IMG/VR virus record: IMGVR_UViG_3300008255_000099
Coordinates: 1 to 64,000 of that record
From: a virus
Length of the DNA stretch: 64,000 bases
Strand: one strand, 5' to 3'
Shown: positions 1 to 64,000 of the stretch, piece by piece
How positions within the stretch are numbered: the first letter of the stretch is position 1
How the letters are laid out: each line of letters starts with the position of its first letter
The notes under the pieces: model-generated
Seen by the model: the letters and a program-made list of their open reading frames with translations, nothing else
Database searches by the model: none
Told to the model about the DNA's origin: nothing
Position numbers and translations under genes: made by a program

Positions 1-554
1 AATAAACTTTGCATCCCTTGATAAGTAAATGCACTTGTGGGATCAAAACTTGTTCCTACAACACCAAATTCTAGTTCGACTGGTTGATCACCTTCGTTGA
101 TATTAAGATTAAAATTATTTACTAAGCATCTAATAAAAGTTCCATGATAAGCAGACCCCAAAGAAAACCAAGGATGTTCTGCTAATAAATCTTCTCTTGG
201 TGAAATTAAATCTCCATCATCTTTAATTCCTGCATATGCTTGTCTCATATGATCAAACATTCTAGCAGTTGGATATTCTAATCCACCATAAATATTCCCA
301 GCTAAATCCATTTTTATCGTTCCCTCTATCCCAACTTTATCTGCAAAGAAAACATTTCTATCTGGGATTCCAGCAATCACATCAAGATCAACATTTGCTT
401 CTTGCTTTGGCATTAAATCATATTCTTTTGCTCTAATAATATGTTTTGCTGTAGAACTTGAGAAATCTGGTGAATCACTAAACTCATCTGAATAGATTAA
501 TATTTCAGAATAACCTAATTCTGCTACAAATTGTTCAGGGGTAATATATGACAT
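1..554 (-). CDS. Virion structural protein, possibly tail tube-like (runs off the window edge; not in ORF track)
   Basis: ATG at 554 after GGAG RBS; frame reads MSYITPEQFVAELGYSEILIYSD...CLVNNFNLNINEGDQPVELEFGV toward position 1; last gene of the structural operon. Tube identity is inferred from position and beta-rich composition. Confidence 0.45.
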   Translation of the reverse strand, partial: MSYITPEQFVAELGYSEILIYSDEFSDSPDFSSSTAKHIIRAKEYDLMPKQEANVDLDVIAGIPDRNVFFADKVGIEGTIKMDLAGNIYGGLEYPTARMFDHMRQAYAGIKDDGDLISPREDLLAEHPWFSLGSAYHGTFIRCLVNNFNLNINEGDQPVELEFGVVGTSFDPTSAFTYQGMQSL

Positions 555-563
555 AAAAACTCC

Positions 564-616
564 AAAAAGAAAAAGTCTATGGATAATCTAACTATCCATA
601 GACTTTTTCTTTTTTT
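564..616 (-). terminator. Intrinsic terminator (bidirectional-type hairpin)
   Basis: Inverted repeat AAAAAGAAAAAGTCTATGGATA / TATCCATAGACTTTTTCTTTTT with A/T tracts on both sides, between two genes. Confidence 0.7.
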
Positions 617-644
617 AAATCAAAATTACTCTAATTTGAACAAT

Positions 645-2765
645 TTATCTATTTCTAACTACAAACACATCTCCATTTGTTCCTGCGTCTCCACCTGATT
701 CGCCTTGGACAAATGCTGTACCAATGTATTTCTTGCCAGTTTGAGTCAAATTGTAGGTTGTCCCCTCTGCTGCCCCTGATGGCACAGCTTGAGCAATCTT
801 TTCAACAATGTAAACTCTCTCACCGGCTTGGTGCTCATAATTAACTGTTGCACCACAAACAGCAGTCTCTGCTGCTAAAACAATTCTGTTTCCAGAAACA
901 GTACCTTTCAGCAACTCGGATGAGGTGAAATCACTTAATGATCTAACAATAAAGATATAAATTGTACCAGTAAAACTAGCGTGAGATGCTATTGTTATTC
1001 TATCAACACCAGCATCGACATGATTGTCTAATGTTGTATACAAATTTCTAATAGCCATCACATTTATATCAATATCACCAGTACAAGCACCTTCATCAAC
1101 AGGAAGATAAAGTTCTAAATCAACACCAGTACTTAAATCAGCACACCATGTATCAGCAGAAACATAGGTTGCATCTGGGAAGGCTGCTGGTGTTGCATCG
1201 TTTGTGAACGTGCCGAAAGCAGCTTTGAGTTCTTCACTCTTATTAACTTTCCAGAACCTTCTAAAATCACGACCTGGATAAAGATCTATACTAGCGAGAT
1301 ATGTCTTAAATGTATATCCAGAAGCCAATGAAGTTACATGAGTTGATAAAGCATTAGATGTAGCAGAGAAATATCCAGCTACAGCAGAAGTTGTTGCATC
1401 AGCGGAGGCAACTAACAAACTGTCTTCTGTGGTGTTAACACCACCGAACAAATCTTCTACCTGATCGTCATCTTCTAATCCTACATATCCAACAATTTCT
1501 CTAACGTCTGTCAAAATAGAATTTGTTGCTGCTGTTCCCCAAGCTGCAACAGCGACCGCTGTTGAATCTGCATTATATGCTGAAAAAAGATCGCATTCAC
1601 AAATTTTAACATAAGGAGAACTAGGTGCTTCAACAGCTAGATAGTTTTTATTTGCTGCCAAAGCAGGAGCGTTTCCTGTCCCGACGAGAGAGCTTGCTTT
1701 CCCTGATTGCCACATTGACATAACACCAGAATATCTTACTTTCAAAAGGCTAATAAATCTACAAGCTGCAAGATAATCTGAGTCAACAGCGTTGATTGTT
1801 TTTGTCCAAGCAACACCAGCATTATCTGAAAAAGCCAAAGCATCATCACCAGCATCGTTACAAACAGTTCCATCGTCATAATGCCATGAATAAAGATTGG
1901 TTCCATCTATAACAGAAGCTGCACCGCCTTCTGGTGTCCCGATTCCAAGAACCAACCAATAATTTGCTCCACCAGTTAAAACAGTTGGGTTGTTAAAAAT
2001 AAAATCAATCCATCCACCGCCAGACGGTATGTCACTCGAACTAACTTTAAAACTTGTGGCAATAATTGCTGTCATATCTGGGAGAGTAACAGCATCATCA
2101 ACAACATAAGCATAAAGTCCAGTGTTGGGCGAACCAGTGACAGAAACATAAAGTTGGACTTTATCAAGATAAGTGTTAGCAGTTGGCGCTAAAAATGGTG
2201 CTGCAATATAGTCTGTTGTTCCATCTAAAGCAAAATCAGCATGTGTTGTATCATAAACCTCACCAGAAGCCATATCTTCTGAACCAGGATTAAAAGAGGT
2301 ATCAACAGGCTCATTTGAGATGTAAACCAATGCTTTTGCTCTTTGGTCTGCACTATCAATGTTCGCCCATCCTGTCGCACCAGCTATTGTTGTGATCGAA
2401 CCGCTGTCTATGCCTGCGCCATACCACCAAATTGCATTTAAAATAGTCCCAAAATCATAGACTGTATTTCTATCAATTGAGTGCTCAACACCTTCTAAAT
2501 AGAAAGATCCAGATTGGATAGTTAAATTATCGGTGTCATGGGAAAATGGGTATAAATCATAAACTGTTCCAGTTGAACTAATACTTGTAGCTTTTACACC
2601 ATCCTCGACATCTGCGCCGCCCCTAACAAAAACCTTGGCTTTATTTATTTCTGACAAACCACTGTCTGATTGATCTATTGCACCAAAACCCGTGCTTAAA
2701 GCAGCATAGGAATCATTTAAATGGTTCAACAATATTTCTAAATTAGTATCTGATATAATAGCCAT
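645..2765 (-). CDS. Virion structural protein (706 aa) with choice-of-anchor-R-like beta domain
   Basis: A/G/T/S/D-rich; segment YIAAPFLAPTANTYLDKVQLYV...GGGWIDFIFNNPTVLTGGANYWLVL resembles choice-of-anchor R domains; structural operon context. Confidence 0.55.
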   Translation of the reverse strand: MAIISDTNLEILLNHLNDSYAALSTGFGAIDQSDSGLSEINKAKVFVRGGADVEDGVKATSISSTGTVYDLYPFSHDTDNLTIQSGSFYLEGVEHSIDRNTVYDFGTILNAIWWYGAGIDSGSITTIAGATGWANIDSADQRAKALVYISNEPVDTSFNPGSEDMASGEVYDTTHADFALDGTTDYIAAPFLAPTANTYLDKVQLYVSVTGSPNTGLYAYVVDDAVTLPDMTAIIATSFKVSSSDIPSGGGWIDFIFNNPTVLTGGANYWLVLGIGTPEGGAASVIDGTNLYSWHYDDGTVCNDAGDDALAFSDNAGVAWTKTINAVDSDYLAACRFISLLKVRYSGVMSMWQSGKASSLVGTGNAPALAANKNYLAVEAPSSPYVKICECDLFSAYNADSTAVAVAAWGTAATNSILTDVREIVGYVGLEDDDQVEDLFGGVNTTEDSLLVASADATTSAVAGYFSATSNALSTHVTSLASGYTFKTYLASIDLYPGRDFRRFWKVNKSEELKAAFGTFTNDATPAAFPDATYVSADTWCADLSTGVDLELYLPVDEGACTGDIDINVMAIRNLYTTLDNHVDAGVDRITIASHASFTGTIYIFIVRSLSDFTSSELLKGTVSGNRIVLAAETAVCGATVNYEHQAGERVYIVEKIAQAVPSGAAEGTTYNLTQTGKKYIGTAFVQGESGGDAGTNGDVFVVRNR

Positions 2766-2850
2766 TTTTTCCTCCGTAATTAGAATTGTTTTTAAAAATC
2801 TAATGTATCTTTTAAAGAATTATCGGAATTGCAACAAACTTCCTTCTTTG

Positions 2851-4863
2851 TTAAGAAATATTTTGGACAAATGCTGTATCTTGAGCACTCCAATTAATTC
2901 TTGATCCTATTTTAGTATATTGGGATGCATTAGAAATCAATTTAACTGACATATCAATTAATTCTACATAATCTTGACCACTATTGATTAAAAATGATGT
3001 TCCTGCAACTGTCCCCTTTGGAATTGTTTGTTCAATTATCTCTGTTGTATCATCTGGTTTTTTTAATGTCATAATTAAAATGAATCCGTTTTGTGTTGTA
3101 TTAGAAGTTGGATCTGGATTAACAAGAGCAGGATCTGTCAATTCTTCTGACAATCGATATAAATCATCACCATATAAACTTCCTGATGCATCTAAAACGG
3201 GGACTTTAACATAAAGAGAAGTCCCACTTGTATCTAAAATTGTTTTTTCTGTTAAAATAACTCCACGTTTTGTTGAAAGGCCAGAATAAGATCCATCATC
3301 TGTGAAATCTATATAATCAGTTCCATCAACTGAAACTCCATGGGTTGCAAAAGTGACTGAAGATTCTTCTGTTAATCTCAAATCAATTAGTGTCGAAAAG
3401 TTAGAATTTTTTCTATAAACATGATAATATTCAATTCCAGAAATATTTTCCCATCTCAAAGTGACTGTGTTATATGGTTTGCTGGTTGGGATTGAAATAC
3501 TTTCAAAAGTTGACAATGAGCTTTCACCATTCGATGAAATTGCAGTTACAGCATAACTCCAAACACCAGGAGATATTCCACCATCGCTTGAATTGCTTTT
3601 TTGAGTAGATGAAATTGAAGTTATTTCAGGGACTGTTTCAAAAGATCCATAAGCATTATCCATTAATCCCCCCGAAAAAATACCCATTGTTGTTAATAAT
3701 TGTTCTTCTTTTGCATAGTACCAAAGTTTTTTAAATCCATCTGAAAATTCAATTCTCTCAAAATCATTAAAAACAGGTCCATATTGATAATTAACAGATC
3801 TTTGAACTGGTCTATCATTCCAATATGAAGAAAACGATCCAGAAGTTTGATTTGTAGAATCTTCAAATGTTATTTGAGATAAATTGTTAATTATATCTAC
3901 TAATGTTTGATTAAATGAAATAATATTTTTAGTTTGTTCCATTTTACCTATAAAATCAAAAATCATTAATTTCTCATCATCTGTAAATGGAATACTAGAA
4001 GATTTATCACCAATAGTCCTAGCATCATAAATATCTAAGATATTTGTATCATTGGTTGAAGCAGAAACTTTTTCTGGTGTTAATGGTTTTTCGACTAAAA
4101 CTTTGGCTACCAAAACATAATTATCTGGAATTACAGGATAGTATTTAAAACTTGAAGCAAAACCACCGCTTTGATGTTCTGATGTAACAGGGGGACCATA
4201 AATTGGTGTAGCAAACAAAGATTTATAAAAGAAAACACCAGCCCCAGAAGAGTGAGAAGAAATTGGTGATTGATCATTATCATTATAATTAGAATCTATT
4301 ATCAACTCTTTATTCACCGTGTCAATGCTAGAAATAAGAATTTTTTCAGAATCGACATGGGCATAAGCGGGTGTGTCAATTGATGAGATTGCGAATGTGT
4401 CCTTGATTGGAATTCTTGTTTTATCTAATGTTTGTTGTGCAGATCCAGGCCCAATGTCTGCATCAATTTCCGTAACTACTATTTCAGATGATGCCTCTAT
4501 ATCATCAAAATAAAAACCAAGTAAAACACCATAGTGTCCATCAGAATCATAATTATATGTAAACAAAGTATCAACATAAACATCATGTTCAGAGACTCTA
4601 ACATATTCACTAGCTGAATTTATTAAATATCCCTCACCTATTGTTAGAATGTTGTCTGACCCAGATTTTTTAGAAACAATTAAATCAGTTGATTGTTTTA
4701 CAGTGTATGGAATATAATCATTATTTAAAAAACTTGCAATTCTTTGAAGTTTTAATTCATATCCTCCAAGTGAAATATCACTATCAAAAGTACTTTCCCA
4801 AGAAAGATAAATATTCCCAAGAATATCTGTTAAAGTTTGCATATTTTCGTTTGTTATAAACAT
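2851..4863 (-). CDS. Virion structural protein (670 aa) with FN3-like segment
   Basis: WSYAVTAISSNGES...TVTLRWENISGIEYYHVYRK is FN3/Ig-like; the N-terminus (MFITNENMQTLTDILGNIY) resembles that of 645..2765 (MAIISDTNLEILLNHLNDSY). Confidence 0.55.
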   Translation of the reverse strand: MFITNENMQTLTDILGNIYLSWESTFDSDISLGGYELKLQRIASFLNNDYIPYTVKQSTDLIVSKKSGSDNILTIGEGYLINSASEYVRVSEHDVYVDTLFTYNYDSDGHYGVLLGFYFDDIEASSEIVVTEIDADIGPGSAQQTLDKTRIPIKDTFAISSIDTPAYAHVDSEKILISSIDTVNKELIIDSNYNDNDQSPISSHSSGAGVFFYKSLFATPIYGPPVTSEHQSGGFASSFKYYPVIPDNYVLVAKVLVEKPLTPEKVSASTNDTNILDIYDARTIGDKSSSIPFTDDEKLMIFDFIGKMEQTKNIISFNQTLVDIINNLSQITFEDSTNQTSGSFSSYWNDRPVQRSVNYQYGPVFNDFERIEFSDGFKKLWYYAKEEQLLTTMGIFSGGLMDNAYGSFETVPEITSISSTQKSNSSDGGISPGVWSYAVTAISSNGESSLSTFESISIPTSKPYNTVTLRWENISGIEYYHVYRKNSNFSTLIDLRLTEESSVTFATHGVSVDGTDYIDFTDDGSYSGLSTKRGVILTEKTILDTSGTSLYVKVPVLDASGSLYGDDLYRLSEELTDPALVNPDPTSNTTQNGFILIMTLKKPDDTTEIIEQTIPKGTVAGTSFLINSGQDYVELIDMSVKLISNASQYTKIGSRINWSAQDTAFVQNIS

Positions 4864-4882
4864 TAGAACCTCGCTAATTTCT

Positions 4883-5983
4883 CTATTCTGCTAATTCATC
4901 AAACAAATCTTGCAATGTTGATGAAATTGTTTCTCCTTGATTCTCCCAATAAGTTATAAAATCTGGAGACCAATTCATATTATTGAAAATTATACTAAAA
5001 ATTTCCTTTGTCAACTCAACCATATTTAATTCTATATTATATTTACTAAAAAGAATTCCATCAAAAATAGTTTTTATAAAAGATAAAACTTCTAATTGTT
5101 TCCATCCGTAATAACCATAAATCTCTCTCATATCTATAATAAAATATTCATAAACATGATCAAGTCTATTTGATTCTGTTGTTTGTCTAATCCTCCAAAT
5201 AATTCTTGCAACATCAATCTGACTTGAAGCTGGCTGTGGGAAGAAATCAGAATTTAGGGCATTTCTTAAATAAATTTTGTCGTCGAAATTATCTGTTGTC
5301 ATTTCTTTCGTTTGATGTTGACGGATAAATTCTCCTGTTGAACCTTTCAGGATTTTATGCAAGAATTTCTTGCTTTCTATGTCAAAGAAAAGAGAAGAGT
5401 TGATAACACAATCTGTTTCGTTATCTGGTGGAAGAATTTGGGTTGAAACTGATTGCTGAAAAATTCTTTCTTCAGCAAAGATACTCTCTATAGCAAGAAT
5501 ATCAATAAATCTTTGTTGAATAACAGTTTCATGGACCAAGTTTGATTCGGAGTTATCAATTTCCCAAAAGTTTAATGAAAGACCAGAAAAATTTGTTCCA
5601 TAAATTTTATTTCCAAAAAACATAGATCCATCTGTCGCAATTGGAGGACCATTTGGCAAAGATTTATATTCTTGATTAATACAAACTGCGTTATAATTCA
5701 CAAAACCAGTTATCAATAAAAACTCATCAGTACGAGAGAAGACAAATGGGAACCAAGAAATTTGGCCATAAGGTGATTGAGACATCGGGGCGACTTTGTG
5801 ACCAAAAACAACCCCGTTTGTGTAAGCATCAGTGTCATAACCATAGACATAATCCATCAATCTTCGAAGTTGGTTGTAAAAATAGCTGTCATCTGTTTGA
5901 TCTGATGTTGATGAAGCAAGATTAAAAAGAGATTCTGCCTCTTTGATGAACAACCACCAATAATCATTTCTATCCTGAGACAT
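4883..5983 (-). CDS. Hypothetical protein in structural operon (366 aa)
   Basis: Long ORF with typical codon usage, overlapping the upstream gene stop. Confidence 0.7.
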   Translation of the reverse strand: MSQDRNDYWWLFIKEAESLFNLASSTSDQTDDSYFYNQLRRLMDYVYGYDTDAYTNGVVFGHKVAPMSQSPYGQISWFPFVFSRTDEFLLITGFVNYNAVCINQEYKSLPNGPPIATDGSMFFGNKIYGTNFSGLSLNFWEIDNSESNLVHETVIQQRFIDILAIESIFAEERIFQQSVSTQILPPDNETDCVINSSLFFDIESKKFLHKILKGSTGEFIRQHQTKEMTTDNFDDKIYLRNALNSDFFPQPASSQIDVARIIWRIRQTTESNRLDHVYEYFIIDMREIYGYYGWKQLEVLSFIKTIFDGILFSKYNIELNMVELTKEIFSIIFNNMNWSPDFITYWENQGETISSTLQDLFDELAE

Positions 5984-8900
5984 CTATTGACCCCCTTATA
6001 ATAAACGCATCTGTGTATGACATACCATCCCAATAATCACTTGGGAATTTTTCTGAACTAATTGACATATGATCTACACCTATGAATTTTTCAGAATCAA
6101 TCACGATAGGCCCTTTTGTCCCATAAAAACCAATAGCATCTTCGTTTGTCTTTAAAATAGCATATTTAGATCCAGAACTAGCAGTTCTTGTAGTTGTTGT
6201 ATATGTGATCGTATTTGATGTATTTGATTCAATTGAAATAATTGTGTTTGAAGCATCTCCATCAATTAACCAAAGATCTAATCCTGTAAAATCCTCATCT
6301 GTGTTTCCAACCGGATCCCATGTTTTTGATGTGTCTTGGATTGTTGTTGTCCCCGAAACAGTATCTGGGATCGGATTGTTTGTGATTGTCCCTGTCTCAA
6401 CAGCTTCGACCGTCGAAAGCAAAATTGCATAATGGTCACCAGCTTGTGGCTCAACATTAAATGCTGTCAACAACTCGACTTCATATTGATTGTCACCTGG
6501 GGAAGAATCAGAAGTAGAAGTGATATAAACAGAAGAACCTTGAAGTGTTGCTGCTTGACCATCCATAATCCAAAGTTCTTTTCTAACAAATTGATCAGTG
6601 GAAACAGTTGTCCATTGGCCCAGATAATCAGGATCGGATGAATTCAAAACATCTGACGACAAAGTTAAAACTCCACCAGAGTAATCAACAATTGTCCCAA
6701 AATCATGATTCTTTCCATAAATTATTTTATTAATAACTTTTCTTGTCCCATCTGATCTAACTAAACCAATTGTTAAGAATGTATTTGTAACAATTGGCAA
6801 ATAACTAATAGAACTTGTACTTATGTTTGCTTGTGGCAGAATAACTATTTGATCTGGGACCTCTAACTTATCTGTTGACCATGCCCAAAAACTATCTACT
6901 TTGTTAATTGTCCCAGCCCTAAAATTGTTTGATTTTGGGAAATCACCAACCCCAGCAACATTGAACCCTCCAAGCACTTTACTGTTATTGATCGGGATAC
7001 CTCTCATCCCAGGAGCCCAGCTATAAATAACCGTATTGCTTGGGTTAACATACCAACCGAAATTTTCTTTTAACCAAAGTTTTTTAAAATATTCAGAAGA
7101 ATCATTTGGATAAGGATCATATTCACCAGAAGCTCCTGTGATATAAAAAGAATCAGCATAAGCATTATTGTTCAATTCTAAATCATCACCAAACCAATCT
7201 GAATAACCAACAGTGTAAATATCGCTAATTGTATCAGCTAACATATAAATTCTATAAGAAGCATCATGGTTAGAATATTCTGGTAACTCCCAATCACTCA
7301 TAATAATTTTATATTCATCTTCAAATGATGAATAAAATCTATTTTCAGGATCATATGGATAAAAATTAACTAAATAAACAATTGTTCCAGAAGAATAAGA
7401 TTCTGTTAAAATGTTGATGTACCAAGTGTACTCTGGGTACTCTAATCCTGTGTTATCATATTCTGGATATTCATAATCAGAAAAAGATAAAGCCCATGCA
7501 GACATAGTTGAATCATAAGAAACATTTGTGATGTAATAAAGATCATTGTTTATAGATATAAAGAATGGTGTATCTGGGAAAGATGTTAAATCTTCCACAT
7601 AGACCACAGTGTCCCCCGAAGAAACATCTTGTGTCAAAAAGGTGAAGGTATTTGTGACCCCATATGAATATGTATTATCTTCTGCAAACCTCCAAACAAT
7701 TTTAGATTCTGAATTAAGATTATTATTTTTTTCTAATGTTGTCAAAACCATTGCATATCTTAACCCTTCTTGAAAATAAATCTCTTTGCTAAAATTAAAA
7801 TCAACCCAGTTACCATTTTGTGAATCGTCTAATTCGACATCATTTGAATTAACAAAATCACTAACAGAGATGATCTTATCTGGTCTGTTTGAAGCTAGTT
7901 CACAAATTGTTAAAACCAAATTTGTAGAAGATATTTCTCCAACACGATAAAGGTAAAGAGATATTTTATCTACTCTTCTAGCAACATTCAAAAAGTCTGG
8001 AGTAAATGTTTGTGCTAAAAATGAAACATTTCCATTTAAAGCAAAATCTATATCATTAAAAATTTCATGCCTATCCTGTCTTTTAACTAATGCATCTTCT
8101 GGGATATGAGAATTAATATAATCTTGTCGATTAGTTACAACTAAATCTTGATTAAAATTTTGATAAAACCATTGATTGTTTACTTTATAACCCCATCTTA
8201 CAGTTTCATCTGAATAGCCGAACAGATATGTATATTTTATTTCCCATGGGATAGTATTAAAAATACCAGTTTGTTTGTCGAAATTATATTTTGTTACTCC
8301 AAGCCATGTTTTACTGATTTTTTTATATTTATTTGTTAAAGTTCTTAAATCAGTATCATTCCAACCGATTGTATCAGCATAATCCGACATTTGTGTTCTA
8401 ATTTCTTGCCAAGCATCATAAGCTACTTTTCCACCCTCTTCAATATCGCTTGAATATTCTTCGTATAACAAATTAAAATATTCTTCTTTTGTATATCTAT
8501 TCTCATCACTTGGAGAAAAAACTTTCATATAGATTTTATAAGATCCACCATTTCTAGCATCTGGGATAATAGAAGCATCACCAAAATTCTTATATTCTTC
8601 AATTGAATTAATTGTAGTTGGAGTTATATATTGTTCAACAATTTCATTATTATCTATCTTTGTATTTAGATCAACATCTGAAATAAAATAATTAGCATTT
8701 GTTAAAAATATTTCTTTATCAACAGTATTATGATTTTTATCAACTAAAAACAATTTTAAGCTATAGTCCTGGTTCAAGACATTGGAATTGTTGTCGCTGG
8801 CTAGTGTTGCGGCATCTGCTGGTGGGAAATATATTTCTAATTGAGATTGGTTAATCATCTCTCGATCTTTTAGGATTAAACCTGTTTTAGTTGCATCGTC

Positions 8901-11087
8901 TCTATCTTGTTTTGTTGTTAGCCAATTAGATCTATCAAAAGAAGTTATTGAATCATCATAACTCCCATCGCCAGGATAATAACTAACAAACGATCTTGAA
9001 GTATCAATACCTCTTGAATATGCTGTTGCCCAATTTGTTTCATCTGAAAAATCAAAATGTTTCAAGTTGTGATTTTGAGGTGATTTCCAATAAACTAGAT
9101 TTATGTACCATGGTTCAAGACTATACATTTCCGATAGGACTTCAACAGTCAAGTTGCTATCGAAAGAAGCAACAGCATCATTTGAATCTAAAATTTTTCT
9201 TATTTCATCGACAATACCCATTTGTCCGCCTGTTGAATATTTCGAATGAGAATCTAAAATGTCAACAATCCCACTATTAGAATTTATAACTCCTGTTTGA
9301 GAAGCAATGAATGCCATATAACTTGAAAAAATTAGATTTGAGGCAATATACTTCGGTAGATTGCTATAATAATTTATCCATAAATCGACGATGTTTTTTG
9401 AAAGAACACCAGAAAATTCAACATTATCTATTCCCCTTGAAGAATAGCTATCTGTAAATTCTATGTAAAGTGGGAAAGCTCTTGGTGATTCGCCTGATCT
9501 GTTGACAGAAGTTTTTTGCCCAACAATTATTTTAATAAATGGCAAATATCCATCATCAAGTTCTGGATAATAATTGAATTCGTCTAATGTTTTAGGATAT
9601 TTATCAGGAAAGACATCTGGGCCTTTTTTAGTTTTATATTTAATTGAGACACCAGAATAGTTATATGTTAAGGTTGATTTGTCTATTTGCAATTGTGTAT
9701 TTTTAGATACCATAGACATATCGACTTCTGTTTTAACACCTATAATAATTCCACAAATTGTTTCAACATCAGGATAATTCCCATTTTCATCTCTGTGGTT
9801 GATGCTTAAAGCCTGATCATATCTAAGACCAATTCCAGATTGCGTTTGTCCATTAAAAATACCTGCACCACCATTGAATAACAAATAAGTTGAAATCATT
9901 TCTTCTGAGAATTCGCCATATTCAGTCCATGAGGTTTGATCAAAGTTGTAAAAGAATTCCAAAAGATTATAAAATTTAGGATCAAAGGGTTCATACAAAA
10001 ACATGTCATCTTCATTAGCTGAAAAATTAGTGAAATTTTTTGCTTTTAAAGTCGGATTTTGATTTTCATATTTAAGATAATCTGTTCTATTTTTAAAGAA
10101 CCAATTATAATGTTTACCTGTTGCAATTGTATAATCAAAAGCGAATTGATTATAAGGATCAGAGGGAGCAGGAGTGACCAGAGGATATTCTGTCATCTGA
10201 TTGGGGATGTCTGGACTACTCCAATATAAAGCGAAAACGATTAATTCATTTTGGGCAAAAGATAATCCCGTCTCTGTTGAATCCCCAACTTGAAAAATTA
10301 AATCAGTACCATCAATTGTTCTTGGTAGTTCAACAAACAAATCAGCAGACAAAGAAGTAACACTCCCGACAAAACCATTCATATCAGGACTAGCGCTTTG
10401 TGAAAAATTTTTCAATCTAAAAATTCTTATGTCATTAAAATCTCCACTTAATTTATCAAAAGAATTTTTAATTTGTTCAGAAATATCTATACTAAAAGTA
10501 TCGTCGTAAACAACACTTGTAGAAGAATCATTTCTGATAACAATCCATTCCCCACATGTAAAAACAGGAATTCTGGTAGTTTCATCAGCCCCTGTGGGAT
10601 AATCAAGCAAGGCATCATTCAAAGATGGATAACCATCCCAACTTGGATAAACACCTCTTGGGAACGTCGTTTCGTCAGTAAAAGTTTCCCAATAGTATGC
10701 AACATAAGGTGCGGAATGAAGATGCAAACTAGATCCAGCAAAAAAATCACCAGAAAAAACAGAAGATATTGGGTCTGGAATTTCAACAGAAATAATATCA
10801 TTGTTTATGAATCCATATGAGATGTTCTTATCATCAAGATATCTTAAAGATAATGGATGCCTAAATTTAGAAAGAGAATCCGAAGTTCCAGATGTTTCTT
10901 GAATTAAAATTTTATTATAGTAATCTATTGATCCAGTAAAAAAAAGAAGAAGATTATTAATATCATATTCAACTCCAAGATTATTGACATCATAGATATT
11001 TCCATCTGCATATTTTTTAAGCAAACTAAATAAATCACTAGAATAATTTTCTAGTTTTTGAATATCATTTCTTGAATATTGAGACAT
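5970..11087 (-). CDS. Large virion structural protein (1705 aa), baseplate/tail-associated; DUF2341-like and choice-of-anchor-R-like segments
   Basis: FDKLSGDFNDIRIF...ELPRTIDG..LIFQV resembles DUF2341; FLAQTFTP...VDKISLYLYRVG...GNWVDFNFSKEIYFQEGLRYAMVL resembles choice-of-anchor R; C-terminal T/S/D-rich repeats. Confidence 0.55.
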   Translation of the reverse strand: MSQYSRNDIQKLENYSSDLFSLLKKYADGNIYDVNNLGVEYDINNLLLFFTGSIDYYNKILIQETSGTSDSLSKFRHPLSLRYLDDKNISYGFINNDIISVEIPDPISSVFSGDFFAGSSLHLHSAPYVAYYWETFTDETTFPRGVYPSWDGYPSLNDALLDYPTGADETTRIPVFTCGEWIVIRNDSSTSVVYDDTFSIDISEQIKNSFDKLSGDFNDIRIFRLKNFSQSASPDMNGFVGSVTSLSADLFVELPRTIDGTDLIFQVGDSTETGLSFAQNELIVFALYWSSPDIPNQMTEYPLVTPAPSDPYNQFAFDYTIATGKHYNWFFKNRTDYLKYENQNPTLKAKNFTNFSANEDDMFLYEPFDPKFYNLLEFFYNFDQTSWTEYGEFSEEMISTYLLFNGGAGIFNGQTQSGIGLRYDQALSINHRDENGNYPDVETICGIIIGVKTEVDMSMVSKNTQLQIDKSTLTYNYSGVSIKYKTKKGPDVFPDKYPKTLDEFNYYPELDDGYLPFIKIIVGQKTSVNRSGESPRAFPLYIEFTDSYSSRGIDNVEFSGVLSKNIVDLWINYYSNLPKYIASNLIFSSYMAFIASQTGVINSNSGIVDILDSHSKYSTGGQMGIVDEIRKILDSNDAVASFDSNLTVEVLSEMYSLEPWYINLVYWKSPQNHNLKHFDFSDETNWATAYSRGIDTSRSFVSYYPGDGSYDDSITSFDRSNWLTTKQDRDDATKTGLILKDREMINQSQLEIYFPPADAATLASDNNSNVLNQDYSLKLFLVDKNHNTVDKEIFLTNANYFISDVDLNTKIDNNEIVEQYITPTTINSIEEYKNFGDASIIPDARNGGSYKIYMKVFSPSDENRYTKEEYFNLLYEEYSSDIEEGGKVAYDAWQEIRTQMSDYADTIGWNDTDLRTLTNKYKKISKTWLGVTKYNFDKQTGIFNTIPWEIKYTYLFGYSDETVRWGYKVNNQWFYQNFNQDLVVTNRQDYINSHIPEDALVKRQDRHEIFNDIDFALNGNVSFLAQTFTPDFLNVARRVDKISLYLYRVGEISSTNLVLTICELASNRPDKIISVSDFVNSNDVELDDSQNGNWVDFNFSKEIYFQEGLRYAMVLTTLEKNNNLNSESKIVWRFAEDNTYSYGVTNTFTFLTQDVSSGDTVVYVEDLTSFPDTPFFISINNDLYYITNVSYDSTMSAWALSFSDYEYPEYDNTGLEYPEYTWYINILTESYSSGTIVYLVNFYPYDPENRFYSSFEDEYKIIMSDWELPEYSNHDASYRIYMLADTISDIYTVGYSDWFGDDLELNNNAYADSFYITGASGEYDPYPNDSSEYFKKLWLKENFGWYVNPSNTVIYSWAPGMRGIPINNSKVLGGFNVAGVGDFPKSNNFRAGTINKVDSFWAWSTDKLEVPDQIVILPQANISTSSISYLPIVTNTFLTIGLVRSDGTRKVINKIIYGKNHDFGTIVDYSGGVLTLSSDVLNSSDPDYLGQWTTVSTDQFVRKELWIMDGQAATLQGSSVYITSTSDSSPGDNQYEVELLTAFNVEPQAGDHYAILLSTVEAVETGTITNNPIPDTVSGTTTIQDTSKTWDPVGNTDEDFTGLDLWLIDGDASNTIISIESNTSNTITYTTTTRTASSGSKYAILKTNEDAIGFYGTKGPIVIDSEKFIGVDHMSISSEKFPSDYWDGMSYTDAFIIRGSIDVSG

Positions 11088-11104
11088 GTTTTTCCTAACA
11101 ATTT

Positions 11105-11920
11105 TTATAATGGACCAAAGGCATTAACAGGATCCATTTCTTTAGCATAAACAGATATTTGGCAAGCTCTTAACAAGCTTGCTCCTTTGTTAACATATCC
11201 ATAAGAAATTGATTCGATTCGACAATCTCCAACAAATCTTGCTGGGACTCTCTCATCTTCTCGGTATTGTTCAATTATTTCTTTTGGTGTGACATCGGCC
11301 CCTGTTACTGGATGTGCAAATGTTGTTGTTGCCCATGGGTCTGTTAAACTATCTTCGTCATAAAGTTTTAGGTATGCTGCAACAGCCAAATCTTTTTCTC
11401 TCAAATCGGGTGCGACGGGGCCAGATCCACCATCATATCCAGTATGTGTATCATCCCAATCTGTTTCAAACTCACTTTCAATTGTAGTAATATATGGCGT
11501 TAATTGTGAAGCACTATAATTATCTACAAGGTATTGAGGATCAATAAAAGGATTAAGATCAAAAAAACATAAATCAAAAATCCACCATCTTGATAACTTT
11601 CTAATAGTCCTTTCTGCTAATCTTGCAATTTCATAAAGTTCTGTAGTGCTATCATCTTGATTATCTCTTCTAACATAAATAAGAATATCAAATTTATATT
11701 CTTTTTCTTGCGTTCTAAAAGCGCTCCAAGAAATATTTAACGCCTCTGCATCTATTGCTAATGCTGGTAAATCGTTCATTGAAATAACTTCACGATCACC
11801 ATGCCACCATCCAGCAATCGGTCTATCAAAAACACAAGGGACTGTCGCCGTACCGACAGCAATTTGGTTCGGCCAACCACTTCTAATTAATTCTCTAAAT
11901 GTTTTTGTTAATGCTTCCAT
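11105..11920 (-). CDS. Tail-completion/terminator-like protein
   Basis: DLPALAIDAE...EKEYKFDILIYVRRD...ELYEIARLAERTIRK pattern fits tail-completion proteins; lies near the head-tail adaptor. Confidence 0.45.
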   Translation of the reverse strand: MEALTKTFRELIRSGWPNQIAVGTATVPCVFDRPIAGWWHGDREVISMNDLPALAIDAEALNISWSAFRTQEKEYKFDILIYVRRDNQDDSTTELYEIARLAERTIRKLSRWWIFDLCFFDLNPFIDPQYLVDNYSASQLTPYITTIESEFETDWDDTHTGYDGGSGPVAPDLREKDLAVAAYLKLYDEDSLTDPWATTTFAHPVTGADVTPKEIIEQYREDERVPARFVGDCRIESISYGYVNKGASLLRACQISVYAKEMDPVNAFGPL

Positions 11921-11948
11921 TTTTCCTCAATTTTCTCAATTTTCTCAA

Positions 11949-12164
11949 TTAAGTATTTTCAATAAGCCACTTTTTGACAAACTCTTTATGATCTGAACTA
12001 GCATCATCAAAAGATTTTGGTAGAGTAGGATCATATTTAGATATCTTATCATAATAAACAGCCTGTTCAGGTGTTTTATGTACTTTTGTTCTAAATAAAA
12101 AATCTTTATTTTTTGTCAATTTATTTGAAATAGTTTCTTTTTTTTGTAACTTATTTTTTATCAT
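11949..12164 (-). CDS. Small hypothetical protein
   Basis: ORF tightly packed in operon. Confidence 0.6.
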   Translation of the reverse strand: MIKNKLQKKETISNKLTKNKDFLFRTKVHKTPEQAVYYDKISKYDPTLPKSFDDASSDHKEFVKKWLIENT

Positions 12165-12165
12165 T

Positions 12166-12651
12166 TTAAATCTTGGTAAAATCTGCTGGATCTTTGCTTG
12201 TTCTAGGTGGTGCTGCGAACAAGTCTGAATTTATTGTTCTATGAGACCTGTAGCTATCTTGTCCTCGAAGCCAATTGTATCCATTGACAATATATTCAAG
12301 TCTACTCATAGCTACTTTATACATTCTTTCTGTGAATTCTCCAGAGGCTTTTTCAGATCCTGATAATCTTTGTTGAAAAACCATCCATGCAGACATCACG
12401 GAGGAGATAAATGGTATAGGATCTGGATATTTAACAGTGCCATCAATATTTGTTTGTTTTAATGGGACATTATAAATTCCTCCTATCAAAGCGTTAATTT
12501 GATCATCTGCGGATGCGATATAAGATTGTAGATCCACTGTTGTTAAACTTTCTGGTCTTGGGTCAAGAACGTGTGGATTTGGATTTTCTCCTTCAATAAC
12601 AACTGCTCTTGGAAGATATAATCTAACATCTGATGTTGTACAATAAGCCAT
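12166..12651 (-). CDS. Head-to-tail adaptor, Mu gp36/DUF1320-like
   Basis: N-terminal MAYCTTSDV, SADDQINALIGGIYNVPL and YKVAMSRLEYIVNG are characteristic of this family. Confidence 0.65.
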   Translation of the reverse strand: MAYCTTSDVRLYLPRAVVIEGENPNPHVLDPRPESLTTVDLQSYIASADDQINALIGGIYNVPLKQTNIDGTVKYPDPIPFISSVMSAWMVFQQRLSGSEKASGEFTERMYKVAMSRLEYIVNGYNWLRGQDSYRSHRTINSDLFAAPPRTSKDPADFTKI

Positions 12652-12659
12652 TTTATCTC

Positions 12660-13361
12660 CTAATATATCATTTGATTTGTTTGATTTTCATTGAATTCAT
12701 TCAAATAACCTGGAACAAAATCTTTTCCATAATCTTTTGGTAATCCACCATTTTTTTCCCACCAAGATCTCGGTGTCTTTGTGTTAATGGCACTTTCAAG
12801 CAAATCAGAGGGTGTTTTCGATCCTGATGTCATAAAAAATTCATATTTAAAATCAGCATCAATATCAACATATTCTGTGTTAATTCTTTTAGAGTAAACC
12901 TCTATCCCTTCTGGTGCCCATTCTTCATCAACTATTTTATTTAATCTCTGGACCCATCTTGCTGATGGTTGCATTATAACAGCAAATCCACCTTGATTAT
13001 GGATTTCTTTAAAAATGCTTTGCCATTCAATTCTTTGTGGTATTTCATTTGAGATATTAAGAGCAATAACTCCGAGCCCATCTTGAGAAACAATTTCCTG
13101 ACCAGGAATAACATAGATATCAATCCCTTTTTTTTCTGCTATTTGTCTAGCTAATTGCCCTGGATGAAGCCAATCTGAAACAATTCCAATGATATCAAGA
13201 CTTCTAACTGTAGCTGCTTGCAAAAAACTATTCATTAATGGATATAATTGGAAATCATCAAAAACCTCATTACGACCAGGGACAGCGATATGAATATCTG
13301 ATCTTAATTCATTTTTTCTTAATGATTTTTTAATCATATTTTTAGCAAATTTTAGCCACAT
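12660..13361 (-). CDS. PHP-domain protein, apparently catalytically degenerate
   Basis: PHP layout (DIHI, LDIIGIVSD, VIPGQEI, GGFAVIMQP, GIEVYS), but His ligands of DxHxH, TDH, HP and SDAH are replaced. Confidence 0.6.
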   Translation of the reverse strand: MWLKFAKNMIKKSLRKNELRSDIHIAVPGRNEVFDDFQLYPLMNSFLQAATVRSLDIIGIVSDWLHPGQLARQIAEKKGIDIYVIPGQEIVSQDGLGVIALNISNEIPQRIEWQSIFKEIHNQGGFAVIMQPSARWVQRLNKIVDEEWAPEGIEVYSKRINTEYVDIDADFKYEFFMTSGSKTPSDLLESAINTKTPRSWWEKNGGLPKDYGKDFVPGYLNEFNENQTNQMIY

Positions 13362-13376
13362 GTTTTTACCTATGGT

Positions 13377-13835
13377 TTAAAAACCAGCTTCTAATCCTTC
13401 TAATCCATGCTCATCACGACCGCCTAAATCATCACTAAATAATTCTTGAGGGTCAAAATCATCGGACTCATCTTCTTCTGAGACTTCAGATCCCAATCCG
13501 ACTTCATCTAGAAACTGATTTGCTTTAACTCCCAAATCTATTAAATCATCAAGTCGGCCACGGCCAGCCATTTCTCTAATATCATGCATCAGATGACGCA
13601 GATCAAAATCTGGGTGTGTTCTTTCATAGTCAAGTGTTTCTGACGAACCCAAATGCCTTTTTAACTTTAATATTAATTCATCAGCGATGTTGCTTAAACC
13701 TTCTCTGTTTAAAGTTCTGGGATTTTCTTGACAGAATTTATATAGTTCTTTAAAAATAGAATTTGAATCTCTATGAAAACCTTCACGATCCAATTCGTCA
13801 ACAACAGATAGTGTTCTACAAATCTTTAAAAACAT
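13377..13835 (-). CDS. Acidic hypothetical protein with N-terminal helical tag
   Basis: LSVVDELDREGFHRDSNSI motif shared with about 10 other ORFs in the window. Confidence 0.7.
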   Translation of the reverse strand: MFLKICRTLSVVDELDREGFHRDSNSIFKELYKFCQENPRTLNREGLSNIADELILKLKRHLGSSETLDYERTHPDFDLRHLMHDIREMAGRGRLDDLIDLGVKANQFLDEVGLGSEVSEEDESDDFDPQELFSDDLGGRDEHGLEGLEAGF

Positions 13836-13851
13836 TTTGTTTACTCCTAAA

Positions 13852-13887
13852 AAATATCACCTTGGAGAATTCTCCAAGGTGATATTT
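13852..13887. terminator. Perfect 36-bp palindrome (terminator or operator)
   Basis: AAATATCACCTTGGAGAATTCTCCAAGGTGATATTT is self-complementary; lies between the actin gene and the next gene. Confidence 0.55.
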
Positions 13888-13919
13888 CTTTGAATCTTTT
13901 TAAAAACCTTTTTGTTATT

Positions 13920-15068
13920 TTATCTTTGTGTTAAAGCAGACACCAAACAACCATTAGAAACAGTGTACAAAGGATCTTCTGCTTTTCTAACTCCTTTGAC
14001 CTCAAATGGAAGATCTAATTTTTCTATTTCTTGCATAACAAGTTCTTCCATTCCATTCGGGGAACTTGTTCCACCTGCGATTACAATTTCGACAGCCTCT
14101 TCAACACTTTCACCTTGTTTTGCAAATTCACTCCCAAGTGTTTTAAGTGCATAAGAAATTAATCTTCGATAGAACATATCTAATGCCATAAGAATTTCGT
14201 AATTTCTTCTTTCTACAGCTTTTTTCCCACCACTTACTTCTTTTCTTGTTGATAATTCAAATGGATCTATTGTAAAATCAGCATATTTTTCTTTTAGTGC
14301 TGTAACTTTTGAAATACTTAAATCTGCTCTTGTCTTTGAGACTTGAAGATCAATCCAGTCCCCACCTGATCCTTCATTCATTCCATATGCATTAGCGATT
14401 GAGAATTCGACTAGTGGATAACTACGATAAGCAAAACAAACGTTTATCATTCCCCCGCCCATGGATATCCCGACACCTGAAAATGGGACTTCTTCCCCAT
14501 CTTCTGTCTCTATTGTTGGGTTAGTTGAATAAATAACAGCGAGACCTTCATTGATACTTTTAGGAGAAAAACCTAATTTTTGGATGATACCTTCAATCAT
14601 TTTTTCGTGATACATGGTGTTAAAATTTGCATCAACAGGATTTCCAGGGACAGAGAAACAAACGACTTCACCTTTTTCTTTTGGTGTCCCAAGTAAATTT
14701 TTCAGAATCTGTCTCATTATTGAAAATGCCAAGTCAGGTTCATCTGGATTTAAGACCCCTCCTGCCATTGGCCTTCGAAGCAATGCCTTTTCATTTCTAG
14801 AACTTCTTCTAACACCTTCCATGATATTTGCAAATTTAAGAGCATCACCACCGATTACATAAATTGATGTCCCATCTGATGACTCTATAAAATTAGCTTT
14901 GGATTGTTCTAGCATTACCTTTGCTTCTTCAGAGGCTTCTATTTTTAAAAAACAATCTCTTAAAATTTGATAAATCTCTTGGCCATCAATGTCTTTTGAA
15001 CAACAAGCGCAAAAAGCGGTCCCAACATCCAATCCAATCCCAGATTGTCTTTCACTTTTTTCTGACAT
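13920..15068 (-). CDS. Actin-fold ATPase, volactin-like family
   Basis: Phosphate-1 GIGLDVGT, YVIGGDALKFANI, RRPMAGGVL, FSVPGNPVD..TMYHEKM, INEGLAVIY, phosphate-2 GVGISMGGGMINVC, GGDWID, adenosine motif IVIAGGTS. Confidence 0.8.
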   Translation of the reverse strand: MSEKSERQSGIGLDVGTAFCACCSKDIDGQEIYQILRDCFLKIEASEEAKVMLEQSKANFIESSDGTSIYVIGGDALKFANIMEGVRRSSRNEKALLRRPMAGGVLNPDEPDLAFSIMRQILKNLLGTPKEKGEVVCFSVPGNPVDANFNTMYHEKMIEGIIQKLGFSPKSINEGLAVIYSTNPTIETEDGEEVPFSGVGISMGGGMINVCFAYRSYPLVEFSIANAYGMNEGSGGDWIDLQVSKTRADLSISKVTALKEKYADFTIDPFELSTRKEVSGGKKAVERRNYEILMALDMFYRRLISYALKTLGSEFAKQGESVEEAVEIVIAGGTSSPNGMEELVMQEIEKLDLPFEVKGVRKAEDPLYTVSNGCLVSALTQR

Positions 15069-15135
15069 TTTAAACTCCTTTGTTATTTTAGCTATTTTTA
15101 ATTTATAGACGATTTTTAAATTATTTTGTCTAATT

Positions 15136-15507
15136 TTATGTTTCTAGCAATTTTTTAACGAAATATAATAATTCCATTGGATTAAATGGTTTTGAGATAT
15201 AACAATCTATCCCATTTTCCCATGCTTTTAGAACATCGTTGTCTAATGATTTTGCTGTTAGCATAATTATGGGAATATCTTTTGTCGATAAATCGTTTTT
15301 AATTTTTTTAGTAAAATCTATACCATTTAAAAGTGGCAACATCCAATCAATAATAATTAAATTTGGAGGATCTTCTAACAAAGATAAAGCATCCAGACCA
15401 TTGCTTGATGTCAAAACGTTATATCCAGCCCTTTCAAGGTTTATTTTTAATAAAGTTCTAATCGTTTTTTCATCGTCTATAACCAAAATATTTTTTTTAT
15501 TTGTCAT
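15136..15507 (-). CDS. Stand-alone response regulator receiver (CheY-like)
   Basis: ILVIDDE, IIIDWMLP (phospho-Asp), IIMLTAK, YISKPF; no output domain. Confidence 0.9.
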   Translation of the reverse strand: MTNKKNILVIDDEKTIRTLLKINLERAGYNVLTSSNGLDALSLLEDPPNLIIIDWMLPLLNGIDFTKKIKNDLSTKDIPIIMLTAKSLDNDVLKAWENGIDCYISKPFNPMELLYFVKKLLET

Positions 15508-15549
15508 AAATTAGTAAGCCTTTGGTTATATTATACAGACAATCTAAAT

Positions 15550-15750
15550 TTAGACTGTATTTTTTTCTATTTGCTCATCTATTTTTACAGAATCTTTTTT
15601 CAGCTTAAAGATCTCTCTTTTAGCAGTTCTTTCAAGAAGTTTAACACTTTCGATATCACCAGATTCATCTAAAATATCAGCGATTTTTACTATAAATTCT
15701 ATTTCTGAATACTTCATTTTTTTCTCCAAATTAAATAAATTTTTGTCCAC
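15550..15750 (-). CDS. Small protein with helical tag
   Basis: IVKIADILDESGDIESVKLL motif. Confidence 0.55.
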   Translation of the reverse strand: MDKNLFNLEKKMKYSEIEFIVKIADILDESGDIESVKLLERTAKREIFKLKKDSVKIDEQIEKNTV

Positions 15751-16435
15751 AATTTGGACAAAAATTACTATTAATCGTAATCTCTGTGCATTTACAATTC
15801 TTACAAAATAGACCCATTCCCTCTTTTAGTGAAGAATTAATAGTCTTATTTTTCTCTTCAGTTTGTTTGATTTGTTTAATTTGTTTAATTTGTTTAAATG
15901 GTATTTTTTCTTCTAATTCTTCTAATTCATCTATCTCTTCTAATTCTGTTAATTCTGTTAATTCTGTTAATTCTTCTAATTCTACCAAAATTTCATCTTT
16001 TCTAGAGGCTGTTTTTGGAAGATACCCACCTATATTATCTCCGCTTGTTATTGCAACTGAATTTTTGGCTATATTTTCTAAAACTTTTTCTTGTCCAATA
16101 TCTATATATCCCTTCATATCACCATGTTTATCAATCCGTCTTGTCATTTCATATTCATCTTGATAATTAATATTTGGAGATAATCCTACTTCTTCATCTT
16201 CCTTGGCAAAATTTCTTTTATTTCCGAATTTATCTTGAAAAGATTTGTTACCATAAGCGTCCTCTGTTTTAGCAACTATTTTACCCTCGTCATCTATTTC
16301 AAGATTGATTTCATTAATTTCACCTTTTCTAAATGTCCTTCTTGGCCTAAAATCATCTTCTTTTGAAGCACTTCTAAATTTTTTAATAGATTCAATTGAA
16401 TCTATTGAATCTATATCTTTTTCATTCTTTGGCAT
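15731..16435 (-). CDS. Hypothetical protein with C-terminal zinc ribbon
   Basis: CKNC...FCPNCGQK at the C-terminus; 9-bp tandem repeats encode TEL/EEL and IKQ runs. Confidence 0.7.
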   Translation of the reverse strand: MPKNEKDIDSIDSIESIKKFRSASKEDDFRPRRTFRKGEINEINLEIDDEGKIVAKTEDAYGNKSFQDKFGNKRNFAKEDEEVGLSPNINYQDEYEMTRRIDKHGDMKGYIDIGQEKVLENIAKNSVAITSGDNIGGYLPKTASRKDEILVELEELTELTELTELEEIDELEELEEKIPFKQIKQIKQIKQTEEKNKTINSSLKEGMGLFCKNCKCTEITINSNFCPNCGQKFI

Positions 16436-16919
16436 TTTTATCTCTCCCAGGTTGTTCTTTTAACAAATCAGATAAATTATCTGTTTTAGATGATTTTATA
16501 ATCTTCTCTTCAGATTTTATAGTGGCGCAATCAATTTCATCTTCTCTATTTAAATGAATTGTAGCTGCTATCTCATCAAAATCTAAATTACCAGACAATT
16601 TATTAGATTCATTTAATTTGTTTGAATCATTTGAGATATTATACAACTCTTCTTGGATTATTTCTCTAATAGACTGTTTAATTAATTGACGAATTGAATT
16701 ATTTTTTTCTTCAAATGATTGAATCTGGGCACAATCTTCTTGCTCTTCCTCCATCTCTTGAAGTTTTCCAGCACTCAACATTCTAGAAAGGTCTAAAGAT
16801 CCTCCAAGTTTTTTAATTTCTAAAACCAGATCAAGATCTATAATCTGATCTGGTTTCATTAATAAATTAATGTCATTAATAAAAACATTTGTTTTACTAA
16901 TATTCTTTATTTTTTTCAT
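16422..16919 (-). CDS. Hypothetical protein (likely start MKKIKNIS at 16919)
   Basis: N-domain resembles 37305..38066; C-terminus resembles 18757..19104. Confidence 0.65.
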   Translation of the reverse strand: MKKIKNISKTNVFINDINLLMKPDQIIDLDLVLEIKKLGGSLDLSRMLSAGKLQEMEEEQEDCAQIQSFEEKNNSIRQLIKQSIREIIQEELYNISNDSNKLNESNKLSGNLDFDEIAATIHLNREDEIDCATIKSEEKIIKSSKTDNLSDLLKEQPGRDKNAKE

Positions 16920-16930
16920 TTTTAAATTTC

Positions 16931-17641
16931 TTAATAGGAAGCTTTTCTTATAGTACAAAAATTCATATATAATTCAAAACTATCTATATCTTTATATAAA
17001 TTTTCAAAACCATATGCTTCTTTGAATTCATTTATATAATTCATAGCTCTTTCTCTATTCCCAACTAACCATTGACCTTGTTTTAATGTATTAAAATTAG
17101 GCAAACAAACAGAATCATGAAGTTTTATAAAAAAATCCTTCCAAATTTGTTTTTTTGAAGAATAGAATAAATCTTCTATAAAATAAAGTCCACCTGGTTT
17201 TAATTTATCAAAATAAATATCAAAACTTTTTATAATTTGTTCTGGGTGATGGCTTCCATCATCTATGATCACGTCAAAAGAATCACAATCATTAAATAAA
17301 TTTTCAGCACAGGATTCTTCAGTGCAATCTCCTATTTTTATATGAATTCTTTCTTCCTCATGCTGTTTACATTTTTCTAAAATATCTAAGCCATATATCT
17401 CTGAATTTATAAAATAATTTTTCCATGTTCTTAATGAACACCCATTATGAACACCAATTTCTAAAATATTCATTTTATTATTTTTAATGTCATTTAAATA
17501 TTTATGATAATGTCTTGTATACCAATGTCCAGATGGGCTTTTATCAGTACCATATTTCAAAGACAATTCGTCTAATTCATGAATATCAGAATCTTTAATA
17601 ATATATTCTTTTAATGTTTCAGCGTCATTATACATTTTCAT
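16931..17641 (-). CDS. Class I SAM-dependent (sugar/O-) methyltransferase
   Basis: KYGTDK..GHWYT, ILEIGVHNGCSLRTWKNYF, IYGLDI, FDVIIDDGSH. Confidence 0.85.
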   Translation of the reverse strand: MKMYNDAETLKEYIIKDSDIHELDELSLKYGTDKSPSGHWYTRHYHKYLNDIKNNKMNILEIGVHNGCSLRTWKNYFINSEIYGLDILEKCKQHEEERIHIKIGDCTEESCAENLFNDCDSFDVIIDDGSHHPEQIIKSFDIYFDKLKPGGLYFIEDLFYSSKKQIWKDFFIKLHDSVCLPNFNTLKQGQWLVGNRERAMNYINEFKEAYGFENLYKDIDSFELYMNFCTIRKASY

Positions 17642-18764
17642 TAAAATACTCCTTATTTTTCCAAGAATTGTTTATAAGTTCAATTTTTTCCTCCCATTTA
17701 TTGAGAAGTTTTAAGTCATTCCTTATTTTTTGTAAATTTCTCCCATATCCATCACCTATCCCTATGGAAGATTTATAAATATTGTTGTTGATAGCAGAAT
17801 TATAAACATTATCAAAGCCATTAAAGCCAACCACGGGCCATAATTGCCCACAAATTTTACATTTAAACCATTCTAAATAATTATTTAAGATTCCAAGATA
17901 TTCAAGATTCTCAACTTCTTTTTCTTGTTTTTTATTTACACATTCATGTAAATAGCAAAAATTATCAGAACAATTTTTACAAAATCTATAATGATTAATA
18001 TTTTCATAATTATCGTCATAGCTACTTACTGGTAAAATTTTGGCATATTTTCTGCTTTCTCTTGAAAAATAAATCATCTGTGGAGAAGAAATAATAACTT
18101 CTTTTGTTAAATTCAAATCTGCTGCTACTTTCCATCTTGTTTCGATGTCCCAATCTTATTCGTACAACCAACTAGTTAAAGCTTCATCTGTCCCATTTAT
18201 TTTCAAAAAATCTTCTACAAAAAGACAAACGTCATAAAATGCATAGTTTATATATTTTGTTTGGATATTGATTATTTTTGAATCTGTTTCAAAACAAGAG
18301 GTTAAAGGATTTAAAACAATATCCTTTTCTAAAACAGATATTGTTTTGTTCGAAACAAAAGGATATTCACAATCTATTCCATTTAACCAAATTCTAGCAA
18401 ATCCGATGTTGCTGTCTTTAAAATCTTTTATAAAACTAACAATATTTTTATTAATAACTCTGTTTTGCCAATAATTAAAGAATCGGCAATGATCTGGAGT
18501 GATCATAGCAGCTACATTCCTAATAGCCCAATCATATCTTCTTGCTCTAAAATCTCTTTCATAGGGAAGATAAAAAGATTGAATTCCAGTCTCTTCTTCG
18601 AAGTTTTTAATTTTATCTTTTCTTAAATCTGATTTCCAAGGATCTATGAATAAAATTGAGAAATCTTTTGAGGATTGTGATTTTAAAGAATTTAGATTAA
18701 AATCATCAAGATCATCATTATAATAATAACCATTCAATGAAATTATCAAATCATTATTAATCAT
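17628..18764 (-). pseudogene. Glycosyltransferase (GT-A/GT7-C-like) split by an in-frame TAA at 18156-18158
   Basis: ORFs 18156..18764 and 17628..18116 share a frame; reads KINGTDEALTSWLYE*DWDIETRW, i.e. the NGxDExxxxWxxEDxDxxxR motif with one extra stop codon. Confidence 0.6.
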
Positions 18765-19104
18765 TATCTGTCCTTTTTAATTCTTTTAATTCTTTTAATT
18801 CTTTTAATCTATCTATTGTGTTATCACTTTTGATCTTGGAGCTTTTTTCAGAAAAATTAAGTGGAGTTTCTTTAATTTGATCTGAATCGATTCTTCTCAA
18901 ATGAAGATCTGCGATAGCATCACCCAAATCCATCCCTGTTTTTTTCTCATCCTCTTCTTGTTTAAATGAGAAATTTTGGGTGTTTGGGGTGTTTGGAATT
19001 TGATTATTTACAGAAATATTGAATACAATTTTTGACAACGATTTTGAAAAAATTAGACAACAAATAATCATTGTTAAACATATTAACAAAGTGTCTATAA
19101 GCAT
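18757..19104 (-). CDS. Small membrane-anchored hypothetical protein
   Basis: Hydrophobic N-terminus LLICLTMIICCLIF. Confidence 0.65.
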   Translation of the reverse strand: MLIDTLLICLTMIICCLIFSKSLSKIVFNISVNNQIPNTPNTQNFSFKQEEDEKKTGMDLGDAIADLHLRRIDSDQIKETPLNFSEKSSKIKSDNTIDRLKELKELKELKRTDND

Positions 19105-19119
19105 ATCTTATTTGCCCTT

Positions 19120-19890
19120 CTATTTTTGTTTTATATCATCATCGTCTTTTGAACCTTTTATAACACCAACGCTAATTCTTGGTTGACCATTATCCCTGGC
19201 CCAAGTTACAAATTCTTCAACGATTTTTTGTGCTTCTTCACTAGAATAAGCTTCCACTCTTAAAAGCTCGACGTTATATAAACTCGGTTTAGCTCTTCTA
19301 TCTGGATCAAATTTCCCCAACTCTTCATCTTTATCACTATTAACATCCGCTGCTAACGACACTTCTAAATCATTTGGAGAAAAATCTTCTGGCATACCAC
19401 CTGGGGCACCAGTCGGATCCATTTGCTCAACATTTGCTGGGGCATACTCTTGCATATTGCTTAAATTTTGAGCAACTTTTGTTAAGTCTTCCGCTGAATC
19501 AAAACTTCCTTCATCTCTACAGGTTATTGCCATTTTAATAATTTCTGTAATTATTTCTTTATTAGTTGCTGCTAATTTATCAGAAGCCATTTCATCTTCT
19601 CCTTTTAAAAAACTAAATTTTTTAATTATTTCTTTTATATTATCACCAACAATCTTTGAGATGATATCTATAAAGATAGAATTATTCCTTTTATATGGCA
19701 TTTCCTCTAACGCTTTTGAAAAACGCTTAATCAAAAGATATTCAAATTTTTCAAGCCTCTGGGGGTTATCAATATTCATAGCAATATATCTATGAATTTC
19801 ATCAAAGTTCTTTTCAAAATAATCATTTACGATTAAATCACATTTCTTTTTAGCTAATAAAAATTGAGCGTCACTTAAAGAAGTATCCAT
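19120..19890 (-). CDS. Hypothetical protein with internal helical tag
   Basis: IIKMAITCRDEGSFDSAEDLTKVAQ, followed by an acidic region. Confidence 0.7.
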   Translation of the reverse strand: MDTSLSDAQFLLAKKKCDLIVNDYFEKNFDEIHRYIAMNIDNPQRLEKFEYLLIKRFSKALEEMPYKRNNSIFIDIISKIVGDNIKEIIKKFSFLKGEDEMASDKLAATNKEIITEIIKMAITCRDEGSFDSAEDLTKVAQNLSNMQEYAPANVEQMDPTGAPGGMPEDFSPNDLEVSLAADVNSDKDEELGKFDPDRRAKPSLYNVELLRVEAYSSEEAQKIVEEFVTWARDNGQPRISVGVIKGSKDDDDIKQK

Positions 19891-19899
19891 AATTTAGAC

Positions 19900-20835
19900 C
19901 TATATATTGATAGCTTTCTTCAGACTAGTAGATAAATCCTGTTGCTGATTAAGGAAATAATCAATATCTCCAATAAGTTTTAAGCAATAAACTTGTGTCT
20001 CATCTTCATCTTGTTGGTCAACTTGTGTCTTATCTTTTTCTTTTTTATTTTTAATAATAACATATGAAATATCTTTAATTTCTGGATTTTTTAAAACAAA
20101 TTTATAAGTTGAACCAAAAACAAGTCCAACTGATGGGATATCCCATTGTTTAACAGGGGATATTTCAGTGTTCTTTCTAAACATTGAAATATTTCCATCA
20201 ATATTTGATGACCATCTTCCCCATGTAGAAATTTTAAAATAAATATTTATAATTGCTTTTTTATCGAAAGAATTAGATCCGTATGGAACAATTGATATTC
20301 TTTTAGTATTTGAAAGAATATCTCCGATGCCATACATGGAAACACCAGAAAGCTCACAAGTGCTCATTGGAATAAGACGCTTTTTTATTTCATCAGATTT
20401 TTGATTTAAATTAATTTTTTCCGATAATATTTCACCTGGAACTTTTGATTTAAATTCATCAAAATAATCGTATGGAATCACATTCCCTATTTTTATAGAT
20501 GATTTACAAGACAAATAAAAATCTTCGGAAAGAATTATTTCGAATTTCTCTATTTCACAATCTTCCATAATTCCATTGACACTATCAACTATAGAAAATT
20601 TATCACCGTAAATAGCAGACATCAAAAATGGATGAGAAGAATAACCTAATTGCCCAGATGGTAAAATAGTTAAAACATCAGCAGAACATGTGTCTGGATA
20701 ATAACTGTATAACCAAGCCCCCAACCAAAGATTCCTTTCTTTTGAAAGAAAATCTAATGGGTTCATATTGTCTCGATAAACTTTAGAAAAAACACCAGGC
20801 ATTATTCCTATAAAATCGTCATTTGATAAATTCAC
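19900..20835 (-). CDS. Hypothetical protein (GTG start)
   Basis: 311-codon ORF in operon. Confidence 0.7.
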   Translation of the reverse strand: MNLSNDDFIGIMPGVFSKVYRDNMNPLDFLSKERNLWLGAWLYSYYPDTCSADVLTILPSGQLGYSSHPFLMSAIYGDKFSIVDSVNGIMEDCEIEKFEIILSEDFYLSCKSSIKIGNVIPYDYFDEFKSKVPGEILSEKINLNQKSDEIKKRLIPMSTCELSGVSMYGIGDILSNTKRISIVPYGSNSFDKKAIINIYFKISTWGRWSSNIDGNISMFRKNTEISPVKQWDIPSVGLVFGSTYKFVLKNPEIKDISYVIIKNKKEKDKTQVDQQDEDETQVYCLKLIGDIDYFLNQQQDLSTSLKKAINI

Positions 20836-21147
20836 TTATTTATCCTTTCTATTCGAAAAATATATTCTTAAAACTTCAACACCATATTTACTAAATTCAA
20901 ATTTGATATTCCATCCAGTAGAAACATATCTATTCCTAATCTCATATAAATAGTCATAGACATCTCCATTTTCAAATGAAATCTGAATCTCATTTAACAA
21001 TAGGCAAAAATCTATATAATTATTATGATCTAAAAGCTTTTCATTAATTTTTACAATAATTTTTTCTAAAAGTTTTTCATCTAAATCTTTTTGATTCGGT
21101 TTTACATCCTCGGGTGAAATTGGTTTGGTGTGATTCAAGCTTGACAT
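20836..21147 (-). CDS. Hypothetical protein
   Basis: RBS CAGGAG; upstream TGATGTATAAT (21167-21172 is the -10). Confidence 0.7.
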   Translation of the reverse strand: MSSLNHTKPISPEDVKPNQKDLDEKLLEKIIVKINEKLLDHNNYIDFCLLLNEIQISFENGDVYDYLYEIRNRYVSTGWNIKFEFSKYGVEVLRIYFSNRKDK

Positions 21148-21184
21148 AATTCATCTCCTGTCGGAGATTATACATCAAATTGAA

Positions 21185-21652
21185 CTATTCCGAGAGAAGA
21201 TTAAACACTTTTCCCATTAGAACATCAGATTCCATATGCATTTCTGCTTGATCTAAATAATTTGATGTTTTAATAATTCTTTCAACATTCGCATAAAGTC
21301 TTTTTTCTGCTTTTAATTGATTTATTTCCTGGCGAAGAATATTTATTTCTAAATCAGTATCTTTTTTTGCAAGATTTGTTTCTTTTTCAAGCGCTCTTAT
21401 TTCTCTTTCAACATCTCTAACAAGTTTGTTGTACAGTCTAAATTCTTCTCTTTGATCTTTTCTTATCTCTACGCCCCCTGGCTTCAAAGCAACTCTTCTT
21501 CTTAAAGTTCTGGCCCTTTCTTTTTTCATTTTAAGTTGTTCTTTAAGAGAATCGGCTCTAGCTTGACCAGCTTTTCGTTTATCGTCGATTAACGAAGATT
21601 TAAAATCAATTTGTTTTTGAATTAATTCTGCTTTGCTGCTTTCTCTAGACAT
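21185..21652 (-). CDS. Coiled-coil protein with C-terminal helical tag
   Basis: K/E/R-rich heptads; IIKTSNYLDQAEMHMESDVL at the end. Confidence 0.7.
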   Translation of the reverse strand: MSRESSKAELIQKQIDFKSSLIDDKRKAGQARADSLKEQLKMKKERARTLRRRVALKPGGVEIRKDQREEFRLYNKLVRDVEREIRALEKETNLAKKDTDLEINILRQEINQLKAEKRLYANVERIIKTSNYLDQAEMHMESDVLMGKVFNLLSE

Positions 21653-23513
21653 TTTTATTCCTTATCAATTGCTCTCTTCTTTTAGCCAATTCTTCATCAT
21701 CTCCAAGATTCCCTGCAACTGACTCCCATAATGCATAATAATCATCTGGAGAAACAGCTTCATTTTGCCATTCTTGAGGGAGCGAGTTATGTCCCATGTT
21801 ATACAAATCCCTAATTTCCGGTTCGGAGAGTTGATCGGATTTTGCTCTCTCTGTTGTTGCTTGAATCGGATTTTCATTTACTTCTAATCCTAATTCATTA
21901 AAAACCTCATTAAAAACCTCAAGAATTAAATTGCCATCAGGTGGAATTATTTCACTAAATTTGAACTTGGTTTTAAGAAAGACAGGAAATTGATATTCTT
22001 TTGAAAGCTCTTCTGTGATAATCTCTGTGAATGGTAAAAAATAATAATTTTTGATTAATTTAATTAAATCTGGATTAATTTTTATAGCTTCTAAAATTCT
22101 ATATTTAATGTTCAACCCTAATTCTGGTTTCGCTTCTTCATAGATTTCTTTAACATTTAAAGTTATTTGTTTTAAATAAGACAAGATAGAACTAAACAAG
22201 TTTGCGAACATATCTCCTTCATAGCTCTCATTGATAAGAGAAATATAACTTTCATCATTCATAAGATATGAAAGCACTGGATTGTTAACCAGAAAATATT
22301 CTGTTGCATCGCCAAAAACTTCAACTCCATTTTTTACAATATCTATTGGTAATATTTTTTTATTTTCAAATAATTCCATTAAAAATATTTCTTGGAATGG
22401 AGCGAGAATGCATTCGTCTTGCCATTGTCTAAATGCATCAAAACTTAAATAAACATTTGATCTTGCTTCACTTAATATTTCATCTATGTTTAATTCAATC
22501 TCTTGAGGTTCACCCCAATCTCTTTCAATCTCAATAAATGAAATACCATAGTAATTAGCATTAGAAATCATTCTCTCTATTTCATGATCTTCAAGAAAAA
22601 TATCATAAATTTGTTGAATTTCTCTTCTAATTTCTCTATAGACAATTATATCAAAACTATTCTATGAAATTTCAAAAGCATCTTCTGAAATTTTTCTTAA
22701 TTCTTCATTTTTAAATCTTTCATCATTTCCATGAAAATAATTACTATAAATTGGATCTTGAATTTCATCAGGCCAAAGTTCTTCTGCCGCTTCATACCAT
22801 TCTTCATAGTTAGAAGTATTTATTGGGGGAACAGATATGAACTCTCTCTCTGGTTCTTTTTCTGGCTCTTCTTGTTTTTTCTTGAAAAGATTTCCGATTC
22901 CATTATAAATAAAATCAACAATTTTAGTTAAAAAATTATCTTCTTTTTTCTCTTCTGGGATATCTCCTTGTCCTTCTAATTCCATGTCGTCGCCAATTTT
23001 TTCAGAGATAGCGTCATACAAATGGCCCATTAATCCAGAGTATCTTCCAAATGGTCCTTTAAACCCTAATAATCTTTCTTCTAATATCTCTTTTAAAATT
23101 ATTTCAATAACATCCTTATTTATTGGAGGAAGTCCAGCCTCATTTCTCTGCGAAAGATATTCCCAAATTGCATCTCTAAAAATTGATAAATCGTTTTTAT
23201 TTTTTAAAAAATCAGAAGGAACAAAATATGAATATGAAAGAAGTTTTAAAACATATTTATAAATTTGTTCGTGAATGTCTGCAATCAAATATTTAAAGAA
23301 TTTTTTTCTTTCTTTTTCTATTGCCATATGTTCTGGATCTAATTTAATTTGTCTTAATGCGGTTTTTTCTTTTTGAAATAAATCAGTCCAATTAATGTGT
23401 AGCGCCCCCACATCAATAAAATCGATAGCAGAAATTTTTGTAAAACTGTCACAAAAGGTATGGAATCCTTTATCGTCGAATTTATTAGATAATTTTAAAC
23501 AGAATTTTTTCAT
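21645..23513 (-). CDS. Putative 622-aa amber read-through protein (283 aa + TAG + 30 open codons + 308 aa), or two separate genes
   Basis: TAG at 22662-22664 is followed by NSFDIIVYREIRREIQQIYDIFLEDHEIER, in frame with ATG at 22571; N-terminal tag LKLSNKFDDKGFH. Confidence 0.5.
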
Positions 23514-23531
23514 GTTCCCCTCGAAATGTTT

Positions 23532-23596
23532 ATTTCAATAAAAAACGAAATTATCCTACAAATTATAAAAGGTTATCAAGATATATTGAAAGAACT
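23532..23596. promoter_or_regulatory. Back-to-back divergent AGG(A/T)-N17/18-GAA(A/T) promoter-like motifs
   Basis: Minus strand: AGGA (23554-57), 17 nt, GAAAT (23532-36). Plus strand: AGGT (23570-73), 18 nt, GAACT (23592-96). Confidence 0.5.
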
Positions 23597-23618
23597 TATT
23601 TAAAATGGAGGAAAGATT

Positions 23619-23975
23619 ATGAAAGTTCGTTCAGTTATAAAATTAGCAAAAATTTCAAATGATTTGAAAGCAAATGGTTATGATGAAGAATCAAAATCAC
23701 TTGATGAATTAATTCTTCGATCAATTGCTTCAACCAAACCTACTACCAAACAGGCTATGAAAAAAGAAGCTATGTGGAGTATTCAGCAGGTTATTAATTG
23801 GATTAAAGGATTGTTCTCACCACAACAAAGAACACAGATTTCACAGGGAATTATGGACAATTCACAGCAATTTGGTCAAGAGCCACAAGTTCAACCGCAG
23901 ACTACAATGCAAACTTTAAATAATCCAAATGCACCAACCGCAAAGAATTTAATGAGTGATCTAATGGCAGAATAA
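23619..23975 (+). CDS. Protein with N-terminal helical tag and Q-rich tail
   Basis: LAKISNDLKANGYDEESKSLDELI; strong GGAGG RBS. Confidence 0.75.
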   Translation: MKVRSVIKLAKISNDLKANGYDEESKSLDELILRSIASTKPTTKQAMKKEAMWSIQQVINWIKGLFSPQQRTQISQGIMDNSQQFGQEPQVQPQTTMQTLNNPNAPTAKNLMSDLMAE

Positions 23976-23982
23976 TTAAAAA

Positions 23983-24369
23983 ATGGCAAGTAGAGCAGAA
24001 ACTGCAATTAGCAATGAATATGAAAATTTAAACAATAATTGGAGAATTCCCACATCAGAAGCAGATTCTTATGCTGGAAGCATTATTGACAACTATGGTG
24101 TTGCCATCATTATGTTGCAAATAGAATCAAAATCTAAAACAATAACATCAATGTATTGGGTTATGCCAAAAGGGAATAAATATGGTGCGGCTTTTTGCAG
24201 TTGGCTCTCAAAATTAGTTATTGGAAAAACATTAGAAGAAGCAAGACAGTTAAGAAGATCTGATGTGGAAACTTTTGCGGGAATTCGTTGGCCTAAAAAG
24301 AAAAGGATATTTACATTACCACCGCTTGATGCTTTGTCGAGAGCAATTCATTCATATGGACATATTTAA
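23983..24369 (+). CDS. IscU/NifU-N (SufU)-fold protein lacking cluster-binding cysteines
   Basis: LVIGKTLEEARQL...PKKKRIF...LDALSRAIHSY matches the IscU C-half; the CGD, GC and KIHC cysteines are absent. Confidence 0.55.
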   Translation: MASRAETAISNEYENLNNNWRIPTSEADSYAGSIIDNYGVAIIMLQIESKSKTITSMYWVMPKGNKYGAAFCSWLSKLVIGKTLEEARQLRRSDVETFAGIRWPKKKRIFTLPPLDALSRAIHSYGHI

Positions 24370-24371
24370 AA

Positions 24372-25142
24372 ATGAAAGAATTTAAACAAAAATTAAATAA
24401 AATATCCCGACTTGAAGCTAATGGAGAACACGCCGATGCTGATCGCTTGTTGAAAGAATGTGCTTTGAAAGATTTTTGGGATAGATTTAAAAATCTGTTT
24501 AATAAGAAAAATCGAAGCAATCCGAAAAATGCGCCACAGCCCTCTGTAACCCCTCCTTCTTGGGAGAATGACCCGAACTACATCCCAGGGATAGCAAAGC
24601 CATCAGAGACGCCCTCAACGATGCCACAGGCCGTTGTGGGGCCACGCCAAAACATGCCGCCTGCCCCACCGGCACCAGCGCCAAAAGCACCACTGGCAAC
24701 ACCAACTCAAAAACCTAAAGAATCAACAATTCCAAGTAATGCGATTGAATTAGCTGGGGATTATTATGTTGATGGCCCTTGGAAAAACGGGGTTGCATCA
24801 TTCTATGACCCGACAGGGAATGGGACAGCTTGGTGGAATTCTCAACCAGGAAAAAATAGAGGGAAACAAGATCAGGTAAATTGGAAAGGTATAACCAATT
24901 GGTATGAATATGGAGACTATGCTAATTCAATTCCAACAGCAGCACATAAAACGCTTCGATTTGGAACTTTTGTAAAAATCAGATGGGGCGGAAAAGAAGT
25001 AATTGTTTTGATTACAGATCGTGGGCCGTTTGTTAAAGAAAGAGATTTTGACCTCAGCCCATTTGCCCACCAACAACTTGGCTTTGATGGAATTGGGAAA
25101 ATCCAATATTCAGTTCTTCAAAAAGTTGAGAATGTCGAATAA
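24372..25142 (+). CDS. rlpA: RlpA-like (DPBB) lytic transglycosylase with N-terminal tag and Pro-rich linker
   Basis: GVASFY, TAAHKTLRFGTFVKI, VIVLITDRGPFVKERDFDLS. Confidence 0.8.
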   Translation: MKEFKQKLNKISRLEANGEHADADRLLKECALKDFWDRFKNLFNKKNRSNPKNAPQPSVTPPSWENDPNYIPGIAKPSETPSTMPQAVVGPRQNMPPAPPAPAPKAPLATPTQKPKESTIPSNAIELAGDYYVDGPWKNGVASFYDPTGNGTAWWNSQPGKNRGKQDQVNWKGITNWYEYGDYANSIPTAAHKTLRFGTFVKIRWGGKEVIVLITDRGPFVKERDFDLSPFAHQQLGFDGIGKIQYSVLQKVENVE

Positions 25143-25154
25143 GAAAAATAAAAA

Positions 25155-26426
25155 ATGAAAGATCATTCACAAAACCAAGATTATAATAATTTAGTAAAAT
25201 CTTTTTCATGGATTCATAGCCTTGATCAATCAATTCAAGAAAAATTATATCAGTTAGAAATAAAATCTAAAGAAGTTTTCGAAAATGCTCCAGAGAATAT
25301 AAAAGAAATTGTCGGTGATGTGTCTTTTGAATTCTTTGTTCCAAGAATAATATTAATTAATCTAAAAAAATTAAATGAATTAGAAAATTTTAATGAATTA
25401 GAAAAACATTATGATGTTAATAAACTAATGTTTGAGGCTTTTGAGCAACTATATTTTATTTTATTAAAATCACCTGTTTTAGAACCAGAACAAAAACCAA
25501 TCGAAGAAGAAGAAATTGAAGACGATGAGGATGATGAGGATGATGAGGATGATGAGGATTACGATTTAGATCAAAATGGGGAATATTGGATTGCAGATGG
25601 AAGTTTAATGTATGCCGATGGTGACATCGGAGACAAGAATCATGAAGCACATGTCATAGAAACTCTGCTTTCACAAATTGGGATAAACGATGAAGATCCA
25701 AATTCAGGAGAAGATGAAATTTACCGAATGGCACTTGGCGAGAATTTTCCTATCTTTTTTGAATATAAAAGATTAAAAGAAAAAATTAGCCAACTTCCAT
25801 TTTCAATTAGTTATTATCAAAGAAAAAACCAAGATGGTATGAACAACGAAAAAATTATTGAATTAGAACAAGAATTAAAAAATGCTGAATTGCAACTAAA
25901 TGAATTAGAAGAATCTTATTATAGAGTTTTAGAAGAAAAAGAGAATCAAATTACAGAGTTTATGGAAATACTTGAAAGAATTAATTATAATAATGCAACA
26001 AAAGAAGATTACTTAAAGCTAGGACTTGATGAAATGGAAGCGAGCGTTTTAGCAGGTGAGATAGATGCAAGGGAATTTGCAATAAAAGAGTGGGGATGGA
26101 AAAGAGTCGTTGGGAACTATGTCCAAACACAAACAATGACTAGGAATGATTTGGATGAAATAGCTTCTGGGCTTGCCGAAGCTTTCAGTCCAAGAGACGA
26201 CTCAACATTTAACATCGAAGTAATAGGTGGGAACAGAGCTTATTATACAGATATTCCGTTTTGGATTATTTCAGAAGCGAGCCCATCCAAAATAAGAAAG
26301 TTTCAAGGATATAGTGGATCTATTGGGCTGATGGCAAAGAAAATAATTAAATTTGAGAAACAAGGGAATCATCAAAAAGCTGATGTTTTGTTGAAAAAAC
26401 TTTCACTGATTTATTCTTCTAAATGA
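25155..26426 (+). CDS. Acidic hypothetical protein with C-terminal helical tag
   Basis: KIIKFEKQGNHQKADVLLKKL; GATGATGAG 9-bp repeats at about 25524-25559. Confidence 0.75.
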   Translation: MKDHSQNQDYNNLVKSFSWIHSLDQSIQEKLYQLEIKSKEVFENAPENIKEIVGDVSFEFFVPRIILINLKKLNELENFNELEKHYDVNKLMFEAFEQLYFILLKSPVLEPEQKPIEEEEIEDDEDDEDDEDDEDYDLDQNGEYWIADGSLMYADGDIGDKNHEAHVIETLLSQIGINDEDPNSGEDEIYRMALGENFPIFFEYKRLKEKISQLPFSISYYQRKNQDGMNNEKIIELEQELKNAELQLNELEESYYRVLEEKENQITEFMEILERINYNNATKEDYLKLGLDEMEASVLAGEIDAREFAIKEWGWKRVVGNYVQTQTMTRNDLDEIASGLAEAFSPRDDSTFNIEVIGGNRAYYTDIPFWIISEASPSKIRKFQGYSGSIGLMAKKIIKFEKQGNHQKADVLLKKLSLIYSSK

Positions 26427-26914
26427 CGACGAATCATTGATTCATCGATATCTCTATCTACTTCTGGCCCAAATTCTTCTCTCATATGTCGTGGAGACAT
26501 TTCTCTAAAATCAGAGATTGCATGAGGATCAATTTTTTCAATAAGTTTTGAAAGGATTTCATCATATCTAGAATCAACGTCTGGTCTTAACGACCCTTCT
26601 TCGTGATCCCATAGATCTTCAGAATCTTCTAAAAGATGGCTCAATTCCGATCTTAATTTTTCAGAATCTAATTCATATGTGCCAGATATTTCATCTGGGC
26701 CATGCAAAGGATTGTCAAGATCCCAATCAGGGAATTTTTCTGAAACATCCCCGTGAAATCGATTTAACAAATTCTCAAACGGATCATCTTGCATTTGGCT
26801 TTTCTTCCTCATACATTTGATGTTGTGACGGATTTGTCTATCAACCTCATAAAATTTCCCTCTTTTTTCAAGAGATTCTATTAATCTAAAAATTCCACTT
26901 ATTTTACTTGCCAT
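26411..26914 (-). CDS. Acidic hypothetical protein with N-terminal helical tag
   Basis: IFRLIESLEKRGKFYEVDRQI; upstream AGGT-N17-GAAAA motif. Confidence 0.7.
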   Translation of the reverse strand: MASKISGIFRLIESLEKRGKFYEVDRQIRHNIKCMRKKSQMQDDPFENLLNRFHGDVSEKFPDWDLDNPLHGPDEISGTYELDSEKLRSELSHLLEDSEDLWDHEEGSLRPDVDSRYDEILSKLIEKIDPHAISDFREMSPRHMREEFGPEVDRDIDESMIRRHLEE

Positions 26915-27104
26915 ATTCTTTCTCCAAAAGAACTTTTCTGTCTTTTGGAGAAAGAACCTTCATTGAAATGAAATAATACTTGATTTTTTATCTTTTCTAT
27001 TTGGCGATATGTAGTCTCATTCTGCTCCTCTAGCTTGCACAAAGGCCATAGCTACAACTACTTATCCTTACCACGGCAACAGGTCTGCACGGCCAAATAC
27101 TATT

Positions 27105-27398
27105 TCATTCAACAACCTTGTACCTGCACCTATTTGTTACTTTTATGTAAACAGGTTTTCCATCATGCATTTGAAAAAATGGTTCTTCGCCTTCGGTGTA
27201 AGCAACAACCCTAAACACCATTATTTTACCGCTTTTCTTATTAAATTCTTTGAATAAAAATTTGTTCAAAAAATAATCTTCTTGTGAAATAAATTCAACT
27301 GCTAAAACTTCAAAAAAATCTGCTGTAAAAATTGGATCCATTTCATTATAAACAATTCTTTTACCAACTAGTTTTTGTGCTCTTTTTAGGATAGGCAT
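27105..27398 (-). CDS. Hypothetical protein (likely start MPILKRAQ)
   Basis: ATG at 27398 follows a TAGGA RBS. Confidence 0.6.
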   Translation of the reverse strand: MPILKRAQKLVGKRIVYNEMDPIFTADFFEVLAVEFISQEDYFLNKFLFKEFNKKSGKIMVFRVVAYTEGEEPFFQMHDGKPVYIKVTNRCRYKVVE

Positions 27399-27408
27399 GT
27401 TTTTGATC

Positions 27409-27903
27409 CTAGACCCAATCCATTCCATAGGCTAAAATGTAAACAATTAAATCTAATTTCCCAACATCTTTTTCAATTTCAACCAAATCTTCAAAAGTGG
27501 CTTTTTCAAAACTTTGAAACATATTATAAATTTCATCACGAATATTGTATTCGTCATTGAACCCAGGCTCTTTGCCCTGGTCAAGTTCCGTGTGTCCTGA
27601 ACACCAATTGCTTCCATTCCTTATTTCATCAAACCCACCATTTTTCCAAGCGAGTTTAATTCCACTATAATCCATCATATTTTTTCTATAATCAAAAGTC
27701 CCATATGTTCTTTCGATGTAAAGAAGATGTTCTTTAAGATATTTCAAAAATTCTTCTTTATCTTTCAAGGAATAAAGTTCTTCTTTAAATGTATCTGATT
27801 TTAATTTAATTTGATTTTTAACAGATTTTAAATATTCATTTACTTCTTTTTTTAAATTTTTTAGTTCTTCCAGATTCAAACTCTCTATGTCTTTTTCGAA
27901 CAT
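27409..27903 (-). CDS. Hypothetical protein
   Basis: AAGGA RBS; typical codon usage. Confidence 0.7.
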   Translation of the reverse strand: MFEKDIESLNLEELKNLKKEVNEYLKSVKNQIKLKSDTFKEELYSLKDKEEFLKYLKEHLLYIERTYGTFDYRKNMMDYSGIKLAWKNGGFDEIRNGSNWCSGHTELDQGKEPGFNDEYNIRDEIYNMFQSFEKATFEDLVEIEKDVGKLDLIVYILAYGMDWV

Positions 27904-27922
27904 TTTGCATTCCTTTCAAAAA

Positions 27923-28081
27923 TCAAAATATAGCCTTCCAAAAGAGTCCTAAAAAGCAACCAAACAAAAGGCCAAAGCCAGCGCCAACAGGGATTGAAGG
28001 AATAGCGAATCCCCAAACAATCCCAACAAAACAAAGCAACATCAAAATCCCATATCCAACAATCTTTTTTAGTTCTCCCAT
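27923..28081 (-). CDS. Small membrane protein, 52 aa, two hydrophobic helices (not in ORF track)
   Basis: MGELKKIVGYGILMLLCFVGIVWGFAIPSIPVGAGFGLLFGCFLGLFWKAIF; AAGGAG RBS. Confidence 0.6.
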   Translation of the reverse strand: MGELKKIVGYGILMLLCFVGIVWGFAIPSIPVGAGFGLLFGCFLGLFWKAIF

Positions 28082-28093
28082 TTTCCTCTCCTT

Positions 28094-28552
28094 TTATATT
28101 TTGAGTTTTTCAATTATTTCTTTAATTTGTCTCAAAGCTGTTTCTGCTTCATCTGGGTTATGATAAACACCTTCAAGTGATCCATAATGATGTTCAAGGC
28201 ATTTAATTAACAATGCTTTAATCTTTTTTTCATCTGGAGAATAAGGAATCGCCTCTGATTTGTTATAAACTTCTTCAAGCTGTTTCTCTTTTGATTCAAA
28301 AAATTCTTCAATTTTTTGAAGCGTCCATTCTCCACGGCGAATTGCTTTCAGTTGTTCGTTGTGCCGTTGAAGATCAAGATCACCTTCAATTAAAATTTGT
28401 TCACATTCAAGCAACAATCTGACAACATGATATAAAAATTTCCAATCTTCTCCTTCGGCTTTTGCTTTTAATCCCCTTGAACTACACTCAAGCATAAGAT
28501 TGTGATATTCTACGAGTTCTTCATCAGACAAGTTTTTTAGACACTCGGACAT
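28094..28552 (-). CDS. Nucleotidyltransferase (DNA pol beta superfamily), C-terminal half
   Basis: DWKFLYHVVRLLLECEQILIEGDLDL...LKAIRRGEWT is the conserved C-half of phage NTases; has its own AAAGGA RBS. Confidence 0.75.
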   Translation of the reverse strand: MSECLKNLSDEELVEYHNLMLECSSRGLKAKAEGEDWKFLYHVVRLLLECEQILIEGDLDLQRHNEQLKAIRRGEWTLQKIEEFFESKEKQLEEVYNKSEAIPYSPDEKKIKALLIKCLEHHYGSLEGVYHNPDEAETALRQIKEIIEKLKI

Positions 28553-28673
28553 TGAGAATCCTTTCTGTGTTCATCAATATATTTTGAAAAATTTTCCATA
28601 TTGTATATTTATTTAATTTTTTTCTTCTATCATAATAAAACTAATTAATCAGTAGTAAGGTGTATCCTTTTCA

Positions 28674-29288
28674 TTATTTTAATAATTTTCTTTTTAACAT
28701 TTCATTTTCTACTTGTTCTAATGTTATAGATCTTAAAATATTGTGTTTATCCTCAAATTCTTCTACTTTTTTTATTCCTTTATGCTCTTTAAATTTAGCT
28801 TTATGCAGAGATGAAAATGCATAACCTTTAAATTTATGCCAACAACCTTTGTGAAGAAAAATCTTTCTATTTTCTCGAATTAAATTCCCAACAGCAGTCG
28901 TGTGCAAAACACAAGTGTGAGGTACGAACAAACAATCAACAATGTTTGGATTGTTGTCCATTGCTAATTGAAAGAATTTGATGATTGAATAAATCTGGAA
29001 ATCATATGTTCTTCCGTTATTATTCATTTCTTCTGGAACTTCGATGTGGTGCTCCTGCCAAGTTTCGAATCTTTGGATTTGCCGCCCAAAACCAAGGATT
29101 TCACCAGTTAAATGTGGGAAACACATTTCTTTTGGTGGGACGACGATGCCATAACAATCCATATCACTTGTGTCACTTGAAACACCATAAGCCATTGAGC
29201 CAGTGTAAACAAGATACACAGTGTTATCTGGAACCCATTTCGGAGGTCTAATCAGATTTTTTTTACTCAACTGTTGGAGCTTGTTCAT
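28674..29288 (-). CDS. Nucleotidyltransferase (DNA pol beta superfamily), N-terminal half
   Basis: TGSMAYGVSSDTSDMDCYG (GS...DxD), NNPNIVDCLF, KFKGYA. Confidence 0.85.
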   Translation of the reverse strand: MNKLQQLSKKNLIRPPKWVPDNTVYLVYTGSMAYGVSSDTSDMDCYGIVVPPKEMCFPHLTGEILGFGRQIQRFETWQEHHIEVPEEMNNNGRTYDFQIYSIIKFFQLAMDNNPNIVDCLFVPHTCVLHTTAVGNLIRENRKIFLHKGCWHKFKGYAFSSLHKAKFKEHKGIKKVEEFEDKHNILRSITLEQVENEMLKRKLLK

Positions 29289-29322
29289 CTCTCACCTCTG
29301 TTTAACTATGGACGCATTTCCA

Positions 29323-29351
29323 ATTATATCTATTAGCGGTCATTTTGTCAA
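29323..29351 (-). promoter_or_regulatory. Consensus sigma70 promoter
   Basis: TTGACA-17 nt-TATAAT on the minus strand, upstream of the NTase gene. Confidence 0.8.
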
Positions 29352-29396
29352 GTCCCTTTATGGAATTCAGCCAATACATTAGAACAAGCTTCATTT

Positions 29397-29459
29397 TTAG
29401 CGAGAAGTTATTGAAACGCCTGAATACTCGCTTGCTTCTGTTATTTTATATATTTTCAT
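29397..29459 (-). pseudogene. 20-codon remnant resembling the start of an IS607-type TnpA (MerR-like HTH)
   Basis: MKIYKITEASEYSGVSITSR*, overlapping the methyltransferase stop; resembles the MKxYxIxEAxxxLGVSxxTL pattern. Confidence 0.4.
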
Positions 29460-30165
29460 TTATCCGCTTCTCTGCAATCTTGAAATACTCAAGGTCTAAC
29501 TCTATCCCGATAAAATTACGGCTTAGATTTCTACAGGCAACTCCCGTAGTTCCTGACCCCATGCAATTATCAAGAACCGTATCCCATTCGTCGGTGTATG
29601 TTTTGATTAAATACTCAGCAAGGGCTACAGGTTTTTCAGAACTATGAAATCTGCTGTAATTATCAACACACTTAAACTCTAAAATATTCGTTGGAAATCT
29701 TGTGGTTTTACCACCTTCAGAATCCCTCGTATTTGTTCCATCATATGTTTTGCCATTACTACATCCCTTTGCGCTATTGGTTGGTATATGCCCTTCGGTA
29801 ATTTGTGGGTAATATTTACCTTTTTTGAATATACATATTTCTTCAACCTTTCTAATAGGCATCCGTTTAGCATGAAAGAAATTAGTCCCTTGATTTTTCA
29901 ACCAATACCAACAATATCTAAAATCTTTTTCGTTACTTGAAATTATCTTTGTTGTAAATGGTTGAGAAGCAAACAAAGCAATCGTTCCATTTTTCTTAAT
30001 TATGCGGTTATATGACTTCCAAAGTTCTTTTATATCAATACGCTCATCCCATTTTGGTGCAATCATTCCATAAGGCAAGTCACAGAAAATTAAATCGACA
30101 CTTTCATTAGGAATATCTTTCATCTTCTCTAAACAGTCGCCTTGTATCAATTCAATTTTTAGCAT
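29446..30165 (-). CDS. Site-specific DNA methyltransferase (beta-class N4/N6)
   Basis: LIQGDCLEKM, VDLIFCDLPYG, HSSEKPVALAEYLI, VLDNCMGSGTTG. Confidence 0.9.
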   Translation of the reverse strand: MLKIELIQGDCLEKMKDIPNESVDLIFCDLPYGMIAPKWDERIDIKELWKSYNRIIKKNGTIALFASQPFTTKIISSNEKDFRYCWYWLKNQGTNFFHAKRMPIRKVEEICIFKKGKYYPQITEGHIPTNSAKGCSNGKTYDGTNTRDSEGGKTTRFPTNILEFKCVDNYSRFHSSEKPVALAEYLIKTYTDEWDTVLDNCMGSGTTGVACRNLSRNFIGIELDLEYFKIAEKRINENI

Positions 30166-30284
30166 CTTTCAACTCCTTAGCTAATTTTGAATGTTAAAAT
30201 CTGAATCATTTATTCTTCTGTTCCTCTATTAGATTCTTCATCATATGATACTATCATATATGGAATCATGAAAATGCCTGCAAT

Positions 30285-30357
30285 ATGTTAATGAAATAAC
30301 TGAACAGCTATTCATCCCTCCTCTAAAGAGTGAGGGCTTTCTAGCCGAATTCTGTAA
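30285..30357 (-). mobile_element. IS200/IS605-family left end, inserted after TTAC
   Basis: TTAC|AGAATTCGGCTAGAAAGCCCTCACTCTTTAGAGGAGGGATGAATAGC; homologous to 60708-60782; truncates a small ORF (MDTIFMANEQINFKDL). Confidence 0.65.
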
Positions 30358-30405
30358 ATCCTTGAAATTAATCTGTTCATTCGCCATGAAAATTGTATCC
30401 ATTAT

Positions 30406-30771
30406 TTATTGCCTTGGCTTAACTCTAATATAAAATACTTCTTCATTTGAATTTTCGGTTAATTCTATTTCCAGCCCGAATGGTTTTAATAATTTATCTA
30501 TTTTATCAAAAGCTGCAATAGGTTCATTCTGTAGTGAAGATATTGAAACTTCTTCGTGAGGAATATTTTGAAAATCTTCATTGGTTGTCACATCATCAAG
30601 TACATAGTCCATTTCATTATCCTTCCCAATTTGTTTTCCTAATTTTGAGAAGTCAAAGATCCATTTATTACATTTCGGACATCCGATATAAACACAAGGA
30701 TTATAAATCCATCCACATTTTTCACAAGCCCTTTGACCTTTTCCAAAGATTATATCACTGATGTTTTCCAT
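30406..30771 (-). CDS. Hypothetical zinc-finger protein (likely start MENISD)
   Basis: CEKC...CPKC; CAGGA RBS before ATG 30771. Confidence 0.6.
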   Translation of the reverse strand: MENISDIIFGKGQRACEKCGWIYNPCVYIGCPKCNKWIFDFSKLGKQIGKDNEMDYVLDDVTTNEDFQNIPHEEVSISSLQNEPIAAFDKIDKLLKPFGLEIELTENSNEEVFYIRVKPRQ

Positions 30772-31079
30772 GTTTTCCTGTCTTAAAGATAAAATTGCTC
30801 TTTGTTCTTTTTCTTCAATCAGCATCTGAAAAATCATGCTTATCATAGATGTTTGGGATATAGTTTGATTCCCAACCCGGTAAAACTGGCCCAACCATCC
30901 ATTTTGCTAATCTATAGCAACCATAAGGTGTGCTCAACAAATAAAGAATAGCTTGTTCTTGTATTCTAACTTTAATCATAGTTATCGTCATCCCATCACT
31001 GATCAGACCATCCTGAGCTATCAATCCAACTTTTTAAATGACCAGAGGCTTGCTCCATCTTTGCCGGGCTCAAACCCTT

Positions 31080-31553
31080 TCACCCGAAATAACAATGGAA
31101 ACAAGCGTCAACAAGTCCCTCGATGGAATCTTTGTCATCTTCAGTTGGATTATAAATTTTAAAACAAATAAGATTCTTTACAAATTGTTCTATGATTTCT
31201 TTTCTTTTAATTAAAAATTTATCAAGTTCTACATAATAAGCATTGCATCCACCGGCCTCATAATATTCTTGGTAATTTTTATAAACTGGCAATCCATAAA
31301 CTTCGATGTTTTCAGGAAGAATTGAATTAATTAACTTCGGGATTCCCTGATAACCCAATTCTTGATCTATTATCAATTGTTTTAATCCTTCGACTCCAGA
31401 ATAAACATCAAAACTGAATGGCTTAAACATTCTTAAAATGTCTTCAATTTTTTTCTGTGTTTTTTGATTATTGCACACAAAAAGCTCTGACGAGCTATTG
31501 GTGGTTAAATCAACAAAGCTATGAAGCTTTACGACAACCAGTTTGTTACCCAT
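31080..31553 (-). CDS. TNSSSE-motif protein
   Basis: LHSFVDLTTNSSSELFVC near the N-terminus. Confidence 0.7.
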   Translation of the reverse strand: MGNKLVVVKLHSFVDLTTNSSSELFVCNNQKTQKKIEDILRMFKPFSFDVYSGVEGLKQLIIDQELGYQGIPKLINSILPENIEVYGLPVYKNYQEYYEAGGCNAYYVELDKFLIKRKEIIEQFVKNLICFKIYNPTEDDKDSIEGLVDACFHCYFG

Positions 31554-32022
31554 TCAGTTTCTCCATCAACCTCTGCTCGTCCGACTCGTAATTACCCATA
31601 AAAAATGGGAAAGAATTAAATTTTTCCATAAATTCTTTACAAACTTCTTTTGACCAGGGGTTATTCATTTTGATCACAAACACGCAAAACTCTTTAATAT
31701 ATTGATCTAAAAATTCTTTATTTTTATCTAGGAATTCAGTTATTGACAAAAATTCTTTAGAATTTTTGTCAATTCCAAATTTTTCAAAAATTTCAATTTC
31801 TTCTGGGACAAAAATTCTAAAAAAATCTTCAAAAAAATATGTGTAACGATCATCATCTGGGTAAACAAGATTAATTAAAATTTCATACAGATCGTAATAT
31901 CCATTAAATTCTTTTAAATAAAGAACACATCCATTTCTTTTTTTTCGAAAATCAAGAGCTTCAAAAGCCGCAGAAATTTCTTCAAGTTTATGAATTTTCG
32001 ATGAAATAAACATTGTTGCCAT
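31546..32022 (-). CDS. Hypothetical protein
   Basis: Translationally coupled ORF. Confidence 0.65.
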   Translation of the reverse strand: MATMFISSKIHKLEEISAAFEALDFRKKRNGCVLYLKEFNGYYDLYEILINLVYPDDDRYTYFFEDFFRIFVPEEIEIFEKFGIDKNSKEFLSITEFLDKNKEFLDQYIKEFCVFVIKMNNPWSKEVCKEFMEKFNSFPFFMGNYESDEQRLMEKLNG

Positions 32023-32880
32023 TTAATCACCTTTTGGCGTTGGGTTATAACTTGAAATCAAAACTGTTTCAAAATTTTCATCTAATTTTCTATAGCCAGA
32101 AAACATTTCTGGTTCATAAACCCCAATCCCCAACCCATCAACTATTTCTGGGTGTTTATTTAGATATCCAAAGAAAGGAGCACCAACTGCGATGTCCTCA
32201 ACTTTTCGTTCAATTGCTTCTGCAAAAAAAGCATCCCATTCTTTCTCTGTCTCAATCTCCTTTGCTCTTCCAACTGCTTGATAAGGCAAACAAACATAAC
32301 AATAAACGCCTTCTGTTGAATCATAAATTTCCCAAAATTTATCTGCTGATTTTGGTTCCCCAACAATAATATGAAGACATGTTTTGATTTCTTTTTCAAC
32401 AAATTGAATCAATGCTTTACGCCAAATTTTTTCAATGTGTGGATGACAAGAAACTGCCACTCCTCCACAAAATTCTTTTGTTGCTTCAAGAAGTTCTTCT
32501 GTTAAATGCATCCCGTTTGTGGTGAAATTCGGCAACACACGAAGTCCTGCAACAGTTTTCAAAACATCAACAAATTCAGGGTGAAGAGTTGGTTCTCCTC
32601 CTCCACCAATAGCAATTTGGAATGGTCTTTGATCTTCTGTAAGATCCCCATAAACCTTTTTGATTTTTTCAACAACATTTGGATAAATCTCGCCACTTGA
32701 AGTTGCAGAAGTATAACAATAGGGGCAACCAGCCCAACATTTTGTCCCCAATGAGACATCTTCAATTTCAGGGTTAGCCAAAGATGTTATTGGTTTTGAT
32801 GGATCAATAGCAAATCGAAGAGTCTTTCCATCTTTGAACATGGCAAAATAATTACTGTCTGCCGTTTTTCTTGTTCTCAT
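32023..32880 (-). CDS. Radical SAM protein
   Basis: CWAGCPYC (CxxxCxxC), QIAIGGGGEPTLHP, PNFTTNG, GGVAVS. Confidence 0.9.
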   Translation of the reverse strand: MRTRKTADSNYFAMFKDGKTLRFAIDPSKPITSLANPEIEDVSLGTKCWAGCPYCYTSATSSGEIYPNVVEKIKKVYGDLTEDQRPFQIAIGGGGEPTLHPEFVDVLKTVAGLRVLPNFTTNGMHLTEELLEATKEFCGGVAVSCHPHIEKIWRKALIQFVEKEIKTCLHIIVGEPKSADKFWEIYDSTEGVYCYVCLPYQAVGRAKEIETEKEWDAFFAEAIERKVEDIAVGAPFFGYLNKHPEIVDGLGIGVYEPEMFSGYRKLDENFETVLISSYNPTPKGD

Positions 32881-32897
32881 TTGGACTCTCTGCTAAA

Positions 32898-33488
32898 TCA
32901 ACCCAAATGAATTCTATAAGAATTGTATTTGCTATCAATAATTTCAAATACTTCATATGGGATAGAGTTATCTGAAGAGCTTCTAATAACAACAAAATCT
33001 TTAATTGACTTTCTTAAAACTTCATCATTTTCTCTGAAAAAGTTTTCTATTTTTTCCCACATTTGATTTTCTTTATTTTCTTTTTCGTCCCAAACTTTTT
33101 GTGAAATTGCTCTTCTTTCTTGTTCTGGTGTCTCTTTGGAATAAAAAGATCTTGGATAATCAACATCCAAATCTTTATAACACCATCGAGGGATTTTATC
33201 AGAAAAATCTTTTGAGAATGGGATAAATCTAAAAATAATTGTTGCTAAAGAACCCTCCTCTAAATAACAGATAGAAATTGTTTGTAATATTTTTAAAAGA
33301 GCATCTGGACCATGATGGACTTCTATCTCCCGAATCCCAATCCTCTTTTCAAGAAGTTCAGAAAGATTTTCGAAAAAATCATCAATTTCTTGTTTTGTTT
33401 TTTGTGTATTACAAATAAACAATTCTGACGAACTATTGGTTGTCAAATCAATTATGCTATGGATCGGGATAACCGATATCGTTCCCAT
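32898..33488 (-). CDS. TNSSSE-motif protein (likely start MGTISV at 33488)
   Basis: IHSIIDLTTNSSSELFIC; AAGGAG RBS; upstream GTTGTATAAT at 33540-33545. Confidence 0.7.
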   Translation of the reverse strand: MGTISVIPIHSIIDLTTNSSSELFICNTQKTKQEIDDFFENLSELLEKRIGIREIEVHHGPDALLKILQTISICYLEEGSLATIIFRFIPFSKDFSDKIPRWCYKDLDVDYPRSFYSKETPEQERRAISQKVWDEKENKENQMWEKIENFFRENDEVLRKSIKDFVVIRSSSDNSIPYEVFEIIDSKYNSYRIHLG

Positions 33489-33578
33489 CGCTCTCTCCTT
33501 CTCTTTTTCTTCCAACACAGGGTCTGAGCTAACGCCTCTATTATACAACACCGCACGAAGCTAGGCTTGTAGGATAAT

Positions 33579-33628
33579 AAAAAAAAGAACATGGGTTCCA
33601 AGCGCTTGGAACCCATGTTCTTTTTTTT
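33579..33628 (-). terminator. Intrinsic terminator, perfect 50-bp palindrome
   Basis: A-tract-GAACATGGGTTCCAAGCGCTTGGAACCCATGTTC-T-tract. Confidence 0.7.
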
Positions 33629-33654
33629 GGAGCGATTCTTTTAAAAAAACCAAA

Positions 33655-33830
33655 TAACCCGGTTTCGGCTCTAGGAAACCAACCTATTCCACGGGTGTAG
33701 CGTTCAAAAGTTTTTCAACCGGCGGACTTCTCTGCTGTTTCATCAAACAACCTTTCTGGTTTGTCCAGGGCAAGTGCGCTAGTGTTTTGACACTCGATAG
33801 TGTATCACCAACAGGCCACCTCGGCTGAAA
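33655..33830 (-). ncRNA. Candidate structured RNA (rod with central bubble, 6S-like)
   Basis: GC-rich non-coding island ahead of a terminator; hand-folded pairings CCTGTT/AATAGG, GGTG/CACC, GCGCACTT/AAGTCCGC, GACAAACC/GGTTGTTT. Confidence 0.35.
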
Positions 33831-33844
33831 GGAATAAAAAAAGA

Positions 33845-34203
33845 TCAAACATCAAAATATGCAACAATGAAAGTCTTGATTTCAATCCCACTTGCTCCAA
33901 CCAACTCTTCCATCTGATTGATCGCTTGTTGAATTAAATCTGGATCAATTTGAACAAATTGATTGGACATAGGATCAAGGGATCCAATCATAATCCCAAT
34001 AGCATTGATATCACCATTGACATCATAAACTTCTTGAAGAAATAATTGTTTTTCTTCACCACTTTCATCTTCTTCATAAAAAAGTGTTTCATTGTGAAGT
34101 TGAGCACATTCATTACTTTCGAGTTTGTCCCCTTTGCTTCTATCTCCATTTCAAACTCGATTCCATCATCACAAACGAACTTAACACTCTATTCTTTTTT
34201 CAT
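33845..34203 (-). pseudogene. Interrupted hypothetical gene (TAG at codon 5 plus a frameshift)
   Basis: MKKE*SVKFVCDDGIEFEMEIE in one frame, then ...NECAQLHNETLFYEEDE...IVAYFDV* in another. Confidence 0.5.
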
Positions 34204-34212
34204 TTAACTCTC

Positions 34213-34464
34213 TCAATTTTGATTCTCAAAAAAATCTTTAATTGTTTTTTGATAAGAATTTTCTTGACTATACGGAACAGAATTCTGCCACTCATTAGAA
34301 AGTTGTGCCGGCTCTGTCACCTCTCTCGGGGAAAAATGATTTTTCCCAAAATAACATGCTGAAAATTCATCCCCAATAGAATCTGCCATTATTTCAGCAG
34401 CTTCCTTTTCATCATTCGCAAGAACACATAAATCAATCACAACACTATCTCTGAATATCTTCAT
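34213..34464 (-). CDS. Hypothetical protein
   Basis: TAGGAG RBS. Confidence 0.65.
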   Translation of the reverse strand: MKIFRDSVVIDLCVLANDEKEAAEIMADSIGDEFSACYFGKNHFSPREVTEPAQLSNEWQNSVPYSQENSYQKTIKDFFENQN

Positions 34465-34473
34465 TCTCTTCTC

Positions 34474-35247
34474 CTAAAGAATCAAATCATCAAAAAAATC
34501 TCTTTTTGGAACTGTTTCTGTTTTCTTTTTAGTTAGTTTTTCGAATTGTTTTTTTATTAATTCTTCTCCATCAATCCACCATTCTTTTTTCCCATTCATA
34601 TCTTCGTAAGCTGGCCCATCAAGCCGATGCAATTGGTTGTTTTGCCACCATTCTTTTGAACCATCAGGCCATTCAACGGCTGGGCCATCTTCTCGATGGC
34701 GTTGACCGTTTTGCCACCATTCTTTTGTGCCGTCGGCCATTTCAATTGCTGGGCCATCAAGGCGATGCCACCTTCCATTTTGATACCATTCTTTTCTCCC
34801 ATTGGGATATTCAAACGCTGGCCCATCTTCACGATGTGCTATACCATTAACCCACCACTCTTTTCTACCATCCTGGATTTCAATTGCTGGGCCATCAAGG
34901 CGATGCCACCTTCCATTTTGAAACCATTCTTTTGATCCGTTGGCATATTCAATTGCGGGGCCATTCTCTCGATGAAGAGAACCATTGAGAAACCATTCTT
35001 TATGTCCATTTTCAAATTCAATTGCCGGGCCATCAATTCGATGCCTTACTCCATTTTGATACCAAAATTTTGTGCCATCAGCAATTTCAATTGCTGGCCC
35101 GTCAAGGCGATGATACTTGCCATCAACTCGCCATTCTTTATTCCCATTTTCAAGAACAGTCATTTCTGGTTCATTCATAGCATCAAACCGTTCGGCAAAT
35201 ACCTTTGGGGCATTTCTTAGCAAAAACAACTTCAAGAAATTCAGCAC
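34474..35247 (-). CDS. 23-residue repeat protein (HRxDGPAxExxxGxKEWxxNG, MORN-variant type); likely start at 35178
   Basis: About 8 tandem 69-nt repeats. Confidence 0.85.
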   Translation of the reverse strand: MLNFLKLFLLRNAPKVFAERFDAMNEPEMTVLENGNKEWRVDGKYHRLDGPAIEIADGTKFWYQNGVRHRIDGPAIEFENGHKEWFLNGSLHRENGPAIEYANGSKEWFQNGRWHRLDGPAIEIQDGRKEWWVNGIAHREDGPAFEYPNGRKEWYQNGRWHRLDGPAIEMADGTKEWWQNGQRHREDGPAVEWPDGSKEWWQNNQLHRLDGPAYEDMNGKKEWWIDGEELIKKQFEKLTKKKTETVPKRDFFDDLIL

Positions 35248-35403
35248 GAGAAATCAAATCTTCGCTAATAAAATTTTCCATACTCCAAACCTCCTGTGCT
35301 CTATTATACGTCAAGCCGGCCCTCTTGCACACCAGTTTTTTGGATATAATAATTTATTTTTTAAAGATAAAAAGAACATAAGAAAAATTAAATGCCACGA
35401 CTC

Positions 35404-35432
35404 AACAAACCCGCTCACAGAGCGGGTTTGTT
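35404..35432 (-). terminator. Intrinsic terminator
   Basis: AACAAACCCGCTC-ACA-GAGCGGGTTTGTT. Confidence 0.65.
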
Positions 35433-35467
35433 TGGCGGGAAAGTGGAAGAATGGAATAAAGAAATCA

Positions 35468-36511
35468 TTAAGAGGATTTCCAAAGGCTACGGAAAAATCT
35501 AGATCTTCCACCAGGAAGTTGGAATTCTGGTGTAACAATAACTCCAGTCATTGGGTATCTTTCGATTGCTAGTTTTTCTTTCATTTTATCAAATCTTTCA
35601 AGGTATTCTTGTGATTTTTTATTAATATTGTCGAATGCTGATTTTGCATCTTGTCTAATTTCATCTGGGTCTCTTTGACCGAAGGAGAAGAAGACAGAAG
35701 GTTCTGGGACTGTTAGATAAAGAGCAATTTGTTTCAAAAGTCTTCCTGCGGCTCCATAAACGATTGCAGCATCCCAATGGATAGGGGCTTGATAGATTTC
35801 TGTGATTTTATTTGCACCTGGTTGAGCTACAATTTCATGTAGGGATTGTCTTGCAGCACGATTAATATCTCTGGTAGTTATCAATTTGAATTGATAGGTA
35901 ACAAAGACATCATCATATGGTTGGATTGCGACGGTGTTCCCTGGACCATCATAAAAGAAAACCTTTCCATTGAAGTCCACATTGTATTTTAATCCGGTTG
36001 GATAATCATTTCCTGTATCTGTGGTTGAATAAATAAGTTCTACTTTATCTAATTGTTGAAGACCGCCTGTTTCATAGGCATTTGGAGCATTTATTTCAAC
36101 AATTGGTGGCGGTTCATAATTCCAGTTGCCCATTGCTGAAAACCCTACTGTTCTTGTGCGATTAAATCTGAGTCTAGATTCTTTTGCACGCAAATGAAGG
36201 AAGGGAAGGATTTCATAATAGACATCTGCAAGGAGTAGGGATTCTTCCCCATAAAAGACAGTTTGTGTTGTTACAACAGCACCAAGAGAATCTAATTCTT
36301 CGATGTAATAATAGCTATCTACCGTCCCATCTTCGTCAATATATGAGTTTTCAGGGAAATCAATTTCATCAACTTCTTCCCAGGGTCCATTCATGCGACC
36401 ATAATCAGATCTATATATTTTGGCTGTTGCAACAGTAGATTCGTTGCCAACCCAATCCCAAGCTATAAAGATTCCGTTACCATAATAATCTTCAATTGAC
36501 GCAACTGGCAT
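35468..36511 (-). CDS. Probable virion neck/adaptor-type protein
   Basis: N-terminal FN3-like segment (IAWDW...KIYRS...YIDEDGT..YYYIE); helical C-terminus (IVYGAAGRLLKQ). Confidence 0.4.
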   Translation of the reverse strand: MPVASIEDYYGNGIFIAWDWVGNESTVATAKIYRSDYGRMNGPWEEVDEIDFPENSYIDEDGTVDSYYYIEELDSLGAVVTTQTVFYGEESLLLADVYYEILPFLHLRAKESRLRFNRTRTVGFSAMGNWNYEPPPIVEINAPNAYETGGLQQLDKVELIYSTTDTGNDYPTGLKYNVDFNGKVFFYDGPGNTVAIQPYDDVFVTYQFKLITTRDINRAARQSLHEIVAQPGANKITEIYQAPIHWDAAIVYGAAGRLLKQIALYLTVPEPSVFFSFGQRDPDEIRQDAKSAFDNINKKSQEYLERFDKMKEKLAIERYPMTGVIVTPEFQLPGGRSRFFRSLWKSS

Positions 36512-36519
36512 TTTGACTC

Positions 36520-36831
36520 CTATTCTTCGACATAATCCCCAGGATTAAATTTAACTGATTCTTGATGAAGAAGTTTAAGGATATCTTTCAAATCAGTTGG
36601 TGGTTCGTTTTCAATTGGATGTTTAACTTTTGGAATTTCTTCTGTTGGGTCTCCATCAGAAACACGATTTAATAAAAGTTCAATTTCATTATCTTTTAAA
36701 ACATCACCATTGATTGCACATATTTTAATAAGATTTTTAAAAATTCTTTGACTAGTTTCAGTCATTGATTTTTTTTCAAATTCATCAATCAAATCTAATA
36801 AATCATTAACACCTTCTGAAAATTTATCCAT
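36520..36831 (-). CDS. Hypothetical protein
   Basis: Upstream AGGA-N17-GAATA motif at 36854-36879. Confidence 0.65.
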   Translation of the reverse strand: MDKFSEGVNDLLDLIDEFEKKSMTETSQRIFKNLIKICAINGDVLKDNEIELLLNRVSDGDPTEEIPKVKHPIENEPPTDLKDILKLLHQESVKFNPGDYVEE

Positions 36832-36890
36832 AACGCTCTCCTGTTGAGTTATTTATTCTTAAACTTTCTTCTTTTTCCTGTTGAAGACAA

Positions 36891-36928
36891 AAAATAGTCC
36901 TAGTTGAAATTTCAACTAGGACTATTTT
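36891..36928 (-). terminator. Perfect 38-bp palindrome (terminator)
   Basis: AAAATAGTCCTAGTTGAAATTTCAACTAGGACTATTTT. Confidence 0.6.
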
Positions 36929-36963
36929 GAGATACTATGGATGACGTTTTGTTTTTCCCTTTT

Positions 36964-37275
36964 TTATTTTCCTTCTAAAAAATCATCAAAATCTCTTGTG
37001 TGGGTCCAGCCAGCACCGTGACAAATATCACATTCTGATCGATACCCATGTTTAACATCAGAGCCACAAGAGCATCTCTCAACAAGGCCAGCTTCTTCCA
37101 TTAAATAAAATTCGTATCTTGCATGTGAAAAAATTAATCCCATAATTTTTTTTCTTAGATATTGATATCTTTCATTTTCTCTATCGCCATAAATTTCTTC
37201 TAAATCATCTAAACATTCTTTTAATTTTTTCCAATAATTTAAATGAATTTCCTCGGCGATATTTTTTATGTTCAT
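36964..37275 (-). CDS. Hypothetical protein with zinc finger
   Basis: CSCG...ECDICHGAG. Confidence 0.7.
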   Translation of the reverse strand: MNIKNIAEEIHLNYWKKLKECLDDLEEIYGDRENERYQYLRKKIMGLIFSHARYEFYLMEEAGLVERCSCGSDVKHGYRSECDICHGAGWTHTRDFDDFLEGK

Positions 37276-37304
37276 AATTTTTAATTCCTACTAATTAGTT
37301 AGTT

Positions 37305-38066
37305 CTAGAATCTTTTAAAACCCCCTGGTGTTGCTTTAAAATCGTCTGCTAAATCGATATTTTCGACGGGGCCGTTGTCTTCAAATTCTGGTGCTAAATC
37401 CCTATTTAAGTTATACATTTTGGTCTTTGTAGCTCCAATATCGCTTTGGTCTCTTCCTGCGTCGAGATATGTTGCGTTTGTTGCTGTGTCACGAAGTGGA
37501 TCATAAACTTGTGCCATGTTGACTTTCATCTTTCTCCCTCTTCGACCACCAATAAATGCACCTTCTTTAACCATTTGACTAAATTCATAAGGATCTACAT
37601 TCTCTTGATCTGCTAATTCTTTATACTTTCTAGCATAAACAATTGGATTATTAATTTGATCTAGTTGTTCAATAATATTTGCAGCATCTTGTTCTGTTAC
37701 CTGTTTTCTACCACGGCTTTGACCTGCGTTGGGATCATCAAGATCGATATCTATATTTCTCCCCCTCGGGGTGCTATCGTCTTGTGAATACATTGACTTC
37801 ATCTCTTCGGTGTATTGTTTTTCCATCTGGGCAGCATATTGCTCTTCAGAAAGCATAACAAGAAAACCTTTGTAAAGAGAATTCTTCAAGTTTCGAGAAG
37901 ACCTAACAATATCTCCGTTGACACGCATGTCTATTTCCCAACATTCCCTTGGGTTAAGCTGAAGATTAAGGTCCGTGATGTGCAGTGGCCCATCCAAAAC
38001 ATTTTGAACAATTAAGTATTCCGATTTAAGATCATCATGAATTTGTTGAAAATCTTGATTTGACAT
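37305..38066 (-). CDS. Hypothetical protein
   Basis: N-domain similar to 16422..16919; upstream AGGA-N18-GAATT motif at 38141-38167. Confidence 0.7.
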   Translation of the reverse strand: MSNQDFQQIHDDLKSEYLIVQNVLDGPLHITDLNLQLNPRECWEIDMRVNGDIVRSSRNLKNSLYKGFLVMLSEEQYAAQMEKQYTEEMKSMYSQDDSTPRGRNIDIDLDDPNAGQSRGRKQVTEQDAANIIEQLDQINNPIVYARKYKELADQENVDPYEFSQMVKEGAFIGGRRGRKMKVNMAQVYDPLRDTATNATYLDAGRDQSDIGATKTKMYNLNRDLAPEFEDNGPVENIDLADDFKATPGGFKRF

Positions 38067-38167
38067 TTTTATTCCTCCTGATTTTTATTTTTTAACCATT
38101 TCACAAAAAAAGTTCATAACAGTTCAATGTCATTATATGTAATTCAAAGAGGGAATTAAGAATTCCT

Positions 38168-38506
38168 TTATTTTCTTTTAATTTGTGGCAGATTTAATCT
38201 ATTTTCACCTTGAACATCCGATGTCCACAGTTCATTGCTTTGTTGGTTATATTCAGAAGACCCGGAAGATTTCTTTCTTTTTTCTCTCATGTCGTGGACA
38301 TATTTCTTTTTATCGACATCAAGGCCCGCCTGTTTCGCTTTATTTTCAGCATCTGTTAAGACAACGCAGGCGGGGGCAGAGATAAAAACACGGTGGCATT
38401 TAGCGTCACATTCTGGGCATCCTTGTTCTTCTTGTCTTTTTGCTAATGGGACATTTCTCTCAAAATAAAAATCGCATTTTTCACACTTATAATCATAAGT
38501 CGGCAT
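38168..38506 (-). CDS. FmdB-family zinc-ribbon protein
   Basis: MPTYDYKCEKCDFYFE...CPECDAKCHRVFISAP. Confidence 0.85.
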   Translation of the reverse strand: MPTYDYKCEKCDFYFERNVPLAKRQEEQGCPECDAKCHRVFISAPACVVLTDAENKAKQAGLDVDKKKYVHDMREKRKKSSGSSEYNQQSNELWTSDVQGENRLNLPQIKRK

Positions 38507-38835
38507 TTAAATTATTTCCTTTAAAAACTCTGTGTTTCCAACCCAATTAAGTTTTTCAACATTTTCTTTTGTTAGATAACTGACATACTCCCTCCGCTAA
38601 AGCAGGAGGGCTTTCTAGCCGTGTTCTTTGTAATTCCCATCTTAACAATTCCAGTATCATATTTTTCAAGAACCTTTTGAAATGGAAATTCTTTTGCATC
38701 AATTGGAATAAAGACACAATAATTTTCATTCCATCCCATTAAACAAAAATAACTACGCCAAACAAATTGTTTTAATTCATATCTAATTTTTTTCTGCTCT
38801 TTCCTCTGTGTATGGGAATCCGAATCCGTATCCAA
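38507..38835 (-). pseudogene. Hypothetical gene interrupted by a 50-nt mini-element
   Basis: Removing 38580-38629 gives ...KMGITYLTKENVEKLNWVGNTEFLKEII*, ending immediately before the FmdB ATG. Confidence 0.7.
38580..38629 (-). mobile_element. 50-nt IS200/IS605-derived palindrome-associated mini-element, copy 1
   Basis: TTAC|AAAGAACACGGCTAGAAAGCCCTCCTGCTTTAGCGGAGGGAGTATGTCAG; one mismatch to 46087-46136; no target duplication. Confidence 0.8.
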
Positions 38836-38866
38836 TTAAACTTTGCATTTTAACCTCATTCCAATA

Positions 38867-39163
38867 TCATTTCAAATCAACTTCTTCGAAAAATCTTCGC
38901 ATTTCTTTTTGAGCTTGGTCTAATTTTTCACACCAATTGTTTTTTAGAATATCTGAATTATATATCATTTCAGAAAAAATAATTGAATTCCCTTCCTCTT
39001 CTTTAATCATTTTGGAAATTTTTTTAGATTCCTTCATCATATCGTCTTGAATTCTTAAAATTTCTATTTCATCAAAATTATTCCAAAAATCTTCCCTTAA
39101 AGATTTAGCCGAAGCTGCAATGTTAGCAATTATTTCTGGTTTTGCTATATCAAAATTACTCAT
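38867..39163 (-). CDS. Hypothetical protein
   Basis: GAGGT RBS. Confidence 0.65.
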   Translation of the reverse strand: MSNFDIAKPEIIANIAASAKSLREDFWNNFDEIEILRIQDDMMKESKKISKMIKEEEGNSIIFSEMIYNSDILKNNWCEKLDQAQKEMRRFFEEVDLK

Positions 39164-39287
39164 GAATCACCTCTTCTTTTTTGATTATACATAAAATTGT
39201 TAAAATTCTTCTGTTGACTTTTTGAAAACTTCCAGGGTGCCGAAAGGCGGCCCCCTGTGATACAATAGCAGAGACTGGAGGATTTAA

Positions 39288-39968
39288 ATGCTAAACAGAA
39301 ACGACTTGGAGAACTTTGAGAGACCAAAAGAAATTCAGAAATTTCTTGATGAATATTCTGAATGGGAGGCAAAGTTTAAGAAAGAAGCCCCATCAACATC
39401 TTACAACCCATTGTGGTTTAAAAATAACCCAAAGCCGAACATGCCAAGGATTTTACTTATTGATTTAGATACCAACTATTTAAATCTAACAAGAAAGATA
39501 ATAAATAAAAGTTGGTTTTTACCAAAAATTTTTATTTTTTCAGAAGGTAATTGTGATTGGAATTTTTGGTTAATTCCAACATTTGAAGATCGTGAAAAAG
39601 TATTCATAGAAATTGTTGAATTTCTAGTTAAAACTAATAACATTTTTATCACAAACGAACAACCATCTGAAGAAGAATTAAAAAAAGAAATTGAGGAAAG
39701 GTTCCCGTACAAGGACATCCAGGAATCTGATGTTAATGAATTGCCAGAAAATATTTCAAAAGAGTTGCTATCAAAAGCTTCTACGCAAAAAGCAGACTTT
39801 TCTTCTTTCTTGATGTCTAATAAAAAGAATATTGATTTTAACAACCATCTTAAAAAAGCATTAGAAGGGGATGGTGTTTATGCTGCAAGAGTTTTGTCTT
39901 ATTTATCAACTGATTTTCATTCTGAATATAATTATTCATTAGAAGATTTTAAGAATTATTCTATTTGA
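39288..39968 (+). CDS. Hypothetical protein immediately upstream of the tRNA
   Basis: GGAGG RBS; TGTGATACAAT promoter-like sequence upstream. Confidence 0.7.
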   Translation: MLNRNDLENFERPKEIQKFLDEYSEWEAKFKKEAPSTSYNPLWFKNNPKPNMPRILLIDLDTNYLNLTRKIINKSWFLPKIFIFSEGNCDWNFWLIPTFEDREKVFIEIVEFLVKTNNIFITNEQPSEEELKKEIEERFPYKDIQESDVNELPENISKELLSKASTQKADFSSFLMSNKKNIDFNNHLKKALEGDGVYAARVLSYLSTDFHSEYNYSLEDFKNYSI

Positions 39969-39975
39969 ACGATGT

Positions 39976-40047
39976 GGCAACGAGGGCGATTGGTCGAGCC
40001 ATGGCACTCTAAATGCCCCGTAGAGAGTTCGATTCTCTCCGTTGCCA
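39976..40047 (+). tRNA. tRNA with CUA anticodon (amber suppressor type); no encoded CCA
   Basis: Acceptor GGCAACG/CGTTGCC (7 bp), D-stem GGC/GCC with GG in the loop, anticodon arm GGCA-CTCTAAA-TGCC, T-arm GAGAG-TTCGATT-CTCTC, discriminator A. Confidence 0.85.
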
Positions 40048-40066
40048 TTAACAGAGGAGAAAAAAG

Positions 40067-40192
40067 ATGAAAGACGGAAAGTTGGAAATCCGAGAAGAGT
40101 GGAAAAACAATGACCCCGAAGTTTTTGAAGCGCTTTTCATCGAATTAAATCCTAGAAAAACAATCGAGTGGGCCGATCAGATTGTGTTGTGA
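40067..40192 (+). CDS. 41-aa small protein (not in ORF track)
   Basis: GAGGAG RBS; MKDGKLEIREEWKNNDPEVFEALFIELNPRKTIEWADQIVL. Confidence 0.5.
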   Translation: MKDGKLEIREEWKNNDPEVFEALFIELNPRKTIEWADQIVL

Positions 40193-40204
40193 GGTCTTCA
40201 AAAA

Positions 40205-40693
40205 ATGAAGAAACAAGATCTTGACAAGTTGATAGAAACTTTAGATAAATTAAAAACATCTCAAGATTTAAATGAGATTCAAGATCTTGAAGATATGGTA
40301 TTGTTATTTTTTGACCATCATTCATTAATTGATGTTTTTGAGTTTGTGCCATATGAATATATTTATGATATTTTTTATCATATTAAAATTGGCGATTGTG
40401 AAGTTTTTGATTGTTTTTATTTATTTTTAAGAAGTGATAAAGAGCTTGCATTTAAGACATTGTTTTTTTCTGGATATTTTCCATCTGAAGTAATAGAAGA
40501 TATACTTTATAATTTTGGAGTAAAAGAAATAGAATTTTTAATAAAAAAATATCTTATGACTATGGATGAAATAATGGATGCTTTTAAAAATTCTAATCTT
40601 GAAATTGAAACAAACACAGAGGTTTATGAATGGGTTTGTGAGAAAATTAGAAAAGAACAACTTTTATCATGGGCACATAATATACTTTTTTAA
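40205..40693 (+). CDS. Hypothetical protein
   Basis: GAGGT RBS; typical codon usage. Confidence 0.65.
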   Translation: MKKQDLDKLIETLDKLKTSQDLNEIQDLEDMVLLFFDHHSLIDVFEFVPYEYIYDIFYHIKIGDCEVFDCFYLFLRSDKELAFKTLFFSGYFPSEVIEDILYNFGVKEIEFLIKKYLMTMDEIMDAFKNSNLEIETNTEVYEWVCEKIRKEQLLSWAHNILF

Positions 40694-40753
40694 CTTCTAC
40701 ATTGGGTTTTGGCGTCCGCTTGCTGTATAATGTAGGGAAAGGAGACGAGAGAA

Positions 40754-41122
40754 ATGAAAACATTAGACAAATTGTAGGAATTAGAAGAAGCTGTCAGAAA
40801 ACATTTTTATGTTTTAGTAAGAACCGATCTATCCTTGCCTCAACAAATCGTGCAAGCAGTCCATGCAGCACATGAGGCAGGAATTCACTTCGCACACCAA
40901 TCAAACAACACATCCTCTGTCGTTGTTTGTGAAGTCCCCTCTGAACAAGACCTGTTGTTTGCGTTAGATTCCTTAACGCAAAAAGGTATTCGTTGCGTCT
41001 TATTCCGTGAACCAGACATTGGTAATGAAGCTACCGCTTTGGCTTCTGAACCAATTTTCGGGAAACATCGTCACATCTTTCGAAAGTTCAAACTTTGGGG
41101 AAAAGGAGGAACAAATGCTTGA
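40754..41122 (+). CDS. Peptidyl-tRNA hydrolase type 2-like protein with in-frame TAG at codon 8 (40775-40777)
   Basis: MKTLDKL*ELEEAVRKHFYVLVRTDLSLPQQIVQAVHAA...FREPDIGNEATALASEP; AAGGAG RBS and TGCTGTATAAT promoter precede ATG 40754. Confidence 0.75.
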
Positions 41123-41528
41123 AAAAATACAAAAACTTGAAGCTGAAAACCATAAACTAATTTCAACAAATATTGGTCTTAGAAAAATGTTAGCTAGACA
41201 TGAATGGGACGCAGGAACAGGAAGTTGGTATAGATATTGTTGCTATTGTCATGGAAATAAGGATTCTGGACACGAAGAAGATTGTGAATGGAATCTATTT
41301 TTTTACAACAAAGAAGATCCTTCTTTTAGAATTTTTGAATCTTTAGTTAGAACACAAAAATATACAGATTCATTAATTCTTTTATTATGGAGAATCGACG
41401 AAGAGCTTGACGAGCTTGTGACACAAACAAATAATGAAAAATTCAAAGATATGCGAAAAAGAATAAAAAAGCGATTAGATATAATTTTTAGTTATCTTGG
41501 AGATAAAGATAACTATGAGATGGAATAA
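41115..41528 (+). CDS. Hypothetical protein with CxxC/H/C zinc site (likely start MLEKIQ)
   Basis: CCYCHG...GHEEDCEW; AAGGAGG RBS. Confidence 0.7.
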   Translation: MLEKIQKLEAENHKLISTNIGLRKMLARHEWDAGTGSWYRYCCYCHGNKDSGHEEDCEWNLFFYNKEDPSFRIFESLVRTQKYTDSLILLLWRIDEELDELVTQTNNEKFKDMRKRIKKRLDIIFSYLGDKDNYEME

Positions 41529-41541
41529 AAAGGAGAAGTAA

Positions 41542-41619
41542 ATGTTTGAAAATGAGTTTAGGTAGGGAAGGTCACCTCCTTGTCTATTTTTTTCGGAGGC
41601 TAATAAGCAACACATCTGA
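41542..41619 (+). promoter_or_regulatory. Candidate leader ORF with TAG at codon 8 and an anti-Shine-Dalgarno segment
   Basis: AAGGAG RBS, MFENEFR*GRSPPCLFFSEANKQHI*; CTCCTTGTC (41576-84) is complementary to GACAAGGAG (41634-42), the RBS of 41644. Confidence 0.45.
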
Positions 41620-41643
41620 ACGAAACTGAATGCGACAAGGAGA

Positions 41644-41991
41644 ATGGAAATGAAAAAAACAATCTTCGCTTTAAAAGAAGAAATTAAAAAAATGTCTGAA
41701 ATTCAGAAAAAACTGAAAATTTTGAGAAAAACTGTATATCGTCACCCAAAACACGATGAATATTTTGCAGAATTAGGAGTTCAGGGGAATGGCGCTGCGA
41801 CACAGTGCGTCTACAATTCCTATTACATTTCTATTTTAATTTCACTAATGAATGAATTAAAAGGGAATCCAATAAGACATTATCGGGATTGGGTCGATGG
41901 GAAATCCCCAAGTTGCACTTGGGTCAAAAGAATAAATGAAAAACTTGGGATTGAGATAGAAAGACAACAAGCTATTTTACAAATAGCTTAA
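41644..41991 (+). CDS. Hypothetical protein
   Basis: LKEEIKKMSEIQKKLKILRKTV helical N-terminus; followed by a terminator. Confidence 0.7.
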   Translation: MEMKKTIFALKEEIKKMSEIQKKLKILRKTVYRHPKHDEYFAELGVQGNGAATQCVYNSYYISILISLMNELKGNPIRHYRDWVDGKSPSCTWVKRINEKLGIEIERQQAILQIA

Positions 41992-41993
41992 AC

Positions 41994-42037
41994 AAAACAA
42001 ATTTGGCCGAAGGTGTTCCTTCGGCCAAATTTGTTTT
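41994..42037. terminator. Bidirectional terminator between convergent genes
   Basis: AAAACAAATTTGGCCGAAGG-TGTT-CCTTCGGCCAAATTTGTTTT. Confidence 0.75.
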
Positions 42038-42041
42038 AAAA

Positions 42042-43256
42042 TTAAGCTGATTCTTTAAATGACAATGATTCAAGAATTGTTCCAGTAGACGTTGTTGTTT
42101 GGCAACAAAGTGCTACAACATCTGAAACCCCATCAATATCCGCAGCTATAGATAATAGATTATTTACATTAATATTTGATAGCGCATCAGAAGATTTAGA
42201 AATATATCCAGAACTAATTTGCGTCCCATTAGTAACTGTTCCTGTTGCAGTGATATCATATTGTGCTACGCTATTATCCAATGTTACCCATGAGGCTGCT
42301 GTTCCACCCGTTACAGTAGGGTTAAAAATAACAGCCCATCTATAATCATCATTACCAGAAACCGATAGAAAATTTAAACCAATAATTTCTATTTTCTCAC
42401 GTATATAAGAAGAGTTAAGTCTAATTTGAATAACTGGTATTAATGTTGTTGACATTGATTTCGATGTTATACCATTATCAACAGATCTAATTATTTCTCT
42501 TGGATTATGACCGCCCTCTGACATAACAGAACAACAAATTGCATCCATTGTTGTAAGACTAGCGGTTGTATTTGTGTTTATAATTTCATATCTAACTGGC
42601 AAATTCGGTGTCGTCATATAAACTTCCGCTTTATTGTTCGCATTATTAAATTCATGACAATATGCTGGAATCCCATCTATAACAAATCCTAACCTAACAC
42701 GACCAACACCAAGCCATTCTAAATCAATAAAGAAAATTTGACATTTAGTAAAATCTAAATTTATTCCACTTGGACCTGTGCCATCCATTATATCTAAATT
42801 CCAGCTTGATTGAACGACACGAGTATCAACAGCGGATCCAGAAGTGTAACTTCTTTGTACCACTCCCATAACTGTTCCTGCCATTTCAAAGAAAATACCG
42901 TTAGATGCATCAAAATAACCTATTCTCTTTGTGACATTTTCTTTCCCGTCATTTAAATTGCCTGTTATTATTATAAGATGAGATTTTCCGGGTTGATACT
43001 GAAAATATTCTTTCGTTTATCTTATAACATATTCACCAGATACAGTCCCAACCTGAAGTGTTGTTGAGCTTTCATTGATATTATATGTAGTTGAAGCACC
43101 TGCCCCATTTGTTTTTATTGACCAAATAAGTCCATTATCCATACCAATCTGTTTACTATCAAATAAACTCTGGGTATTTGAAACTCTAAGTCTGGCAAAA
43201 GCATCTATCGAAGGACTATCACTATATTCAATTTTTGTTGTTGGAAAATAACTCAT
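42042..43256 (-). pseudogene. Phage structural (beta-sandwich) protein interrupted by an in-frame TAA at 43017-43019
   Basis: DAFARLRVSN...VIR*TKEYFQYQPGKSHL; the frame stays open into 42042..42884. The family motif as recalled is IRQTxxYFxYQPGKS. Confidence 0.65.
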
Positions 43257-43291
43257 TTTTTATCCTATTTAATTATATTATCCTGTCTAAA

Positions 43292-44263
43292 TTAGATAAT
43301 ATACCAAGCATCCACATTATTGCTTATTAAACTAATTGAAACCCATTGATTTGTTATAAATACTTGTTGATAATAATCTATTGTTTCAACCCCATCTGGT
43401 GTTATTATTAATTGATTGGCTGAACTATCAATCTTTTTAATAATATAATTTTTACCACCTATTAATGCTGCCGTCGGTAATGTTATTTCTACGTCCCCCG
43501 AACTAGCATCCACAATACAAATACAATCTGTTGATGTTAAAGTATAATCAGATGTCTTTTCTACATATGACAATGACAATCCACCAGATAAAATTAAACT
43601 TTGAGAAGAGATATCTCCTGATAAATATAAATCTTTAAATTTTTTCGATAAGGATCCTAAATCAACGGAGTTGTTTGTTACTGGTTGGATAACCGTATCA
43701 TAAAGATCTAAAATACCAACATCTATTGGTGTAGCCCCATCATCTGAAATTGTAATTCTTAAATAGGGGTTAGAATTTGAAATAACCTCAAATGTTGCTC
43801 TTATCTCATTGTCTACGGCTCCAGTAAAATAATTTCCAGAAATAGAAAAAACAGGAGAATTAGCACCTAGTCCTGTTGTCGGATCATCAATTCTTACTTC
43901 TTCGCTATTTGTTATTTTAAAAATTGTTCTAGATGCAATATTTAAATTAATATCCCCCGAAGCATTAGCATCAGCATCTGATGTTACTTCTATATCAGAA
44001 TTTGACGAAAGCGATTCTGCGGAGCCACCGCCTGCGGTGTTTATACTCGACCCATCAGAAAAATAAAGAGAACCACCAGCCCTAATTCTAATATCCCCAT
44101 TAACATCTAATACATATTCTGGGGATGAAGTTAAAACACCGACTCTATTATTTACAGAATCTACTGTCAAAACATCATTATCAACAAATAATGATCCTTT
44201 GATTATAACACCTTCTGATGTCTCATGTATATTTGATCTTTTAATTATTGGATAACTTGGCAT
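43292..44263 (-). CDS. Tail fibre-like structural protein
   Basis: LTVDSVNNRVGVLTSSPEYVLDVNGDIR; NNSVDLGSLSKKFKDLYL; C-terminal KTSDYTLT...DASSGDVEITLPTA...YIIKKID. Confidence 0.65.
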   Translation of the reverse strand: MPSYPIIKRSNIHETSEGVIIKGSLFVDNDVLTVDSVNNRVGVLTSSPEYVLDVNGDIRIRAGGSLYFSDGSSINTAGGGSAESLSSNSDIEVTSDADANASGDINLNIASRTIFKITNSEEVRIDDPTTGLGANSPVFSISGNYFTGAVDNEIRATFEVISNSNPYLRITISDDGATPIDVGILDLYDTVIQPVTNNSVDLGSLSKKFKDLYLSGDISSQSLILSGGLSLSYVEKTSDYTLTSTDCICIVDASSGDVEITLPTAALIGGKNYIIKKIDSSANQLIITPDGVETIDYYQQVFITNQWVSISLISNNVDAWYII

Positions 44264-44410
44264 TAAAAATTCCCTAAAATATACTATCTAATTCAAATAA
44301 ATTCAAAATTATCCTATTTTGAGAGAATTTTTATTCAAAATTCTCTCAAAATGAGTTCTGGTGATTTTCTGTAATTATTTGTAACAATCAAATTAGAATA
44401 TCCCAAAAAA

Positions 44411-44449
44411 AGAAAAACTAGCCAAAAAACACCTTCGGCCAGCTTTTCT
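44411..44449 (-). terminator. Intrinsic terminator related to 41994-42037
   Basis: Minus strand GCTGGCCGAAGG-TGT-TTTTTGGCTAGT-T tract; stem kept by G-U pairs. Confidence 0.55.
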
Positions 44450-44471
44450 GAATAAAAACTTTTCTGATATT

Positions 44472-44933
44472 TTAATCCATTCTAAATGCTTCTTTTAATT
44501 TTGTTTGTATCCCCATCCTTAATTTTTCTTCTGATGTTTTATTTTCTTTTTTTATTTTTTCAAAAAATATTTTAATAATTTCCATTATTTTAAGTGAATA
44601 TTCATAACAATATTCCATTTCTTCCGTCCAATCATCACAGCCACGATTGAAATAATTATTATCTATTTTTATTAGACCATAGTCATCTGGGAAAAAAATA
44701 ATCTTTATTTTTATTTCATTGATGTTTAAAATAATATAAAGAAAATCATAATATGGAAATAAATCATATTCTAATATATATCTGACAGATGTTAACGACG
44801 AAATTTCTATAATATTTAAATTTTTATCTTTTATTTTTTCAAGATCTTTTTCTATAAATTTATAAATATTTCCACGATAAATTTCTGGTTCTGGTCTTGA
44901 TGTTTTTAATAGTTTTTTTAGATAATTAAACAT
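44472..44933 (-). CDS. Hypothetical protein
   Basis: Coupled to the RNA ligase gene. Confidence 0.6.
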   Translation of the reverse strand: MFNYLKKLLKTSRPEPEIYRGNIYKFIEKDLEKIKDKNLNIIEISSLTSVRYILEYDLFPYYDFLYIILNINEIKIKIIFFPDDYGLIKIDNNYFNRGCDDWTEEMEYCYEYSLKIMEIIKIFFEKIKKENKTSEEKLRMGIQTKLKEAFRMD

Positions 44934-45843
44934 TTTTCTTTCCTATAATTCCTCTTTCAGTCAAAAGTGCTTTTGTTTTATATGTGATTCCTTTTGAAAC
45001 TGGTTTCCAATCATCTGAAATTTCTTTCCAAGAATCATTGCATTCTTTTTGAATATCAAGATTTATTTCTTTAATTATATCTCCAACCCCAGGATTATCA
45101 CCGAGGTGGGTCAAAACATGGGTTAGTCTTTCGTCTGTGACCCATTCATCAACAAACCCATCAAGGCCAATAATCTCAACAACTTCTTTTTGTTCTCTTG
45201 CTGATTTTAATTCTTCGAAGGCTGGGTTTTTGAATTTAATTAAAATTCTATCCATTTGATTGTCAAAAAAAGTTTTTCTTGTTCTTAAAACAATACCTTC
45301 TGTCATTTGCCCGTCAAACCCATTACTTTTTGCCAATGTTGATTCACAAATTGTCATTGGTCGAAGGATTTCCTCATCAAATGGTCCTTCGTAAAGCAAT
45401 GGGACAACATCATACCCAAGATTTTTCGAAACATCTTCAATTCCATCCCAAGCTAACCAAAAACCATAAATACAAACATCAAAAACAATAAATCTTTTTT
45501 CATCTGAATATTTAATTTTTCCACAAATTCCAGGTCCATACCATTCGCCGACAATTATAATTTCTGAAATTCCTGGATAAACTCTGCGAATAACTTCTTC
45601 TTGATCTTTTGCGAAGGAATAAAGGCCATAACTGTCTTTGATTCTTTCGTTCGGACCAATCAAACAATTGTGTGTTGCCACAAAAAATTCATTGTTAACC
45701 AAACCAAATTTGGATTGTGCTCCATCTATTTTCTCGGTTGCGATAACCATCGAAAAATCAGAAAGTTTTCCCTTTGAATCTTTTAAGGATTTAATTGTCG
45801 CATAATCAACCGCCTCTTGCAGCGACATCGACATGTCTTTCAT
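44926..45843 (-). CDS. RNA ligase (Rnl2-like)
   Basis: Motif I EKIDG, IVGEWYG, FIVFDV, EGIVLR, IKFKN. Confidence 0.8.
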   Translation of the reverse strand: MKDMSMSLQEAVDYATIKSLKDSKGKLSDFSMVIATEKIDGAQSKFGLVNNEFFVATHNCLIGPNERIKDSYGLYSFAKDQEEVIRRVYPGISEIIIVGEWYGPGICGKIKYSDEKRFIVFDVCIYGFWLAWDGIEDVSKNLGYDVVPLLYEGPFDEEILRPMTICESTLAKSNGFDGQMTEGIVLRTRKTFFDNQMDRILIKFKNPAFEELKSAREQKEVVEIIGLDGFVDEWVTDERLTHVLTHLGDNPGVGDIIKEINLDIQKECNDSWKEISDDWKPVSKGITYKTKALLTERGIIGKKNV

Positions 45844-45873
45844 TCGTTGCGCTCCTATTCTGTTCGAAAGGTG

Positions 45874-46175
45874 TTATCTATCCGTCCACTCACAATGAAA
45901 ATTATTTTCTGGAAGATGCCCGCCTTTTCTAACAATTCCCATTGAATCTGAATCTAAGATGTGAAACCAACCATTTTCGCATTTCTTTTCACCAGCCATT
46001 TCGACACAATCATCAAAAGTTATCATTTTAACAAGAGAATCTAAATCATCAGAAGAATCAATAAAATCTCCAAATCCACTATTAGGCTGACATACTCCCT
46101 CTGCTAAAGCAGGAGGGCTTTCTAGCCGTGTTCTTTGTAATAAGCATCACAAGCAAAAAGAATATATCTTTTCAT
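45874..46175 (-). pseudogene. Small gene interrupted by a 50-nt mini-element (not in ORF track)
   Basis: Removing 46087-46136 gives MKRYILFACDAYY-PNSGFGDFIDSSDDLD...HCEWTDR*. Confidence 0.75.
46087..46136 (-). mobile_element. 50-nt IS200/IS605-derived mini-element, copy 2
   Basis: TTAC|AAAGAACACGGCTAGAAAGCCCTCCTGCTTTAGCAGAGGGAGTATGTCAG. Confidence 0.8.
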
Positions 46176-46243
46176 TTTTCTAACTTTTTTTAAAATAAGC
46201 ATTAACAAACCTAGTTGCAAATGATCTACCCATTTCTTTCCTT

Positions 46244-46291
46244 CCAACGCACAGGTCAACCAACGCACAGGTCAACCAACGCACAGGTCAA
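46244..46291. repeat. Three tandem 16-bp repeats
   Basis: CCAACGCACAGGTCAA x3, between a minus-strand TATAAT (46300-05) and an RBS. Confidence 0.9.
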
Positions 46292-46422
46292 GCATAGACA
46301 TTATACTACCGGCACCGAATCACAGCAAAAGAGGAAATATTATTTTCTAGCGAGTCCTAAAATTTGGACCCTAATAGATGGTGTTGGTTAGTTGGCTTGG
46401 AATAACTTTGAGGTCTGAAAAT

Positions 46423-46466
46423 AAATTTAGCCAAGGGATATGATTAAAAACTCCTTGGCTAAATTT
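46423..46466. terminator. Hairpin (terminator-like)
   Basis: AAATTTAGCCAAGG / CCTTGGCTAAATTT. Confidence 0.45.
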
Positions 46467-46552
46467 TCAATGACTATTTATTCGATAAAGGTATTATATA
46501 AAAAATTTCAGAATTAAATTCTGAATAACTTTTTTTATTAGGGGAAATTTAG

Positions 46553-46870
46553 ATGACAAAATATAATCGAATTGATACTTTGATTCAGTTAGCAAACTGC
46601 TTTGATCAAATAGATGATTTCCAAAATTCTGACAGACTCTCAAAATTTGCATCTGATTCAATTGAAAAAAATAAGAAAAAACCATTTCTTATTAAAACAC
46701 CAAATGGAGATAAATTTATATCAACTGAATTAATTTCTGGTTTTGAAGATGAAATGGAGCATATCCAAACTGTTGATCAGAATGTTTTAAAAGTTTTGCA
46801 AATTGCTATGGATCATCTTAGAGAAGATCCTCATTATTATTCAAAAATGTCGAAAGCAAACATAAGATAA
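46553..46870 (+). CDS. DUF5661-like protein with N-terminal helical tag
   Basis: GFEDEMEH...IAMDHLREDPHYYSKM; LIQLANCFDQIDDFQNSDRL. Confidence 0.65.
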   Translation: MTKYNRIDTLIQLANCFDQIDDFQNSDRLSKFASDSIEKNKKKPFLIKTPNGDKFISTELISGFEDEMEHIQTVDQNVLKVLQIAMDHLREDPHYYSKMSKANIR

Positions 46871-46940
46871 TTTAATTCTTAATTCTTCCGTTCCTTAAAA
46901 AATCCCCCTGGTGTATAATCATAGAAATGGAGGCAGTAGG

Positions 46941-47597
46941 ATGTCATATGACCCAAAATTTTATGAATTGTATGGTGATTACCTAAAAGAGAACAGCGTC
47001 AGAGACGCACATGATTTTGTTTTAAAGATCTCAAGAAAAAATAAGAATTTAGATTCTGTTATAGATATTGGATGTGGTGCTTGGAATGAATATCTAGAAA
47101 GAGATACTGGTAAAAAACGATATGGTTACTACTCTGGAGTAGATCTAAATTGGAATTCTTTTAATAAAATTAAATCTTTTTTGCTTAAAGAATTAACGTT
47201 CGACTGCGACACAAGAAGATTTAAGGGAAAAGAACTAGATTATAGAAATTTAGATCTTTTAATTCAATACATAAAAGAAAGAAATTTTTTCACTGGTTTT
47301 GTTAGTTTGTTTTCAACTGAAATAACTGCACCATACCTTGAGAACTATGAGTTTTACAAAGCTATTTTCGAAAGGACACAGTTAAAATCTGGGTTAGTTA
47401 GTGGGTTTTATTATTCTAACAGAAAAGAACAAGAAAAAGTTTATGAAACAGGAGGTATAATTAGTTTTCAAACTATTGAAAGTCTTGAAGATGTGAAAAA
47501 TGATGTTTTTTCAGAGATAAGAATTGTTCTTCCTGTACCCTCTAAAATGTTTGGTGATGATGTTATTGAAGTCTGGAAGTTTTTTGAGAGAATCTAA
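46941..47597 (+). CDS. Class I SAM-dependent methyltransferase-like protein (likely start MSYDPK)
   Basis: SVIDIGCG, YSGVDLN; GGAGG RBS; TATAAT at 46914-19. Confidence 0.55.
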   Translation: MSYDPKFYELYGDYLKENSVRDAHDFVLKISRKNKNLDSVIDIGCGAWNEYLERDTGKKRYGYYSGVDLNWNSFNKIKSFLLKELTFDCDTRRFKGKELDYRNLDLLIQYIKERNFFTGFVSLFSTEITAPYLENYEFYKAIFERTQLKSGLVSGFYYSNRKEQEKVYETGGIISFQTIESLEDVKNDVFSEIRIVLPVPSKMFGDDVIEVWKFFERI

Positions 47598-47911
47598 TGA
47601 ATTATTGGAATTTTAGAAGAATGCGAATCGGAGATAAGATAGCTCTTGTCGAAGTTTATTACAACGATCTTGATGAAATAGAAGGATGGACAGAACCTGT
47701 CATCCAATCTGGGGAAAATGATCAAGAATTGTTAAATGAACTAAACCACATGATAAAAGCATTTGAAAAACCACTGTTGATTGAATCTGAAATTGAAGTA
47801 GCACCGGATGAAAGAAATAGTTTAGTCTTAAAAAAAGAAGATATAAAAAATTTAGTTCCATTAAATCTTCTCATGAATTTTAACAAGGAAGTTGAGTCTA
47901 AAGACTTATGA
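47597..47911 (+). CDS. Conserved-looking phage hypothetical protein
   Basis: WNFR...LVEVYYND...ELNHMIKAFEKPLL. Confidence 0.65.
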   Translation: MNYWNFRRMRIGDKIALVEVYYNDLDEIEGWTEPVIQSGENDQELLNELNHMIKAFEKPLLIESEIEVAPDERNSLVLKKEDIKNLVPLNLLMNFNKEVESKDL

Positions 47912-48462
47912 GTAAGCAATTTGTAAAACCAGATTGGGATAGTTATTTTATGGCAATGGCCTTTGTTGTTTGTCAAAGATCAATAGATCCAGACACAAAA
48001 CATGGTTGTGTTGTTGTTGATAAAGATCATTCAATTTTGTCAATTGGTTATAATTCCCCTCCAAGGGGCTGTGTGGATGAAGAAATTCCACTAACAAGAC
48101 CAGAAAAATATTCATTTTTTGAGCACGCCGAATCAAATGCGATTATTAACGCTGCAAGAGTAGGCATCCCACTCATTGGTTCAACATTTTATGTTACAGG
48201 GCACCCATGCACAAAATGTTTTTCTCAAATTTTGAATGTGGGAGCAAAAAGAATTATTTATGGACCTGTTAAATCACCTTCTGTTAATGAACAAAGATTT
48301 AAAGAAATAGAAATACTTATGAAAAATCAAGATTTGATTCTTGAAGAATATGATCAAAGCAATCTCAATATTAAATTCCTTTTAATAGATTCTTTTCTTT
48401 ATTTCTGTGACAGAGAAGGTCGTGAAGAAACTAAAATTTCAAATGTTGAAATAGAGGAATGA
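47908..48462 (+). CDS. dCMP deaminase
   Basis: WDSYFMAMA, RSIDPDTKHGCVVV, GYNSPPRG, HAESNAI, PCTKC. Confidence 0.9.
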   Translation: MSKQFVKPDWDSYFMAMAFVVCQRSIDPDTKHGCVVVDKDHSILSIGYNSPPRGCVDEEIPLTRPEKYSFFEHAESNAIINAARVGIPLIGSTFYVTGHPCTKCFSQILNVGAKRIIYGPVKSPSVNEQRFKEIEILMKNQDLILEEYDQSNLNIKFLLIDSFLYFCDREGREETKISNVEIEE

Positions 48463-48564
48463 AAAATGATGAAACCGATGAAGGTGAACTTTTTAAAGAA
48501 GCAAATGTAAGAGCATATTTTTCACAATATTTAGAATGCATAGATAAAGAGATGGAGAAATTAA

Positions 48565-50871
48565 ATGGAACAAAACACGATTGTTAATATCAGCAAAGAT
48601 GGACTTGAATTGCCCTTTGTCAATGTTGTTGCAGATACACTCCCTGAAGCATGGGAAAATGCTGTTTTAGCGACATGGGAAAATGGGGCTGAAATAAAAA
48701 CACAATATGACAAAGAAGGGGATTCTCCATCAAGAGATGTGTCTTTAAACATGATCATTCGGAATCCTTTTGCTGAACCAAGAATTCATTTAGCTTTCCC
48801 TGGTGGAATTGATGACCTTGAAGTTTATCGACAAGAAGTTGTTGATGGGATTCACGATCATTGGGTTGATCCAGCAAATGGTAAATGGGAATATTGTGTA
48901 GGCCCTGAAACTATGATTCTAATGAAAGATTATTCAGAAAAGCCTATTATAGAAATTACTAATGGAGAAGATATATTATGTTATTCGTTTGAGCATAAAA
49001 GATTAGTACCAGCTACTATTAAAGCAGTTGTTCAAACAAATGCTAAACCATACGCTATTACTTTATCGAATGGTGACAGCATACGGGTTTCATCAGTTCA
49101 TCCCCTTTATGTTGATAGGAAAGGATGGGTTAAAGCACAAGATCTTCAACTTGGAGATAATATTGCATTACATCATAGTAACACAAGTGCCCATATGCGT
49201 TCTAATATATGTGATGATAACACCATATTAGTAACTGAAGATGATATACGAAATATTCCATACCCAATTAACCATAAACGATGTATATCTGTCCTTAAGG
49301 CAAAGGGACTTCTTCCCTTTAGCTTAAATTTAGATGTGGCTGATGTTGTTATACTTCTTGCAGGATATCTTTTTGGTGATGGATGGTTAGGCACACCCTG
49401 TAGTAAATCTACATCGTGTTATCATTCTGGAAGGATTGGATTTGCAGGTGAATATGAAGCATTAAGAGCAATCCGCTCTATTATCAATTTAATTGGATTT
49501 TCAACAGGGAATATTCGTCCTCTTTATCAGAATACAAAAATTAAAGATCGTGTTATTACTGGAACTTCCTTATCATGTGGGTGTAGTCATACTCCATTAT
49601 GGGCGTTGTTTTATGCACTGAAAATACCTGTTGGCAATAAGACTAATCAACATTATACATTACCGGAATGGGTAATGCAAACTGATAACTTGAATATAAA
49701 GAAGCTCTTTTTAGATGGTTTTTTGGATGCTGAGGCATCTGCTCCATATAAACCTAAAAATGATTCTGGTATCGGTGCATCTATATATTTTAGACAAAAT
49801 AAAGATGAAAGTCTTAGTGAATCATTATTTGGTCTTATTGATCAATTTAAAGAATTACTTTTAACAGTTGGTGTTGATTCCACCCTAATTCCAGATTACG
49901 CCCAAGAAGAATCGGTTTCGTTGGGGCTTAGAATTGGTGACAGAGATAATATTGCAAAATATCTTGACTTATTTAAATACCCATTAAGTAAAACTAAACA
50001 ATTTAGAGCTAATTTATATCTTGAATATTTAAATATGTGTATGGACACAATGGATAGTTATGATTGTAAAAATCTTTCACAACTAAAATTACCTAAATAC
50101 AAAGATTGGTTATTAGGTAGAGATATTAGCAAATTAGTATTTTCATCTATTTCATCAATACAAATTTCTAATATTATTGAGCCACTATATGATATAGCTG
50201 TAGAACATCCTGACCATAATTTTATAGCCAATGGTATATTATCTCATAATACTTATCATGAAAGACTTTTTGGGTATTCTATACCAATAAATACTGATGA
50301 GTGTTTAGCATTGAATTCGAATATTAATCTTTTACCATGTAATTATCCTTTAAGTGATAATAATTTTGGATATTCTGTTAACCAAATTCAATATATCATA
50401 GACACACTTTCAGAAGTGCCACACAGTCGAAGGGCACAAGCAATAACTTGGAAACCCTGGGAGGACTGTGGAATTTATGACCCAGCTTGCCTTCAATCTT
50501 TGTTTTGTCGAATTTTTAATGACAAGTTGGTCATGAATGTTCGCATGAGAAGCAACGATGCTTTCAAAGCTGCATTTATGAACATCTTCGCTTTCACCGA
50601 TTTACAGAGGCTGATCGCTGAAAAGATTTCAGAGAAAATTGGAAGAAAAATTGAAGTAGGTCAATATCAACATCAGGTTGACTCATTTCACATTTATGGG
50701 AGTTATTTTTCTGAATTCGAAGGATTTTTAAATAGAACAGAAACGGAACCTTTTAAATCTAGAATTTGGGATAGCTCTTCAGAATTTGTTCAAGATCTTT
50801 TTGCAGAAGCAAAAGAAAAAGTAAAAAAATCAATTGAAGAAGAGAAAAAATCTGGAAGAAAAGGGCTTTAA
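48565..50871 (+). CDS. thyA: Thymidylate synthase (ThyA type) containing an intein
   Basis: Exteins EPRIH...EYTYHERL, SRRAQAITW, PACLQ, MRSNDAFKAAFMNIFAF, HQVDSFHIYG. Confidence 0.85.
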   Translation: MEQNTIVNISKDGLELPFVNVVADTLPEAWENAVLATWENGAEIKTQYDKEGDSPSRDVSLNMIIRNPFAEPRIHLAFPGGIDDLEVYRQEVVDGIHDHWVDPANGKWEYCVGPETMILMKDYSEKPIIEITNGEDILCYSFEHKRLVPATIKAVVQTNAKPYAITLSNGDSIRVSSVHPLYVDRKGWVKAQDLQLGDNIALHHSNTSAHMRSNICDDNTILVTEDDIRNIPYPINHKRCISVLKAKGLLPFSLNLDVADVVILLAGYLFGDGWLGTPCSKSTSCYHSGRIGFAGEYEALRAIRSIINLIGFSTGNIRPLYQNTKIKDRVITGTSLSCGCSHTPLWALFYALKIPVGNKTNQHYTLPEWVMQTDNLNIKKLFLDGFLDAEASAPYKPKNDSGIGASIYFRQNKDESLSESLFGLIDQFKELLLTVGVDSTLIPDYAQEESVSLGLRIGDRDNIAKYLDLFKYPLSKTKQFRANLYLEYLNMCMDTMDSYDCKNLSQLKLPKYKDWLLGRDISKLVFSSISSIQISNIIEPLYDIAVEHPDHNFIANGILSHNTYHERLFGYSIPINTDECLALNSNINLLPCNYPLSDNNFGYSVNQIQYIIDTLSEVPHSRRAQAITWKPWEDCGIYDPACLQSLFCRIFNDKLVMNVRMRSNDAFKAAFMNIFAFTDLQRLIAEKISEKIGRKIEVGQYQHQVDSFHIYGSYFSEFEGFLNRTETEPFKSRIWDSSSEFVQDLFAEAKEKVKKSIEEEKKSGRKGL
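48895..50250 (+). mobile_element. Intein with LAGLIDADG homing endonuclease (452 aa)
   Basis: Starts CVGPET, ends NGILSHN, followed by T; LAGYLFGDG and FLDGFLDAEAS motifs. Confidence 0.9.
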
Positions 50872-50960
50872 AATGATAAAAATTAACATCTTAAATGAGG
50901 CCCTAAATTTAGGTGCTAATAAGGTGTCTTGAAGTATATCTTCATTTCACGATATAAAAA

Positions 50961-51197
50961 ATGATAAAAAAAGATACAAAATTAATTCCTTCTGGTTATT
51001 ATTGTTATGAAATTTTGAGCATCAAAGATGGAAGAATAAAAACAAAAATTTGTCCTTATTGGAGTAAAGATCCTAATCGTGAGGAGCAAATGAATGGATA
51101 TTGCAGTTTCCTTGAAAAAGGGGATTGGGACGAAGATTCTTTTGGTTTGTTTTGGGATCAAGTAAAAGAGTGCGGTGTCAACAAAAGAGAAGAGTAA
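50961..51197 (+). CDS. Small Cys-rich hypothetical protein
   Basis: YYCY...CPYW...YCSFL...QVKECG. Confidence 0.65.
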   Translation: MIKKDTKLIPSGYYCYEILSIKDGRIKTKICPYWSKDPNREEQMNGYCSFLEKGDWDEDSFGLFWDQVKECGVNKREE

Positions 51198-51357
51198 AAT
51201 GAAACTACCGAAAAGTGTTCACCTAATTTTTGATGAAGATGAAGTTATTTTGTTCTATCTATTTTTTGATGTCTGTGAAGAAGAATTGCAATATTCTTTA
51301 AAAGAAAATCAAGATTTATATTTAACAACAGAAGAATTTAAGAAAGAATTAAAATAA
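51175..51357 (+). CDS. Small hypothetical protein
   Basis: Short ORF in operon; the start may be at MKLPKS. Confidence 0.45.
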   Translation: MSTKEKSKMKLPKSVHLIFDEDEVILFYLFFDVCEEELQYSLKENQDLYLTTEEFKKELK

Positions 51358-51434
51358 CATATTTATATTATAGAGAAAATGGGATCAAATCCCAACGTGT
51401 GATGAGGGATAATCCGTAGAAAGCGAGATGAGTT

Positions 51435-52040
51435 ATGCATGAGATTTTCTTCACATCTGACAGTCACTGGAATCATGGAAATATTATTAAGTATTGCAAC
51501 AGACCTTTCCTGAGTCCGGCAGAACAAATCATGCTGGACAACAATGAAAAATTTTGGGTGAGCCAAGAGTCAATTGATTTTATGAATCAAACAATGATTG
51601 ACAACATCAATCAAATTGTTGGTCAAAATGATGTTCTCTGGCATCTTGGTGATTTTTTATTTAAGGGACAGGACACAGTTAAACATTTTAGGGATCAAAT
51701 CAATTGCCGAAATATAAATCTTATTTTTGGGAATCATGATAATAAAAATAAAATAATTCAATCCAGATGTTTTAGTTCTCTTCACGAGTTGCATGAAATA
51801 AAAATTTCTGGGAAAATAATTGTTCTTTGTCATTATGCAATGAAAACTTGGAACCATTCTCATCATGGTTCTTGGCATTTTTTTGGTCATAGTCATGGAA
51901 CACTTCCAGATGATCCAACTTCTCTTTCAATTGATGTTGGAGTTGATTGTCATAATTTCTTCCCGTTGAGTTTTGATCAAATTGTTGAAATTATGGCTAA
52001 AAAAGAATGGAAACCAATAGATCATCATGGGAAAGATTAA
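51435..52040 (+). CDS. Calcineurin-like metallophosphoesterase
   Basis: FTSDSHWNH, HLGDF, GNHD, CHY, GHSHG. Confidence 0.9.
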   Translation: MHEIFFTSDSHWNHGNIIKYCNRPFLSPAEQIMLDNNEKFWVSQESIDFMNQTMIDNINQIVGQNDVLWHLGDFLFKGQDTVKHFRDQINCRNINLIFGNHDNKNKIIQSRCFSSLHELHEIKISGKIIVLCHYAMKTWNHSHHGSWHFFGHSHGTLPDDPTSLSIDVGVDCHNFFPLSFDQIVEIMAKKEWKPIDHHGKD

Positions 52041-52042
52041 AA

Positions 52043-52238
52043 ATGAAAAGATAATCCCGTTGAAGAAAAAATCCATCACTTTGCAGGAGATTGTTTAGGT
52101 TCTATGGATTTAATGTCTCCTGATAAAAAATGGAAATACCCAAAACCAAGTGATGAATTTGTGAAAGATGCCGTGAAGTGGGTAAAGAACAAATTAAATG
52201 GCCCTACAGGGCCACAGGATGCTCCGAGAGGCGTTTGA
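52043..52238 (+). pseudogene. Small gene with an apparent +1 A frameshift after codon 2
   Basis: ATGAAAAGATAAT; deleting one A gives MKDNPVEEKIHHFAGDCLGSMDLMSPDKKWKYPKPSDEF... Confidence 0.45.
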
Positions 52239-52291
52239 GAGTTAGATATGTGATGTGAGGCCCAGGGGAAACAAGCCCGCAGGAGAGGGCT

Positions 52292-52591
52292 TTATTTCTG
52301 GGTCCTTTCATATCTTCTTGTGCCGTGGTTAAAGTAGTAAACACAGACTGGAACTTGCAATTGAATGTCTGTTTTTTTGGGTTCAACTTGGACTTGAACA
52401 ACTCTCCAATCTGGATATGCTTTTTGAATTCCAAGTTGAGTTGGGCTAAACTCATTATCAAAAATTAAATCTTCTAAAAATTCTGTTGCTTTATCAACAT
52501 CAAAAAAAACAAAATGAGATTCCCATCCGATATCAAAATGTTCAATTAAATAACCGAATTTCATATCTTCACCTCTTGTTGTCCAATTCAT
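52292..52591 (-). CDS. Hypothetical protein
   Basis: GAGGT RBS before MKFGYL. Confidence 0.6.
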   Translation of the reverse strand: MNWTTRGEDMKFGYLIEHFDIGWESHFVFFDVDKATEFLEDLIFDNEFSPTQLGIQKAYPDWRVVQVQVEPKKTDIQLQVPVCVYYFNHGTRRYERTQK

Positions 52592-52673
52592 CTTTAATTT
52601 AAATCATCCTATCTTCCAGGTCTCTGTTTTTGGTCATGGTGTGATATAATGAATCTGTCAGGATGGTGAGTAA

Positions 52674-53159
52674 GTGGACAAGAATGAGATTTTGTTGTTA
52701 AAAGCAAGAGAAACAGCCTCAGAAAAAAGCCCTTTTGAATATAAAATGGGGGCTATCATTGTGATGGGTAGTCAAATTTTGTCAACAGGAGCAAATAGAA
52801 CGAGTGGGAACATCCCCCCTCTTTTATTTTCGTCACATAGAAGGTCTTCTAAATTTGGAGCTTTGCACGCAGAAATGGATGCTTTGATAAATTTGTTTGG
52901 TAGAATTTGGGATCTTTCGCCGAAGGCAGATTCTAGAACCAAAATCTATGTTTCTGGATTAACGAAAGGTGGGAACATAGCTAATTCAAAACCGTGCAAA
53001 AATTGCATGAAGATTTTATGGTCTTTTAACATTCATAGGATTTATTTTAGCACATACAATGGATATAAATTCTTAAAATTAAATAAAAACAACATTCATT
53101 ATTTAACTAACAATAAGAGATGTACTTCTTGCGATCAAAGCCTTGAAAATATTTATTGA
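52674..53159 (+). CDS. Cytidine/deoxycytidylate deaminase-family protein
   Basis: KMGAIIV, LHAEMDAL, SKPCKNC. Confidence 0.85.
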   Translation: MDKNEILLLKARETASEKSPFEYKMGAIIVMGSQILSTGANRTSGNIPPLLFSSHRRSSKFGALHAEMDALINLFGRIWDLSPKADSRTKIYVSGLTKGGNIANSKPCKNCMKILWSFNIHRIYFSTYNGYKFLKLNKNNIHYLTNNKRCTSCDQSLENIY

Positions 53160-54424
53160 ATAAATTTGAAATTAAGTCCTTGCAAAAGCGGGAAGAATTT
53201 TAGGAGTCCATCAACCTCAATCAAAGGGATTCTATTTCTAACTGGTTGTGGAATATTTAGAATTTTAAATAATTCTTTAGCTTTGATATCTTTATCCCAT
53301 TGAACAACTTTATCCCCTGGTTGCCAACTTCGAGCAATACATTCAACAGAAGATCTAATTAAAAGTTTTGCCTCTGGAATAAAATTGTTCCCTATCTTCA
53401 AATTGACTTGCCATTTGGGGATGTCAAAAGCCCCATTCCAAATGCACAGTCTGCCGTTTTGAGTTCGATTTTTAGGGGACAACGAGCACATAATTCCATG
53501 GGTTTTTAGAGTATCTCCACCGTTCAAGAAAAGGTATAAGATTTTTTCGATGTCATTAGATGTAATATCTGTTGAGTTTCCTTTTAGCATTTTAATCGAA
53601 TAGAAAATTAATTCTTTGAGAATGTTTTCACCAAGGTCATCTCTATCAATAATCACAAAATCCTTGAAATTCAAAATATCGAGATTGAAAGTAAAAAAAT
53701 TGCAAGTAGAAAAATCATCAAAAATAAAATGACAATTTTTCTTAACTAATCTTTGAATCATTTCCTGATGAGCATCGGATGAACTTTTAATTAGATTCAA
53801 AGATCTTAAAACTTGTTGTTGATCACTTCGGAACAATTCATCAACAATTGGTCTAATTCTGCTTCTTTTGAATTGATCTGTTTCATTTGTTGGATCGACA
53901 AAGAATGGAATGTTTTCATTCCTTGCAAACCTTCTAATTTCTGCTCTAGAAAAATCTAGGATTGGTCTGATGATATTCCCGTCTCTATATGACATTGAAC
54001 AAAATCCACTTAGCCCGCATCCACGCATTAAATTCATCATTGATGTTTCGATGCGGTCGTTTGAGTTGTGGCCCGTGGCAATCAAAGTACAGTTATGTTT
54101 TTGAACAACTTTGTTCAAAAAATCAAATCTTTCTTCTCTGGCTGATGCCTCTGTTGAACAGTTTACACCTTCTCCGACAGAACATCCGATACCCATTTCA
54201 ATAACTAATTTTTGAACAAAGTTGACTTCTTCTTTGGACTCTTCTCTGGTGTTATGGTTAAAAGTTGCAACGTGGAGCTTATTAACCGGAAAAAAGGAAG
54301 ACAAACAGTGAAGGAGGATCATACTATCGGCCCCTCCAGAACAAGCAATTAAGATTTTATCGTTTGGGTTAACAGAACATTTGCTTAAACAGAGGCTCTC
54401 AACATCCTTGATAGAGATACTCAT
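53153..54424 (-). CDS. tilS: tRNA(Ile)-lysidine synthetase (likely start MSISIK)
   Basis: ACSGGADSM, FNH, AREER, TGHNSNDRIET..NLMRG, IRPIL, DPTN, RSRIR, C-terminal RSWQPGD...RNRIPLI. Confidence 0.9.
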   Translation of the reverse strand: MSISIKDVESLCLSKCSVNPNDKILIACSGGADSMILLHCLSSFFPVNKLHVATFNHNTREESKEEVNFVQKLVIEMGIGCSVGEGVNCSTEASAREERFDFLNKVVQKHNCTLIATGHNSNDRIETSMMNLMRGCGLSGFCSMSYRDGNIIRPILDFSRAEIRRFARNENIPFFVDPTNETDQFKRSRIRPIVDELFRSDQQQVLRSLNLIKSSSDAHQEMIQRLVKKNCHFIFDDFSTCNFFTFNLDILNFKDFVIIDRDDLGENILKELIFYSIKMLKGNSTDITSNDIEKILYLFLNGGDTLKTHGIMCSLSPKNRTQNGRLCIWNGAFDIPKWQVNLKIGNNFIPEAKLLIRSSVECIARSWQPGDKVVQWDKDIKAKELFKILNIPQPVRNRIPLIEVDGLLKFFPLLQGLNFKFIQ

Positions 54425-54483
54425 TAGAATCGTCCTCCTTGCCCCGGCCCGCACAGGCATTGTAACGCAAGTCAGCCAGGGAG

Positions 54484-55167
54484 TCAACAGCTAGACATTA
54501 TTTTCAAAAACAAGTCAAACTCTATGTTTTTAGATTTTATAAATCTTTTAATTAAATTAACATCATAAATAACCATTGAAAAAAATCTATATTTTTTAAT
54601 ATTGAACAAATTCTTATCTTTTTTATTTATTTCTTCTATATCTTTGCCAAAAAAATAGGCTCCGAAGTTTTCTGATTTTGGGAAGATTATTATTTCATCC
54701 TCATCAATAAGTCTATTTGTAAAAACATTAAATACACTTGGATCAAATTCTCTAGTTATTTTTGGGTTAATTAAAATAATAGAAGAATATTTTAATTCAT
54801 TTTTCAAATCATCAAAATTGAAAACAGATATCTCTTTTGATAGTTTTAATAAAGAAATAAAACAATTATCTACATCTTGGTCTAAATTTCTATCAATTGC
54901 ATTATTAACATAAGAAAAATTTAAATCTTGTAATTCTTTATCTATTAACCCATCTTTTGACATTGAAAAAATAGATTCAAAGGATAATCTAACTATTGGG
55001 ACAACCCGTGAATTATTACCATCTTTTTTCGGCTCTTTTAAGTTATTTATAAATAAAGAATCTTTTGTTAATAAATAATCTAATATTAAATATTCGTTAT
55101 TGTTTAAGGTTTGAATTTCTTCATTATTTAAACATTGTGAAATCAATGTTTTAGATTTTTGTCCCAT
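54484..55167 (-). CDS. Hypothetical protein, possibly a degenerate major-capsid-like paralog
   Basis: VPIVRLSFE...IDRNLDQDVDNCFISLL, IIIFPKSENFG and FSMVIYDVNLI loosely recall HK97-fold capsid cores. Confidence 0.3.
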   Translation of the reverse strand: MGQKSKTLISQCLNNEEIQTLNNNEYLILDYLLTKDSLFINNLKEPKKDGNNSRVVPIVRLSFESIFSMSKDGLIDKELQDLNFSYVNNAIDRNLDQDVDNCFISLLKLSKEISVFNFDDLKNELKYSSIILINPKITREFDPSVFNVFTNRLIDEDEIIIFPKSENFGAYFFGKDIEEINKKDKNLFNIKKYRFFSMVIYDVNLIKRFIKSKNIEFDLFLKIMSSC

Positions 55168-55169
55168 TC

Positions 55170-55432
55170 TTACCAAGCCCTTTCATCTTCCAAAATTATA
55201 GCGAGGACAAAAGCATGTCCCATGGTTTTTTCAGGATTGTTAATAACATCTTTGTATCTCATCCCCATTGATTTATGATCATACCGTTTCTAATTCAACC
55301 ACTTGTTCAACAAAACCACTATAAAGATCAACAGGGCCACAAAAAAACGGGCTTAATCCACGGTTCCACGTTTTTGATCTTGAGGTTGTATTAATTGCAT
55401 CTCTCATTCTTGGATCACGATAATTAACTATT
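55170..55432 (-). pseudogene. Decayed gene resembling the DUF6939-like family
   Basis: IVNYRDPRMRDAINTTSRSKTWNRGLSPFFCGPVDLY, then out-of-frame TMGHAFVLAIIL; 5' end replaced by an IS right end. Confidence 0.45.
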
Positions 55433-55691
55433 CTGACATACTCCCTCCGCTAAAGAAATTAATGATAATCTTAAAAACTTCAAATTCAGATTTCTTTATT
55501 GGTTTGATTGATGTGTTATAACCAAATAAATCCACAATAATTTTTGATGAACTTTCTGGCTTATTAGAATATATGTAAAAATTTGATGATGATCTTTTTA
55601 TGATCTCATCATCGCTTATTTGTAAAGGTTGTAAAGGTTGTAAAGGTTGTAAAGGTTGTAAAGGCCCCATCTCTTCTTCACTCTTTTTCAA
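55428..55691 (-). CDS. Hypothetical protein with PLQ repeats; C-terminus derived from the IS end
   Basis: 9-bp repeat TGTAAAGGT about x5 at 55621-55664; ends FSGGSMSE. Confidence 0.5.
   Translation of the reverse strand: MKKSEEEMGPLQPLQPLQPLQPLQISDDEIIKRSSSNFYIYSNKPESSSKIIVDLFGYNTSIKPIKKSEFEVFKIIINFFSGGSMSE
55433..55455 (-). mobile_element. Right-end remnant of the same IS200/IS605-type element
   Basis: CTTTAGCGGAGGGAGTATGTCAG, identical to the 3' part of 38580-38629. Confidence 0.7.
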
Positions 55692-56040
55692 GGAAATTTA
55701 TGACAAGTTTAAAAACTTCAAGAGGAGATTGTTTTTTAAATAGATCTTTTTCTTTTGGACTTATCTGTTGACGATCTACTGTGTATAATTTTGAGAAAAT
55801 ATCTGGAATGTACTGATAATAATCAGGCATTTCTTTTTCTGGTTCGTTAATCTTTTCTGATAAATAACCAAAAAAATTATTCTTTTTTAGTTCCTCCATT
55901 TTTTTATATTTTCTCATTTTATAATTATTTTTATAATAAACCCCATTATCTTTTTCATAAATATCTTCTTCATAAATATCTAAAATATCTGAAAGATAGG
56001 TTGAGTTTTCTATTAACTCTTTTATCTCGTCGTCTTTCAT
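55678..56040 (-). CDS. Hypothetical protein
   Basis: C-terminus (LEVFKLVINF) resembles that of 55428..55691. Confidence 0.6.
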   Translation of the reverse strand: MKDDEIKELIENSTYLSDILDIYEEDIYEKDNGVYYKNNYKMRKYKKMEELKKNNFFGYLSEKINEPEKEMPDYYQYIPDIFSKLYTVDRQQISPKEKDLFKKQSPLEVFKLVINFLEKE

Positions 56041-56421
56041 TTATGTTTCCCTTGACAAACGGTTGATTTCATCCATCGAGAATTCTTTTGGTGTCGATGG
56101 TTCACCTTCAAAAGAGATTATAGTAAACGGAGTCCCATCAATATAAAAATAAATACTTTTCCCAAAAAAATCATCAGAGCTAGAAGTTTGGAAACCAGAT
56201 TTGTTTAAGCAATTATTATAAAATGCTGTGTTTACCACTCGAAGAGAATATTGTAAAATATGATTTTTTGTTGTTTTACAAATCATAAAATTCACCTTAA
56301 ATATATAATTTGGGCGTTTACACCCGGCACCATTATACTTCTGATTCAGCTTGCCAGCTTGCAGGAAAACTGGGTTTAAAGTAGAATTAATTAAATTGAG
56401 GTGAAACAAAATGTGGTTCAA
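56041..56421 (-). CDS. Hypothetical protein
   Basis: Coupled ORF; true start uncertain. Confidence 0.5.
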   Translation of the reverse strand: MNHILFHLNLINSTLNPVFLQAGKLNQKYNGAGCKRPNYIFKVNFMICKTTKNHILQYSLRVVNTAFYNNCLNKSGFQTSSSDDFFGKSIYFYIDGTPFTIISFEGEPSTPKEFSMDEINRLSRET

Positions 56422-56845
56422 TTTTGCACAAAAAGATATTTCATCAAATGAAATATTTGATGAAGTTATGTCAATCTTAAGAAACCGTTTAGTTGAAACA
56501 GGATTTATTTCATTAAAAGAAGCTGAAATTTGGTCTTATAGCTATTTAAAAAAATCAAACGCTATGCTTCGCAGAATCATAGAAAAAGAAACAAAAAGAA
56601 TGCAATATTTCAAATCACATTATGAAGATCTTGAGATAAATAAACTAATGGGGAAAGAAGAAGAAAATCTTGATAGAATTTTAGAAGAATTGATTAAAAG
56701 TTTTAATATTTGTAAAACCAGAAAAGTTATTTCTGAATTAATTATAAATTCAAGAGAAAGATATGATATCCCAGATGAACCAACTCCAGCAAGTAAACCA
56801 GATATTTCTTATGAAGATTTAGATGATAGTTTAAATCTGTTTTAA
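56411..56845 (+). CDS. MW-leader protein
   Basis: MWFNFAQ; upstream AGGA-N17-GAATT at 56363-56388. Confidence 0.7.
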   Translation: MWFNFAQKDISSNEIFDEVMSILRNRLVETGFISLKEAEIWSYSYLKKSNAMLRRIIEKETKRMQYFKSHYEDLEINKLMGKEEENLDRILEELIKSFNICKTRKVISELIINSRERYDIPDEPTPASKPDISYEDLDDSLNLF

Positions 56846-56885
56846 ATTAAAACCAATCCCCTTGTGATTGATATGTGGTGTATAA

Positions 56886-57713
56886 TTGACTAGGCACACT
56901 AGTGCCAGATTGGAATATTTGCCTATGACAAGAGATAAAGAATTCAGAGAAATGAATGTGGCGAGTCGGATTTCTAAAACCGATGAAAAAGTTCAAAGAG
57001 TGATAGAAACGATGCTCGATTATGATTTAACCCCTTGTTCAAAATGGTTCGGTGAAAATTTAGAATTTTCAAATTTAGGTGGAACAAAATCAGATTTTTG
57101 CGGGGCTGACATTTCAATCAAAAGTGAAATTGGAGAATGGAAAATCCAAGACAAATGGAGAGCTTCTGGAAATGATTTGGGAATTGAAATTGTTAGAATG
57201 TATTGGTATGAACAAGAAGCAGAGGATTTGGTGATAGTTGATGGCGGTAGAGATATCTTCCAAATTCCACCAACTCCAATAGTTTACTCCGGTAATCTTT
57301 TAGCAGAAAGAGATTGGATAAAAACCAGAACAAAATCAGATTATTATCTTTTTCATAGCAAAAAAGAAAATTCACCAAGAGTTTTTATCCAAACAAAAGC
57401 TGTTAAAAAAATATCTGAAAATCTTTTTAAATCATGGGTTAAGAATTTTGAAAAAATAGAACCAAGCTTGATGTTAAATATTTTTGTAAATAATAACTCT
57501 TTTAGATCAACTGATTATACCATCGAAGTTGAGGCAAAAGAAGGAATTGAAGTTAAATGTTTAAGAGAGCCAGTTAGAGCATATGGATCAAAGAAAAAAG
57601 TTATTATTGATTCAAATGAACCAAAACTTTGTTGGATTGCTAAATCAATTGCTTATATCCCCCTGACTTGTTTTTTAGAAGACGAAATAGCATTTTGCCC
57701 AAAAAGGAATTAA
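56886..57713 (+). CDS. Possible PD-(D/E)xK nuclease-like protein
   Basis: DFCGADISI...WKIQDKWR spacing; the true start is probably downstream (MTRDKEF). Confidence 0.4.
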   Translation: MTRHTSARLEYLPMTRDKEFREMNVASRISKTDEKVQRVIETMLDYDLTPCSKWFGENLEFSNLGGTKSDFCGADISIKSEIGEWKIQDKWRASGNDLGIEIVRMYWYEQEAEDLVIVDGGRDIFQIPPTPIVYSGNLLAERDWIKTRTKSDYYLFHSKKENSPRVFIQTKAVKKISENLFKSWVKNFEKIEPSLMLNIFVNNNSFRSTDYTIEVEAKEGIEVKCLREPVRAYGSKKKVIIDSNEPKLCWIAKSIAYIPLTCFLEDEIAFCPKRN

Positions 57714-57715
57714 AC

Positions 57716-58228
57716 ATGAAAGAAGAGATGGAAAAATTTAATCAAAAGATTAAAGATCTTAATTTTTATTATCAGAATTATTTAATTGCGACAAAAGCTT
57801 GGGATTCTGTTAGAAAAAGAACAGAAAATTATATTTGGGATAAAATAAAAGAATTATGGTTAGAAAGATTCCCCGGAACAAGACTGGTTAGCATAGGTGG
57901 GTATCACGACAGGGATGAGAACATCTCTTTTAGAGTCGGTTCTTTAGACGGTGGGTGTCACACTGATAATTGGGAACCATCTTTAATTTCTATGTTCGAA
58001 GGTGTTGAAAAAGATGGAATTAGTTTTTTCCCTTCTGTTGAAGGGGAATGGATTTCTGATTATACAGAAACTGAAATTAAAAAAATACCAGGGACAGAAA
58101 TAACCGCATTGGATTTCATAAACTTCCTAAAAGAAATCAAAGAAAATCTTTTTGTATACTTTGATTTTGAAGAATCTTTTCTTAACTATAGAAAAATCAA
58201 TTCAATTTATGAAGACGAAGAGAAATAA
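57716..58228 (+). CDS. Hypothetical protein (likely start MKEEME)
   Basis: AAGGA RBS. Confidence 0.65.
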   Translation: MKEEMEKFNQKIKDLNFYYQNYLIATKAWDSVRKRTENYIWDKIKELWLERFPGTRLVSIGGYHDRDENISFRVGSLDGGCHTDNWEPSLISMFEGVEKDGISFFPSVEGEWISDYTETEIKKIPGTEITALDFINFLKEIKENLFVYFDFEESFLNYRKINSIYEDEEK

Positions 58229-58230
58229 AA

Positions 58231-58422
58231 ATGGCAATCAGAGAACCTTATCCTAGACAAAACTATTTTTATGATCAATTTGTTCCATTACTTAAATTTA
58301 ATGAGCAAAGTTTTCAAACACAGCCAGCAATGGGGAAAACTATTTTGTCAAATAACTCACCTATTGATAATAAAAAATTAGAAGTTTTTATTTTTAAGAA
58401 GATTTTAGAAAGTTTAGATTGA
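58231..58422 (+). CDS. Small hypothetical protein
   Basis: Packed ORF. Confidence 0.5.
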   Translation: MAIREPYPRQNYFYDQFVPLLKFNEQSFQTQPAMGKTILSNNSPIDNKKLEVFIFKKILESLD

Positions 58423-58423
58423 T

Positions 58424-58828
58424 TCAATCGTCTATTTTTAAAAGATATCCACGATCTATTAAATCAAGAACCAGTTTCCCTGCTTTTGCACCGATTTTTC
58501 TCATTCTAAAAACTTCTTTTAATTCATCAAAAGATAAATATCCTTCTTCTTGAATCAACTCAAAAGCTCTATCGTTTTCTCCCATTAGGTATAATCTATC
58601 AATCATGTTAATCAATTGTGCAACTTCGTTTACCCACTCTAATGATGCCCAATCTTTTATTAATTGGAGTGGTGCTTCTAAAACAAGTTCTTTAGCAAGA
58701 TCGTCTGCCTCTTGCTCGTGATCCTCTCCATATCCTCGCAAAAGCAGGGATTTTACTTCTTGAACCATTTCCTCAAGAGTGGGATGATCAAATTTATTTA
58801 ATGAAATTGTTGCAAGTTTAAACCACAT
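58424..58828 (-). CDS. MWFKLA-leader protein
   Basis: Same first six residues as 58832..59626. Confidence 0.75.
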   Translation of the reverse strand: MWFKLATISLNKFDHPTLEEMVQEVKSLLLRGYGEDHEQEADDLAKELVLEAPLQLIKDWASLEWVNEVAQLINMIDRLYLMGENDRAFELIQEEGYLSFDELKEVFRMRKIGAKAGKLVLDLIDRGYLLKIDD

Positions 58829-58831
58829 TTT

Positions 58832-59626
58832 TTAATTCCTTGGAAAGAATTTTTTACGAATTAATGAATTTTGATAATTAAAATCATCAATCATATCAAT
58901 CACAGCCCTATGCTCTTCTGAAATATTTTCTTGTTTTTTTATTCTTATTTTAAAAAATCTTTGACCAATTTCTTCAGCTTGTTCAACCATTCTTTCACCT
59001 ATTTTTCTTGCCCCTCTTTCTCGAAGTAGTTTTCCTATTTCTATTGTTGATTTCAAATGACTTTGAAAAACTTCTCTAACAAATCTTTGATGTTTAGAAA
59101 AAATTCCAGGGATTGATTCTGAAACCATTTCCCATGATTTTAATTCATCTTCTAAAACTTCTAAAAAAAGATTTGCAAAATTAGAAACTCCAAACTCTGA
59201 AACTATTTCTTTTATTTTATCAAAATCTTTTACTAAAAACGCAAATCTAAAATTATTATAAACATCAAGCCTTAATTCTTTTTGTTCGATACTATGAAAA
59301 AATTCATGCATTAATGCTAATAAATATTTTTCATAATCTTCATCAGAAAGGCCGGTTGTTGTGTTCGGATATGGGGATTGAATTCTATCTAATTTTTGAT
59401 TGTAACCAATCATCCCAAAATCATCAGAATCTGGATAAAAACCAGAAAGTGTATCTGTTTTTATTTCAATCGGCTCATAATCATCGACAAAAAGATGCCC
59501 ACTAACAGAAGTGCCAATCACATCTTCTCTGGGGTTAGATCCCCAGGTCGGTGATTGCTCAAAATATGGATTGAATTTTAAATTCAAAGCTTCTTTTAAT
59601 TCTTTTATTGCAAGTTTAAACCACAT
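58832..59626 (-). CDS. MWFKLA-leader protein with HExxH motif (possible zinc metallopeptidase)
   Basis: LMHEFFHSIE; upstream AGGA-N18-GAAAA. Confidence 0.6.
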   Translation of the reverse strand: MWFKLAIKELKEALNLKFNPYFEQSPTWGSNPREDVIGTSVSGHLFVDDYEPIEIKTDTLSGFYPDSDDFGMIGYNQKLDRIQSPYPNTTTGLSDEDYEKYLLALMHEFFHSIEQKELRLDVYNNFRFAFLVKDFDKIKEIVSEFGVSNFANLFLEVLEDELKSWEMVSESIPGIFSKHQRFVREVFQSHLKSTIEIGKLLRERGARKIGERMVEQAEEIGQRFFKIRIKKQENISEEHRAVIDMIDDFNYQNSLIRKKFFPRN

Positions 59627-59744
59627 GATATTTTTTTCTATTTTTAATTAACAAAATCCTATAACTCTTCTAATTCTTCTAACTTTCCCTCCTAGTCTTT
59701 TCTCGGATGGGAGTATAATCTCTTCAACAAAGAGGTTAGGCACA

Positions 59745-59969
59745 ATGGAAGAAAAAGATTTATTTAGAAGCTATGAACATTTTTTACAAGAAATGCTTGG
59801 AGAAATAGTTAAACATCTTGATTATGATCTTTATAAAGAAATGTTTATCTATGATCATCAACTAAACATGCCTGAAATTCAATTTCTTAGCGAAATAATT
59901 CATATGTATCTAGATACAGATGAGTTTAAACTTCATTTTCAAATTAGAGAAAGAGAAAAAAATGAATAA
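59745..59969 (+). CDS. Hypothetical protein
   Basis: GAGGT RBS; TATAAT at 59714-19. Confidence 0.65.
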   Translation: MEEKDLFRSYEHFLQEMLGEIVKHLDYDLYKEMFIYDHQLNMPEIQFLSEIIHMYLDTDEFKLHFQIREREKNE

Positions 59970-60534
59970 TCAAATAGAAGAAATATATGATGAAATAGTT
60001 GGTTGGCAAATAGAAAATGTAGGAAACTGTGAACAAGGATTTTTTCTTAATATCTCTAATGGAATTGATAAAAAAAGAGTTAATTTTTTTGCATCAGACC
60101 TCGGTGTGGCAATCAACACAGTTATGGATCTAAAAACAAATAAAATAATTTTTAAACATTTTAGTGATCTTTATTTTAGATTTTTAGACGAAATAGATAA
60201 TGAAATATCTTTTTTAAAAAACAATCAATTTGTTGGAATCGAAGTGAACAACATAAACTATTTATTCCCATTAAAAGATATAAATATAAATAAAAAGTTT
60301 ATTTTAGGTGATTTACAGAGACATGAAATATTTTTTAAATATTGTGATGAAAATCTTTTCCAAGAACTTGTTAGTCTTATAAGATCTAATTTTGAAATAA
60401 AATTAGATCTTCGACAATTTATGCAATCCTATATGTCAATAGAAGATCAAATTAAGTTCATAAAGGAAAAGTTCGGCGAAGAAGCCCTCGCCGAACTTGA
60501 CACAACTCTTTTAAAAGAATTTAAAGAAGATTAA
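59962..60534 (+). CDS. Hypothetical protein (likely start MNNQIE)
   Basis: Overlaps the previous stop. Confidence 0.65.
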   Translation: MNNQIEEIYDEIVGWQIENVGNCEQGFFLNISNGIDKKRVNFFASDLGVAINTVMDLKTNKIIFKHFSDLYFRFLDEIDNEISFLKNNQFVGIEVNNINYLFPLKDININKKFILGDLQRHEIFFKYCDENLFQELVSLIRSNFEIKLDLRQFMQSYMSIEDQIKFIKEKFGEEALAELDTTLLKEFKED

Positions 60535-60542
60535 TCTAGTTT

Positions 60543-60782
60543 TTATCGGAAATCTTTGGACCTGTTTTTAGCTTTTCTTATTCCTGTTAAATCTTCTAGT
60601 TTGATTCCACATCTGTTCTCTTTTGCTAAATTAACTATCTTTCTCTATTTACTGATACTATTATATAAGAAGATGAAGAATATCTACAATAAATCTCTAT
60701 TAATTTTATGTTAACGAAATAACTGAACGGCTATTCATCCCTCTGCTAAAGCAGGAGGGCTTTCTAGCCGTGTTCTTAGTAA
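60543..60782 (-). mobile_element. Truncated IS200/IS605 element: left end plus TnpB fragment
   Basis: TTAC|TAAGAACACGGCTAGAAAGCCC...GGGATGAATAGCC; 60543-60644 encodes RKIVNLAKENRCGIKLEDLTGIRKAKNRSKDFR*, resembling the TnpB RuvC-II region. Confidence 0.7.
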
Positions 60783-60790
60783 ATAAAGTT

Positions 60791-63364
60791 TCAAAATTTA
60801 TTAGAAGTTTTAGTGATTTTTATTAATTTTTGCAAAATTTTATCAGCTTTTTTATGTTCGCCTTCTTTTTCAAATTTGACAAGGAGTTTTGCTTTATCTA
60901 TAAGGTTTCTTGTCTCAAATTTGGCATCTTCTTCATAAGGATGTTTTGAATAATATTCTGGTTCAACCATTTCTTCTTCTGGAACTTCTATTGGTTCAAC
61001 GTCCTCTCTATTTCTCCAAACACTTCCTTCAACAGCTTTAAGAAGAAGTGGATGCCAAAACTTATCTATCTCAAGTGCATACTTATGAGCATAGTAAGGA
61101 GAAAGAGAAACTCCCCATCTTGTCACAGGGTGGGGGCCTTTATCTATTTCTTTTGCATATATCAAAGCATAAAGTGAATGAAGCGAAGCAATATATCTAG
61201 TATCATCACTTGGACCTTCTATCTGTGCAATTGCAAGACTTAATCGAGGTGATTTTTCTGATTGTTGTCTTACTATCTCGAAATCGTCTTCATTAAAAAT
61301 CTTTGGGGCTTGAAAAAATAAAGCCTCTATGACAGAACCACTTGAAAATGCAATTTTTTTAAGAAGGGGAATATTTTCAGCATTAGGTACTTTCCAAAGA
61401 TAGATCCCTGCTATTTCTGCATATTTATCTTTATTTTCTTCTGGATTATCAATAATCGCTTGCATTGTTACAGGATGTGGACCCTCATCGACTTCAATTG
61501 CATATTTAATTGCTGCGTTGACATTTTTTGATGCAGCAAATCTTGTCTCGTCACTTGGTCCCTCATCAATCATATCTGCCCACTCAACCGCCCTCATTGG
61601 ATCAGTCAATGCGGCTTGCTTAATTATTTCATTTTCACCATTAAAAAAAGCGAATTCAACAGACAAAGTTGGATCTGAAAGAACAAATGGTTGGAATCGA
61701 TCTAATGGCATCTGGACTAGATTGCTTTTTTCATCTTTCACTTCTCCCTCTTCAAGTTTCTCTTGGTAACCACCCCAGCGAATCCCTTCAATAAATAAAA
61801 TATAAGGAAAGATTAAATCTAGATTTCCAGATTCTAGAATTTTATTTTTAATAAAGTCACTTTTTTCAACTTCTATTAGATAAGGAATTAAAAGATCCTC
61901 ATCTTGTGCAATAACTTGTTCTAAATCAAGGTTATCGTATGGTCTTCTAAATCTTGAAAGAACAAAAGCAGCAATAGGATCTTCTAGACATAAAGATCTA
62001 ACATATAAATATATCTCTTCTCTTTTATTGTCTGGGAAAGACCAATATTGAGCAATAAAAATATCTAAAACTAATTCCAATGGAAGTTTTTGTAAATTTT
62101 CAACTGTTGCTTCTGTCTCCGAATCTAACATTGATATATACAATGAATGTTCACTTGAAATATTTCTTTCTTCTATATCTAAAATCTCTATTAATTTATC
62201 ATAAGCTTCTCTGTCATATAAAAAATCATTTATTTTATTTCTATAAGCTGGAATTGGATATGAATTTTGTTTACCTTGAATCTGTTTTACTTTATAAAAT
62301 CCTTCTTCATCATAATCATCTTCATCATATTCTTCTGCCATTCTTTCATCGTTCTCATGCACACTCGATTCCGTTGCGACATCAAAATCATCATCACCAG
62401 TTCTTTGTTTTTGATTTGATATAAAAATTTTATAAAGTGGGAACAAAGTATGGATATTTTCTGGAGTTAAATTAATAGAGTTATAGTCTCCAAAAATATC
62501 TTTTGTTGTTTGATAATGACTATCACCTTCGGGCTTTCTTTTAATTTCTTTAAAAAAAGAATTAATAAGTTCAGCCCCATTGTTTGTAATTGATTCCGCT
62601 TTTTCTTTTTCTTTTTTAAAATCAATTGGATTATCTCTTTTCCTTGGGAATTCAAGTTCTATTGTTGCATGAGGGTTGTTATTTTCATCTCTTAAAGAAA
62701 CAATTATAATTTTTTTGTTTTCATATTCTTTAAAATACCTGCCACGACCAACACAATGCCCCATTTTGTTGCCTTCACAATCAAAATCATTTTGTTCTTT
62801 AACTAAACGAATACTCCATCCATCCCATTCTTCTGGAGCATAAAGAATAGGAGAAGGATCCCTCATTTGATAATCGGAGCCGTCATTTATCTCAAAAGAA
62901 TCATGCCATTTTTGCTGTGATTCAACAGCAGATTCCCAGGAATAACTTGCAATGTTAAATCTTGGATTCTCTTGCTTTTTGTAAAACATCCAATCAAAAA
63001 TATTATTTAACTCTTCTGAAAGTTCAAAAAGATTTTCTGGAATTCCATTCTTAAAAAATTGCTTTGTTCTTGATATAATCCATTTTTTAAAATCATCACC
63101 ATATCTTGTTCGAAATAGTTGTTTTTGCCCAGGAAATATTTTTTGGCGACTGGCTAACTCGTCATAAATATCTGAAATTTCATTTATTGAAATTTGGGGA
63201 TTTCTAAAGGCTGCATTTGCAAGAAATTTTTGTTCCTCATCTTCTTCGATAGACATTATGAAATGGGCAACTTCATCTGAAACACCCCTGTGAAGCAAAG
63301 CCTCAAGTCTTCCAGCTAGGATTATTCTTCTAAAATTTTCATTATTTAATTTGAATTTATGCAT
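60791..63364 (-). CDS. PcfJ-like domain protein with helical repeats and C-terminal tag (857 aa)
   Basis: QKWHD...EGNKMGHCVG...SLRDENNNPHATIE; repeats of AxxYAxxIDxGPxxxTR type; KLLVKFEKEGEHKKADKILQKL. Confidence 0.7.
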   Translation of the reverse strand: MHKFKLNNENFRRIILAGRLEALLHRGVSDEVAHFIMSIEEDEEQKFLANAAFRNPQISINEISDIYDELASRQKIFPGQKQLFRTRYGDDFKKWIISRTKQFFKNGIPENLFELSEELNNIFDWMFYKKQENPRFNIASYSWESAVESQQKWHDSFEINDGSDYQMRDPSPILYAPEEWDGWSIRLVKEQNDFDCEGNKMGHCVGRGRYFKEYENKKIIIVSLRDENNNPHATIELEFPRKRDNPIDFKKEKEKAESITNNGAELINSFFKEIKRKPEGDSHYQTTKDIFGDYNSINLTPENIHTLFPLYKIFISNQKQRTGDDDFDVATESSVHENDERMAEEYDEDDYDEEGFYKVKQIQGKQNSYPIPAYRNKINDFLYDREAYDKLIEILDIEERNISSEHSLYISMLDSETEATVENLQKLPLELVLDIFIAQYWSFPDNKREEIYLYVRSLCLEDPIAAFVLSRFRRPYDNLDLEQVIAQDEDLLIPYLIEVEKSDFIKNKILESGNLDLIFPYILFIEGIRWGGYQEKLEEGEVKDEKSNLVQMPLDRFQPFVLSDPTLSVEFAFFNGENEIIKQAALTDPMRAVEWADMIDEGPSDETRFAASKNVNAAIKYAIEVDEGPHPVTMQAIIDNPEENKDKYAEIAGIYLWKVPNAENIPLLKKIAFSSGSVIEALFFQAPKIFNEDDFEIVRQQSEKSPRLSLAIAQIEGPSDDTRYIASLHSLYALIYAKEIDKGPHPVTRWGVSLSPYYAHKYALEIDKFWHPLLLKAVEGSVWRNREDVEPIEVPEEEMVEPEYYSKHPYEEDAKFETRNLIDKAKLLVKFEKEGEHKKADKILQKLIKITKTSNKF

Positions 63365-63550
63365 AAAATAGCTCCTTGCATCCTAAATTCTCGTAAAAAA
63401 TCCAATTATCTTCTTTATGAAATAAAAATTATTAACTAACTCAAATCATAAATTTTCCATCTTTCTCTTTATGGAGGTGCCGTCGCAGAAGTATAATGCG
63501 ACTAACAGTTAAGCACCCCAGGCAAGGGGGACAAAAGAGAGGGACTCCAA

Positions 63551-64000
63551 ATGAAGAGAAAAGATTTATTTTGTAGCAAAATTTTTAAAACTAAAACAAA
63601 AATGGGCAAAGAAATTTTAGAAGAATTCAAAGAATTATTAGACCCAGTTATTGAAAGTTTGATGCAGGTAACACCAGACGATCAAATAGCAGCTAATTTA
63701 ATAGAAATTTTAGAAGAAATAACATTAAAGGATCAATCTTTAACAATATTAAAAATTGTAAAGAAATATATGGCTAAACACGCAGATAATTTGAAAGAAG
63801 GCGATCTTTTTTGTAATACAAAAGATCCAGATGATATATCTAATACATATTTATATAACACTTCCTATAGACTTCTTCATGCACTTGAAGAACAGGGAAT
63901 TATTGTTCTTTTGAATGATAATTTTCAAACAGAAGAAGAATTTAATGCAATCCCTGTCACAAAATTGTCAAGCCGAGACGCCAGGAATGGTATTAGAATT
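63551..64000 (+). CDS. Hypothetical protein, truncated by the window end
   Basis: Open frame from ATG 63551 (or 63602) to 64000. Confidence 0.6.
   Translation, partial: MKRKDLFCSKIFKTKTKMGKEILEEFKELLDPVIESLMQVTPDDQIAANLIEILEEITLKDQSLTILKIVKKYMAKHADNLKEGDLFCNTKDPDDISNTYLYNTSYRLLHALEEQGIIVLLNDNFQTEEEFNAIPVTKLSSRDARNGIRI

What the first reader, a model, noticed from the sequence alone, without database searches (positions are those of the whole stretch)
39976..40047. Amber-suppressor tRNA in a genome that still uses UAG as a stop
Seen: a clean cloverleaf with anticodon CUA. Long ORFs are intact in code 11, and about a dozen genes here end in TAG, so the window is not wholesale code 15. Position 8 is A rather than U, G1:C72/A73 does not fit standard Gln identity, and CCA is not encoded. 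Established: CUA tRNAs are typical of TAG-recoded phages. Inference: here it gives regulated partial read-through, or marks an early stage of recoding. The charged amino acid is unknown.
Basis: partly seen in the sequence, partly recalled or inferred. Interest (0 to 1): 0.8.

Follow-up and report, generated by a model that had tools for sequence, protein, structure and literature searches.

The report
Suppressor tRNA keyed to one gene
A large uncultured phage that otherwise uses the normal genetic code carries a tRNA that reads the UAG stop codon; it most likely serves to carry ribosomes past a UAG at codon 8 of a small tRNA-hydrolase-like gene 0.7 kb downstream, and I found the same tRNA-plus-gated-gene pairing in about twenty other large phages, several of them lab-grown.

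Summary
Window 39976-40047 (+) is a real tRNA with anticodon CUA (ARAGORN; Rfam tRNA model, 50.6 bits). It is the only tRNA in the 183-kb record, which is an IMG/VR fragment estimated 58% complete. The genome reads in the standard code, and 38 of 193 crude gene calls end in TAG, 13 of them in the window.

The "early recoding" reading is not supported. TAG is not depleted as a stop. Only one gene needs read-through: a PTH2-like peptidyl-tRNA-hydrolase homologue at 40754-41122 with TAG at codon 8, probably in the same transcription unit as the tRNA.

I found the same gate (ribosome-binding site, ATG, 0-7 codons, TAG; once TAG inside the domain) together with a tRNA(CUA) in 19 other records from at least 11 lineages. 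These include CBB, Serratia BF, ME3, RsoM2USA, XacN1/CM1, Mycobacterium phage Cane17 and IMG/VR contigs. The gate in CM1 correctly predicted a tRNA(CUA) about 100 kb away.

The best reading is a dedicated "key" tRNA for one amber-gated gene. The purpose of the gate and the inserted amino acid remain unknown. Published work on XacN1 and RsoM2USA reports no target for these tRNAs. An earlier follow-up in this scan (e1-5817022) reached the same pairing starting from the gene, on this same window.

The parts
39903..39932 (+). Promoter-like site (TTATCA-18-TATAAT) about 43 nt upstream of the tRNA; possible start of the tRNA-to-hydrolase transcription unit.
   Evidence: Consensus scan, 10 of 12 matches. 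The number of such sites in the region is no higher than in shuffles, so this is weak evidence.
39976..40047 (+). tRNA with anticodon CUA (amber suppressor type): G1:C72, A73, A8, 4-nt variable loop, no encoded CCA.
   Evidence: ARAGORN; Rfam RF00005 50.6 bits, full length; sequence; fold. It is the only tRNA in the 183-kb record.
40067..40192 (+). 41-codon ORF with RBS GAGGAG starting 19 nt after the tRNA; function unknown.
   Evidence: Sequence; no Pfam or PHROG match.
40205..40693 (+). 162-aa ORF between the tRNA and the gated gene; function unknown.
   Evidence: ORF list; no Pfam or PHROG match.
40740..40756 (+). RBS AGGAG, 9-nt spacer and ATG start of the gated gene.
   Evidence: Sequence.
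40775..40777 (+). In-frame TAG at codon 8 of the PTH2-like gene: the codon this tRNA is proposed to read.
   Evidence: The next in-frame start is a TTG 19 codons later, which would remove the invariant Y, R and D of the first strand. It is the only site in 183 kb with RBS, ATG, at most 12 codons, TAG and then a long start-less ORF.
40754..41122 (+). PTH2-like (peptidyl-tRNA hydrolase 2 family) gene, 122 codons including the TAG: the client of the tRNA.
   Evidence: Pfam PF01981 E 4e-4, 21 bits, below the cut-off of 23. A profile of 9 homologues hits solved Pth2 structures: 2zv3 E 3.8e-7, also 1rzw, 1rlk, 1q7s, 1wn2. The XacN1 homologue passes the Pfam cut-off at 25.3 bits.
41115..41528 (+). 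137-aa ORF whose ATG overlaps the end of the PTH2-like gene (translationally coupled); function unknown.
   Evidence: Sequence; no PHROG match.
41559..41594 (+). Terminator-like hairpin followed by a T run; possible end of the unit.
   Evidence: Consensus scan; the only such site in 38500-42200.

Best explanation
The tRNA(CUA) is the dedicated decoder, or 'key', for a single amber-gated gene. The phage otherwise uses the standard code. The PTH2-like hydrolase gene 0.7 kb downstream starts with a good ribosome-binding site and ATG, then has UAG at codon 8. Without a UAG-reading tRNA, the ribosome releases a 7-residue peptide. With the phage tRNA transcribed (probably on the same transcript), processed, given CCA by the host enzyme, charged by a host synthetase and able to compete with release factor 1, the full 122-residue protein is made. 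The hydrolase therefore appears only when, and roughly in proportion as, the phage tRNA is functional. This is a natural tRNA-dependent AND gate. The UAG lies in a non-conserved N-terminal tail, so which amino acid goes in hardly matters. That fits the varying discriminator base (A, G or U) among these tRNAs in other phages. Read-through of the phage's roughly 38 ordinary TAG stops would be a tolerated side effect. Shown here: the tRNA, the gate, that it is the only gate in the record, and the recurrence of the pairing. Inferred: that this tRNA reads that codon, co-transcription, and partial efficiency. Open: why a tRNA hydrolase is gated this way. My favoured guess is that hydrolase output is coupled to the activity of the phage's own tRNA and suppression system, as feedback or as protection. 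Also open: the inserted residue. By E. coli identity rules, A73 with U35 favours Lys, with Gln second; confidence in this is low.
For: 1. The tRNA is real and is the only one in 183 kb.
2. Only one gene carries the gate signature, and it lies 0.7 kb downstream on the same strand, between a promoter-like and a terminator-like site. For a single tRNA to land this close by chance has a probability of about 1%.
3. The client cannot start after the TAG without losing invariant residues.
4. The same gate plus a tRNA(CUA) in the same record occurs in:
- CBB (M-A-Q-TAG) and Serratia BF (M-T-H-TAG);
- RsoM2USA (M-L-TAG), ME3 (M-T-TAG), the 595-kb LR756511 (M-T-H-TAG) and Mycobacterium phage Cane17 (M-TAG);
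- XacN1 (M-K-TAG; its suppressor tRNAs are reported in PMC5852040);
- IMG/VR loci L051-L055 and L064, L067-L070.
5. In L056 the TAG sits inside the PTH2-like domain, with a tRNA(CUA) 0.24 kb away. Re-initiation cannot explain that case.
6. Prediction test: the gate in Stenotrophomonas phage CM1 implied a tRNA(CUA), and one is present about 100 kb away.
7. The tRNA lies within 0.5 kb of the gene in six lineages.
8. Controls: RaK2 has its own ATG, no gate and no clean tRNA(CUA). The complete genome behind L073 has no tRNA(CUA) among its 20 tRNAs, and its gate remnant is out of frame with the gene.
Against: There is no expression, charging or suppression data for any of these phages. The window tRNA is atypical: A8, G13.A22, U27.C43 and no encoded CCA. 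It is also the outlier among the tRNA(CUA) genes compared, with at most 54% identity to any other tRNA in the set, so it could be impaired. The record is about 58% complete, so other amber-containing genes or other tRNAs may lie in the missing part. The PTH2 assignment of the window protein is below the Pfam cut-off. The promoter and terminator are consensus matches only. The pairing counts are not corrected for phylogeny; several records belong to one CBB-like lineage. The genome shows no adaptation to read-through of its many TAG stops, so suppression must be weak or tolerated, and that is assumed, not shown.
Confidence: 0.7

Rival explanations
1. Global read-through tool. The main job of the tRNA is to make ribosomes read through host (and phage) UAG stops, which extends or destabilises proteins and loads the ribosome-rescue pathways as part of host takeover. 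The amber-gated hydrolase is a coupled antidote that recycles the peptidyl-tRNAs produced, not the reason the tRNA exists.
For: The hydrolase would be made exactly when suppression is active (gate). Cluster C mycobacteriophages with the module also carry a tmRNA and many tRNAs (PMC4131195). CM1 also has a UUA (ochre-type) tRNA. TAG ends about 20% of the phage's own genes, so read-through is unavoidable if the tRNA is active.
Against: No back-up-stop enrichment or any other sign that the phage protects its own TAG-terminated genes. The one conserved genomic correlate of the tRNA is the gate itself. In L073, loss of the tRNA goes with decay of the gated gene. No host effect has been measured.
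Confidence: 0.14
2. Early or arrested stage of TAG-to-sense recoding (code 15). The tRNA was acquired first and in-frame TAGs are only starting to accumulate; this is the route proposed for recoded gut phages.
For: Low GC (32.5%). [quoted passage not shown] One gene already carries an in-frame TAG.
Against: TAG is a frequent stop (38 of 193), not depleted as that model requires. No other convincing in-frame TAG in 183 kb. The same single gated gene is kept in phages as far apart as those of Mycobacterium, enterobacteria and Xanthomonas, which indicates a stable and specific arrangement.
Confidence: 0.05
3. Decaying or non-functional tRNA gene, with the TAG in the hydrolase gene a plain nonsense mutation in a dying gene.
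For: Unusual core: A8 in place of U8, G21, G13.A22, U27.C43, no CCA. The predicted MFE is not the cloverleaf. No close tRNA relative in IMG/VR or in 185,579 reference genomes.
Against: The 7-bp acceptor and 5-bp T stems are perfect, the T loop and the G18-G19 pair are canonical, and the loop CU-CUA-AA is as expected for a tRNA reading a U-starting codon. The model score of 50.6 bits is well above threshold. The gate has an intact RBS and ATG, and the ORF after it is open for 114 codons with family-invariant residues kept. An early TAG is the rule in this family, not an accident.
Confidence: 0.07
4. The tRNA-like gene serves a non-decoding role, for example as a decoy for host tRNA-targeting defence nucleases, a processing signal in the polycistronic RNA, or an integration-site mimic.
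For: It sits inside an operon, 7 nt after one ORF and 19 nt before the next. Phage tRNAs have been proposed to replace or shield host tRNAs under attack (general knowledge).
Against: None of these roles explains why the anticodon is always CUA, or why it co-occurs with a UAG-gated gene. No integrase or att-like partial tRNA copy was seen near it.
Confidence: 0.04

Closest known systems
Suppressor tRNA(CUA) genes reported in standard-code jumbo phages (Xanthomonas phage XacN1, Ralstonia phage RsoM2USA; also annotated in Acinetobacter phage ME3)
   Same: A CUA-anticodon tRNA in a large phage whose genes are read in the standard code and often end in TAG; the host uses the standard code.
   Different: The papers found no target. 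[quoted passage not shown] The RsoM2USA paper only notes that UAG is abundant (PMC8504454). Here a specific client is identified, and it is present in those same phages: XacN1 ORF364 preceded by ATG-AAG-TAG, RsoM2USA M-L-TAG, ME3 M-T-TAG. The window tRNA is not a sequence relative of theirs in any clear way.
TAG-recoded phages ('code 15': crAss-like, Lak and other gut phages) with their own tRNA(CUA)
   Same: A phage-encoded tRNA(CUA) overrides a host stop codon so that phage genes with in-frame TAG can be translated. The tRNA can act as a timing or regulatory switch (Borges et al. preprint 10.1101/2021.08.26.457843).
   Different: In those phages, dozens of late and lysis genes carry in-frame TAGs and TAG is nearly lost as a terminator. 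Here there is one gated gene, and TAG ends about 20% of genes. No release factor or synthetase gene is in the fragment.
Synthetic suppressor-tRNA feed-forward 'leak dampener' circuits in E. coli (PMC7969014, seen)
   Same: The logic is the same: an amber codon early in the target gene and a co-expressed suppressor tRNA, so that protein appears only when both are transcribed. This cuts leak and adds a delay.
   Different: This one is natural, conserved and phage-borne, and the gated product is itself an enzyme that acts on tRNA esters, so a feedback loop is possible. I read only the abstract of that paper.
prfB (release factor 2) autoregulation through an early in-frame UGA (established knowledge, not tested here)
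   Same: A translation-apparatus gene carries an early in-frame stop codon, so its own synthesis reports on the state of termination or decoding in the cell.
   Different: prfB escapes its stop by +1 frameshifting when RF2 is scarce. Here escape would need a dedicated tRNA, and no slippery site is present at the window's TAG.

Membership tests
Amber suppressor tRNA (tRNA-Sup-CUA), phage-encoded | Sequence and structure fit the general tRNA model over its full length | tested here: met
   RF00005 50.6 bits against a gathering score of 29, model positions 1-71; ARAGORN call.
Amber suppressor tRNA (tRNA-Sup-CUA), phage-encoded | 7-nt anticodon loop with U33 and C34-U35-A36 | tested here: met
   The loop is CUCUAAA in the Rfam alignment. 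A36-A37-A38 is as in tRNAs that read U-starting codons (established knowledge).
Amber suppressor tRNA (tRNA-Sup-CUA), phage-encoded | A coding UAG that requires it | tested here: met
   TAG at codon 8 of the PTH2-like gene with no usable start after it. In relative L056 the TAG is inside the domain.
Amber suppressor tRNA (tRNA-Sup-CUA), phage-encoded | It is expressed, aminoacylated and suppresses UAG in vivo | not testable with these tools
   This needs tRNA sequencing, charging gels, an amber reporter, or mass spectrometry of the gated protein.
Stop-codon-recoded phage (code 15, TAG read as Gln) | Many genes, typically late ones, with in-frame TAG | tested here: not met
   Table 11 ORFs cover 90% of the record. 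Other same-frame TAG junctions have an RBS and start right after the TAG, so they are separate genes. There is only one gate signature.
Stop-codon-recoded phage (code 15, TAG read as Gln) | TAG rare or absent as a terminator | tested here: not met
   38 of 193 gene calls end in TAG; 13 of 81 in the window.
Stop-codon-recoded phage (code 15, TAG read as Gln) | Accessory code-change genes (release factor 2, cognate synthetase) | tested here: inconclusive
   No RF-1 domain and no class Ic, Ib or IIb synthetase cores in the record, but the record is only about 58% complete.
tRNA-Pyl (ARAGORN's label for any CUA tRNA) | Compact core: one base between acceptor and D stems, a 5-nt D loop without G18-G19, a 6-bp anticodon stem, a 3-nt variable loop, no T-Psi-C motif (established knowledge) | tested here: not met
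   The window tRNA has two linker bases (A8, G9), an 8-nt D loop with GG, a 4- to 5-bp anticodon stem, a 4-nt variable loop and T loop UUCGAUU.
tRNA-Pyl (ARAGORN's label for any CUA tRNA) | Pyrrolysyl-tRNA synthetase (pylS) in the same genome | tested here: not met
   No TIGR02367 match in the record; the fragment caveat applies.
Gln-type amber suppressor (E. coli GlnRS identity set) | Weak 1:72 pair (U1:A72), G73, G2:C71, G3:C70 (established knowledge) | tested here: not met
   G1:C72, A73, C3:G70. The host and its charging route are unknown, so Gln is not excluded.
PTH2 peptidyl-tRNA hydrolase family (the client gene) | Sequence-profile membership | tested here: inconclusive
   Window protein: PF01981 at 21 bits, below the cut-off of 23. 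XacN1 homologue: 25.3 bits, above it. A 9-member profile hits solved Pth2 chains, best E 3.8e-7. At family level membership is likely.
PTH2 peptidyl-tRNA hydrolase family (the client gene) | Hydrolyses the ester bond of peptidyl-tRNA | not testable with these tools
   This needs an enzyme assay.

The most novel reading that the evidence does not exclude
Large standard-code phages of many hosts share a natural two-part translational switch: a private amber-suppressor tRNA and a PTH2-like tRNA hydrolase that can only be made when that tRNA works. Because the gated product acts on tRNA esters, the pair may form a self-limiting loop. This would be the missing function of the 'orphan' suppressor tRNAs long noted in jumbo phages.
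Probability: 0.5. Interest if true: 0.75.

Novelty: new variant of a known kind. Interest (0 to 1): 0.62.

Why it matters
Suppressor tRNAs in phages that use the standard code have been reported repeatedly with no known target (XacN1, RsoM2USA). They are usually explained as steps toward recoding. A conserved single client gene would give them a concrete function. It would be a natural example of tRNA-keyed gene gating, a design so far known mainly from synthetic biology. It is directly testable, because the same module is present in phages that grow on laboratory hosts (M. smegmatis cluster C phages, CBB, Serratia BF).

There is also an annotation consequence. Gene callers truncate or skip this gene: there is no CDS in Serratia BF, a shortened CDS in CBB, and a truncated PHROG family.

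Tried and rejected
- DNA similarity of the locus and of the tRNA to 50,697 phage records: no match.
- Exact D-arm pattern in IMG/VR: five hits, none a tRNA.
- Two pattern scans of 185,579 reference genomes, one with the 3' half and one with the 5' half plus D arm: 0 and 77 hits, none overlapping a tRNA. No cellular relative, host or isotype could be inferred.
- Nearest-neighbour isotype assignment against 112 phage tRNAs: leave-one-out accuracy only 47%, so I did not use it. It did show that tRNA(CUA) genes from unrelated phages are each other's neighbours about three times more often than expected.
- Other candidate read-through sites rejected because an RBS and start codon follow the TAG directly: 34476, 93863, 153210, 174026 and 158991. 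Site 22664 remains unclear.
- 66865 rejected because it lies in the CRISPR-like array noted by another reader.
- Back-up-stop enrichment after TAG stops: none.
- Alignment-based locus search failed for lack of a conserved block.
- The neighbouring gene 39288-39968 has no relatives in IMG/VR.
- The XacN1-type query found nothing in IMG/VR.
- PHROG and Pfam gave nothing for the flanking ORFs or for most large ORFs of the window.

Full report
**1. The observation**

ARAGORN finds one tRNA in the window, at 39975-40048 (+), with anticodon CTA. The Rfam tRNA model matches 39976-40047 end to end at 50.6 bits, E 6.9e-10. The whole-window gathering scan returned nothing, which I take to be a filter loss.

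The sequence shows:
- a perfect 7-bp acceptor stem (G1:C72), discriminator A73, and A8 and G9;
- a D stem of three pairs plus G13.A22, and an 8-nt D loop containing GG;
- an anticodon stem of four pairs plus U27.C43, and the loop CU-CUA-AA;
- a 4-nt variable loop, a perfect 5-bp T stem and T loop UUCGAUU;
- TTAACAG after A73, so CCA is not encoded.

The cloverleaf is worth -25.0 kcal/mol against an MFE of -27.7. The sequence folds better than 199 of 200 shuffles.

**2. The genome and its code**

The window is the first 64 kb of a single 183,411-bp virus record with 32.5% GC. It is classed as linear, with CheckV completeness of 58%. This is therefore a fragment of what is probably a jumbo phage of about 300 kb.

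The CUA tRNA is the only tRNA in the fragment. Under table 11, ORFs of at least 100 aa cover 90% of the DNA. Reading TAG as sense adds little.

In a crude non-overlapping gene set of 193 ORFs chosen by a codon-usage score, stops are TAA 113, TGA 42 and TAG 38. In the window they are 51, 17 and 13. Many TAG-ending genes abut or overlap the next gene's start, as ordinary operon junctions do. TAG is a normal and fairly frequent terminator here.

**3. Which genes need the tRNA**

I scanned every TAG on both strands for coding potential on both sides.

Most same-frame junctions have an RBS and a start codon directly after the TAG. These are 34476, 93863, 153210, 174026 and 158991. Their Pfam domains fall cleanly on one side or the other, for example a helicase-loader-like ATPase followed by a DnaB-like helicase, or an unknown protein followed by an RNA ligase. 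They are adjacent genes. Site 22664 remains unclear.

A specific search for 'RBS, start codon, at most 12 codons, TAG, then at least 70 open codons' returns one clean case in 183 kb. It is AGGAG, 9 nt, ATG at 40754, then TAG at 40775 (codon 8), followed by 114 open codons ending at 41122. The next in-frame start is a TTG 19 codons after the TAG. Using it would delete the first strand, which carries the family-invariant Y, R and D.

My own scan had already listed it.

**4. What the client gene is**

- Pfam gives PTH2 (PF01981) at E 4e-4 and 21 bits, just under the cut-off of 23, covering profile positions 4-100 of 115.
- A profile of nine homologues hits solved Pth2 structures and nothing else of substance: 2zv3 at E 3.8e-7, then 24bt, 1rzw, 1rlk, 1q7s and 1wn2.
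- The XacN1 homologue passes the Pfam cut-off at 25.3 bits.
- Mycobacteriophage annotators call it 'peptidyl tRNA hydrolase'.
- PHROG 34073 matches only from residue 46 and is 77 positions long. This looks like a family built from truncated gene calls.

**5. The pairing recurs**

tblastn of the post-TAG protein finds 46 phage records, nearly all jumbo phages. In every lineage I opened except RaK2, the homologue is preceded in frame by RBS, ATG, a few codons and TAG, and the record carries a tRNA(CUA).

| Record | Gate | Position of the tRNA(CUA) relative to the gene |
|---|---|---|
| CBB | M-A-Q-TAG | 3.7 kb away |
| Serratia BF | M-T-H-TAG | 3.3 kb away |
| RsoM2USA | M-L-TAG | 13 kb away |
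| ME3 | M-T-TAG | 0.45 kb upstream, annotated 'anticodon CTA' |
| LR756511 (595 kb, uncultured) | M-T-H-TAG | 8 kb away |
| Mycobacterium phage Cane17 | M-TAG | 0.25 kb downstream, annotated 'tRNA-OTHER' |
| XacN1 | M-K-TAG before ORF364 | two suppressor tRNAs in the terminal repeats, per its paper |
| IMG/VR L051-L055 | M-N-D-P-TAG, M-T-TAG, M-S-TAG | 0.2-7 kb away |
| IMG/VR L064, L067, L068, L070 | M-E-H-TAG or M-A-H-TAG | 3.4-7.7 kb away |
| IMG/VR L069 | M-A-H-TAG | ARAGORN misses it; a syntenic tRNA-like gene with loop CCCUAAA is present |

In L056 the TAG lies in the middle of the PTH2-like domain and a tRNA(CUA) is 0.24 kb downstream. This case excludes re-initiation as a general explanation.

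As a prediction test, Stenotrophomonas phage CM1 has M-K-TAG in front of a 283-aa fusion with no Met after the TAG. No tRNA lies within 20 kb, but a tRNA(CUA) is present in its tRNA cluster about 100 kb away.

In total, 19 records from at least 11 diverged lineages (PTH2-like identity 33-63%) show the pairing, and I found no exception.

The counter-cases fit:
- RaK2 has its own ATG and no gate. Among its nine tRNA-like genes there is no clean CUA tRNA; one 30-bit tRNA-like has an aberrant 11-nt loop.
- The complete 165-kb genome behind L073 has 20 tRNAs, none with CUA. Its ATG-10-codons-TAG remnant is one base out of frame with the PTH2-like body. The tRNA and the gene appear to have been lost together.

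These counts are not phylogenetically corrected.

**6. Local layout**

The tRNA starts 7 nt after the stop of ORF 39288-39968. It is followed 19 nt later by a 41-codon ORF with a strong RBS, then a 162-aa ORF, the gated gene, and an overlapping 137-aa ORF.

A promoter-like site (39903-39932) precedes the tRNA. The only terminator-like hairpin of the region (41559-41594) follows the last ORF. Co-transcription of key and lock is therefore plausible, but it rests on consensus matches only.

The tRNA would have to be cut out of the transcript and receive CCA from a host enzyme. No CCA-adding enzyme, release factor, Gln/Glu, Trp/Tyr or Lys/Asp/Asn synthetase core, GatB/YqeY or PylS is encoded in the fragment.

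**7. Which amino acid**

This cannot be determined here.
- The short variable arm excludes bacterial Ser, Leu and Tyr types.
- G1:C72 with A73 does not fit the E. coli identity sets for Gln, Trp or Glu, all of which have G73 (established knowledge).
- A73 with U35 is what LysRS favours in E. coli, where many engineered CUA tRNAs are charged with Lys or Gln (recalled literature; a lead, not a test).

My guess is Lys, then Gln, then others, with low confidence, because the host is unknown.

Across phages the discriminator is A, G or U, and the acceptor stems differ. In all but one case the UAG lies in a non-conserved N-terminal tail. The inserted residue probably does not matter and may differ between phages. 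What is conserved is the anticodon and the gate.

The ARAGORN label 'tRNA-Pyl' is only its name for a CUA anticodon. None of the structural hallmarks of tRNA-Pyl is present.

**8. Mechanism and rivals**

The best reading is a tRNA-keyed translational gate: the hydrolase-like protein is made only when the phage's own suppressor is functional (confidence 0.7). An early stop makes a failed attempt cheap, costing only a peptide of 1-7 residues.

Why a tRNA hydrolase is gated is open. Coupling its dose to suppressor or phage-tRNA activity, as feedback or as protection, is the idea I favour.

The main rival is that the tRNA acts globally on host termination and the hydrolase is its antidote (0.14). 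The lack of any back-up-stop adaptation after the phage's own TAG stops argues that suppression is weak or tolerated, but does not decide between the two. Median distance to the next in-frame stop is 10 codons after TAG, against 11 after TAA and 7 after TGA (Mann-Whitney p 0.43).

'Early recoding' (0.05) conflicts with abundant TAG terminators and with the deep conservation of a single-gene arrangement. 'Dead tRNA' (0.07) conflicts with the intact stems and loops and the intact gate.

**9. What is known**

- The XacN1 paper reports two CUA suppressor tRNAs and states that no target genes could be identified (PMC5852040).
- The RsoM2USA paper only notes that UAG is common (PMC8504454).
- Atu_ph07 has a UCA suppressor with no target named (PMC6102473).
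- Surveys link suppressor tRNAs to recoded genomes and treat those in standard-code phages as possible precursors of recoding.

Five full-text searches found no paper describing an amber-gated PTH2-like gene paired with a phage tRNA(CUA). The library lacks most subscription journals, so this is not proof of absence.

The tRNA itself is a new member of a known kind. The tRNA-plus-gate module is a new variant of phage stop-codon suppression. Another agent of this scan already reached the same pairing starting from the gene, on this same window.

Noticed in passing
L073 9950-10040 (IMG/VR UViG_3300046457_000084, complete 165-kb genome): The PTH2-like homologue has the usual RBS, ATG, 10 codons and TAG, but this mini-ORF is one base out of frame with the gene body. 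The genome's 20 tRNAs include no CUA. This is either joint decay of key and lock or an assembly indel. A frameshift at the stop seems unlikely, because CAG-TAG-G is not slippery.
   Followed up: partly
L152 9612-9686 (Stenotrophomonas phage CM1, record about 176,611-176,685): CM1 carries a tRNA with anticodon UUA (ochre-suppressor type) next to a tRNA-Gly, in addition to its tRNA(CUA). No client gene was sought.
   Followed up: no
L007 2449-3303 (XacN1 ORF364) and L151 19452-20306 (CM1): In the Xanthomonas/Stenotrophomonas phages the PTH2-like domain is the C-terminal third of a 283-aa protein. Its N-terminal part gives a weak HD-domain hit (E 0.008). The whole fusion sits behind ATG-AAG-TAG.
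   Followed up: partly
L058 242-317 (RaK2 record 195,541-195,616): A low-scoring tRNA-like gene (30.4 bits) with an 11-nt anticodon loop ending in CTA. ARAGORN does not call it. RaK2's PTH2-like gene has no amber gate.
   Followed up: partly
L009 2967-3306 (Serratia BF), L008 3076-3309 (CBB), PHROG 34073: Public annotations skip or truncate the gated gene: there is no CDS in BF, and the CBB CDS starts 31 codons late. One PHROG family covers only the C-terminal 77 positions. This is an annotation artefact of the early TAG.
   Followed up: yes
window 21645-23513 (-): A 283-aa ORF ends in TAG at 22664-22662, and a 308-aa ORF follows in the same frame, with its first ATG 30 codons later and positive coding score across the gap. 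I could not tell whether these are two genes or one read-through product; there is no Pfam match.
   Followed up: partly
G000 158644-160239 (-), i.e. L005 14644-16239: An SbcC/Rad50-like ATPase ORF (AAA_23) ends in TAG after 406 aa. A 114-codon ORF follows in the same frame with its own AGGAG and GTG. This may be a split ABC-ATPase whose C-terminal motifs lie in the second ORF.
   Followed up: no
window 1-64000: The whole-window Rfam gathering scan returned no match, although the tRNA scores 50.6 bits in a local scan. Negative whole-window Rfam results for short RNAs should be treated with caution.
   Followed up: yes
alignment A2 (12 tRNA(CUA) genes): tRNA(CUA) genes from unrelated phages are each other's nearest neighbours about three times more often than expected (30 of 96 top-8 slots, against about 9%). 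This hints that many descend from one ancestor that travelled with the gated gene. The window tRNA is the outlier.
   Followed up: partly

What the first reader, a model, noticed from the sequence alone, without database searches (positions are those of the whole stretch)
40754..41122. Peptidyl-tRNA hydrolase-like gene that seems to need amber read-through, 700 nt from the suppressor tRNA
Seen: promoter, AAGGAG RBS, ATG, then TAG at codon 8. The first conserved PTH2 strand (HFYVLVRTDL) lies after the TAG and before the next possible start (TTG 40835), with no ATG/GTG/TTG in between. Established: Pth recycles dropped-off peptidyl-tRNA, and translation-factor genes can be gated by recoding (RF2 frameshift). 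Inference: a feedback circuit in which suppressor activity or release-factor shortage turns on a ribosome-rescue enzyme. I know of no description of this arrangement.
Basis: partly seen in the sequence, partly recalled or inferred. Interest (0 to 1): 0.85.

Follow-up and report, generated by a model that had tools for sequence, protein, structure and literature searches.

The report
Amber-gated phage Pth2-like gene
A large groundwater phage that mostly uses the normal genetic code has a UAG stop at codon 8 of a small tRNA-hydrolase-like gene and carries its own UAG-reading tRNA 0.7 kb upstream; dozens of distant phages, some lab-grown, keep this pairing, so the enzyme is probably made only when that tRNA overrides the stop.

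Summary
An AAGGAG ribosome-binding site and ATG 40754 are followed by TAG at codon 8. No ATG, GTG, TTG, CTG or ATH codon lies in frame before TTG 40835, which is already past the first core strand. Assemblies from three other samples show the same TAG.

The TAG is not damage. Of 70 non-redundant related phage loci, 46 have an in-frame TAG just before that strand, usually as ATG-NNN-TAG. Thirty-nine of those carry a tRNA-CUA within 6 kb, always on the same strand. Three loci gated by TGA carry tRNA-UCA, and the one gated by TAA carries tRNA-UUA (Fisher p = 1e-6). Cultured phages GAP32, CBB, fHe-Yen9-04, RsoM2USA and ME3 share the gate.

The protein has a Pth2 fold but scores below Pfam's cut-off and appears to lack Pth2's catalytic lysine loop.

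This phage is not wholesale code 15: TAG ends 30 of 151 long ORFs, and only three frames need read-through.

Best reading: a translational lock read by the phage's own suppressor tRNA (about 0.8).

I found no paper describing this. The scan has noted the same arrangement before on other DNA (225 notes, at least 161 genomes).

The parts
39903..39932 (+). Promoter-like site (TTATCA, 18 nt, TATAAT) upstream of the tRNA; possible start of a tRNA-to-hydrolase transcription unit
   Evidence: This is a consensus match only; the number of such sites in the region equals the shuffled expectation.
39976..40047 (+). Amber-suppressor tRNA, anticodon CUA; CCA is not encoded
   Evidence: ARAGORN. Rfam RF00005: 50.6 bits, E 4e-9, with G1:C72, A73, A8 and a U27.C43 mismatch. 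It is the only tRNA in the 183-kb record.
40205..40693 (+). 162-aa ORF of unknown function between the tRNA and the gated gene
   Evidence: No Pfam or PHROG family. Not conserved among the related loci.
40726..40731 (+). TATAAT -10-like hexamer with a weak -35 (TTGGGT)
   Evidence: Read directly. Not listed by the promoter scan.
40739..40744 (+). Shine-Dalgarno AAGGAG, 9 nt before the ATG
   Evidence: Related loci have GGAG or GGAGG 5-7 nt before their ATG.
40754..41122 (+). PTH2-fold gene: 122 codons if TAG is decoded, ending in TGA
   Evidence: AF2 model: pLDDT 88, pTM 0.80. The top Foldseek hits are all Pth2 structures.
40775..40777 (+). The gate: in-frame TAG at codon 8, followed by G
   Evidence: Confirmed in three independent assemblies. 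An equivalent gate is present in 50 of 70 related loci.
40802..40831 (+). First core strand HFYVLVRTDL, which cannot be translated without reading the TAG
   Evidence: Alignment A1; AF2 strand E16-23. The next start codon is TTG 40835.
41116..41528 (+). 137-aa Cys/His-rich ORF whose ATG overlaps the hydrolase stop (ATGCTTGA), suggesting translational coupling
   Evidence: Not conserved in the related loci.
41559..41596 (+). Terminator-like hairpin followed by a T-run; probable end of the operon
41644..41991 (+). Conserved neighbour: a helical protein of about 115 aa with motifs LK..IK..A..Q..LK..RKT and AY..LRG[KRS]; function unknown
   Evidence: Two BLAST clusters (10 loci including the window, and 17 loci) lie beside the hydrolase gene and share these motifs by my reading. 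Twenty-three of the homologs align with the window protein in A2. AF2 pLDDT 85. No structural match in the PDB.

Best explanation
This is a translational lock and key. The mRNA of a small Pth2-fold protein starts normally (ribosome-binding site, ATG) but reaches UAG after seven codons. Release factor 1 would end translation there, leaving only a heptapeptide. The full protein is made only when the phage's own tRNA-CUA decodes that UAG. That tRNA is encoded 0.7 kb upstream on the same strand and is possibly co-transcribed. For it to act, it must be transcribed, processed, given its CCA end, charged, and must outcompete RF1.

What the evidence shows, by comparison and not by experiment: the gate is real, it is kept by selection across a very diverged phage family, and it is matched to the suppressor carried by each phage. 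I put the gate at about 0.8.

What is inferred: because yield depends on the suppression-to-termination ratio, the amount of enzyme tracks suppressor activity. The enzyme, a tRNA-ester hydrolase by fold, would then act on tRNA-linked by-products of suppression, such as dropped-off peptidyl-tRNA or products of ribosomes that ran past stops, or on the suppressor tRNA itself. I put this coupling or feedback purpose at about 0.35.
For: In this window:
- No alternative start exists before the core strand.
- The TAG is identical in three other assemblies.
- The only tRNA in 183 kb is a CUA tRNA, 706 nt upstream on the same strand.

In 70 non-redundant related loci:
- Forty-six are TAG-gated, and 39 of those have tRNA-CUA within 6 kb.
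- Five of the seven TAG-gated loci without a nearby tRNA-CUA were searched contig-wide. Two had one elsewhere on the contig.
- All 51 CUA tRNAs are on the gene's strand, at a median distance of 700 nt.

Covariation between stop and anticodon:
- The three TGA-gated loci carry tRNA-UCA and the one TAA-gated locus carries tRNA-UUA. No other locus has those tRNAs (4/0/0/66, Fisher p = 1.1e-6).
- The TGA-gated L014 nests inside a TAG-gated clade.

Features of the gate:
- The stop is codon 3 in 33 of 51 gated genes.
- The base after the stop is A in 30, G in 16, C in 5 and T in none.
- A Shine-Dalgarno sequence sits in front of the ATG, not in front of the TAG.
- The gate occurs on both deep halves of the family tree.

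Specificity: in this genome and in GAP32, no other gene fits a strict early-gate scan without an internal start.

Cultured phages with the gate: GAP32, CBB, fHe-Yen9-04, RsoM2USA and ME3. A CUA tRNA was located in three of them: GAP32, fHe-Yen9-04 and ME3. The RsoM2USA paper reports one. None was found within 3.5 kb in CBB.

Fold: Pth2.
Against: - Nothing is experimental. Expression, charging and the amino acid carried by the tRNA are unknown.
- TAG terminates 30 of 151 long ORFs in this genome. Strong suppression should therefore be costly, and suppression may be weak or limited to part of the infection cycle.
- Twenty related loci are ungated, and ten of these still sit next to a tRNA-CUA. 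The enzyme-tRNA link therefore does not need the gate, which argues against a pure 'sensor' role.
- About 40% of gated genes have ATT, ATA, ATC, GTG or CTG directly after the stop. Re-initiation cannot be excluded for those.
- The family scores below Pfam's PTH2 cut-off and aligns without the GK loop that holds Pth2's catalytic lysine. Hydrolase activity is therefore not assured.
- The covariation rests on three independent non-TAG cases.
Confidence: 0.8

Rival explanations
1. The gate is the same but its purpose differs: a timer or safety lock for a harmful enzyme. The Pth2-like protein would damage translation if made early or out of context. The UAG delays or restricts its synthesis until the suppressor tRNA has matured, with no feedback on suppression.
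For: The very early position of the stop (codon 3 in 33 of 51) keeps the abortive product tiny, as expected of a pure on/off lock. Gated genes seldom end in TAG: 3 of 46 by my count from the table. Published work proposes that in-frame stops delay lytic genes in recoded phages (Borges et al. preprint).
Against: Ten ungated homologs sit directly beside a tRNA-CUA, so unrestricted expression is tolerated. The gene may be co-transcribed with the tRNA, which would already couple their timing. Toxicity is untested.
Confidence: 0.25
2. ATG-NNN-TAG is a mini upstream ORF. The hydrolase would be made by termination-reinitiation or non-canonical initiation just after the stop, independently of the suppressor tRNA.
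For: Twenty-one of 51 gated genes have ATT, ATA, ATC, GTG or CTG directly after the stop. In Mycobacterium phage Cane17 the layout is ATG-TAG-GTG and the GTG is the annotated start.
Against: In the window no near-cognate start codon lies between the TAG and the core strand. Thirty of 51 gated genes have codons such as ACT, AAC, GAA, GGT or GTA after the stop. A mini-ORF could end in any stop, yet TAG is used in 46 of 50 gated loci. The exceptions match the local suppressor's anticodon.
Confidence: 0.07
3. The phage simply uses genetic code 15 (TAG as a sense codon), and this TAG is one ordinary sense codon among many.
For: A CUA suppressor tRNA is present. A second protein-like frame is interrupted by TAG at 22662-22664.
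Against: TAG ends 30 of 151 long ORFs. Most same-frame ORF pairs split by TAG are adjacent genes with a Met a few codons after the TAG. Only three protein-like frames in 183 kb need read-through. Chance use of TAG as a sense codon would not keep it at the same early position in homologs of 30-60% identity.
Confidence: 0.04
4. The TAG is a sequencing or assembly error, or the gene is a pseudogene.
For: The same genome has an in-frame TAA in a virion protein gene. Earlier notes report small insertion scars in two genes.
Against: Three other assemblies have the same TAG. The rest of the frame is intact and gives a confident fold. The gate is conserved in 50 of 70 related loci and in cultured, viable phages.
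Confidence: 0.02

Closest known systems
Stop-codon-recoded phages with their own suppressor tRNAs (TAG read as Gln, 'code 15'; crAss-like, Lak and others; Borges et al. preprint 10.1101/2021.08.26.457843; PMC9523058)
   Same: A phage-encoded suppressor tRNA lets in-frame stops be read. Those stops are proposed to hold back translation of the genes that contain them until the tRNA is available.
   Different: [quoted passage not shown] Here the genome keeps TAG as a normal terminator. One small gene family carries the gate at a conserved, very early position. The partner is a Pth2-like gene, which that work does not mention.
prfB (release factor 2) autoregulation through an early in-frame UGA
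   Same: A translation-factor gene has an early in-frame stop whose bypass depends on termination efficiency at that stop. Output therefore reports the state of the termination machinery.
   Different: prfB uses a +1 frameshift, and its product acts directly on the gating codon. Here bypass is in-frame, by a dedicated tRNA, and nothing shows that the product acts on UAG decoding.
Archaeal and eukaryotic peptidyl-tRNA hydrolase 2 (Pfam PF01981; PDB 2zv3, 1q7s Bit1, 1wn2, 3erj, 1xty), and the PTH2 genes noted in jumbo phages by Iyer et al. 2021 (PMC7824862)
   Same: Same fold (TM 0.6-0.74) and the same N-terminal RxDL...Q..HA motif. Iyer et al. already report PTH2 genes across jumbo phages.
   Different: About 20% identity, and below Pfam's and NCBIfam's cut-offs. 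The GK loop carrying Pth2's catalytic lysine is missing in the alignment. The jumbo-phage paper mentions neither an in-frame stop nor suppressor tRNAs.
'Orphan' suppressor tRNAs of cultured jumbo phages (XacN1, PMC5852040; RsoM2USA, PMC8504454)
   Same: CUA tRNAs in phages that use the standard code.
   Different: Those papers state that no target gene could be identified. Here RsoM2USA is shown to have ML-TAG in front of an unannotated Pth2-like gene. XacN1's homolog is fused to a longer N-terminal region and is ungated.
Lambda bar minigenes (ATG-ATA-stop), which poison Pth-limited cells through peptidyl-tRNA drop-off (from my own knowledge, not checked in a paper here)
   Same: A two-codon ORF followed by a stop, tied to peptidyl-tRNA hydrolase biology. 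Without suppression, ATG-NNN-TAG is formally such a minigene.
   Different: bar minigenes stand alone. Here the stop is followed in frame by the hydrolase gene itself. In this window the leader is seven codons, not two.

Membership tests
Pth2 (PF01981) peptidyl-tRNA hydrolase | Pth2 alpha/beta fold | tested here: met
   AF2 model with pLDDT 88. The top Foldseek PDB hits are nearly all annotated Pth2 chains (E 3e-5 to 1e-3, TM up to 0.74).
Pth2 (PF01981) peptidyl-tRNA hydrolase | Score above the curated family cut-off | tested here: not met
   Pfam 21.1 bits against a cut-off of 23, E 3.8e-4. NCBIfam Pth2 equivalog 14.4 bits against 126.
Pth2 (PF01981) peptidyl-tRNA hydrolase | N-terminal RxDL strand and Q..HA helix motif | tested here: met
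   VRTDL...QQIVQAVHA aligns with the same motifs of 2zv3, 1rzw and 24bt. D, Q and H are invariant in the family.
Pth2 (PF01981) peptidyl-tRNA hydrolase | Catalytic lysine in the GK loop after the RxDL strand (its role is from my own knowledge of Pth2 mutagenesis) | tested here: inconclusive
   Profile alignments place a two-residue gap where Pth2 has GK, and the phage family has QQ there. The alignments are weak (E 0.005-0.2).
Pth2 (PF01981) peptidyl-tRNA hydrolase | Hydrolysis of peptidyl-tRNA | not testable with these tools
   Needs an enzyme assay or complementation of a pth(ts) strain.
   Window: TAG at codon 8, 15 codons before R23. Family: 50 of 70 loci.
   tRNA-CUA lies 706 nt upstream on the + strand. 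Family: 43 of 50 gated loci have the cognate tRNA within 6 kb.
Code-15 (TAG-recoded) phage | In-frame TAG in many genes, especially structural and lysis genes | tested here: not met
   Only two protein-like frames contain an internal TAG in 183 kb.
Code-15 (TAG-recoded) phage | TAG no longer used as a terminator | tested here: not met
   Thirty of 151 long ORFs end in TAG.
prfB-type autoregulatory recoding | The product acts on the very signal that gates its own synthesis | not testable with these tools
   No data show whether the protein affects UAG decoding, RF1 or the CUA tRNA.

The most novel reading that the evidence does not exclude
The tRNA and the gated gene form a self-referential controller. 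The Pth2-like enzyme would act on the suppressor tRNA's own acylated or peptidyl form. Suppression efficiency would then set the enzyme level, and the enzyme level would set suppression. That would be an RF2-like homeostat for stop-codon read-through. It would let a phage using the standard code keep a suppressor tRNA safely, and could be the stepping stone from which full TAG recoding evolves.
Probability: 0.2. Interest if true: 0.9.

Novelty: new variant of a known kind. Interest (0 to 1): 0.76.

Why it matters
- **A target for 'orphan' suppressor tRNAs.** The module gives a concrete, conserved client gene for the suppressor tRNAs of jumbo phages. Published genome papers say they could not find one (XacN1, RsoM2USA).
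- **A natural stop-codon switch.** It is a single-gene switch in phages that otherwise use the standard code. This bears on how suppressor tRNAs persist before a full code change.
- **Annotation errors.** It explains a recurrent one: the gene is missing or truncated in GAP32, CBB, fHe-Yen9-04, RsoM2USA and ME3.
- **Testable in the lab.** Several of these phages and their hosts are in culture.
- **Possible tools.** Matched tRNA and gate pairs (UAG/CUA, UGA/UCA, UAA/UUA) could also serve as parts for genetic-code engineering.

Tried and rejected
- **DNA search against cultured phages** with 6 kb of the window: no match.
- **Complex prediction** of the Pth2-like protein with the conserved helical neighbour: no verdict (score 0.00). 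This is not evidence either way.
- **The helical neighbour:** no Pfam or PHROG family, no PDB relative by sequence and none by fold. The Atlas gave only weak helix-turn-helix leads.
- **Amino-acid identity of the suppressor tRNA:** in loci with many tRNAs, the nearest other tRNA differs from locus to locus, so no assignment is possible.
- **Relatives of the TAG-interrupted 622-codon ORF:** none found, so whether that TAG is read through stays open.
- **Bacterial genomes:** the scan gave one weak hit, which is uninformative.
- **RNA runs:** no RNA holder was listed, so expression could not be examined.
- **Theta or HDV-like ribozymes next to the tRNA:** no Rfam match.
- **Contig-wide search for CUA tRNAs:** nothing found in three fragmentary contigs (17-39% complete).
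- **Other same-frame ORF pairs split by TAG** (near genome positions 153205, 93858, 174029 and window 34476): rejected as read-through candidates, because a Met follows the TAG within a few codons.

Full report
**What is in the window.**
The window is the first 64 kb of a 183,411-bp IMG/VR virus record. It has 32% G+C, CheckV rates it 58% complete, and it comes from aquifer and groundwater metagenomes. On the + strand, AAGGAG (40739-40744) precedes ATG 40754. The frame reads MKTLDKL, then TAG (40775-40777, codon 8). It stays open through ELEEAVRKHFYVLVRTDL... to TGA 41120-41122.

None of the codons between the TAG and TTG 40835 is ATG, GTG, TTG, CTG or ATH. Starting at TTG 40835 would remove the first core strand (AF2 strand E16-23). 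Every full-length homolog includes that strand (alignment A1).

Contigs from three other sequencing runs cover the TAG with no differences. The only tRNA in the whole record has anticodon CUA. It lies at 39976-40047, on the same strand, 706 nt upstream. It scores 50.6 bits against Rfam tRNA and has G1:C72, A73, A8 and no encoded CCA.

A promoter-like site lies before the tRNA (39903-39932), and a terminator-like hairpin follows the next gene (41559-41596). The tRNA and the gated gene may therefore share one transcript. That is an inference.

**What the protein is.**
Pfam PTH2 matches weakly: E 3.8e-4, 21.1 bits against a cut-off of 23. Two PHROGs of unknown function match better. An AlphaFold model built on 31 sequences is confident (pLDDT 88, pTM 0.80). 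Its top PDB matches are nearly all annotated Pth2 structures (2zv3, 1q7s, 1wn2, 3erj, 1xty; TM up to 0.74).

Profile alignments to Pth2 keep the RxDL strand and the Q..HA motif. They place a two-residue gap where Pth2 has the GK loop. By my own knowledge, that loop carries the catalytic lysine.

I therefore call the protein Pth2-fold or Pth2-like. I do not file it as a proven peptidyl-tRNA hydrolase. The family is large: 3,696 cluster representatives at E <= 1e-3.

**The gate is conserved.**
A scan of IMG/VR with the family alignment returned 80 loci, mostly on contigs of 50-470 kb. After removing duplicates, 70 remain.
- Forty-six have an in-frame TAG 8-20 codons before the R of RxDL, with no usable start codon between.
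- Three have TGA there, one has TAA, and 20 are ungated.

Counting the window and GAP32 as well, the stop is codon 3 (ATG-NNN-TAG) in 33 of 51 gated genes. The window's codon 8 is at the long end of the range. The base after the stop is A in 30, G in 16, C in 5 and T in none. Shine-Dalgarno sequences sit 5-7 nt before the ATG, not before the TAG, so the ATG is the start.

The gate occurs on both deep halves of the family tree, in homologs down to about 30% identity.

**The gate matches the local suppressor.**
ARAGORN finds a tRNA-CUA within 6 kb in 39 of the 46 TAG-gated loci. All 51 such tRNAs are on the gene's strand, at a median distance of 700 nt. Five of the seven exceptions were searched contig-wide, and two had a CUA tRNA 7 kb or 20 kb away.

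The three TGA-gated loci carry tRNA-UCA and the TAA-gated locus carries tRNA-UUA. No other locus has those tRNAs (Fisher p = 1.1e-6). Because L033 and L034 are near-identical, this amounts to three independent cases. L014, which is TGA-gated, nests within a TAG-gated clade.

This covariation is the main argument that the tRNA decodes the stop. A mini-ORF followed by re-initiation would not need a particular stop codon.

**This is not general recoding.**
TAG ends 30 of 151 long ORFs here. Same-frame ORF pairs separated by TAG are mostly adjacent genes, with a Met a few codons after the TAG.

A genome-wide scan finds only three protein-like frames that need read-through:
- the Pth2-like gene;
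- a 622-codon ORF with TAG at 22662-22664;
- a virion protein gene with TAA at 43017-43019.

In GAP32, the two other hits of the early-gate scan have internal Met starts.

**Cultured phages.**

| Phage | Start of the Pth2-like gene | CUA tRNA | Annotation of the gene |
|---|---|---|---|
| Cronobacter phage GAP32 | MAQ-TAG | 293273-293345, about 3 kb downstream | CDS truncated |
| Pectobacterium phage CBB | MAQ-TAG | none within 3.5 kb | CDS truncated |
| Yersinia phage fHe-Yen9-04 | MSH-TAG | annotated tRNA-Sup-CTA, 3.1 kb downstream | no CDS |
| Ralstonia phage RsoM2USA | ML-TAG | none in the 8-kb locus; one reported in its genome paper | no CDS |
| Acinetobacter phage ME3 | MT-TAG | annotated, anticodon CTA, 450 nt upstream | annotated CDS begins after the TAG |
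| Mycobacterium phage Cane17 | ATG-TAG-GTG (ambiguous) | 250 nt downstream | CDS annotated from the GTG |
| XacN1, RAS14 | fused to a longer N-terminal region, ungated | none within 2.5-4 kb | part of a longer CDS |
| RaK2 | ordinary Met start, ungated | none within 2.5 kb | CDS annotated |

A 595-kb uncultured phage (LR756511) has MTH-TAG.

**How it most likely works.**
Supported by comparison: full-length protein requires decoding of the early stop by the cognate phage suppressor.

Inferred: yield then depends on the balance between suppressor and release factor, so the enzyme level follows suppression.

Ten ungated homologs still sit beside a tRNA-CUA. This shows that the enzyme is tied to the suppressor as such. 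That fits clearing tRNA-linked by-products of suppression, or acting on the suppressor tRNA itself. It fits a pure sensor less well. A timer or lock for a harmful enzyme is a live alternative. None of these purposes is tested.

**Literature.**
- Jumbo-phage PTH2 genes are known (PMC7824862), but that paper mentions neither suppressors nor in-frame stops.
- The stop-codon-recoding preprint describes a tRNA, synthetase and release-factor module and does not mention Pth.
- The XacN1 and RsoM2USA papers state that targets of their CUA tRNAs are unknown.
- Searches combining suppressor tRNA with PTH2 or peptidyl-tRNA hydrolase and phage terms found no paper describing the arrangement.

**Earlier notes of this scan.**
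The same arrangement has been noted before on other DNA: 225 notes in at least 161 genomes. Follow-ups there reached the same reading. A later check put the observation at 85/100 and the bold self-contained-switch reading at 20/100. I reached my reading before opening those notes and re-derived the key facts here. They are not independent evidence.

Noticed in passing
window 43017-43019 (- strand), within 42042-43256: There is an in-frame TAA in a virion structural protein gene (phrog_1645; one continuous profile alignment spans it). Homologs have CAA (Gln) at that position, in the invariant motif Q-TKEYFQYQPGK. Two other assemblies show the same TAA. The only tRNA found reads UAG, not UAA. 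This is either an ochre suppressor hidden in the missing 42% of the genome or a nonsense allele.
   Followed up: partly
window 41644-41991 (+); L003:6393-6719, L046:6497-6820, L040:5733-6032 and others: A helical protein of about 110 aa (motifs LK..IK..A..Q..LK..RKT and AY..LRG[KRS]) lies next to the Pth2-like gene in two BLAST clusters, one of 10 loci including the window and one of 17. A likely relative sits in GAP32's tRNA region near 311.5 kb. It matches no known family or fold. It may be a third part of the module.
   Followed up: partly
window 21645-23513 (- strand), TAG at 22662-22664: A 622-codon protein-like frame is interrupted by a single TAG, and no start codon follows for 30 codons. 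It is a possible second client of the suppressor. No homologs were found to test continuity.
   Followed up: partly
A transcription terminator for the tRNA-hydrolase operon is the simpler reading.
   Followed up: partly
window 41116-41528 (+): A 137-aa Cys/His-rich ORF (contains ...CCYCHGNKDSGHEEDCEW...) starts at an ATG that overlaps the hydrolase stop (ATGCTTGA), which suggests translational coupling. It is not conserved in the related loci.
   Followed up: no
L082 (GAP32), L147 (RsoM2USA), L148 (ME3), L151 (fHe-Yen9-04), L152 (CBB): Public annotations of cultured jumbo phages omit or truncate the Pth2-like gene because of the early TAG. GAP32's record lists no suppressor tRNA in the fetched 5.3-kb stretch, although a CUA tRNA is its best-scoring tRNA.
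   Followed up: yes
L039, about 27 codons after the R of RxDL: One otherwise ungated homolog next to a tRNA-CUA has its in-frame TAG inside the domain and not at the start.
   Followed up: no
window 41984-42049: A long perfect hairpin lies between the convergent genes 41644-41991 (+) and 42042-43256 (-). It gives weak chance matches to plant microRNA models. It is probably a bidirectional terminator.
   Followed up: no
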